Shown here piece by piece: positions 1 through 32,000 of a stretch of 32,000 bases of DNA. Source of the DNA: Candidatus Iainarchaeum sp. Its GTDB lineage: Archaea > Iainarchaeota > Iainarchaeia > Iainarchaeales > VGJJ01. Each line of letters opens with the position of its first letter. The first letter of the stretch is position 1. The notes under the pieces were generated by a model, which was given only the letters and a program-made list of their open reading frames with translations, was not told the origin of the DNA and made no database searches. The stretch lies in NCBI GenBank assembly GCA_030688545.1, contig JAUYHT010000001.1, forward strand, positions 30,001 to 62,000, written 5' to 3'. Both the position numbers and the translations under genes were made by a program.

Positions 1-911
1 TCCTTCCCTTGGTACGAAAAAGTGGTTGTTCCGTGTACCGCAATGCAGGCCTCCCTAAAAATATCTTCCGTCAGGGTCATCATCCCCGTATAGTCCCAGT
101 ACGCCGCATAGCATTCCATAGTCGTAAATTCCGGATTATGCGTTTTGTCGATATCTTCGTTCCTAAAGTTTTTGGTTATGGTATACACCTTTTCCATATT
201 CCCAATGAGCAATTTTTTCAGTTGCAATTCAGGCGAGATGGACAGATAAAGGTCCTGGTCCAGCGCATTGGAATGCGTGATGAAAGGCTTGGCATTCGCC
301 CCCCCGTAACTGCTTTGAAGGGTGGGGATTTCCACCTCCACAAACCCATTTTCATCCAGCACGCGCCGCATGGTTTGGATGATCTTGCTCCGCTCCAGGA
401 ATATTTTTTTCACTTCCGGGTTCATGAACAAATCAATATGGCGTTGCCGATAACGCGTTTCAATATCGCTGATCCCATGCCATTTATCCGGCATGGGAGC
501 GATGCTCTTGCTCAGCAACGTCAATGATCCCGCCAGCACACTCAATTCCCCCCGCTGGGTGCGCACGATTTCCCCTTCCACCCCGATATAGTCCCCGGCG
601 TCCAAGAGGGAGAGGATTTCCCAGGCCGTTTTAGGAGTCGTTTCCTGTTTCAGTTGTATCTGTATCTTTCCAGAATCATCATGGACATCCAAGAAGGCCA
701 GTTTTCCAAATCCCCTGACACTCATGAGCTTTCCGGCCACTTTGGCTTTCTTTCCGGATGCTTCCCCCTCTTTCAAGTAGGCGTAGTCCGTCTGAATGGC
801 CCGTGCCAGGTGGGTGCGTTCATACGCATACGGATAGGGGTTGATACCCTTCTCCCGCGCGGCCTTCAGCTTAGCTATTTTGCTTGCCCGCAATTCTTCA
901 TAAGTCGCCAT
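1..911 (-). CDS. lysS: Lysyl-tRNA synthetase, class II (first ~303 codons; the 3-prime end lies beyond the left window edge)
   Basis: It is absent from the ORF track because it has no stop in the window. My reverse-strand translation from the ATG (plus-strand cat at 909-911) reads MATYEELRASKIAKLKAAREKGINPYPYAYERTH. An OB-fold-like stretch follows, then class II LysRS blocks RYRQRHIDLFMNPE, GFVEVEIPTLQ, GGANAKPFITHSNALDQDLYLSISPELQLKKLLIG and FRNEDIDKTHNPEFTTMECYAAY. GGAG lies about 10 nt upstream. Plus-strand ORFs 9-527 and 654-953 are its antisense shadows. Confidence 0.85.
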   Translation of the reverse strand, partial: MATYEELRASKIAKLKAAREKGINPYPYAYERTHLARAIQTDYAYLKEGEASGKKAKVAGKLMSVRGFGKLAFLDVHDDSGKIQIQLKQETTPKTAWEILSLLDAGDYIGVEGEIVRTQRGELSVLAGSLTLLSKSIAPMPDKWHGISDIETRYRQRHIDLFMNPEVKKIFLERSKIIQTMRRVLDENGFVEVEIPTLQSSYGGANAKPFITHSNALDQDLYLSISPELQLKKLLIGNMEKVYTITKNFRNEDIDKTHNPEFTTMECYAAYWDYTGMMTLTEDIFREACIAVHGTTTFSYQGK

Positions 912-1002
912 AGAGATTTCTCCACGCGGGCGGGCTTAAAAAGAGAGGCTTGATTCACCAAAAAAATTTATATTTTGGGTCATGATTTCCTAACCCGTTT
1001 TC

Positions 1003-1740
1003 TCATACGTCCATCAGTTGAGTATCCGAGCCCTTGATTACGATGCCCTTGGGCGTGATCTCGAGCGGGTGCAGTTGTTCCGAGTGGTGGGTCGCTCTTA
1101 GCTTCCTAATATGGAGTGTCCTATTGGATTGCGTTCCCACTCCCAAGTAGTGCATGACAAACACTCCGTCCGCCACGAATTCTTCCACTCCGAATCGCGA
1201 GAACCCGGGTGCTCCTTCGTCCATTTCGCTCACCAATAAACTGGTGACGCCGGTGCGTTCCAGCATGTATGAGATCTTCAATATGGCCTTTCGCACATCG
1301 TTGGCGTTATCATAATTGAAACCCAGCGCCGGCAGGCTATCAATGACCAATCGTTTTGCTCCTATTCGCCGGGTGGTGCGCACGATCTCCAGCAACAGCT
1401 TGTCGAGGTCGAACCCCGTGGGCATGGCGAATTCTTCTTCGCTCGGCAAACCTATTTTGGCCACGGATCCATCAATGATTTCAAGGAGATGATCATCTTC
1501 TAGTTTGCGCAAATCCCATCCGAAGCTCAGCATGTCCTCGCGCAACAAATTAGGTCGCTCATCCAGTGTCACATAAACTCCGGGCTGGCGGAATTGGGTC
1601 GCTCCCGCATACACAAACTGGGTGCAGAAGATGCTCTTTCCTGTTCCCGTAGCCCCACTCACGAGGAAACTCCGCCCTTCCGGCAACCCCCCCTGGATGA
1701 GCGTATCCAACCCTTGGATCCCGGTGGGCACGCGGTTCAT
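1003..1740 (-). CDS. KaiC-like RecA-superfamily ATPase (single domain, COG0467 type)
   Basis: 245-aa ORF. The Walker A context is GLDTLIQGGLPEGRSFLVSGATGTGKSIFCTQFVYAG and the Walker B-like stretch is RLVIDSLPAL. Overall length and layout fit archaeal single-domain KaiC homologues. Confidence 0.8.
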   Translation of the reverse strand: MNRVPTGIQGLDTLIQGGLPEGRSFLVSGATGTGKSIFCTQFVYAGATQFRQPGVYVTLDERPNLLREDMLSFGWDLRKLEDDHLLEIIDGSVAKIGLPSEEEFAMPTGFDLDKLLLEIVRTTRRIGAKRLVIDSLPALGFNYDNANDVRKAILKISYMLERTGVTSLLVSEMDEGAPGFSRFGVEEFVADGVFVMHYLGVGTQSNRTLHIRKLRATHHSEQLHPLEITPKGIVIKGSDTQLMDV

Positions 1741-1981
1741 GCGTTATCCACCCTTTTTCGCATTAAAAGCCTGCGTTTTTTTATTGGGCCATGTTAGGGT
1801 GAAAGTGCCATTCATTCTTTGGCAAGCGATCCCCTGACCTGGTTTGTTTTTTTCCTTCCGCGTGGAAATCCCTACTTTCGTCCTCCGGAGGTCGTTATTT
1901 TGACCTGGCGATCTCCATTTATATTTAAACATACAGGTCCATGGTATCGGTATACTTGTTCCATCTATGGAGGTAATCATC

Positions 1982-2857
1982 ATGTCCGAATCCGATACGG
2001 GACACCATGCGCATCATTCTGAGGCGCACCACGTCCATACCACGACGCACCATAAGCAGGATGTGTCCCCCTACATTCTCCCGGCCAGCATTCTACTGGC
2101 TTCCCTCATCGTGGCATGGGCTGTCATGTCCTCCGGCGCCGCGTTAGAAAACTCTCTTTCGGGTCTTATCACTCTTACCGGTGACTCAACGGGAAATGTG
2201 AATCCCCCCGCCCCGGACGCGGGTGACTTGGGCCCTCCCCGCTTGACGAATGAGACGATGACCGCACTCCTCGCGGATGCCCCCGCTTCGGATGGTTCTT
2301 CTTCGGCTGATATTGTGGTTATTGAGTATTCCGATTACCAATGTCCCTTCTGCCAACGCTGGTTTACCAGCACGAAGGGTCAATTTTTCTCCACGTTCGT
2401 GGATACGGGCATCGTGGAATTCGCCTATAAGGATTTTCCGTTAGCCAATATCCACCCCCAAGCTGAACCCATGGCGCGGGCCGCCCGGTGCGCGGGGGAT
2501 CAAGGGAAATATTGGGAGATGCATGATGCCATGTTCACCAATCCCCTCCCCAGCGGGTCGGCGGTGTCAATGGAAACCATGCAACCCTGGATCGCGAGCG
2601 TGGGTTTGAATGAAACCCAGTTCGGCGCTTGCTTCAATGCCAACACCTATGCATCAGAGGTCCAGGCCAATTTCGCGGAGGGCCAATCCTTGGGTGTTTC
2701 TGGCACTCCCTCTTTCGTCATAGGATTGCGCGGCGAGCCCGGACAACTCATCGTGGGGGCGTGTCCCTTCGATGCGTTCCAGACGGCCATCAACGCTATC
2801 CGCGAGGGCAAGGATTGGCAGCAAATCCCCAATTCCTGCACCGTGGTCACCTCCTGA
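1982..2857 (+). CDS. Membrane-anchored DsbA-like thiol:disulfide oxidoreductase with a His-rich N-terminal tail
   Basis: The ORF track gives 1967-2857. I prefer ATG 1982 because GGAGGT lies 7 nt upstream. The protein has a His-rich N-terminus (TGHHAHHSEAHHVHTTTHH) and one TM helix (ILPASILLASLIVAWAVM). The DsbA-type fold follows, with active site VVIEYSDYQCPFCQRW and cis-Pro loop GVSGTPSFVIG. Confidence 0.8.
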   Translation: MSESDTGHHAHHSEAHHVHTTTHHKQDVSPYILPASILLASLIVAWAVMSSGAALENSLSGLITLTGDSTGNVNPPAPDAGDLGPPRLTNETMTALLADAPASDGSSSADIVVIEYSDYQCPFCQRWFTSTKGQFFSTFVDTGIVEFAYKDFPLANIHPQAEPMARAARCAGDQGKYWEMHDAMFTNPLPSGSAVSMETMQPWIASVGLNETQFGACFNANTYASEVQANFAEGQSLGVSGTPSFVIGLRGEPGQLIVGACPFDAFQTAINAIREGKDWQQIPNSCTVVTS

Positions 2858-2884
2858 ACCAGGTATGATATAATGAACCAGTCA

Positions 2885-2927
2885 GGGTGGGGCCATGCCC
2901 CCACCCTTCCCCTTTTTATTTTCTTTT
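2885..2927 (+). terminator. Hairpin plus T-rich tract downstream of the DsbA-like gene
   Basis: GGGTGGGG (2885-2892), loop CCATGC, CCCCACCC (2899-2906), followed by TTCCCCTTTTTATTTTCTTTTC. It lies 28 nt after the stop at 2857. Confidence 0.5.
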
Positions 2928-2944
2928 CGAGTTGATCCATCACC

Positions 2945-3460
2945 ATGAACCCAAAACCCTTCCTCTTATTCGCCCTTCTCTTCCTAATTCTCATCGCCGG
3001 CTGTACTGCCCCTCCGTATCAGACGCGGGATACTTCCTCGATTGAACCCTCATCCATTCGCACCTTCAATGTGCGCGCGGACGCGGAAATATGCACCCAG
3101 GACGGGAAGCCCATCATCCGCCTTTATTCCACCACGACCTGCCCCCACTGCCGTTGGATCAATTCTACCTTCAATGGGGTGATGGATGAATACATGAATG
3201 TCGGGAAGATTGTGGCCATGCATTGGGATGTAGATGCTCGGAATGACCAGTTCACCCCTGGTCTTGATGGGGCCGTGCCTCCCGAAGAAACCAAATTGTT
3301 CGAAAGCTTCAACCCCAATTTTTCAGTCCCAACATTCGTCTTCGGCTGCAAGTATTTTCGCGTGGGCAACGCGTATGAGACGCAGAACGATGTGGATGCG
3401 GAGGCCGCGGAGTTCAAGGCCGTGATCGAGCGGTTGTTGCAGGAAACCCAATTCCCCTGA
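2945..3460 (+). CDS. Secreted/lipoprotein-like thioredoxin-fold protein (CPHC active site)
   Basis: 171 aa. The N-terminal signal peptide ends in a lipobox-like LIAGC. Thioredoxin-fold motifs are LYSTTTCPHCRW and the cis-Pro strand FSVPTFVFG. Confidence 0.65.
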   Translation: MNPKPFLLFALLFLILIAGCTAPPYQTRDTSSIEPSSIRTFNVRADAEICTQDGKPIIRLYSTTTCPHCRWINSTFNGVMDEYMNVGKIVAMHWDVDARNDQFTPGLDGAVPPEETKLFESFNPNFSVPTFVFGCKYFRVGNAYETQNDVDAEAAEFKAVIERLLQETQFP

Positions 3461-3512
3461 TGACCTTCAGAATTGGGCCATTCTTTATATTCTTCCCCAC
3501 CCCAGATGCATT

Positions 3513-3755
3513 ATGGACAATCCCAAAGTAACGATCTACACCACCCCCACCTGCATTTATTGCCGATTGACCAAAGAGTTCTTTAGGGAAAATCACATTA
3601 CCTACACGGAAATCGATGTGGCGGCCAACGCCGAGGCCGCCCAGGATATGATTAAAAAATCAGGGCAGGCGGGTGTTCCCGTTATTGAGGTGGATGGTCA
3701 TTTCATTGTGGGTTTCGACAAGCCCGCTCTCAAAAAAGCGTTGCAGCTCACCTAA
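3513..3755 (+). CDS. Glutaredoxin-like protein (NrdH/YruB type, CIYC active site)
   Basis: 80 aa. It contains VTIYTTPTCIYCRLTKEFF, then GVPVIEVDGHFIVGFD, which is the classic small glutaredoxin-fold pattern. A T-rich tract (TTTTTCTATTTTTTTT) follows the stop. Confidence 0.8.
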   Translation: MDNPKVTIYTTPTCIYCRLTKEFFRENHITYTEIDVAANAEAAQDMIKKSGQAGVPVIEVDGHFIVGFDKPALKKALQLT

Positions 3756-3780
3756 ATTTTTCTATTTTTTTTATTCAATC

Positions 3781-3857
3781 GGGCTTTTTAGAAAAAAGCC
3801 CGGGGAAAAAGGTGGATTCCTCGCCCTCAACCTTTTAGGAAAAGGTTGACCAAAATC
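3781..3857. repeat. Two A/T-core hairpins of the same design as the 24423-24513 array
   Basis: GGGCTTTTTAGAAAAAAGCCC lies at 3781-3801. CAACCTTTTAGGAAAAGGTTG lies at 3828-3848 and is followed by ACCAAAATC. Both are perfect inverted repeats around a T-run / 2-3 nt / A-run core. Confidence 0.6.
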
Positions 3858-3892
3858 GCAGCGGCCAGCCGAAACTGGCCGGCGACATTCGT

Positions 3893-3917
3893 CCCCATTG
3901 TTTGGCGAGCGATCACG
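3893..3917. repeat. Short conserved module shared with 24548-24572
   Basis: CCCCATTGTTTGGCGAGCGATCACG aligns with CTCCCATTTTAGGCGAGCGAGCACG. With one 1-nt gap, 21 of 23 positions match, including an invariant GGCGAGCGA core. Both copies lie downstream of the hairpins in their respective intergenic regions. Confidence 0.5.
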
Positions 3918-3988
3918 CGAGCAGGTGACGTTTTCTATTTGTTGGATACCCCACCCTTTAGGGTGGGGAGGAAGTCACTTCAATATTT

Positions 3989-5020
3989 CTATTCGATACA
4001 TTTCAAGGGGGGGTGTTGGCAGAATTCTTCAAGCATATCAATGAGCTGGGTGATGTCCTTCATTGAGGCCACGGAGTGCGTGGTGTGGATGTTTCGCACG
4101 GCTACCCCCAGCGCGGTCGCGGGAACGCCTCCTTTTGACAGGGAGATGGTAATAGCATCCGTGGTCCCGAAATTGCTCACCTCGAGCTGCAGGGGTATCT
4201 TTTTCTTTTTGGCTACTTCTTCAAAATAATCATTGAGGCACCGATTCCCGATGAGTTCATCATCCTTGATGGTGAGCACCGGTCCTTTTCCCGTTACTTT
4301 CGTGGGCTCATCGTTCGCGTCATTGGCATTGGACACGTCCACGGCCACCGCCAGTTCTGGGTCAATGGCGTACGCGGATACTTTCGCCCCGTATAACCCC
4401 ACTTCCTCCTGGATGGTGAAGACTAAATACAGATCGTGGGTCGAGTGCTTCATCCTTTTGGCCACCTCGATTAAAGCGAAGCAGCCCACTCGGTCGTCCA
4501 ATGCCTTTCCCGAGATGAAATCAGGGTTTCCCATTTCATGGTCGGTGCGTTCTAATCCCAGGTAATTTCCCACCTGCACCCCCGCGGCGAGCAATTGTTT
4601 CTTGCCCATTCCCGTATCAACAAAAATGTCATTGATCTCCGGTAGTTGAGTAGTCTCGTAATCGTTGTTTATTTCCTTCGTCGTAATAATCCCTTTCACG
4701 ACCCCTTTTTTTCCATATAGGCTTACTGTCTGCCCCACCACATTCAGCGTGTTCACCCCGCCCAGGGCGCTCACGAAGATGCGTCCATTCTCCTCGATAC
4801 GCTTGACGATTAACCCAATCTCATCCATATGGGCAGCAATCATGAGAGTGGGTTTTTTCCCTTTCTTGTGGCAGATCAGGTTGCCCAATTTGTCAATCCT
4901 CATCTCCTGCACGTGGGGTTTGATTGTTTTCATTATATATTCGCGCACGTACTGCTCATTTCCCGACGTGCCGTTCAGATCGATGAGTTCGTGCAGTATT
5001 TTGAAATCCGGTTTCCCCAT
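3989..5020 (-). CDS. M42 family metallo-aminopeptidase (FrvX/TET/PepA-like)
   Basis: 343 aa. M42 blocks are MIAAHMDEIGL, GKALDDRVGC and FTIQEEVGLYGA, and the length is typical. Its start at 5020 abuts the stop of the upstream aminotransferase gene at 5022, which suggests an operon. Confidence 0.85.
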   Translation of the reverse strand: MGKPDFKILHELIDLNGTSGNEQYVREYIMKTIKPHVQEMRIDKLGNLICHKKGKKPTLMIAAHMDEIGLIVKRIEENGRIFVSALGGVNTLNVVGQTVSLYGKKGVVKGIITTKEINNDYETTQLPEINDIFVDTGMGKKQLLAAGVQVGNYLGLERTDHEMGNPDFISGKALDDRVGCFALIEVAKRMKHSTHDLYLVFTIQEEVGLYGAKVSAYAIDPELAVAVDVSNANDANDEPTKVTGKGPVLTIKDDELIGNRCLNDYFEEVAKKKKIPLQLEVSNFGTTDAITISLSKGGVPATALGVAVRNIHTTHSVASMKDITQLIDMLEEFCQHPPLKCIE

Positions 5021-5021
5021 A

Positions 5022-6266
5022 TCAATCCCCTCTCATCCGGCCAGCCACTCTTTCAAGGATGCTCAACCCTTCCTGGATGTCCTGGTTTTTAACGGTGAGC
5101 GCCGGGGCCAGGCGAATTCCCGCGACCCCACAACCCAGAACAATCAATCCTTCCCTGAAACAGGCGTCCCGAAAGGCATTTCTCATTTTAACAGTGGGCA
5201 AATCGAACGCCTGCATCAATCCCAATCCCCTAGGATTTTGGATAACCCCAAATTTTCCCGCCATTCCTTCGATTCCCTTCTGGATGGTTTTACCTTGTTT
5301 GGCCACATTTCCCATCAACCGCTTTTTCTTAATCTCCCGGATAATCGCAGCTCCCATCGCCATATCAATAATGTGTCCCCCGCCCCAGGTGGAGGAGATG
5401 GCACTCCCTTCTGGCGGGAACATCTGCGTGTTGGCAATGGTAGCCCCCACCTGCAGCGCTTTGGCGCACGTCTGGATATCGGGTTCAACCCCATAATGCT
5501 GGTAAGCCCACCACCTTCCCGTGCGTCCCATTCCCGCTTGCACCTCGTCAACGATGAGGGGGATCCCATGCGTTTTGGTCGTCTTCCGAATGCTTTTCAC
5601 CATTCCCTGAGGGGCCGGATAATACCCCCCCTCCCCTTGGACGCATTCCATGATCACAAAACCTATTTCGCTCGCGTCGAATTCCCGCCGCAGCATATCT
5701 TCGAGCGCGTCTCCCGCCGCTTCAGTAAAGGGCAACCGTCGCGCGGGAACCCTAAAATAATGTTTCACTTGAACGGCTCGCGAGTTGGTAAGACTCAGAG
5801 CACCGGTGGTCCGTCCATGCCAGCCGTTTTCGAAGGACACCCCTACTTTGGCTGCTGGATTCTTTCGCACCGCGATCTTGATGGCATTCTCATTGGCTTC
5901 CGCCCCTGAGTTGATGAGGAATGCCGCATTCAGCTTTTTGGGAACAATCCTCAGCAGTTCCTCGATGATATCCAAATGTTCTCTCACCGTGAAATCCTGC
6001 CCCCCAAATTTAATGGGGGCGCGTCCCGCGTATGTTTTCAGCACCCTCATCATGGTGGGATGATTATACCCCAGGGGGTTGGTCGCGATCTGGCTTCCGA
6101 AGTCAAGAAACCAGTTCCCGTCCAAATCCTCGAAATGGCTCCCACGTCCTTTCCCGGAATGCACGAAGGGATGGTCGATATTATACCCCCCATTCACTTT
6201 TTTCAATCGTTCCAGTATCCGTTTGGATAATGGCCCCGGCAATGCCGAGCGGATGCGCGCGTTCAT
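5022..6266 (-). CDS. Class III PLP-dependent aminotransferase (GabT / ornithine / lysine aminotransferase-like)
   Basis: 414 aa. Motifs are FLINSGAEANENAIK, IVDEVQAGMGRTGRWWA and the Schiff-base lysine context DIQTCAKALQVG. I cannot resolve the subfamily by eye. Confidence 0.85.
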   Translation of the reverse strand: MNARIRSALPGPLSKRILERLKKVNGGYNIDHPFVHSGKGRGSHFEDLDGNWFLDFGSQIATNPLGYNHPTMMRVLKTYAGRAPIKFGGQDFTVREHLDIIEELLRIVPKKLNAAFLINSGAEANENAIKIAVRKNPAAKVGVSFENGWHGRTTGALSLTNSRAVQVKHYFRVPARRLPFTEAAGDALEDMLRREFDASEIGFVIMECVQGEGGYYPAPQGMVKSIRKTTKTHGIPLIVDEVQAGMGRTGRWWAYQHYGVEPDIQTCAKALQVGATIANTQMFPPEGSAISSTWGGGHIIDMAMGAAIIREIKKKRLMGNVAKQGKTIQKGIEGMAGKFGVIQNPRGLGLMQAFDLPTVKMRNAFRDACFREGLIVLGCGVAGIRLAPALTVKNQDIQEGLSILERVAGRMRGD

Positions 6267-6287
6267 CCTGGGAGGGCGGATTTCAAC

Positions 6288-6295
6288 TATAAAAA
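6288..6295 (-). promoter_or_regulatory. TATA box for the aminotransferase-M42 operon (leaderless geometry)
   Basis: The minus strand reads TTTTTATA, centred about 25 nt upstream of the ATG at 6266. Confidence 0.45.
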
Positions 6296-6311
6296 CACGC
6301 GACCCGAATCG

Positions 6312-6319
6312 TTTAAATG
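6312..6319 (+). promoter_or_regulatory. TATA box for ORF 6342-6824 (leaderless geometry)
   Basis: TTTAAATG is centred about 26 nt upstream of ATG 6342. Confidence 0.45.
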
Positions 6320-6341
6320 GGAGTTTACTCCTCTATTCGCC

Positions 6342-6824
6342 ATGCCGGCTTCAACCCCCAACAAACGGAATGCTAATCATGCTGTTAACGCCGGCGTCCG
6401 AATAGGTAAACCCTTCCCCTGGAGCCGTCCCCGTGTGTACCAGTTGCCTTCAGGTGCGAAGCGTGTCGTAGCCGACTATGCCCGCCGGAGGAATAATGGG
6501 TTATCGGTGGATGCGCGCCGTCGCCACTTGACAGGGGTGGATTTGAAGGTATTGCGGGAATTGAAGGAAAATGAGGCCGCATTTATTGAAGGATTGGAGC
6601 TGGCCCGCGCCAGTATCGCCGGGCAACTGGCCATAGCTGCCAAAACAGATACCAATTTGTTTACATTCCTGCAATCTAAAAAGTACATCCTGGTGAACCG
6701 CCACGCGAAGGTAACAGGAACCAATTGGAAATCCTTTCTCGGGATGGGGCGCGATCGTATCGCGACGGCTGAGATTCGGTGGTTGATAAATAAATTGAAA
6801 AGTGATAAAGGAAAGAATGATTAG
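6342..6824 (+). CDS. Hypothetical basic protein (160 aa)
   Basis: The ORF has its own well-placed TATA box. It is Arg/Lys-rich and I recognise no motif. Its core promoter and start are nearly identical to those of ORF 24664-25374. Confidence 0.55.
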   Translation: MPASTPNKRNANHAVNAGVRIGKPFPWSRPRVYQLPSGAKRVVADYARRRNNGLSVDARRRHLTGVDLKVLRELKENEAAFIEGLELARASIAGQLAIAAKTDTNLFTFLQSKKYILVNRHAKVTGTNWKSFLGMGRDRIATAEIRWLINKLKSDKGKND

Positions 6825-8278
6825 TCGATTCCCTGAGCCTTCTGCAGTTTCCCTGAATAATCCACATAGATGGTTTTGGTTTCAGAGAATTCGAGGATGC
6901 CTTCGATGCCGGCTTCGCGTGCGCCGTTTCCCGTCTGTTTGACCCCGCCAAATGGCAAGTGCACTTCGGCTCCAATGGTGGAGGCATTCACGTAGGTGAT
7001 GCCCGCTTCGATAGTATCAATGGCATGGAAGGCATTCGCCACATCATTCGTATAGATGCTACTGCTCAGCCCATATTTGATGCCATTGCACACGCGGATG
7101 GCTTCTTCCAGGTTCTTCACAGAGATGAGGCAGGTGATGGGACCGAATATCTCTTCCTGCGCAATGATGGCGTTCGGCTTGACATGGGTGAACAAGGTGG
7201 GTTCGAAGAAAAATCCCTTTCCGCCCATTCGTTTTCCTCCCATCACTAACTTCCCTTCCTTTTTTCCTATGGCGCAGTACCGTTCGCATTTCGTTACCGC
7301 AGACCCATTGATGAGCGGCCCCACATCCGTCTTCTTGTCTGTTCCCTCCCCCACGTGTAATCGTTTCATCTTTTGCACAATGAGCCGTTCCAGTTCCCCC
7401 ACAATTTTTTGGTGGGCAATGATGCGAGAGGCTGCCGTGCAGCGTTGTCCCGTGGTGCCGAACGCCCCCCAGATAATTCCTTCGGCGGCCAATTCCAAGT
7501 CCGCATCGTCCATGACGATAATGGCGTTCTTCCCCCCCAATTCCAATCCTATTTTTTTGATTCCGGCGTGTTGGGTGATCCATTTTCCTGTCTCTTGGCT
7601 TCCGGTGAATGATAGGCCCCGGATCCGGGGGTTTTCCACAATTTCCTTTCCCACATCCCCCGCGCTTCCCGTGACGAGATTCACCACCCCCTTGGGCACT
7701 CCGGCCTTTTCTATTATTTTAACCAGGTCGATGGCGCTTCGCGGGGTGTCGGAGGCGGGTTTGAACACGATCGTGTTTCCGCACACGAGCGCGGGCGCCA
7801 ATTTCCAAGATGGGATGGCCATGGGGAAATTCCAGGGGGTAATGATTCCCACCACCCCCACGGGTTTACGCACGGTGGCCGCGAACTTATGCTTGAGTTC
7901 GCTCGGAGTGGTATGCCCATACAACCTTCTCCCTTCACCCCCCATGTATTCGAAGATGTCTATGCTTTCTTGTACATCCCCCCGTGATTCGGTCAATACT
8001 TTTCCCATCTCCTCGCTCATGCGCCGCGCGAGGACTTCTTTTTCTTTCTTCATCAATCGGGAGATTTCAAACAAGTATTCGGCCCGCTTGGGGGCCGGGG
8101 TGCTTGCCCATCCCGGTAAAGCGGATTCCGCGGCGTAGATAGCAGCCAGCACGTCTTTCTTTTGGCTCGCTTGAAATGTCCCAATGGGTTTTTCTGTGGC
8201 GGGGTTCAATGATGGGAATGGGCGCCCCTTAGTGGAAGCCACCCATTTTCCCCCGATGAAGTTTAGGTATGCCGGCAT
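6821..8278 (-). CDS. NAD(P)-dependent aldehyde dehydrogenase (ALDH superfamily)
   Basis: 485 aa. It has the cofactor region FTGSQETGK, the catalytic Glu in LELGGKNA and the catalytic Cys in GTTGQRCTAASR. Substrate is not assignable from sequence alone. Confidence 0.9.
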   Translation of the reverse strand: MPAYLNFIGGKWVASTKGRPFPSLNPATEKPIGTFQASQKKDVLAAIYAAESALPGWASTPAPKRAEYLFEISRLMKKEKEVLARRMSEEMGKVLTESRGDVQESIDIFEYMGGEGRRLYGHTTPSELKHKFAATVRKPVGVVGIITPWNFPMAIPSWKLAPALVCGNTIVFKPASDTPRSAIDLVKIIEKAGVPKGVVNLVTGSAGDVGKEIVENPRIRGLSFTGSQETGKWITQHAGIKKIGLELGGKNAIIVMDDADLELAAEGIIWGAFGTTGQRCTAASRIIAHQKIVGELERLIVQKMKRLHVGEGTDKKTDVGPLINGSAVTKCERYCAIGKKEGKLVMGGKRMGGKGFFFEPTLFTHVKPNAIIAQEEIFGPITCLISVKNLEEAIRVCNGIKYGLSSSIYTNDVANAFHAIDTIEAGITYVNASTIGAEVHLPFGGVKQTGNGAREAGIEGILEFSETKTIYVDYSGKLQKAQGID

Positions 8279-8284
8279 GCGGAG

Positions 8285-8307
8285 GGGAAACTGTTTCCCT
8301 ATTTATA
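8285..8307 (-). promoter_or_regulatory. TATA box plus a perfect 7-bp-arm palindrome between the TATA box and the ALDH start codon
   Basis: On the minus strand, TATAAATA (8300-8307) is centred about 25 nt upstream of ATG 8278. GGGAAAC-T-GTTTCCC (8285-8299) fills the gap between them. Confidence 0.45.
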
Positions 8308-8313
8308 CCCGCC

Positions 8314-9156
8314 TCACGTGCGTACCATGATTTCTTCCGAGAACGTGCGTTTGCCCGTGCTCTGGTTGTGCGCGGCGATGCGATAGTAATAGGTCTGGCT
8401 GGGGGAGATACCATAATCAGTCCACGCCTCGGCGTTGGCCGGGCGCACGTCCCATATCCTGAATTGTCCTTGGTTCAATGCTTCGATTCCCCGCCATATC
8501 TCGAAGCGTGATTCTGCGGTGGAATTGTCGTTCCACCCTAATGTAATGGACCATGGGATGTTCTGCGCGGTGACACGTAATCCATCCGGGGGATTCAATC
8601 CATTGGGGATGGGGGAGTTCTCTAAAATAGTTACCACAGCCCGGGAGGGGGAAGCTGTCGTATACCCGTTTCCAGGGAGGATGGTCAATTGCACCTGTTC
8701 CTGGTGTTCGACTAAATCCGTGAACCCCGATCCCACGGTGGCGGTGTCTTTGATGGGGGCGATGATGACATCTGCGGATTGAAATCCACTGGGGATGATA
8801 ACATACCCGGTTTGGGGAACATAGTCAATGCCATCCCCATAATTATTGGCTGTGCCCGTCAAGGCGTAATCCACGCGTAATGGGGCCACGGTGCTTCCCC
8901 TTCGTACGACGGTGAATATTCCCACATTCGAGGAGATATTGCCGAACGCCCCTTCCTCACGCGTCACGTCATCCGTGGCGATAACCCCCACGCTATTCCC
9001 AGATGCGATGGCCGAGAGGTTGGCGGTGTTGGCCAATGACCCTAATGAGAATAGCAATGTGATCACCAGCAGGATCCCCAGGACGGCGCAGAAGAGCACG
9101 AGGGCATTGAAAAATAGGCTAGACTGATTCTTGGTGGGGTGGGAGTAGGATGGCAT
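8314..9156 (-). CDS. Membrane-anchored surface protein with Calx-beta-like and fibronectin type III-like domains
   Basis: 280 aa with an N-terminal TM anchor (LFFNALVLFCAVLGILLVITLLF). The Calx-beta-like stretch is LRVDYALTGTANNYGDGIDYVPQTGYVIIPSGFQSADVIIAPIKDT...VQLTI. The C-terminal FN3-like stretch is GLRVTAQNIPWSITLGWNDNSTAESRFEIWRG...YYYRIAAHN. Confidence 0.7.
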   Translation of the reverse strand: MPSYSHPTKNQSSLFFNALVLFCAVLGILLVITLLFSLGSLANTANLSAIASGNSVGVIATDDVTREEGAFGNISSNVGIFTVVRRGSTVAPLRVDYALTGTANNYGDGIDYVPQTGYVIIPSGFQSADVIIAPIKDTATVGSGFTDLVEHQEQVQLTILPGNGYTTASPSRAVVTILENSPIPNGLNPPDGLRVTAQNIPWSITLGWNDNSTAESRFEIWRGIEALNQGQFRIWDVRPANAEAWTDYGISPSQTYYYRIAAHNQSTGKRTFSEEIMVRT

Positions 9157-9241
9157 AGGCTCTTCACGCGCTTCATGGTTTTAAGGATACCATATCCCCA
9201 CCCCCCTCAAGTTATGTGTTTTTTCCCCCATTGCGCCCTCC

Positions 9242-9249
9242 TTTATAAA
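9242..9249 (+). promoter_or_regulatory. TATA box for the padR-suf operon (leaderless geometry)
   Basis: TTTATAAA is centred about 25 nt upstream of ATG 9271. Confidence 0.45.
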
Positions 9250-9270
9250 CAATAGGCCCAATTAAATAGT

Positions 9271-9651
9271 ATGCTTGTCGATATATCGTCCATCAGTATG
9301 CTTGAGCTTCAGGTCCTCTGGCACCTTTTCACCAGGGAAGCGCATGGATATGCCCTCATCCAGGATCTTTCCAAACACCGTTCGTCCCCCCTGACCCCCG
9401 GGACATTGTACCCTCTCCTGGCCCGCTTCGAGAAGCAGGGCCTCATCGCCGTGACAGCAACCGGGGAGCGGGAGAAGAAGGTGTATGCTTTAACCCATGA
9501 GGGGAAAAACCTCCTCGACAAACTATCCCATGAGTTCATCGAGACATTTGATGGGATTTATACCAAGTATCATTGTACCGCGTGTGCGCATTTTTTGCAT
9601 GATAAGGAAAGACTGGGCATCATGGAAGTTTCCCATAAGGTGGAGCATTAG
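9271..9651 (+). CDS. PadR-family winged-helix transcriptional regulator with a Cys/His-rich C-terminal tail
   Basis: 126 aa. The PadR-type wHTH is LQVLWHLFTREAHGYALIQDL...LTPGTLYPLLARFEKQGLI...KVYALTHEGK. The C-terminal tail is YTKYHCTACAHFLH. Its stop lies 2 nt before the sufB ATG. Confidence 0.75.
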   Translation: MLVDISSISMLELQVLWHLFTREAHGYALIQDLSKHRSSPLTPGTLYPLLARFEKQGLIAVTATGEREKKVYALTHEGKNLLDKLSHEFIETFDGIYTKYHCTACAHFLHDKERLGIMEVSHKVEH

Positions 9652-9653
9652 CT

Positions 9654-11102
9654 ATGTCTTCGAACACCCAAACAGTGGAGAGCAAAATAATTGAAGGGCG
9701 AGAGACGGCCAAAACATTAGTAGAATTGGATAGGGATGTTTTTGATCACGCGGATGAAGAGCGGCACATTTACAAGGCAAAACCAGGATTAAGCGAAGAG
9801 CTCGTGCGCGAAATTTCAAAGCAGAAAAACGAACCACAATGGGTGTTGGATATTAGACTAAAGGGCTTGCGTGCGTTTCAACAAACAGCTGTTCCAACTT
9901 GGGGTCCGGATTTATCGGCATTAAATTTTGATGAAATTATTTATTATGCCCGGCCTGATGCAAAAAGTGACAGTGAGAAATGGGATGAAGTTCCTGCCGA
10001 TATTAAAAAAACATTTGATCGCCTGGGCATTCCGAAAGCCGAACAAAAATATCTGGCTGGCGCGGGGGCGCAATATGATTCAAATGTAGTTTACCACAAC
10101 CTCCGTGAAGACTTGGCTAAAAAAGGAGTCATCTTCGAAGACATGGATGTAGCGCTGCAAAAATATCCCGAATTAGTCAAAAAATATTTCATGACGCGCT
10201 GCATCCCGGTCACCGACCATAAATTTATCATGCTCCATGCCGCGGTGTGGAGCGGGGGGAGTTTCATTTATGTTCCCAAGGGAGTGAAAGTCGATCTCCC
10301 CTTGCAGGCCTATTTCCGTATGAACGCTAAATCGGGTGGTCAGTTTGAACATACACTAATTATCGTTGAAGATGGGGCCGAGCTTCACTATATTGAAGGC
10401 TGTAGTGCCGCTTTATACTCTCCCAATTCCCTCCACGCGGGGTGTGTGGAAATCTATGTGGGAAAGAATGCCCGCATGCGGTATTCTTCCGTGGAGAACT
10501 GGTCCAAGAACACCTATAACCTCAACACCAAGCGCGCGGTCGTGGATGAGCATTCCCTCATGGAATGGGTTTCCGCCCAGACCGGGAGCGGGGTCACCAT
10601 GCTCTACCCCTGCTCCATCCTCAAAGGGGCGGATGCCAAAGCCGATCATATTTCCATCGCGGTCGCTGGAAAAAATCAACACCAGGATACGGGCGCAAAG
10701 GTCTACCATCTCGCCCCCCGCACCACTTCCATCATCCGTGCCAAATCCATTTCCAAGGATGGGGGCATCAGCGCCTTCCGTGGTCATGTGAAGGTGAACA
10801 AAGAGGCTGTGGATGCCAAGGTTTCTGTGAAGTGCGACGCGTTACAGATGGACGACGCCTCAGTTTCCAACACCTTTCCCTATCTCAAAATCCTCACCAG
10901 CGAGGTCGATGTGGCGCACGAAGCCACGGTAGGGAGGATTGACGCCGACCATCTGTTCTACTTGATGTCCCGCGGCCTGGATGAGGAGCAGGCGATGCAG
11001 CTCCTCGTGGCGGGATTCATCGAGACGATTGTGAAGGAGCTTCCTCTCGAGTATGCGGTGGAGCTAAATCGTCTCATCGCTTTGGAGATGGAATCCCATT
11101 AG
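9654..11102 (+). CDS. sufB: Fe-S cluster assembly scaffold protein SufB
   Basis: 482 aa. It has the typical SufB beta-helix core (HTLIIVEDGAELHYIEGCSA, VENWSKNTYNLNTKRA, GKNQHQDTGAKVYHLAPRT) and C-terminus (DEEQAMQLLVAGF). AGGTGGAG lies 8 nt upstream. Confidence 0.95.
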   Translation: MSSNTQTVESKIIEGRETAKTLVELDRDVFDHADEERHIYKAKPGLSEELVREISKQKNEPQWVLDIRLKGLRAFQQTAVPTWGPDLSALNFDEIIYYARPDAKSDSEKWDEVPADIKKTFDRLGIPKAEQKYLAGAGAQYDSNVVYHNLREDLAKKGVIFEDMDVALQKYPELVKKYFMTRCIPVTDHKFIMLHAAVWSGGSFIYVPKGVKVDLPLQAYFRMNAKSGGQFEHTLIIVEDGAELHYIEGCSAALYSPNSLHAGCVEIYVGKNARMRYSSVENWSKNTYNLNTKRAVVDEHSLMEWVSAQTGSGVTMLYPCSILKGADAKADHISIAVAGKNQHQDTGAKVYHLAPRTTSIIRAKSISKDGGISAFRGHVKVNKEAVDAKVSVKCDALQMDDASVSNTFPYLKILTSEVDVAHEATVGRIDADHLFYLMSRGLDEEQAMQLLVAGFIETIVKELPLEYAVELNRLIALEMESH

Positions 11103-11113
11103 GAGACATGATC

Positions 11114-12271
11114 ATGACTTCTTTCTCCATGCGTCAGCAGCAGGCCGCCAATGGTTTTTCCGCGCTCCCTTATCCCACTTTCACATATGGTTTGGACATT
11201 CGTTCCACTCTAGCGTTGCCGGTGGAAACCCATATGCGTGCTTCTTCTATCCCGCAAGAACCTTTGTTACATCCCCTTCCCGATGGAGCAATCTTTTGTG
11301 ACCTCCCCACCGCGATGCACACCCATTCCCACATCATCGAGCCCTACCTCGGCTCTCTGTTATCTTCCCAAAATAAATTCGAGGCCTTCCACTTATCGAT
11401 GATCAAAAATGGTTTTTTCCTCTACCTCCCCCCGCATGTGCAGGTGAAAGAACCCATCCTCATCCCCTCACTCCCGGACGCGGTGTCGCATCTTTTCATC
11501 TATGCCTCCCCCCATTCATCCGCCACTATTTTCCACCCCGAAAATGATGATGGCCAAAAATCTTTCCGGAGTTCAGCCGTGGAAATGGTCGCTGAGGAAG
11601 GGGCGCGTATCCATTATTCATCCCTCCAGGATTTTTCGGGGGTCGATCATCGTTTTTCTTTCAAACGGGCCCGCATAGGAAAGGATGCCAGCGTGGATTG
11701 GCATTGGGCCGAATTCGGTTCCGCCTTCACCAAACTGGATGTCATATCTTTTCTGGAAGGGGCGAACGCCTCCACCCAAAACATCGGTGTCTTCGTGGAG
11801 AAGGGCTCCCAATCCATGGATATTGATGCCCGCGCCTACCACCGCGCCCCCCACACCCACAGCCACCTCCTGGCCCGGGGGGTTTTGGATGATTATTCCA
11901 AGAACGTCTACAAGGGTCTCCTCAATATGCGTCCGGAAGCCCGCGGGGCGGTAGGGAATCAGAGGGTGGATGTCCTTCTCCTTTCCCCCCATGCGGAAGC
12001 CGATCCCGTTCCCGCGCTCGAAATAGAGGGGAGTGATGTGCGTTGCTCTCATGCCGCCACGGTGGGTCGCCTGGACAAGGAGCGTCTCTTCTACCTCGCC
12101 TCCCGCGGCCTGGACGAGGATGCGGCCCGTGCTCTTTACATCCGGGGTTTTCTAGAACATATTTTATCTCAATTCCCACACACTTTTTTCCATGCCGATT
12201 GCCAGCATATCATCGATTCCCGTCTCCACTTGCATCATCCCGCTCCTATTTCCCCAGAGGTCGTGGCATGA
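11114..12271 (+). CDS. sufD: Fe-S cluster assembly protein SufD
   Basis: The ORF track starts at 11108. ATG 11114 has better spacing (8 nt) from AGGAG at 11101-11105. The SufB/SufD family C-terminal region is VLLLSPHAEADPVPALEIEGSDVRCSHAATVGRLDKERLFYLASRGLDEDAARALYIRGF. The stop overlaps the sufS start (ATGA). Confidence 0.85.
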   Translation: MTSFSMRQQQAANGFSALPYPTFTYGLDIRSTLALPVETHMRASSIPQEPLLHPLPDGAIFCDLPTAMHTHSHIIEPYLGSLLSSQNKFEAFHLSMIKNGFFLYLPPHVQVKEPILIPSLPDAVSHLFIYASPHSSATIFHPENDDGQKSFRSSAVEMVAEEGARIHYSSLQDFSGVDHRFSFKRARIGKDASVDWHWAEFGSAFTKLDVISFLEGANASTQNIGVFVEKGSQSMDIDARAYHRAPHTHSHLLARGVLDDYSKNVYKGLLNMRPEARGAVGNQRVDVLLLSPHAEADPVPALEIEGSDVRCSHAATVGRLDKERLFYLASRGLDEDAARALYIRGFLEHILSQFPHTFFHADCQHIIDSRLHLHHPAPISPEVVA

Positions 12272-13494
12272 TCTCCCCTAAGATTAGGGACCAATTCCCT
12301 ATTCTCCAGAGAAGGATTCGGGATAACAAACCCCTGGTCTACCTAGACAATGCGGCCACCACCCAAAAACCGCGCGTGGTTATCGATGCCATGTCTGATT
12401 TCTACCTCCACCACAACGCCAATGTCCACCGTGGCATTCATCAACTCTCGGAGGAGGCTTCCATCCGCTATGAGGAAGCGCATCAGCACGTTGCCCATTT
12501 CATCAATGCCCCCCGCATGGAAAATATTGTTTTTACCCGAGGCACCACGGATTCGCTCAACATGCTCGCTCGCATGCTTTCTTCCCAAGTCAAACGCGGA
12601 GACTCCATCGTCGTATCTGGGTTGGAACACCATTCCAATCTCATCCCCTGGCAGCAGCTTGCGCGCGCTAAAAAGGCGAAACTCCGCATACTACCCATCG
12701 ACAAAAAGGATGGCACGCTCGATGAATCCGCATTTTCCCAATTAATCGATGACACAACCAAAATCGTTTCCATCGCTCATGCGTCCAATCTTTTGGGTAC
12801 AATTCTTCCCATCCAAAAAATAACTCAACGCGCCCATGACGTGGGGGCCTATGTCTCCCTTGATGCGGCCCAGAGCGTGGGCCATTTTCCCGTGGATGTT
12901 CATGCATTAGGGGTCGATTTCGCCTCTTTCTCATCCCACAAGATGTATGGTCCCACGGGAATTGGCGTGCTCTATGGCCAAAAGGAGCACCTGGAAACCC
13001 TTCCCCCCGTGTCATTCGGTGGGGAAATGGTGCGCGAGGTCACTTATGAAACCGCGACCTGGAATAATCTTCCTTGGCGCTTCGAGGCCGGCACGCCTCC
13101 CATTGCGGAGGCCATTGGTCTGGACGCGGCCGTGCAATTCCTATCCGATATTGGCATGGCCCCAATTCGTTCTCATGAAAAGGAGTTGGTGAAAACCCTC
13201 CTCGATGACTTGGCACAGATTCCAACCATCCAAACCTATGGACCATCTTCCTCCAAGCGGGTGGGGTTAGTGGCTTTCAACGTCGATGGGGTGCATCCTC
13301 ATGACCTGGCCTCCCTCTTGGACCACGATGGCATTGCCGTGCGCGCAGGTCACCATTGCGCTATGCCCCTCACCCGCGCCTTAGGTTTGTCATCCTCCGT
13401 CCGGGCGAGTCTGGGACTCTATTCCCAATCTTCCGATGTCGCTGCGCTCGTGCGCGGAGTGAAAAAAGCCCAAGGGATTTTCGCGAGGGGATGA
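12268..13494 (+). CDS. sufS: Cysteine desulfurase SufS (class V aminotransferase, group II)
   Basis: The true start is ATG 12268 (MISPKIRDQFPILQ...VYLDNAATTQKP), overlapping the sufD stop. The PLP lysine context is FSSHKMYGPTGIGVLY and the active-site Cys is in RAGHHCAMPL. The 12043 extension in the ORF track is only read-through of the sufD 3-prime end in another frame. Confidence 0.9.
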   Translation: MISPKIRDQFPILQRRIRDNKPLVYLDNAATTQKPRVVIDAMSDFYLHHNANVHRGIHQLSEEASIRYEEAHQHVAHFINAPRMENIVFTRGTTDSLNMLARMLSSQVKRGDSIVVSGLEHHSNLIPWQQLARAKKAKLRILPIDKKDGTLDESAFSQLIDDTTKIVSIAHASNLLGTILPIQKITQRAHDVGAYVSLDAAQSVGHFPVDVHALGVDFASFSSHKMYGPTGIGVLYGQKEHLETLPPVSFGGEMVREVTYETATWNNLPWRFEAGTPPIAEAIGLDAAVQFLSDIGMAPIRSHEKELVKTLLDDLAQIPTIQTYGPSSSKRVGLVAFNVDGVHPHDLASLLDHDGIAVRAGHHCAMPLTRALGLSSSVRASLGLYSQSSDVAALVRGVKKAQGIFARG

Positions 13495-13495
13495 A

Positions 13496-13918
13496 ATGAA
13501 TGGCGAGACCCTCGAAAAAGAGTTTGCAGGCGCCGGAATGTACCGCGAGCACATCCTGGATCATTACCAACATCCCCGCAACTTCGGGGCGCTCACGCGG
13601 TGCACCTTTTCCCACACTGAGTTGAATCCAGTCTGCGGGGACATGGTGTCCTTTACCTTGAAAATGGATGCGCATGGAAAAGTGGAAGATGTTCGTTTCT
13701 CCGGTCACGGGTGCGCCATCTCCATGGCTTCCGCTTCCCTTTTGTCTGACGAGGTGAAAGGCAAGACCATCCCCCAAATCAAACACATGGACAAGAAGGT
13801 TATCCTCGACCTGCTCGGCATCCCTTTAGGACCGGTGCGCTTGAAGTGCGCGATGCTGTCATTGGACACGGTTAAGAATGCCATCAAAATTGGTGAAGAA
13901 TATGGGGGGAGAAAATAG
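13496..13918 (+). CDS. sufU: SufU/IscU-type sulfur-transfer/scaffold protein
   Basis: 140 aa. It begins YREHILDHYQHPRNFG and has three conserved Cys: NPVCGD, GHGCAISMASASLL and RLKCAML. SMASAS and the Lys before the third Cys resemble SufU. However, the spacing between Cys 2 and Cys 3 (45 residues) is IscU-like and lacks the long SufU insertion. Confidence 0.8.
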   Translation: MNGETLEKEFAGAGMYREHILDHYQHPRNFGALTRCTFSHTELNPVCGDMVSFTLKMDAHGKVEDVRFSGHGCAISMASASLLSDEVKGKTIPQIKHMDKKVILDLLGIPLGPVRLKCAMLSLDTVKNAIKIGEEYGGRK

Positions 13919-13919
13919 C

Positions 13920-14666
13920 ATGGCCGATCTGGAAATCCGCGATCTGCATGTGAATGTGGGGGATAAAGAAATCCTCTCAGGCATATCCTTGGATATTAAC
14001 CGCGGGGAAATTGTCGCCCTCATGGGTCCGAATGGCTCGGGCAAGTCCACGCTGGCCTTTGCGCTCGCGGGCCACCCTAAATACACGATAACCAAAGGGA
14101 GCGTCCTATTCCTGGGCCAAAATCTCCTGGCTATGAAACCCCATCAACGCTCCCGTGCCGGGTTGTTCCTCTCCTTCCAGTATCCGGCGGAGATTTCAGG
14201 CGTCACGGTCTCCAATTTCCTCCGCACCGCCCTCAATACTCATCTTTCCCAACCCTTGAAGATTTCCGAGTTTGCCTTGCGTCTGAAAGAGAAGATTGCT
14301 TTGTTGAAGGTGGATCCCAAGCTCGTCAACCGCTATTTGAACGAAGGTTTTTCAGGGGGCGAGAAGAAGCGCATGGAAATATTGCAATTGGCCATGCTCC
14401 TCCCCAAGATGGCCGTGTTGGATGAAACGGATTCCGGCACGGATGTGGATGCATTGAAGATCATCGGCGAGGGCATCACCACCATTTCTAATAAAGAAGA
14501 CATGGGCATCCTCATCATCACCCACTATAACCGAATCCTTCATTATGTATCCCCCTCGCGCGTGCACATCATGCACCAGGGTAAAATAGTGAAATCTGGG
14601 GGAATGGATTTGGCACAGGCCATCGAGAAGGACGGTTTCGAAACCGTATTGAAGGAGGTTGTATAA
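13920..14666 (+). CDS. sufC: Fe-S cluster assembly ATPase SufC
   Basis: The true start is ATG 13920 (MADLEIRDLHV), 1 nt after the sufU stop. Motifs are Walker A GPNGSGKST, ABC signature FSGGEKKR and Walker B AVLDETDSG. Confidence 0.95.
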   Translation: MADLEIRDLHVNVGDKEILSGISLDINRGEIVALMGPNGSGKSTLAFALAGHPKYTITKGSVLFLGQNLLAMKPHQRSRAGLFLSFQYPAEISGVTVSNFLRTALNTHLSQPLKISEFALRLKEKIALLKVDPKLVNRYLNEGFSGGEKKRMEILQLAMLLPKMAVLDETDSGTDVDALKIIGEGITTISNKEDMGILIITHYNRILHYVSPSRVHIMHQGKIVKSGGMDLAQAIEKDGFETVLKEVV

Positions 14667-14667
14667 T

Positions 14668-15114
14668 ATGCCCGAGCACCAAAACCAACCGGAGAACCGT
14701 TCTCCCGATGCGGGGGACTCCCCCAATAATTTCCCGGAAACCCAGTCCGAAACCTCTCATGCATCCGTCGTCTCCCCTGGCCCCGCATCCACGCATCCTT
14801 TCGTGGATGCCACACCCACCGGAGACCCCCTCCTGGATGCCATCAAAAAGGCCTTATCCCAAGTCGAGGACCCCGAGTTGCACGTGGACATTTTGACCCT
14901 CGAATTGATCTACGATGTAAAAATCCATGACGGCCACGTGGACATCACTATGACTCTGACGTCCATCGCCTGCCCCTATGGTCCCATGCTCGTGGAGATG
15001 GTCCGCCAATCCGTATCCAAGGTTGAAGGGGTTAAGCAAGTGAACGTACAAGTCTCATTCGAACCCCCCTGGCAACCCTCCGAAGACCTGAAGGCGATGA
15101 TGGGGCTATTGTGA
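14668..15114 (+). CDS. DUF59 / SufT-like (MIP18 family) Fe-S assembly accessory protein with a disordered N-terminal extension
   Basis: ATG 14668 lies 9 nt after GGAGG (14654-14658) and 1 nt after the sufC stop. The DUF59 core is VEDPELHVDILTLELIY...ITMTLTSIACPYGPML. The N-terminal ~55 residues are low-complexity (P/S/T/N-rich). Confidence 0.8.
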   Translation: MPEHQNQPENRSPDAGDSPNNFPETQSETSHASVVSPGPASTHPFVDATPTGDPLLDAIKKALSQVEDPELHVDILTLELIYDVKIHDGHVDITMTLTSIACPYGPMLVEMVRQSVSKVEGVKQVNVQVSFEPPWQPSEDLKAMMGLL

Positions 15115-15361
15115 ACAAACTTTAGGGAGTATTAAGTGGTAAGAGAGAACTTTTTTTTAGGGGAATATAGTTAATGCAGGGCATCAACAAAAATAAACCC
15201 TTGTAAAAATTGATCCACTTCATTTCGGGATTATCAGAATCTCACGGACGTACTACGCTGGAGTGGAAATAATAAACTTCCCACAACAAAAGGCTCCCCG
15301 GCCCTCCTCCGAATTTCCAATCCCGCGACGTATCCCATCACCGCCGCCCGCCACAGCGGGT

Positions 15362-15433
15362 TTAGCAGAATTCGCAAATTTCGTCTTTGTTCTTTGCCTT
15401 TTTCTCGTCTTTGGCTTTTTTCTTATCGGGCAT
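15362..15433 (-). CDS. Candidate 23-aa Lys-rich micropeptide MPDKKKAKDEKKAKNKDEICEFC
   Basis: It is not in the ORF track because it is too short. GGAGGG lies 6-7 nt upstream of the ATG, and the hairpin CCCGCTGTGGCGGG begins 2 nt after the TAA. This is a prediction from sequence only. Confidence 0.25.
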   Translation of the reverse strand: MPDKKKAKDEKKAKNKDEICEFC

Positions 15434-15519
15434 GGTATCCCTCCCCTCGTGACTTACTTTCAAATCGTTCGTTTTTAATCCTTCGCCACCCCCAGGTATA
15501 CGCGTCGGAAGGTGATGAC

Positions 15520-16713
15520 ATGACATCAAATGACATTGGAAAGGAATCCATCGCGTTACATGAAAGACTGGGGGGAAAGCTGGGCACGTATTCCAAGATG
15601 AAAATAGAATCTCAACACGACCTGTCGTTAGCCTACACCCCGGGCGTCGCCCAGGTGTGTCTCGAAATTCATAAGAATCCCGCGCGCGCTTTCGACTTAA
15701 CGCTCAAAAAGAATGCCCTGGCCGTCATCTCTGATGGCTCCAAAGTTTTAGGCTTAGGCAACTTAGGGGCTTTGGGGGCCATTCCCGTGATGGAGGGGAA
15801 GGCCGTTCTGTTTAAGGAGCTCGCAGGCATCGACGCTTTTCCCATCTGCATCAACACGCAGGATACCCAAGAACTCATCCGGGTCATCCGTGAGATTTCC
15901 CCTGTTTTCGGTGCCATCAACCTGGAGGACATCGTCGCTCCCAAATGTTTTGCAGTGGAGAAATCCCTCCAGGATTTGGGTATTCCGGTTTACCATGATG
16001 ATCAACATGGGACCGCGGTGGTCGTTTATGCCGGTCTCACCAATGCCTCTAAAGTGATGGGCAAATCATTCAGCCAATTGAAAGTATGCATCAATGGGGC
16101 CGGGGCCGCGGGCCACGCCGTGGCAAAAATGCTTTTGGGCATGGGTTCTCCCGACACCTTCCCATCCGTGAAGGAAGTGGTGGTGGTGGATTCCAAGGGC
16201 ATCCTGTATGATGGCCGAAACGACATGGATCCTGATAAACAGGCCCTGGCGCGGATGACCAATCCCTCAAAACGGGAGGGAAAGTTGAGGGAGGCATTGG
16301 AAAACATGGATGTATTCATCGGTGTCTCGGTGGCGGGCGCCCTGAAACCCGAATGGATGGCTAACATGAATGAAAAACCCATCATCTTTGCCCTGGCCAA
16401 CCCCACCCCCGAAATCATGCCCGATGTGGCTAAGGCCGCGGGCGCAGGTATCGTGGCCACGGGGCGGAGTGATTTTCCTAATCAAGTGAATAATGCCCTC
16501 GCCTTTCCAGGGGTGTTTCGCGGGGCCATGGATGCGCGGGCCATGCGGATTACGGAAAGCATGAATGCCGCGGCCGCCCTAGCATTGGCGGGTATGGTGA
16601 CTAACCCCTCGGAAGCATCCATTCTCCCCGAACTCCACGACAAGAATGTGGCGGCCGTCGTGGCAGCCGCGGTGAAAGCCCAAGCGCTTCGTGAGAATGT
16701 CACGCGCCCATAG
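15520..16713 (+). CDS. NAD(P)-dependent malic enzyme (short, ~400-aa prokaryotic type)
   Basis: The true start is ATG 15520 (MTSNDIGKESIALHE), preceded by GGTGA. Motifs are LSLAYTPGVA, VISDGSKVLGLGNLG, MEGKAVLFKELAGIDAF, YHDDQHGTAVV and the NAD-binding INGAGAAGHAVAKML. Confidence 0.9.
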   Translation: MTSNDIGKESIALHERLGGKLGTYSKMKIESQHDLSLAYTPGVAQVCLEIHKNPARAFDLTLKKNALAVISDGSKVLGLGNLGALGAIPVMEGKAVLFKELAGIDAFPICINTQDTQELIRVIREISPVFGAINLEDIVAPKCFAVEKSLQDLGIPVYHDDQHGTAVVVYAGLTNASKVMGKSFSQLKVCINGAGAAGHAVAKMLLGMGSPDTFPSVKEVVVVDSKGILYDGRNDMDPDKQALARMTNPSKREGKLREALENMDVFIGVSVAGALKPEWMANMNEKPIIFALANPTPEIMPDVAKAAGAGIVATGRSDFPNQVNNALAFPGVFRGAMDARAMRITESMNAAAALALAGMVTNPSEASILPELHDKNVAAVVAAAVKAQALRENVTRP

Positions 16714-17536
16714 GGGGTTGGGACGGCGTTTCCGTTTGAGGCGGCGGGGCCATTTCCAACTCCCTTCCTTTCTCCGTCAATATCAAAATATTCCCCCGTC
16801 CTTTCTTGATCTTCTTGATCAACCCATAGGATTCCAATTCCGACACGATCAATGATACCTTGGCTTCTCCAATAGTGATGTGGCTGCGCAAATCCTTCTG
16901 CGTCATCCTATTTCCTCCGCGTCGAAGATGATGAATGACTTCCACCGCATACTTATCCAAAGCTTCCACACTAAATGGTTTAGGCCATTGTTCCATCTGT
17001 TCCGTCAACCGTTCGACGTGAGTCAAATCCTGTGTTTCCGGTAATGATTTGGGGATGTTGCCGCTCTGCTTCACATGTAACACCGCATACCCCGCCCCCA
17101 GGATGAGGGTTCCCACAATTCCCATCCAGATGAGGGGGGTCTGCATGACCTGTTCCCACATGGTTAATGGTTCATCGTCCGGCAGGGGGTCATCAGGCAA
17201 CCCATTGAGAGTGGGGAGCATGATCAAATCAACCACGAATGTCCCTTCTCCGGTGATGGATATGGTTTGGTTGGTATCCATCAGTAAAATTCCCCGCTCG
17301 CTATAGGAGGCCCGGATGGTATAGTCTCCCGGTCCAATGGTAAAGGCGTATTGTCCGTCCTTGGAAAGCTTGGTTTGCGCGGGCTGGGTGTCAATAGTGA
17401 TGACGGTATTCCCCAATGGCTCTAGGGTCAGGCCGTCATAAGCCGTTCCGGTGATCGTGGCCGCGTGCACCATTCCAAGGATGAGGAAAAAGGATAGCCC
17501 CACGAGTCCAGCGTGCCGTATAATGGATGAGTCCAT
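16700..17536 (-). CDS. Bitopic membrane protein with an extracellular Ig-like (carboxypeptidase-regulatory-like) domain, a TM helix and a cytoplasmic winged-helix DNA-binding domain
   Basis: 278 aa. The signal peptide ends at MVHA-ATITG. A beta-rich segment (ITGTAYDG...YTIRASY) is followed by the TM helix LIWMGIVGTLILGAGYAVLHV. The C-terminal wHTH is MTQKDLRSHITIGEAKVSLIVSELESYGLIKKIKKGRGNILILTEKG. Confidence 0.65.
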   Translation of the reverse strand: MDSSIIRHAGLVGLSFFLILGMVHAATITGTAYDGLTLEPLGNTVITIDTQPAQTKLSKDGQYAFTIGPGDYTIRASYSERGILLMDTNQTISITGEGTFVVDLIMLPTLNGLPDDPLPDDEPLTMWEQVMQTPLIWMGIVGTLILGAGYAVLHVKQSGNIPKSLPETQDLTHVERLTEQMEQWPKPFSVEALDKYAVEVIHHLRRGGNRMTQKDLRSHITIGEAKVSLIVSELESYGLIKKIKKGRGNILILTEKGRELEMAPPPQTETPSQPPMGA

Positions 17537-17692
17537 GCTCTATGTTTGCTCTATCCTTCCTTAAAAGAATGCGGCTCAATCCGACCTTTATCTTTTCATC
17601 CGAGGGCAGATAAAGCATTTCGACACTTTTTTTACCACTCTTTGGCGAGGTTCATGAAGAATGCTTTTAAAGAAAAAAGAGAATAACCCTTC

Positions 17693-18376
17693 ATGCGCCT
17701 GCTCTTTGCCTTCTCATTCCTACTCCTAGTAATCATCCTTCCCCTCTCCCCGGTCGTGGCTGAAAATAAATACGACCCTTCCTCCTTCCGCATCAGTTCT
17801 TCCTCTCGTATTCCAGATGGAACAGTATCCCTCATCTCGCCCCCCCTTCCTATTCATTCGGGTCCTACTACCCTCATTGATGTCGAGACCGAAGGCCAGG
17901 TCGTGAGGAATGAACAGGTGGTGGCTCGATCTACGTATGCGGCCGCCCGTGCCAACCTGGCCAATGCTTCCCAGTCCGAACGCCGCGAGGCCATTCAATC
18001 CTATAGTGATAGCCGGGCGCTGCTCATGGGGGCCATCCTCAATTCCCTCATCACCATCTATCATAAGACTAATCTCCTCACCGAGCGGATGGAAACAGCG
18101 ACGCTCCGCCTCGACACATTATATGCGCGCAAGCGCGCCGGGGGGGTGCAGGTTCCCTCGTACGACGCCCGCTACCAGGCACTTAGGACTGAGTGGGCCG
18201 AAATCAGTTCTCAGAACGCCGAGGCCGCCCAGGCATTAGAGGCCGCCGCCACCTCCCAGAACAAGGACCCCTCCATTAGGGAAGCCAAAGAATCCTTGAG
18301 GCGTTCCATCACTCGTCTCCAATCCTTCCTGGAAGATTATCGCGCGCTCGCGCAAGATGTCGTGCAAGCCCGTTGA
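17693..18376 (+). CDS. Secreted helical/coiled-coil hypothetical protein
   Basis: 227 aa. It has a signal peptide (MRLLFAFSFLLLVIILPLSPVVA) and an Ala/Arg/Gln-rich helical C-terminal two thirds. A TATA-like TTTTAAAG (17665-17672) is centred about 25 nt upstream of the ATG. Confidence 0.55.
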   Translation: MRLLFAFSFLLLVIILPLSPVVAENKYDPSSFRISSSSRIPDGTVSLISPPLPIHSGPTTLIDVETEGQVVRNEQVVARSTYAAARANLANASQSERREAIQSYSDSRALLMGAILNSLITIYHKTNLLTERMETATLRLDTLYARKRAGGVQVPSYDARYQALRTEWAEISSQNAEAAQALEAAATSQNKDPSIREAKESLRRSITRLQSFLEDYRALAQDVVQAR

Positions 18377-18496
18377 ATTAGCTGGAAAGTGTATGGGTGA
18401 AGAAACCCATTTTAGTATTTCCCCCGCATCTCCTCTCTCTTTTTCATCCCATAGTCTAATACCCATTTTTAATCAATCCACCCTCTCTATCCTCTC

Positions 18497-19441
18497 ATGC
18501 CCTCCCCCCGCGATGTCATCATTCTGGGTGGTGGTATCTCCGCCCACACCGCGGCGCTCTATTCAGCTCGCGCCGCCTTGCAGCCTCTTATCATTTCAGG
18601 GGAGAAACCTGACCAACTGTCATTGACCACGCTTGTGGAGAATTTCCCTGGTTTTCCTAATGGGATTAATGGTCCTGATCTCGTGACGAATGCGCGTCAG
18701 CAGGCTGAAAAGTTTGGTGCGCAATACCAAAGCGGTCGCGCCACCGCCATTCAACGTCTTCCAAATGGCTTTTTTGAAGTGACCACGACCGAAGGAATTT
18801 TCCAAGCTCGCACCGTCATCATTAGCACGGGGGCGGATGCCCGTGTCACGGGTATTCCGGGAGAAAAGGAATTCTTCGGACGCGGCGTTTCCACGTGTGC
18901 GGTGTGCGACGCGGCCCTCTACCGGGGGAAAGAAACGGTTGTCATCGGGGGTGGGGATTCAGCGATGGAGGAAAGCCTGGCCTTGTATAAGTTTGCCAAG
19001 AAAGTCACCATCGTCCACCGCCGAGATACCTTCCGCGCCTCCCAGATCATGCAAGACCGGATGGTGGGGTTGAAGGATAAGGTCACCGTCCTCTGGGATT
19101 CGGTTCCTATGGGGGTGCTGGGTGACAAATTGGTATCAGGGGTGAAGATAAAGAACCTCAAGACGGGAGTGGAAACCATTCTCCCCGCTGATGGCATGTT
19201 CCTCGCCATTGGGCATATTCCCAACACGGATTTCCTCAAAGATTTTTTGACCCTGGATGCCAATGGTTTCATCATCACGCAGGGGGTGAAGACCTCGCAA
19301 CCCGGGGTGTTCGCGGCGGGTGACGTGATGGATCCCCGTTACAAGCAGGCCATCACGTCCGCTGGCACCGGGTGCCAGGCCGCGCTTGAAGCCGAATGGT
19401 ATATTGAACATCTCAAAGCGGAGGGTAAATATGAGTCCTGA
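18497..19441 (+). CDS. trxB: Thioredoxin-disulfide reductase
   Basis: 314 aa. Motifs are FAD-binding VIILGGGISAHTAA, redox-active CAVCD, NADPH-binding VVIGGGDSAMEE with HRRDTFRAS, and C-terminal GVFAAGDV. Confidence 0.9.
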   Translation: MPSPRDVIILGGGISAHTAALYSARAALQPLIISGEKPDQLSLTTLVENFPGFPNGINGPDLVTNARQQAEKFGAQYQSGRATAIQRLPNGFFEVTTTEGIFQARTVIISTGADARVTGIPGEKEFFGRGVSTCAVCDAALYRGKETVVIGGGDSAMEESLALYKFAKKVTIVHRRDTFRASQIMQDRMVGLKDKVTVLWDSVPMGVLGDKLVSGVKIKNLKTGVETILPADGMFLAIGHIPNTDFLKDFLTLDANGFIITQGVKTSQPGVFAAGDVMDPRYKQAITSAGTGCQAALEAEWYIEHLKAEGKYES

Positions 19442-19523
19442 TTTCCATTCGACTCGTGTCCCATCCTTCTTTTAAACTTCAATTTTTCTCCCTCGCTATC
19501 ACCCGAAGGGGGGATTACCTTCC

Positions 19524-20630
19524 ATGACTATTTATGATCCATTCGGTCCCGAGAAAATCATCCAGTTGTACGATCCCAAATCCGGGATGCGCGGGGTAAT
19601 CGTAATTGATAACACCGCTCGCGGCCCCGGGAAAGGGGGCACGCGCATGACGGGAAGTGTGAGTCTCCAGGAAGTGATGCGCCTCGCCCGCACGATGACA
19701 TGGAAGAATGCCATGGCCGATCTCCCCTTCGGAGGGGCCAAATCTGGTATTATCTTTGATCCTCATTCCCATTCCCCTCAAAAAAAGAAGCAAATCGTCG
19801 AAGCATTCGGCCGCGCCCTTAAGGGAATGGCCCCCCATCTGTATATCGGGGCGCCCGACATGAACATGGCCGAGAAAGAGATGGCCTGGATTGTTCAGTC
19901 CGTGGGAAACCGGAAGGCCGTTACCGGTAAACCCTTTTCCATGCGCGGCCTCCCTCATGAGTTAGGATCCACTGGCTTCGGGGTGGCGCATGCCACATTA
20001 TTAGGCATTCATCACATAGGGATGAACCCCGAGGAGGCACGCGTGGCCATCGAAGGGTATGGCAACGTGGGCACGTTCGTCCACCAATACTTATCCGAAT
20101 GGGGAGTTATGGTGACTGCGGCTTCCGATTCCAAAGGGGTCATTTCAGATAACCGGGGATTGGATTATGAGCGCCTAATCAAAATTAAAAAAGAACAGGG
20201 GAGCGTGACCAAATACCAAGGGAAATACGCCCGGGTTTCTTCCAACATCCTCACCGCGCCCGCCAACGTATTAGTCACGGCGGCCATCCCCGATCTGGTG
20301 ACGATGGAAAACATCTCCCAGGTCAAACATTCCCTCCTCGTGGAAGGGAGCAACATCCCCATGTCCTTGAGTGTGGAGAAGCGTCTCCACGCGCGTGGCA
20401 CGTATGTCATTCCCGATTTCGTGGCCAACGCGGGAGGCGTTATTTCTTCCTATGTGGAGCATATCGGGGGCACCCAAAACCAGATGTTCCGGATGGTGGA
20501 GTCCAAGATCAAGAAGAACGTGAAAGCCATGTTCCACGAGCATCGTAATAAAGAATCCCCACGCGACGCCGCCATGCGCCTCGCCATCCGGCGAGTAAAG
20601 CAGGGCAAATGGAAAGGACCTAAGGTGTAA
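19524..20630 (+). CDS. Glu/Leu/Phe/Val dehydrogenase family enzyme (short, Leu/Val-dehydrogenase-like length)
   Basis: 368 aa. Motifs are GPGKGGTRM, the catalytic Lys context LPFGGAKSGII and the Rossmann GYGNVGTF. N-terminal length and layout resemble the ~360-aa Leu/Val/Phe dehydrogenases rather than ~420-450-aa GDH. Confidence 0.85.
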   Translation: MTIYDPFGPEKIIQLYDPKSGMRGVIVIDNTARGPGKGGTRMTGSVSLQEVMRLARTMTWKNAMADLPFGGAKSGIIFDPHSHSPQKKKQIVEAFGRALKGMAPHLYIGAPDMNMAEKEMAWIVQSVGNRKAVTGKPFSMRGLPHELGSTGFGVAHATLLGIHHIGMNPEEARVAIEGYGNVGTFVHQYLSEWGVMVTAASDSKGVISDNRGLDYERLIKIKKEQGSVTKYQGKYARVSSNILTAPANVLVTAAIPDLVTMENISQVKHSLLVEGSNIPMSLSVEKRLHARGTYVIPDFVANAGGVISSYVEHIGGTQNQMFRMVESKIKKNVKAMFHEHRNKESPRDAAMRLAIRRVKQGKWKGPKV

Positions 20631-20642
20631 TTCGGTTCTTTT

Positions 20643-20909
20643 TTAATCCCAGCTTCGACTATGGGGGCCGCCGCTTCGAGGACGAGGATGGCGTAATCGA
20701 ATAGGATCGTAATGTTCTTTCATAAAAGATTCTGCTTGTTTTTTCGCGGCTGCCTTTGTTACTCCTTGGTCCATTAATTTTTTAACAAGGCCATTTGCGA
20801 TCTCTTGCCGGGGCATTCCTAAAAGACCAAATCCTATCACAAAAGATGAATCAAGTCGTGGGCCTTGTTTGTTTACTTCAGGTTTGCGGTATCTTCTGGG
20901 TTTTGGCAT
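20643..20909 (-). CDS. Hypothetical small basic protein (88 aa)
   Basis: It begins MPKPRRYRKPEV. The TATA box ATATAAAATA (20931-20940) is centred about 26 nt upstream of its ATG (leaderless geometry). I recognise no motif. Confidence 0.45.
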   Translation of the reverse strand: MPKPRRYRKPEVNKQGPRLDSSFVIGFGLLGMPRQEIANGLVKKLMDQGVTKAAAKKQAESFMKEHYDPIRLRHPRPRSGGPHSRSWD

Positions 20910-20959
20910 ATCCAGCGGTAGGATCTGGAGATATAAAATAGTATATGCCTTTACTCGAT

Positions 20960-22096
20960 ATGCCTTCTCCCTTTTCTCTTGCCCATGAAGATGGGCAAGC
21001 TTCTGCGCGTGCAGGGAAATTGAATCTCTCCCATGGGAAGGTCGAAACCCCTTTTTTCATGCCCGTGGCCACCAAAGGAAGCGTGAAGCACCTCACTATC
21101 AACGAAGCCTCCCAGATAGGTTACCGGTGCCTGATTGCCAATGCCTTCATATTCTATCTCCGCCCCGGCCTGGACGTGGTTGAGCGAGCGGGGGGTATTC
21201 ATTCGTTCATGGGTTGGAAGCACAACCTTTTCACCGATTCCGGGGGTTTCCAAATCCTGGACGAAGGGTTTCTCCGCGCCCGCACGGAAGAGGGGGTGGT
21301 GCTCAACAATCCCTTCACCAAAAAGCCGGACTTGTTTACTCCCGAGCGATGCATGGAGGTACAAATGCGTTTGGGCAGCGATGTGGCCATGTGTCTGGAT
21401 GATGTTCCCCGGTTTGGGGAGGATAAGGGTAAACCGTTTTATGCGGAAACACTCCAGCGAACGTTGCAGTGGGCCCAGCGCTGTCGTTCCTCGCATGAAT
21501 CCAAGAAACAGTTGTTGTTTGGTATTTCTCAGGGTGGAACTTTTTTGGATTTGCGAAAAAAGGGTTTAGACTCTTTGAAAGAAATGGGTTTCGACGGGAT
21601 GGCTTTGGGGGGCCTCGCCATCGGCGAACCCAAACCCACGATGCAACGCATTATATCCCTGGGTAGAAAAACCATTTCGGCGGATATGCCCCTCTACGTG
21701 ATGGGGTTGGGTACTCCAGAAGATATCATCCAGGCCATTTCAAATGGGGCAGACATTTTCGATTCGGCATTTCCAACCCGAACCGCCCGTCATGGCCTCG
21801 CCCTCACTTCCAGTGGAAGGATTTCTATCCGCCATTCCAAGTACGCTTCCGATTTTTCCCCACTTGATTTGGATTGTTCATGCCTCATCTGCCATTCCCA
21901 TTCTCGCGCTTTCCTGCACCATCTTTCAAAAAATAATGAGGAGTCCGGCGCCCGTTTCTTAACGCATCATAATCTCGCGTTCCTCCAGCGCACCCTGGAA
22001 GAGGCCCGCACGGCTATTCGTGAAAACGAATTCCATTCCTTTGCCACGCAATTCCTCCAATCCTTCCACTCTGGGCAGGTGCCCTCACAGTTATAA
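20960..22096 (+). CDS. tgt: tRNA-guanine transglycosylase, catalytic domain only (no C-terminal PUA-type domains)
   Basis: The ORF track starts at 20945. I prefer ATG 20960 because the shared TATA (20931-20940) is centred about 25 nt upstream of it, and the N-terminal length then matches TGTs. Motifs are VETPFFMPVATKG, catalytic TDSGGFQI, GLAIGE and the zinc site CSCLICHSHSRAFLHHL. Confidence 0.85.
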   Translation: MPSPFSLAHEDGQASARAGKLNLSHGKVETPFFMPVATKGSVKHLTINEASQIGYRCLIANAFIFYLRPGLDVVERAGGIHSFMGWKHNLFTDSGGFQILDEGFLRARTEEGVVLNNPFTKKPDLFTPERCMEVQMRLGSDVAMCLDDVPRFGEDKGKPFYAETLQRTLQWAQRCRSSHESKKQLLFGISQGGTFLDLRKKGLDSLKEMGFDGMALGGLAIGEPKPTMQRIISLGRKTISADMPLYVMGLGTPEDIIQAISNGADIFDSAFPTRTARHGLALTSSGRISIRHSKYASDFSPLDLDCSCLICHSHSRAFLHHLSKNNEESGARFLTHHNLAFLQRTLEEARTAIRENEFHSFATQFLQSFHSGQVPSQL

Positions 22097-22130
22097 ACAC
22101 TCGAAACAGGAGTTATGGGAAGGTGGTTCC

Positions 22131-23276
22131 ATGGCATTCACAGCTCCCAAAATCCAAGATATTCTGATTCCTGATTTCCAGCGCGTGGCGCACGACGCGC
22201 CGGTGACGTCCCTATATACTGCTTTGGGGAAGAGCAAGGGTGTCCCTGCTCTCGTGTTCAAAGGGAAGGATTTCGCCGGCCTCGTAACGGCCTCCGAGTT
22301 GCTTCGGAATGTGAATGCCTCCCGGACAAAGGTTTCCACCCTCCTCCGGAAAACGCCTTCCTTAAAATTTTCGGATTCACTTGAAACGGCTATTCACCTC
22401 ATGCGGGATGCGGATGTCCGGGTTTTACCTGTCATGGTTAGAGGAAACGTCGTGGGGATCGTGCGCGCCAGAGATATATTGAAAGCCCTCATCAAACATC
22501 CTGTTTTTGACCAAGTGACTGCGTCCCGGTTGGCCACCCTTTCTCCCTATTCAGTATCCCCAAATGATGACCTCGGCAAAGCGCTCACTATCATGCGCGA
22601 TAACCACGTGCGCAAACTTGCCGTTACGGACGCGCGGGGCCTTCCAGTGGGGTTGATAAAACTGGAGGATCTGGCCGGTGATATCCTGGCCAAGATGGAT
22701 ACGGGCCCCGATAAATATTTCCGGATGGGCAAGGATGCCCAATCCATATCCAAACCCTCCCCTATGAGCATGAAGGTCGCGGGCATCATGGAAGATCTCC
22801 CCGTGATTGTGGATCCCGAGGCCCGGATGCGGGATGTCCTAAAACAGATGGCCAAACAGAACAATCCGGCCGTCCTGGTAAAGCACAACATGCTCATCGC
22901 GACGCAGGATGTGTATAACTATTATCTGGCGGCGCTTCTTCCTCAAACCCTGCCCATCGCCATCTCTCATCTCCCGGATGTGGATGGGATTGATCAAGGG
23001 TTCATCGAGCAGACTTTGGAGCGGACATTCCAGAAGCTCATGCGCGTTCTGAAAAGCGATCATCACTTGCATGCTGTCTACAAGCAGGTTCAAAAATCAG
23101 GCTTGCGAGCCCGAACCAATGTCCGATTGTCCCTTGAAGGCGCGGGTCGCTCCTACCATGCCGAAGCCACGGATTGGAAGGTCCGCCTCGCTACCGTAGA
23201 GGCGTGTAAAACCATCGAGAAAGAGGTTTTACGGGCATTTAGATCCAATTCCTCCCGCAAGAATAGGGCAGTTTAA
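22131..23276 (+). CDS. CBS-domain (two Bateman modules) protein with a C-terminal HPF/RaiA-like beta-alpha-beta-beta-beta-alpha segment
   Basis: The true start is ATG 22131 (MAFTAPKIQ), preceded by GGTGG. Repeated CBS-type strands include VLPVMVRGNVVGIVRARDIL, VRKLAVTDARGLPVGLIKLEDL and others. See the findings for the C-terminal 113 aa. Confidence 0.7.
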   Translation: MAFTAPKIQDILIPDFQRVAHDAPVTSLYTALGKSKGVPALVFKGKDFAGLVTASELLRNVNASRTKVSTLLRKTPSLKFSDSLETAIHLMRDADVRVLPVMVRGNVVGIVRARDILKALIKHPVFDQVTASRLATLSPYSVSPNDDLGKALTIMRDNHVRKLAVTDARGLPVGLIKLEDLAGDILAKMDTGPDKYFRMGKDAQSISKPSPMSMKVAGIMEDLPVIVDPEARMRDVLKQMAKQNNPAVLVKHNMLIATQDVYNYYLAALLPQTLPIAISHLPDVDGIDQGFIEQTLERTFQKLMRVLKSDHHLHAVYKQVQKSGLRARTNVRLSLEGAGRSYHAEATDWKVRLATVEACKTIEKEVLRAFRSNSSRKNRAV

Positions 23277-23294
23277 AAGCATTCATCCCGGCTC

Positions 23295-24035
23295 ATGGGT
23301 ATGGTGGAATTCAAAACCAAAATTTCCAACATCCTGGATTATCCCGCCCCCGAGAATGGCGCCACGCGCGTGTTCGAGTGTCCCATTCCGGATGGAATTG
23401 AAATGCCCTACCTCCCTGGTCAATTCGCCATGATTTCCCATCCGGAAGTCAAATTACTAGCCAACCCCACCCAAACCAAATGGGCGTCCTATTCCATCTC
23501 CTCTTCCCCCACCCAAAATGAAAAATTGGAGTTCTGCCTCGGTGGAGGCTCCCCCACGGGGGTGACGCACCGGCTCATGCAGGCCAAAGAAGGGGAAGAG
23601 ATAGCTATCCGCGGCCCTTTTGGTAAATTCATTCTTGAAGAGGACGCACCCGAATATGTTATGCTCGCCACGGGCACGGGCATTGCTCCCATCATCTCCA
23701 TGACGCGCACCCTCCTGGCCAAAGGGAAAACGGTTCCCATCTCTCTTTATTTCGGTTTCCGTTTTCCCGGGCAATTCATGTATCGCGAGGAACTCTTGGC
23801 GCTCCAGGAACAATATCCCCACTTTCATTACTATCCCATTGCCTCTCGTCCAGAAGACTCGTGGGGGTTTGCTAAAGGACACATCCAAGATGTGTTGAAA
23901 GACTATCATTCTCCCTCATCCAATCAGGCGAAAGTATACATCTGCGGCAAGCCCGCTATCGCAGAGGAACTGGTCACCTTTTGCCAGGAAACCCTTCATT
24001 TCCCCACAGCCAATGTGCACATCGAGAAATGGTGA
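23295..24035 (+). CDS. FNR-like FAD/NAD(P)-binding oxidoreductase
   Basis: 246 aa. Motifs are GQFAMIS, the FAD-binding WASYSISS (RxYS-type), GPFGKF and the NAD(P)-binding MLATGTGIAPIISM. There is no Fe-S Cys cluster. Confidence 0.75.
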   Translation: MGMVEFKTKISNILDYPAPENGATRVFECPIPDGIEMPYLPGQFAMISHPEVKLLANPTQTKWASYSISSSPTQNEKLEFCLGGGSPTGVTHRLMQAKEGEEIAIRGPFGKFILEEDAPEYVMLATGTGIAPIISMTRTLLAKGKTVPISLYFGFRFPGQFMYREELLALQEQYPHFHYYPIASRPEDSWGFAKGHIQDVLKDYHSPSSNQAKVYICGKPAIAEELVTFCQETLHFPTANVHIEKW

Positions 24036-24039
24036 ATTT

Positions 24040-24420
24040 ATGGCCAAACCCTTTTTCATGAAGCTCGTGGTGTATGCCCCCAAAACGCATGTTGATCCTA
24101 TTCTCGAGGCATTGCATCAGACTGGTTGCGGGAAATCAGACGGCGGCAAATACGAAGGACGCGCCTTCCTCACATTCGGACATGGCACATGGATCGCGCT
24201 CAAGGGGAGTAAGCCTTTCAAAGGGCGTCTCAACCGTCGCGAAATGGTTCAGGAAGTCCGGATCGAGACCACGTGTCCCAAAGAAAAATCGGCAGACATC
24301 CTCCGCATCATCCGATCAATTCATCCCTATGAAGAACCCGTGATTGAAATCTATTCCTTGGACGCCGTTTCCAATGCGGCCCCCCTCAAGGCAGGGGCCA
24401 AAGTTCTCCGGTACAAGTAG
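24040..24420 (+). CDS. COG3323-type protein (stand-alone homologue of the Nif3/YqfO C-terminal PII-like domain)
   Basis: The true start is ATG 24040, with GGTGA overlapping the upstream stop. The pattern is KLVVYAPKTHVDPILEALHQTGCG...FKG...EVRIETTCPKE...IIRSIHPYEEPVIEIY. Confidence 0.6.
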   Translation: MAKPFFMKLVVYAPKTHVDPILEALHQTGCGKSDGGKYEGRAFLTFGHGTWIALKGSKPFKGRLNRREMVQEVRIETTCPKEKSADILRIIRSIHPYEEPVIEIYSLDAVSNAAPLKAGAKVLRYK

Positions 24421-24422
24421 CG

Positions 24423-24513
24423 GAAACTTTTTACAAAAAAGTTTCATCAAAACAAACTTTTTAGGAAAAAGTTTGATCAAAAAATCTTTTTACAAAAAAG
24501 TTTCATCAAAAAA
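24423..24513. repeat. Tandem array of three ~30-bp hairpin units
   Basis: Unit 1 is GAAACTTTTTACAAAAAAGTTTC-ATCAAAA, unit 2 is CAAACTTTTTAGGAAAAAGTTTG-ATCAAAAAA, and unit 3 is (AAA)TCTTTTTACAAAAAAGTTTC-ATCAAAAAA. The closing pairs change in a compensatory way between units. Confidence 0.7.
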
Positions 24514-24547
24514 CGGGTAATACTTCTTCTTTTAGGGTGGCTTGTAT

Positions 24548-24572
24548 CTCCCATTTTAGGCGAGCGAGCACG
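24548..24572. repeat. Second copy of the GGCGAGCGA-core module (see 3893-3917)
   Basis: CTCCCATTTTAGGCGAGCGAGCACG aligns with 3893-3917. Confidence 0.5.
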
Positions 24573-24663
24573 TAGGCCGAATGAGATTCTTTGTACTAAA
24601 GTGATGCCCCGCCTTTCAGCCGGGAAGGTCTTCGTTTATATTGGATATTACTCCTCTCAACCT

Positions 24664-25374
24664 ATGCCGGCAAAAGGGTGGGGGTCTCGGTGGGCGAATA
24701 AAGCCAGGCTCCTTGGCCGCGGAATGCTTCCAAAAAGAGTGGGGAAAGAAATGCATCGCGCGATATTGCGCTGGAGCGGGAGGGATGTTTCCCGACATGA
24801 TAAGGCTCGAAAGATTGTTCAACGCCAGGATCCGGGAGCTATTTTATTGCGGGAAAATTTCAGAAAACATGCTTCTGAATCAGTAGAAGCAATGTCCCCT
24901 GCCCGCGAGCTGGTAGAAGAAAGGAAAAAATTGACTGACAAAATAGAAGGTATAACAAATGCCCTTTCATCCATGAGAGGAGGTACCGACGTTTATAGAG
25001 AAAGGCTATCGGAACTTCAACGATCAGTGCAAAAAAAAAATAATATTAATCGGCAAATCAGAGAATTAACGCAACCCTTTTTCCATCTTACGTATGAGTA
25101 CTCGGCGAGAATGGAAGCGGCTCATCTGGCGCTCGATTGGATGGGGTTCGGGTTCCAAAAACCGGCGCATCAGGTCATCCGCGAATCTATAATCACACAG
25201 GCGCCTCATTTGTTCGCCCAAGATCCCTTCCAATCCACACACAAAATCGACAAACGCGTGGTGGCGGCTTCCCGATTACAGAGTATCAAACGACTGATTC
25301 CCATCCTAGGCCCTCTCGGGGCGCGCCGTTTCTACCGGCGTTTCCAGAAATTCTATTCCGTGCTGGCCCAATGA
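24664..25374 (+). CDS. Uncharacterised basic protein, paralogue 1 of a PLxARxF-motif family
   Basis: The ORF track starts at GTG 24601. ATG 24664 (MPAKGWG) lies about 25 nt downstream of the centre of TATA TTTATATT (24635-24642). It is Arg/Lys-rich with a central helical heptad-like stretch, and its C-terminus is LIPILGPLGARRFYRRFQKFYSVL. Confidence 0.55.
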   Translation: MPAKGWGSRWANKARLLGRGMLPKRVGKEMHRAILRWSGRDVSRHDKARKIVQRQDPGAILLRENFRKHASESVEAMSPARELVEERKKLTDKIEGITNALSSMRGGTDVYRERLSELQRSVQKKNNINRQIRELTQPFFHLTYEYSARMEAAHLALDWMGFGFQKPAHQVIRESIITQAPHLFAQDPFQSTHKIDKRVVAASRLQSIKRLIPILGPLGARRFYRRFQKFYSVLAQ

Positions 25375-25436
25375 CGAAACGAAAAAAATAATTTAAAAAA
25401 AGGAATACATCGGCTTCCGCCGGTGATAAAAAGGAT

Positions 25437-25628
25437 TTATTTCTCTATTTGGTTTCTATTCCTTTGAGACACCACAAACCCACCCGCCAGCAACACGCTG
25501 TATAGAATGAATGGCATGACGGTTATCAACACTTCCAAATTCGGTAAAGGATTCGAGGCGGTGATTTCCATCCGAATGGGCGCCGCGCTCACGCTCGCGA
25601 TGAACGCGAACAGGAACAGCCCCACCAA
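25437..25628 (-). CDS. Possible small membrane protein (63 aa, TTG start)
   Basis: There are two hydrophobic segments (VGLFLFAFIASVSA and VMPFILYSVLLAGGFVV). It has a non-ATG start and I saw no clear promoter or RBS. Confidence 0.3.
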   Translation of the reverse strand: MVGLFLFAFIASVSAAPIRMEITASNPLPNLEVLITVMPFILYSVLLAGGFVVSQRNRNQIEK

Positions 25629-25652
25629 AGCTGGGTCAAATTAGCCTCTCAT

Positions 25653-26240
25653 GTGAAAAAGCCCGTGATTCCCATGGAAGAACGCCGACGAATGAAATTG
25701 GATGCCATTCAATCCACCAAACGCGTGATGCGGGATGATCGTCATGTAACGGCTACCAGATTGGCGGAATTACGTAGTGAGATCAATCAGATACGTTGGG
25801 ATTCTCCCAGTGAAGCAATACGCCTTTCGCGGTTAAACACCTTCATCTCGGATGTCCGAGATCGTCTCGCAATGATAACCGCGGAAAGACGTGGAAGGGT
25901 CCAGGCCCATTACACCGTCGCGGCAAGGCATGGAGCTGCGTTGCAGGCAATCTCCATGCTTCCCCAATCGGCTCGCGAAAAAATCAATGAAATAGGACTA
26001 CTCGAACTATCTGAGATCATTTTCATCCCGGAAAAATACAATGGAGAATTGTTCACGTCACCAATTCCTACTCCGCGTTCCCACCGTGATTATGAGGGTA
26101 AATCTCCCCGCCAGATTCGTAGGATCGTTCTCGATAGGCTCCGACCCTATTTCAAACCGTTGGAGGCCCGATTATTCCTCTTCCATTTTTACCGCTATTT
26201 CCGCGCGTACACCACTCCTATTAGAAAACGCCGTCAGTAG
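25653..26240 (+). CDS. Uncharacterised basic protein, paralogue 2 of the PLxARxF-motif family
   Basis: 195 aa from GTG 25653 (alternative ATG 25674). Its C-terminus is LRPYFKPLEARLFLFHFYRYFRAY. It overlaps the 3-prime end of the convergent CMD gene by 7 nt. Confidence 0.5.
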   Translation: MKKPVIPMEERRRMKLDAIQSTKRVMRDDRHVTATRLAELRSEINQIRWDSPSEAIRLSRLNTFISDVRDRLAMITAERRGRVQAHYTVAARHGAALQAISMLPQSAREKINEIGLLELSEIIFIPEKYNGELFTSPIPTPRSHRDYEGKSPRQIRRIVLDRLRPYFKPLEARLFLFHFYRYFRAYTTPIRKRRQ

Positions 26241-26548
26241 TGCTCGAGCGCCTTGATCCCATAGGATATGGTCGACCCAGCTTTCACAACAGTTGCCACC
26301 TGGATGACTTCGGTGACTTCCTGCTCCGTGGCCCCATAGGCCTTGGCTTTCTGCGCGTGGGAATCGATGCAGTATTCGCATTGGATGGCGCATGACGCCC
26401 CCAAGGCGATCAATTCCTTCGTCTTCTTATCCAGGGCCCCCGCGGCCATCGCGGCATTCTTCCATGCGGCATAGGCCTGGCTGGATTGGGCCAGTTGCTT
26501 GAATTTCTCGGAAGCTTTCATATAATTTTCATAGAATAATTCGCTCAT
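26234..26548 (-). CDS. Carboxymuconolactone decarboxylase (CMD)/AhpD-like CxxC protein
   Basis: The true start is ATG 26548 (MSELFYENY), with GGTGA about 10 nt upstream. The AhpD-core pattern is LDKKTKELIALGASCAIQCEYCIDSH. The longer track ORF (to 26719) has no support. Confidence 0.8.
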   Translation of the reverse strand: MSELFYENYMKASEKFKQLAQSSQAYAAWKNAAMAAGALDKKTKELIALGASCAIQCEYCIDSHAQKAKAYGATEQEVTEVIQVATVVKAGSTISYGIKALEHY

Positions 26549-26639
26549 GTTTAGATTCACCTTCTGGCTCAACTCAATTCCTCTTTTTATGGGTGCCTTT
26601 GAGCAAGGGTATTTATGGGCCTGACAGGTTAGAAAGAAC

Positions 26640-27329
26640 ATGCCTCCCAAACGTATTCGGACTATGAAGAAGATTGCTTCCCTCCCTCGTTTAGTTAGGG
26701 GAAAAATAGGTGAATACATACTTCGAAGGGAATCACGAAAAATGGGGAAGTCCTTTCAGCGAAAAGATATGCGTTTTTACCTAACAGCAGCCGGGCTCGA
26801 TAGTCTAGCCCAAAAAGAAGCTTTAACCCAGTATCATATTTTTAAAAATCGCTATTTTAAGAGGCGTTACATCAACAGGTTGCAGTCCGACCCCATTTTT
26901 TCCTTTGATGCGTCGCATGATCCAGCTGGGTCTAATCGTTTAATTCGCGCGGCGGCAAACGCCCAAATGAGAATTAATAGGGCCCGAAATCGAGCCCGGC
27001 GATTACGGTTTAGAAAGGATGTCATTACGGTCGCGGTAGAGGAAGCCTTTCGTTCGATTGGCGCATCAGCCCAAATATCACAAGACCTGGCCTCATATGG
27101 CAGGTTAATAGAATTGGTTCCTCGTTTTCCTTTGCCCTTCCATCCTCGGATTGGAACCACAATCGAAGAGGTCATTCTCCCGTCTAAAAAAATGAAATAT
27201 GACCTGTATTCCCTTCTTCGGACCGAGATGAAAAGTCAATTCTCTCCATTACGCGCCAGGGCATTCGTAAACGCTTTTTATTTGATCTATATTTCATTGA
27301 TGAGAGAAGTGGTAACTCGCGACTCTTAA
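26640..27329 (+). CDS. Uncharacterised basic protein, paralogue 3 of the PLxARxF-motif family
   Basis: 229 aa beginning MPPKRIR. TATA TATTTATG (26610-26617) is centred about 26 nt upstream. The C-terminus is MKSQFSPLRARAFVNAFYLIYISL. Confidence 0.55.
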   Translation: MPPKRIRTMKKIASLPRLVRGKIGEYILRRESRKMGKSFQRKDMRFYLTAAGLDSLAQKEALTQYHIFKNRYFKRRYINRLQSDPIFSFDASHDPAGSNRLIRAAANAQMRINRARNRARRLRFRKDVITVAVEEAFRSIGASAQISQDLASYGRLIELVPRFPLPFHPRIGTTIEEVILPSKKMKYDLYSLLRTEMKSQFSPLRARAFVNAFYLIYISLMREVVTRDS

Positions 27330-27335
27330 TTTATT

Positions 27336-27369
27336 AAAAAAAAATAGGGGGGGATTCTCCCCCCCTTTT
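27336..27369. terminator. Bidirectional hairpin terminator between convergent genes
   Basis: A9, then G7 (27347-27353), loop ATTCT, C7 (27359-27365), then T4. Either strand therefore reads as a GC stem followed by a T-run. It lies between the stops at 27329 (+) and 27375 (-). Confidence 0.65.
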
Positions 27370-27374
27370 AATTT

Positions 27375-29864
27375 TCATTCCTCGAGATCTTCGATCCCAT
27401 TCTCGGTGACCGCGTACACGGCTTCCCCATCGGGCAATGAGGGGGAATCCACGAGCTTGGCGATGCGCTTGTTCTCTTTTCCCTTGCGCAGATATAGCCG
27501 CGTCTTGCTCGCGTGCGCCACTACATTTCCCCCTACGGGAGCAGTGGGGTCGCCGAACATGATGTCCGGTCGTTCCAGCACCTGGTTGGTTACGAGTACC
27601 GCGACATTGCTCACCTCGGCGAGCCTTTGGAGCACGCGCATGTGCTTGTTCAGGCGTTGCTGCCGGTCCGCGAGCTGTCCGCGTCCGATGAATTCGCTCC
27701 TGAATTGCGCGGTGAGGGAGTCGACAATAACCATCTTGATGTTCTTCTCCTTCACCAGGTCCGCGGCCTTCTCCGCGAGGAGCATCTGGTGGTCGGCGTT
27801 GTAGGCGCGGGCCACGAATATTTTCTTGAGCGCCTCCTGGGCGTCCATTCCATTGGCCTCCGCGATCGCCGTCACCCTTTCGGGTCGGAATGAATTCTCA
27901 GAATCGATGTAGAGGCAATTCCCATTCAACCCTCCTTCCTCGATGGGTTTCTGCACTGTCACCGCGGTCTGGAAGCACCATTGGGTGTTGTGCATGAACA
28001 ATGGTTTTTCCCCCCCGATGAAACTATGGATGCCGGGGACGGTCAAATCGTACACCCAATTGTCATAGGAGACCTTTTTCTTGGATTCGATCCGTTCCCA
28101 TTTTATTTTTCCTTCAGCAAGCGTCCGGAGGATCTTCAAGTCCTGTAGCAATTGCGCATCGGCCACTCTCTTTTGGATCATCCCCCTCAAAACCACTCCT
28201 ATCTGTTGGGCCTTTTGGTCATTCATACCGCGGGAGATGTAATTCTGGAACGTGCTTTTTTTGATCCCCATTTCGGAATAGATTTCGTCTGTCCGGAAAG
28301 GGAGCAACGCCAATGCATCCATCACATTTCCGGGCGTCGGATGAGTCAACAATTCGAATGCGTTCCCCATCTCTTCCAACCGTTGCTTGAAGAACCAGTT
28401 TATTTTCTGCACGGTTTCTTCGGCTGTCCCATCATTCCGTGACGTGGTTGAAAAGTACATCTGCCAGATGGTCTTGAACTCGCTCTGCAGGATGTTTTTC
28501 TTACTCCATTGGTTGAAACGTCGTCGCGAGCCGCTCAATTGGAAATAGGCCCTTTTCACGATCTGGTCGAGCGCGTGGGTGGGAATCCCATAATGCGTCC
28601 CGATATTCTGGTCATTCAACTGCGTATTGGTTTTCAGATGGCTTCTTTCAAGCAATCGCTTGACTTTTTGCTTGCTTTTGGTGTCGGTGACATACACCAA
28701 GTATTGGGGCTTTCCTTCCACTATCCTTACTCCCGTGGTGGCCTGGATCCCTAATCGTGCATACAAATACGTAATCTGATGGTTGAGGGTTTTGGAGCGG
28801 GTGGACGTGGTGATGGTTTTATGGGCTTCCCCGTCCCCGTCAATGTACCCCCTCAGGAAGGCGGCCACGGCCCCATCGTCTGATTGCAACACCTTTTCAG
28901 GCACGAATTTGGTGTAGGAATCCGTGCGAGCCAATCCCTGCATCCATTCCCGAGTTGGTTTTTGGAAAATGATGAGGTTTTTGTCATAATTGACCGACGG
29001 GGTGTACCCGAATCGGGTTTGAATGAATCCTTTCAGCCAATTGAGTGTTCTTTCATCGAAGATGGTGATGCTCAGGGGGTTTCCGCACCCTTCTGCCACG
29101 AACAATCCAAGGAAATAGGCTTCATCTTCCGTCAGGGTTAGTTTTCCCACGTTTTGGATGATACCGGGGGCCCCGATGTAATCTCCTTCTTCCAATAGCC
29201 CGGTCGATTTCCACTGGATCCCATTCTCATTTAATGTAAGTAATGGATGCTGTTGGGTCAATCGCACGGTGTTTCCCCGGTTGGTCGTCACCTCGACCAA
29301 TTCAGATACTTTTTCTTTGAATAGGTATTGCGCTTGGGCCGTTTGGATGTTCCCATCCAAATCGATTCCCATCACCTGCACGGGATGGTTCAAGTCGGCC
29401 AAAAACCCGCCATCATGCGCCCGTTCATTGATGGCATATTTTTGATACACCTCTTCCATGGAATCCAGGTGGGGCACATCGGGATTCAGATAGAATAAGG
29501 GAGTGGTCTTCTCCACGCATTTCCCAGAAGCGAATTTTCCATAAATCTCGGTGATGGACTGGGTTTCAATCCCGCCCCCGATCAGCTTATCCAGCTCGGC
29601 AGAGCCGGTGGTGATTCTTCCCACCAGTTTCCGTCTTTCCGCGAGGATGTCCGCGCTCTCATAGCCCATCTCGAGGGCGTCCCGTGCGGCTTTGATGGCC
29701 TTATCCGCGGTCCCTTCCCCCAGACTAGCGGCTTCAATCAATTCCATGGGCGAGGCCACGGCCACGCTCTCTAACGTTTTATATCCGGCGGAAAACAGCT
29801 TTTCCGCGGCGAGGGGCCCTATTCCGGGCAAATCTTTAATTTCTCGAATCTCTACTTTTGGCAT
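27375..29864 (-). CDS. radA: DNA repair and recombination protein RadA, interrupted by an intein in the Walker A motif
   Basis: The N-terminal HhH domain is MPKVEIREIKDLPGIGPLAAEKLFSAGY. The P-loop is split as GKFASGK / intein / TQWCFQ. The C-extein carries LYIDSENSFRPERV, the Walker B MVIVDSL and VLVTNQV. The longest ORF extends to GTG 29936, but ATG 29864 gives the canonical RadA N-terminus. Confidence 0.9.
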   Translation of the reverse strand: MPKVEIREIKDLPGIGPLAAEKLFSAGYKTLESVAVASPMELIEAASLGEGTADKAIKAARDALEMGYESADILAERRKLVGRITTGSAELDKLIGGGIETQSITEIYGKFASGKCVEKTTPLFYLNPDVPHLDSMEEVYQKYAINERAHDGGFLADLNHPVQVMGIDLDGNIQTAQAQYLFKEKVSELVEVTTNRGNTVRLTQQHPLLTLNENGIQWKSTGLLEEGDYIGAPGIIQNVGKLTLTEDEAYFLGLFVAEGCGNPLSITIFDERTLNWLKGFIQTRFGYTPSVNYDKNLIIFQKPTREWMQGLARTDSYTKFVPEKVLQSDDGAVAAFLRGYIDGDGEAHKTITTSTRSKTLNHQITYLYARLGIQATTGVRIVEGKPQYLVYVTDTKSKQKVKRLLERSHLKTNTQLNDQNIGTHYGIPTHALDQIVKRAYFQLSGSRRRFNQWSKKNILQSEFKTIWQMYFSTTSRNDGTAEETVQKINWFFKQRLEEMGNAFELLTHPTPGNVMDALALLPFRTDEIYSEMGIKKSTFQNYISRGMNDQKAQQIGVVLRGMIQKRVADAQLLQDLKILRTLAEGKIKWERIESKKKVSYDNWVYDLTVPGIHSFIGGEKPLFMHNTQWCFQTAVTVQKPIEEGGLNGNCLYIDSENSFRPERVTAIAEANGMDAQEALKKIFVARAYNADHQMLLAEKAADLVKEKNIKMVIVDSLTAQFRSEFIGRGQLADRQQRLNKHMRVLQRLAEVSNVAVLVTNQVLERPDIMFGDPTAPVGGNVVAHASKTRLYLRKGKENKRIAKLVDSPSLPDGEAVYAVTENGIEDLEE
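27987..29519 (-). mobile_element. RadA intein (511 aa) with a LAGLIDADG homing-endonuclease domain
   Basis: Cys1 is encoded by the codon at 29517-29519 (CVEKTT). Block B is TVRLTQQHPLL. The two LAGLIDADG motifs are YFLGLFVAEGCG and AAFLRGYIDGDGEA. The C-terminus is PLFMHN, followed by the +1 Thr (codon 27984-27986). The length is exactly 1533 nt, in frame. Confidence 0.85.
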
Positions 29865-30234
29865 ACTTTTCCCATCCTGCCTCTTTTTTGGGTACGATTT
29901 GAGAAGCCGGCGTTTGGGGTGCCGCTTCCCTTGCACCTAATGAGACATCCAACATATCGTTGACCCGCTTAAAAAGCTTATGAGACCAAAGTTCCGAGGT
30001 CGTCGAACGGCTTCCATTGAAATCTTTTGTAAAAAACCCAAATAGGGCATTCATCCCATTCGGGCTGGGTGACAATCTCTTGTGGTGGGCCTTGAGATGG
30101 GCCGCAACACCTAATATTTGGAAATAAGCTGCAGAGGCATTGGCTCACCAAGCAGTTCTACCCACCCTTATTTTTTAGCGCTTGGTATCCGTATCCCGTC
30201 CGGATTTCCTGGAATTATTCGGTCGTCAGTTTGA

Positions 30235-30249
30235 ATGCCCCGAGCGGGA
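30235..30249. repeat. 15-bp direct repeat, left copy (matches the 3-prime end of the tRNA fragment at 31436-31470)
   Basis: ATGCCCCGAGCGGGA is identical to 31435-31449, exactly 1200 bp away. Confidence 0.7.
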
Positions 30250-30392
30250 CATGGGCCTTCTATTACAACTTGCTCTGCGATTGAAACCCTTGGATGATAC
30301 CTTAAAGTATGTACCCAATATTTATTCTATATCCTTCACTCAGGCCAAGGTGGCAGAACTCCTTAAATGCATAAAGGGAAAACAATCATAGT

Positions 30393-31325
30393 ATGCCAAA
30401 TGAAATAATCATAACTTGTTGCAAGGATCCTGATCTGGACGGTTTCGCCAGTGCAATCGGATATGCTGAGTTGTTGAGCAAAACTGGCACACCAACAATA
30501 CCTTGGATTTCCGGGAATGTCCATCCAGAGGTTCATTTTGTCATGAAAAAATTCGATTTCCCATACCCCGTAGAAACCACCAATCCTGAAAATTTTGCTC
30601 AGTTTGTGCTGGTCGATTCCAGCGAATTGAATGGATTGGATAAACGCATCAAACCAGAAAACGTGATAGAGATCATCGACCACCGAAAAATCAATGATTC
30701 ACATCTCTTTCCAAATGCCAAAATCCAAATCGAATTGGTAGGCTCCGCTGCCACCCTCATTACTGAAAAGTTCAAAGAAAAACAAGTTACTCCTTCCGCG
30801 AAGGCTGCTGCACTGTTGTATTCCGCGATTGTATCCAATACATTAAATTTCAAGGCAAAAGTAACTACTCAGCGTGATATGGCAATGGCTGAATGGCTCC
30901 TCCAGCAATTTCAACTTCCAACAAATTATGTTCATGAAATGTTCGCGGCCAAATCAGACTTGTCAGGAAACAGGCTCCAAAATGGCATCCGGGGAGACTT
31001 CGCATGGTTCGCGCTTGGAAACAAAAAAATTGGAATTGCTCAACTCGAAATCGTTGGGGGAAGTGAACTGGCAAGTAGACGCTCTGACGAAATAATAGAG
31101 GAATTGAGCCAATTAAAGGTTGAGAAAGGACTCGATCTTATTTTCATGTCCATTATTGAACTGGAAGAGGGATTCAACCTATTCATAACCAAAGATCAAG
31201 AAGCTCAAAGAATACTAAGTGAATTATTTGATATCACGTTTAACGATACCATCGCAAAAAGAAATGGTCTTATCATGCGAAAAGAAATTGTACCATTGTT
31301 AAAAGAGAAACTCCAAGCACACTGA
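30393..31325 (+). CDS. DHH/DHHA2 phosphoesterase resembling family II inorganic pyrophosphatase
   Basis: 310 aa. Motif I is KDPDLDGFASAIGY, motif II is VLVDSSE, motif III reads IIDHRK (DHR instead of DHH), and motif IV is the ELVGSAATLI region. The DHHA2-like C-terminus carries IMRKEIVPLL. Length and architecture match PpaC-type enzymes. Confidence 0.75.
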   Translation: MPNEIIITCCKDPDLDGFASAIGYAELLSKTGTPTIPWISGNVHPEVHFVMKKFDFPYPVETTNPENFAQFVLVDSSELNGLDKRIKPENVIEIIDHRKINDSHLFPNAKIQIELVGSAATLITEKFKEKQVTPSAKAAALLYSAIVSNTLNFKAKVTTQRDMAMAEWLLQQFQLPTNYVHEMFAAKSDLSGNRLQNGIRGDFAWFALGNKKIGIAQLEIVGGSELASRRSDEIIEELSQLKVEKGLDLIFMSIIELEEGFNLFITKDQEAQRILSELFDITFNDTIAKRNGLIMRKEIVPLLKEKLQAH

Positions 31326-31434
31326 TGCGGAAATATGACTGTGAAAGAATTTGATGCAAAAATTTGCTGAAGAAGTGGCAGATGTCGATCAAGCGACAGA
31401 ATTATTCCAGAAGGGGCTCTTGCTCCACCACACT

Positions 31435-31449
31435 ATGCCCCGAGCGGGA
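31435..31449. repeat. 15-bp direct repeat, right copy
   Basis: ATGCCCCGAGCGGGA overlaps the acceptor and T-stem 3-prime strands of the tRNA fragment. Confidence 0.7.
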
Positions 31450-31470
31450 TTTGAACCCGCGATTTAGGCA
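31436..31470 (-). pseudogene. Orphan tRNA 3-prime fragment (anticodon-stem 3-prime strand through discriminator); att-site remnant or split-tRNA 3-prime half
   Basis: The minus strand reads TGCCT-AAATC-GCGGG-TTCAAAT-CCCGC-TCGGGGC-A. That is the anticodon-stem 3-prime strand, a 5-nt variable loop, the T arm with a canonical TTCAAAT loop, the acceptor 3-prime strand and the discriminator. No matching 5-prime acceptor strand (GCCCCGA on the minus strand) or D arm lies upstream. Confidence 0.6.
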
Positions 31471-31490
31471 CCACAAAACTTCCTTCTTTA

Positions 31491-31522
31491 TCTGCCTAAA
31501 TTTAGGCAGATGGATTTAAATT
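31491..31522 (+). promoter_or_regulatory. Perfect 20-bp palindrome next to the TATA box of the Fic-like gene
   Basis: TCTGCCTAAATTTAGGCAGA lies at 31491-31510. TATA TTTAAATT (31515-31522) is centred about 25 nt upstream of ATG 31544. Further CTGCCTAAA half-sites lie at 31462-31470 (inverted) and 31530-31538. Confidence 0.5.
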
Positions 31523-31543
31523 ACTTCATCTGCCTAAAATGGT

Positions 31544-32000
31544 ATGGCGCTTCGAATCAAAACTATTGCCGGAAAGCCCTATTATTATCTTCATCTGAGC
31601 TATTTTATTCAAAGTAAGTCCAAAAGTTTCAGCAAGTACGTCGGAACCGAAAAACCCACGCAAAACAATCTCACAAAATTAGAAGGTTCATTCCGGGATG
31701 AAATCATCGAAAAACTGGGAAAACAACTCTTTGCGAATGAAAACATTTCAAAGGACGATGTCATCAAGACGTTCCTTTTCCGTGACGCATTCAATGAGAA
31801 ATACAAAAAACTCTCACCGGTTGAACGAAAAAATTTCGAAGTCAACCGCACCATCCTTTTTACTTTAACCACACTTACAACTGAAGACGTGGACGTGGAT
31901 TTGAACGACGTGATGGCAGCCTACCAAAAAGAGGCAAAACTGGATGCGCGTGAAACAATCAGCAAAAACATGCTCGAAGGGGTAGCTAAAATCAAAGAGT
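31544..32000 (+). CDS. Fic-family-like protein, N-terminal part (runs off the right window edge)
   Basis: It is not in the ORF track because it has no stop in the window. My translation is MALRIKTIAGKPYYYLHLSYFIQSKSKSFSKYVGTEKP...NFEVNRTILFTLTTLTTEDVDVDLNDVMAAY...ISKNMLEGVAKIKE. The G-x-YYYL...KY(V/L)G opening, followed by the helical region that precedes the Fic core, matches my recollection of archaeal Fic proteins. The HxFx(D/E)GNGR motif itself would lie outside the window. Confidence 0.4.
   Translation, partial: MALRIKTIAGKPYYYLHLSYFIQSKSKSFSKYVGTEKPTQNNLTKLEGSFRDEIIEKLGKQLFANENISKDDVIKTFLFRDAFNEKYKKLSPVERKNFEVNRTILFTLTTLTTEDVDVDLNDVMAAYQKEAKLDARETISKNMLEGVAKIKE

Follow-up and report, generated by a model that had tools for sequence, protein, structure and literature searches.

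Between a p135 gene and radA, in the 32-kb stretch of archaeal DNA that we analysed (the window), lie three plus-strand open reading frames, ORF1 to ORF3, interleaved with two minus-strand genes. The features of this locus are as follows.

24040–24420, plus strand: p135, a stand-alone NIF3 insert-domain homologue, conserved upstream neighbour of the family gene
24424–24511, no strand: three tandem palindromic units of ~30 nt (AAACTTTTTACAAAAAAGTTT / AAACTTTTTACAAAAAAGTTTCATCAAAA), left boundary
24635–24642, plus strand: TATA-like box TTTATATT, ~26 nt upstream of the ORF1 ATG, read by eye
24664–25374, plus strand: ORF1, family member of the ORF1/P0005 type, 236 aa, pI 11.0
25294–25365, plus strand: C-terminal signature block of ORF1, LIPILGPLGARRFYRRFQKFYSVL
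25437–25628, minus strand: gene of a 63-aa peptide with two hydrophobic segments, convergent with ORF1, outside the family
25653–26240, plus strand: ORF2, family member, 195 aa from GTG 25653
26139–26210, plus strand: C-terminal signature block of ORF2, LRPYFKPLEARLFLFHFYRYFRAY
26234–26548, minus strand: AhpD/CMD-family CxxC protein, 104 aa, Pfam CMD 4e-20, CEYC motif
26610–26617, plus strand: TATA-like box TATTTATG, ~26 nt upstream of the ORF3 ATG, read by eye
26640–27329, plus strand: ORF3, divergent family member, 229 aa, pI 11.1, GC3 0.43
27228–27299, plus strand: C-terminal signature block of ORF3, MKSQFSPLRARAFVNAFYLIYISL
27346–27366, no strand: G7/C7 hairpin with T-runs on both strands, bidirectional terminator-like, between ORF3 and radA

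A first-pass annotation of this DNA had picked out the three plus-strand frames at these positions and described all of them as rich in Arg and Lys. Both points hold: K+R makes up 19–21% of ORF1-3, the net charge is +18 to +28 and the pI about 11. The NCBI annotation lists them as "hypothetical protein" only. In codon-usage analysis the annotated frame of each is the best of the six, and across eight genomes or contigs we found ten intact ORFs at the same locus, with similar length (190–236 aa), charge (pI 10–11.3 in all ten) and motif order. On this comparative sequence evidence ORF1-3 are genuine protein-coding genes. For ORF1 and ORF3 the first-pass annotation chose longer starts than the public calls, and the evidence favours these longer starts, since the upstream residues are conserved. 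ORF1 is called publicly as 216 aa, shorter than from 24664; we favour the latter because the N-terminal motif MPxK..RWA...R..LP is common to the L004, L005, L006 and L089 members. Similarly, ATG 26640 is favoured for ORF3 because LRRESKKMG, upstream of the public start, is conserved in its orthologue. The public call for ORF2 starts at ATG 25674 (188 aa).

The interleaved minus-strand genes are real, as had been annotated. The 63-aa peptide gene has a GC3 of 0.67 and host-like codon usage, and is also called in a second MAG; family-model searches gave no match for its product. The AhpD/CMD protein matches the NCBIfam AhpD core domain as well as Pfam CMD, and its true extent is likely 26234–26548 rather than the 161-aa ORF. 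At its 3' end the gene shares 7 nt with ORF2, and such convergent overlap with a member recurs in L005, L006 and L085. As for p135, a profile of four orthologues matches residues 160–264 of the NIF3-related protein 2gx8 (E=4e-17).

The neighbourhood of the family member is the same in all seven related contigs recovered: FNR-like, p135, member, AhpD/CMD and RadA. In these relatives p135 lies 18–33 nt upstream of the member on the same strand (adjacency in L004, L005, L006, L086 and L089). Ancestrally, a single copy appears to have ended a same-strand string of Tgt, CBS protein, FNR-like reductase, p135 and member; the ancestral-type copy abuts the convergent AhpD/CMD gene and radA. The C-terminus of the CBS protein was considered as HPF-like, which neither Pfam nor NCBIfam supported. 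Most relatives have one copy and the window lineage has three. A 243-nt insert with its own TATA-like box, seen in the window genome only, has come to separate ORF1 from p135. The palindromic array lies within this spacer; its unit gives five matches vs zero expected by chance, and the array is absent from all 91 fetched loci. By coordinate mapping, an independent Logan assembly contig ends at about window 24455, inside the array. The left hairpin array and the right G7/C7 bidirectional terminator of the first-pass annotation were both retrieved, the former as three 30-nt units, the latter as a hairpin with T-runs on both strands. The spacing of the TATA-like boxes at ORF1 and ORF3 fits putative leaderless transcripts. 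ORF3 is located between CMD and radA, a spacer that in L004 and L085 holds a small HTH-like gene; overprinting of this gene by ORF3 was rejected, there being no remnant beneath ORF3.

Are the three proteins related? Direct pairwise BLASTP among them is not significant alone (E 0.02–1.8), and the Smith-Waterman z of ORF1 against ORF2 is 4.1, or 2.7 with the C-terminal block removed. A relaxed-motif regex matched nothing in related loci, because the motif is degenerate there, and members were then located by synteny. In all, contigs of related uncultured archaea gave seven further members. With these, the profile of ORF1 and P0005 aligns with that of ORF2 and the L005 member over 136 colinear columns (hhalign P=4e-8, probability 95%). 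ORF3 and its orthologue align with the other eight members over 104 colinear columns (P=8.7e-4), and with individual subgroups only along the C-terminal ~22 residues (P ~0.02). An HMM of the non-window members retrieves ORF1 (1.8e-7) and ORF2 (5e-7) among 10,094 ORFs, the next-best background ORF being at 0.11, and leave-one-out HMMs recover ORF1, ORF2 and the L005 member at ~1e-6; ORF3 is not recovered in this way with default filters. By these comparisons ORF1 and ORF2 are homologous, and ORF3 is a more distant member, whose membership is weaker than theirs. The L086 and L089 members were missed by the eight-member HMM; they were recognised from position and C-terminal block and then aligned, and their link rests on hhalign (1.6e-4). 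The first-pass annotation had read the three as diverged paralogues in a basic protein family that is undescribed, evolves fast and is specific to one lineage, and this proposal survives both the profile-profile comparison of the copies and the searches for characterised families described below.

The family is very narrow. Each ORF matched only itself in a word-indexed search of 5.8e9 proteins, and an HMMER scan of 1.84 billion representative proteins with a three-sequence profile returned the window three, P0004 (1e-9) and P0005 (1.7e-4) only, i.e. five clusters among 1.84e9 representatives. P0004/L084 is the ORF3 orthologue, with 42% identity and the same position between CMD and RadA. In these databases the family occurs only in Diapherotrites-like (DPANN) archaea of one narrow clade, in metagenomes of groundwater and lakes.

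Translated in six frames, the window (~64,000 residues) contains the motif PL.AR.F three times, only in ORF1-3 and in each ~20 residues before the stop, for a chance expectation of ~0.06 (a rough value from residue frequencies). The codons of the motif differ across ORF1/2/3 (P = CCT/CCG/CCA; L = CTC/TTG/TTA; R = CGC/CGA/AGG), and these synonymous differences show that identity is maintained at the protein level and does not reflect recent gene conversion. The motif had been described as invariant. This is so within the window genome but not across the family: exact P-L-x-A-R-x-F is found in the window genome and P0005 only, and its counterparts in other members read GWLARLF, VLKTKRF, GK-RTYAF and RKRGHDF. 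The C-terminal signature of the family is L.P.LG.L.AR.F..(F/Y)Y..Y, its N-terminal start MPx[KR]..R[WF]A, and an A..A(L)..(L)G turn is conserved between the central hairpin and the C-terminal signature. The ten-member alignment retains the N-terminal motif together with L211, F223 and A156, as numbered in ORF1.

These proteins evolve much faster than their neighbours. Members are 20–42% identical to one another, whereas flanking genes are 57–96% identical. Between L005 and L006 the identity is 95% for p135, 96% for CMD, 82% for FNR and 27% for the members; ORF3 and its orthologue differ with pN 0.42 and pS 0.75, and the adjoining radA is 95% identical. The dN of the family is roughly 15–25 times that of the closest-compared flanking genes. 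Base composition is also unusual: GC3 is 0.49 in ORF1, 0.50 in ORF2 and 0.43 in ORF3, against 0.57–0.70 for nearly all confident genes of the window, the exception among its other genes being the DHH gene at 30393–31325 (GC3 0.40). The first-pass annotation was hence right in calling the third copy AT-richer, but this is not particular to ORF3. Codon adaptation of ORF1-3 is the weakest in the window (score ~0 vs 0.2–0.4). In every genome the GC3 of members lies under that of nearly all neighbouring genes, so low GC3 characterises the family as a whole and does not mark a recent transfer.

Near-zero codon scores, low GC3 and self matches only in the word-indexed search might nevertheless point to non-functional sequence, i.e. 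chance or decaying frames in an AT-richer spacer, or recent mobile or viral cargo. We regard this explanation as largely refuted and very improbable. Intact ORFs occupy the same locus in eight genomes or contigs, their nonsynonymous divergence is lower than the synonymous one, the cross-genome HMM and hhalign matches are significant, and the low GC3 recurs in the orthologues of every genome. Further, no terminal repeats flanking the ORFs and no integrase were found, and sub-alignment scans of viral contigs (IMG/VR) gave no tblastn-confirmed relative. With a conserved locus, no viral relatives in these scans and low GC3 in every genome, nothing points to the genes having come from a virus or mobile element, and the mobile or host-interaction origin once suggested for them finds no support, their chromosomal position being kept in all seven related contigs.

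Fast divergence might also result from an arms race instead of weak constraint, if these were genetic-conflict proteins, either antiviral or acting on the host cell of a probable symbiont. Divergence far above that of flanking genes, the increase from one to three copies in one lineage, low codon adaptation and restriction to one clade all speak in this direction, and in L088 the site following p135 holds a different insert, by its sequence a putative MazF-like toxin-antitoxin pair. Yet, PADLOC defence models gave no consistent match, secretion signals are absent from the proteins and defence genes from the vicinity, and the gene closes a conserved housekeeping string rather than sitting in a variable island. 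Since synonymous sites are saturated, positive selection is not demonstrable. We therefore consider a conflict role unlikely.

Searches of Pfam, NCBIfam, PHROGs, PADLOC and PDB sequences assigned no member to a characterised family, a match being a score that reaches the curated or gathering threshold. The best curated-family matches are coiled-coil noise far under the cut-offs (HrpB7, 19.2 bits vs 29.7; MukB, 13.7 vs 699), and no curated family is matched by more than one of the ten members. For ORF1, the AF2 model made from a five-sequence alignment has an overall pLDDT of 66.9, and with this moderately confident query Foldseek gave best E-values of 0.52 against PDB and 0.23 against BFVD, with TMq <0.3 (fold criterion: E<=1e-3 or TM>=0.5); the matches are generic coiled-coil only, and no solved or viral structure, rod-virus capsid proteins included, reaches the criterion. 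The first-pass reader had recognised no described domain, and profile, sequence and Foldseek searches concur. Neither by sequence nor by model could we link these proteins to a described family or fold, and the family is new in this narrow sense only.

The ORF1 model is best in residues 81–130 (block-mean pLDDT 88–95), with ~90 for the central hairpin and 83–88 for the C-terminal helix pair, where the signature block is predicted as helix, G-P turn and helix (H197-215 / H217-235). The model of ORF2 (three sequences, pLDDT 50) is too poor for use. The family is predicted to be all-alpha: the N-terminal third is basic and poorly ordered, and is followed by a long, near-neutral helical hairpin, a turn and a C-terminal helix-turn-helix. 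Charge is concentrated in the outer thirds of the members and the centre is about neutral. The ten proteins have no predicted signal peptides or transmembrane segments, and a single Cys among them.

The C-terminal block recalls the helix-hairpin-helix (HhH) motif of non-specific DNA binding, e.g. HHH_5 of the adjacent RadA. By eye, L-I-P-I-L-G-P-L-x-A-R-x-F resembles L-P-G-I-G-P-x-x-A-x-x-h, the predicted helix, G-P turn and helix of ORF1 adds to the likeness, and ORF2 weakly matches the DprA_N HhH at the central A..L(P/G) turn (E=0.084). But the first Gly of GhG is absent from the block. Taking as HhH a hxxhxGhGxxxAxxh recognised by HhH profile models, we rejected membership: none of ten blocks matches any Pfam model at E<=10, and a PDB search with the block profile turned up no HhH chain.

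A role in peripheral membrane binding or scaffolding deserves consideration, the basic-aromatic C-terminal helix lying in the membrane plane, as in the membrane-targeting helices of MinD and FtsA, above a lattice of coiled-coil hairpins. In four of ten members the hydrophobic moment of an 18-residue segment about the invariant Phe is 0.53–0.61, exceeding the 99th percentile of the window's proteins, but ORF3 (0.18) and the L005 member (0.24) have unremarkable moments. The C-terminal helix is rich in Arg/Lys and Phe/Tyr, and the tail of ORF3 has a fairly high hydrophobicity (KD19 1.30); against this, in the AF2 model the last two helices pack confidently against each other and leave no free amphipathic tail, and none of the ten members has a transmembrane segment. 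Like ESCRT-III/PspA/Vipp1, the proteins are ~200 aa long and predicted to be all-alpha with a long helical hairpin, but their C-terminus is basic, an opposite charge distribution. Foldseek found no significant BAR, ESCRT-III or PspA-like fold: no ESCRT-III, PspA or Vipp1 is among the best 50 of 261 matches, and none of the 261 reaches E<=0.001 (best 0.5, TM<0.3). Members do not match Pfam Snf7/PspA either. Overall, a membrane function seems improbable to us.

Our preferred explanation is that of an undescribed family of coding paralogues of a Diapherotrites clade whose products bind polyanions, and we give this whole, mechanism included, a probability of about one half. The proteins would be cytoplasmic and oligomerise through the central hairpin. 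As this hairpin is neutral and flanked by positively charged N- and C-terminal parts, it is these parts that would bind a polyanion, RNA or DNA being the likeliest. The aromatic residues that form a stripe along the last helix may pack on the bundle or dock a partner. The exact PLxARxF of the three paralogues, in spite of differing codons, and its drift in orthologues elsewhere suggest that paralogues within a genome might share one partner or hetero-oligomerise. DNA- and RNA-binding domain models gave no match to the members, and the gene neighbourhood, made of redox and tRNA-modification genes, offers no functional pointer.

Alba, Cren7, MC1 and histones are small basic chromatin or nucleic-acid-binding proteins of archaea, and the family resembles them in being strongly basic, lineage-restricted and, by prediction, cytoplasmic. 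It differs in having no sequence or fold similarity to them, in being two to three times larger, and in its predicted all-alpha structure with a coiled-coil hairpin. Moreover, stoichiometric nucleoid or RNA-binding proteins are usually highly expressed and codon-optimised, whereas the poor codon adaptation of ORF1-3 argues against high abundance. One might speculate that a single Diapherotrites clade invented a rapidly co-evolving class of oligomeric nucleic-acid-binding (nucleoid- or RNA-associated) proteins, with the three-copy paralogues hetero-oligomerising or sharing a partner through the PLxARxF helix. This would account for the exact motif within a genome and its drift between orthologues, but we hold so specific a scenario to be doubtful.

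Archaeal MAGs commonly contain uncharacterised families of a single lineage. As genomic dark matter the present one is of an ordinary kind, though unusually well delimited, and it opens no long-standing question by itself. The literature that we found on archaeal and DPANN lineage-specific hypothetical families consists of general surveys only (PMC9258230, PMC6393860). Like surveyed families, ours has one clade, a conserved gene position and no functional annotation; unlike the broadly conserved ones, it is narrower and faster-evolving, "dark matter" being a category and not a family. Provided that it is functional, which the evidence indicates, we have here a clear-cut case of a family born and diversifying in a small DPANN clade. 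Its conserved locus, its variation between one and three copies, a divergence far above that of its neighbours and its recognisable signature make it usable for studying the origin and retention of new proteins in reduced archaeal genomes. At the locus itself, two public gene starts are corrected.

The three plus-strand ORFs singled out by the first-pass annotation are found where it placed them and are as rich in Arg and Lys as it claimed (K+R 19-21%, pI about 11), with D+E at 8-11% and net charges of +18 to +28. The minus-strand genes that it described as interleaved with them are both real, as are the two boundaries that it gave to the block.

Features of the block (window coordinates)
24040-24420, p135, gene upstream of ORF1
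24424-24511, three tandem ~30-nt palindromic units, left boundary
24664-25374, plus strand, ORF1, 236 aa
25437-25628, minus strand, hydrophobic peptide, 63 aa
25653-26240, plus strand, ORF2, 195 aa
26234-26548 (real extent), minus strand, AhpD/CMD CxxC protein (CMD; Pfam CMD 4e-20)
26640-27329, plus strand, ORF3, 229 aa
27346-27366, G7/C7 hairpin, right boundary

Six-frame translation of the entire 32-kb window yields 'PL.AR.F' three times, once in each of ORF1, ORF2 and ORF3 about 20 residues ahead of the stop, and nowhere else. Synonymous differences among the motif codons show that the identity is kept at the protein level. Its proposed invariance holds for the three in-genome paralogues, and for the database protein P0005, but the motif is altered in the other family members described below.

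For each of the three ORFs the annotated frame is the top scorer of the six. Yet codon adaptation is close to zero (0.04, 0.06 and -0.02), against 0.2-0.4 for most confident genes, and GC3 is 0.43-0.50, against 0.57-0.70 in almost every other gene. The interleaved genes for the peptide and for CMD have host-like values (GC3 0.67-0.70). The low values of ORF1-3 might point to spurious ORFs or foreign DNA, and we therefore sought relatives by synteny. The CMD protein as anchor in GTDB genomes led to three related loci of uncultured archaea, and p135 as anchor in metagenomes to six more contigs. A HMMER scan of 1.84 billion representatives with a profile of ORF1-3 matched only the three window proteins, P0004 (E=1e-9) and P0005 (E=1.7e-4), whose contigs were also retrieved. 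Together these searches gave seven further members.

Members at related loci (contig coordinates)
L004, 11312-11911, minus strand
L005, 3168-3845, minus strand
L006, 695-1273, minus strand
L084, 255-884, plus strand, P0004 extended upstream
L085, 68-751, plus strand, P0005
L086, 486-1091, plus strand
L089, 5466-6089, plus strand

All seven share one neighbourhood: (Tgt, CBS,) FNR-like, p135 and the member on the same strand, then a convergent CMD, then radA. The member starts 18-33 nt past p135 in the relatives, and its 3' end overlaps that of CMD by 4-23 nt in L005, L006 and L085, as does that of ORF2. Most relatives carry one copy between p135 and CMD, against three copies in the window; in L084, as in the window, CMD and radA are separated by an ORF3-type gene. 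The ten members are all intact ORFs of 190-236 codons with pI 10-11.3 at a common locus, and ORF3 compared with its orthologue gives pN 0.42 and pS 0.75 (the adjoining RadA segment is 95% identical). ORF1-3 are thus protein-coding and under selection, and non-coding ORFs or mobile cargo, which their composition might have suggested, are essentially excluded. Since GC3 of the members is lower than that of their neighbours in every genome, low GC3 characterises the family as such (weak codon bias, fast turnover) and is no trace of recent transfer. The mobile or host-interaction origin proposed earlier was not supported.

Public gene calls for ORF1 (P0003, 216 aa) and ORF3 (P0001, 186 aa) begin at internal Met codons. 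Because the N-terminal MPx[KR] motif and, in the ORF3 type, LRRES(R/K)KMG are conserved upstream of these starts, the sequences support the longer products starting at 24664 and 26640. TATA-like boxes about 26 nt 5' of both ATGs are compatible with leaderless transcripts. NCBI lists the ORF2 product as a hypothetical protein from a MAG of a Candidatus Diapherotrites archaeon.

Pairwise BLASTP similarity among the three is weak. The Smith-Waterman score of ORF1 with ORF2 nevertheless exceeds 500 of 500 shuffles (z=4.1; z=2.7 with the C-terminal block removed). An HMM built from the L004, L005 and L006 members only retrieves ORF1 at 1.8e-7 and ORF2 at 5e-7, against 0.11 for the next background hit among 10,094 ORFs, and leave-one-out models retrieve ORF1, ORF2 and the L005 member at about 1e-6. 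With hhalign, ORF1 plus P0005 matches ORF2 plus the L005 member at P=4e-8 (136 columns, probability 95%) and the L004, L089 and L086 members at P=1.6e-4 (131 columns). ORF3 plus the L084 member matches single subgroups at P of about 0.02 over the C-terminal block only (about 22 columns), and an eight-member profile colinearly at P=8.7e-4 (104 columns). From these profile comparisons ORF1 and ORF2 are clearly homologous, and ORF3 is probably a more distant family member.

The ten-member alignment shows a common N-terminus (MPx[KR]..R[WF]A...R..[FL]P), followed by a helical middle part and a conserved (Y/F)....AA..A(L)..(L/M)G turn; a linker that varies then leads to the C-terminal block L.P.LG.L.AR.F..(F/Y)Y..Y. 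Flanking proteins are 57-96% identical, against 26-42% for the members of the same genome pairs; in the extreme pair, L005 and L006, p135 is 95%, CMD 96% and FNR 82% identical, and the members 27%. A conflict-driven protein engaged in an arms race, which such divergence might also fit, is a rival reading.

Scans of all members against Pfam, NCBIfam, PHROGs and PADLOC yielded only coiled-coil noise below threshold, with no family matched by more than one member, and the best match of the family profile to all PDB sequences had E=0.014. Viral contigs likewise yielded no relatives. The C-terminal block resembles a helix-hairpin-helix by eye (PGIGPxxAxxh in HhH, PILGPLxARxF here), a reading that Pfam and PDB profile tests did not support. 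An AF2 model of ORF1 (pLDDT 66.9, pTM 0.50) has helices at 81-103, 109-160, 167-177, 197-215 and 217-235, with a hairpin at pLDDT of about 90; Foldseek found nothing better than E=0.5 (PDB) or 0.2 (BFVD), with TM below 0.3. The family is new in that it cannot be linked to any described family or fold. Profile relationships, lack of known relatives and low identity compared with the flanks support the original core claim of diverged paralogues in an undescribed, fast-evolving, lineage-specific basic family. As an archaeal family to which no function can be assigned, it is nonetheless typical genomic dark matter (PMC9258230, PMC6393860).

The members lack TM segments and signal peptides, and the ten proteins contain a single cysteine between them. 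Charge is +5 to +17 in the N-terminal third, about neutral in the central one and +2 to +13 in the C-terminal one. The most economical reading would be a cytoplasmic protein that forms oligomers through its central hairpin, whose basic arms would bind a polyanion, most likely nucleic acid, and whose aromatic stripe would pack the core or offer a surface for docking. The weak codon adaptation speaks against a chromatin protein of high abundance. A peripheral membrane scaffold is a rival reading; amphipathicity of the last helix is strong in some members and not in others. Gene context gives no functional pointer, since p135 is homologous to the insert domain of NIF3-related proteins but stands alone (PDB 2gx8 residues 160-264, E=4e-17; not recognised by Pfam or NCBIfam) and the remaining neighbours are genes for redox functions and tRNA modification. 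p135 is strongly conserved (up to 95%), with the fast-evolving family gene always directly downstream.

In this genome only, a 243-nt insert that holds the palindromic array together with a TATA-like box parts p135 from ORF1. The ~30-nt units are imperfectly palindromic (AAACTTTTT-ACA-AAAAAGTTT) and have T/A runs on both strands; they could act as a series of terminators or as a binding site for a protein, or form a small repeat element. By coordinate mapping, a Logan contig assembled independently terminates within the array. In the Hainich contig L088 (685-1231), a small antitoxin-like ORF and an ORF that by eye resembles MazF/PemK lie directly 3' of p135, which suggests that this site tolerates insertions. 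L004 (10312-11279) and L089 (6179-7143) have two small ORFs with hydrophobic N-termini between member and CMD, one Cys-rich with a Gly run and the other acidic and Pro/Ser-rich, with no Pfam match and no counterpart in the window. In L004 (9750-10004) and L085 (1068-1277), which have no gene of the ORF3 type, a very basic ORF of 70-84 aa occupies the CMD-radA spacer on the CMD strand. It ends ...LNLIAINLG.T.EQVV.AL.R.ARQKK, looks HTH-like by eye, is without a Pfam match and left no remnant in the window.

Outside ORF1-3 the window has ordinary chromosomal content, with genes for a KaiC-like ATPase, the SUF system, malic enzyme, GDH, Tgt, a CBS protein, an FNR-like reductase, RadA with its intein and a DHH phosphoesterase, and with no tRNAs and no Rfam matches. 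G+C falls to 40-44% at its right end (30001-32000), where the DHH/DHHA2 gene has a GC3 of 0.40; compositional heterogeneity therefore extends beyond ORF1-3. The Tgt at 20945-22096 scores 391 bits with TIGR00430, the bacterial-type queuosine Tgt equivalog (curated cut-off 306.75), and 154.5 with the archaeosine TgtA model, far below its cut-off of 350, a pattern unusual in an archaeon. Finally, radA carries a LAGLIDADG-type intein in the window (27375-29936) and in L004 (7016-9508), where the gene encodes about 830-850 aa, and none in L005 (1642-2766) and L085 (1371-2255), and the RadA intein is thus polymorphic within the clade.
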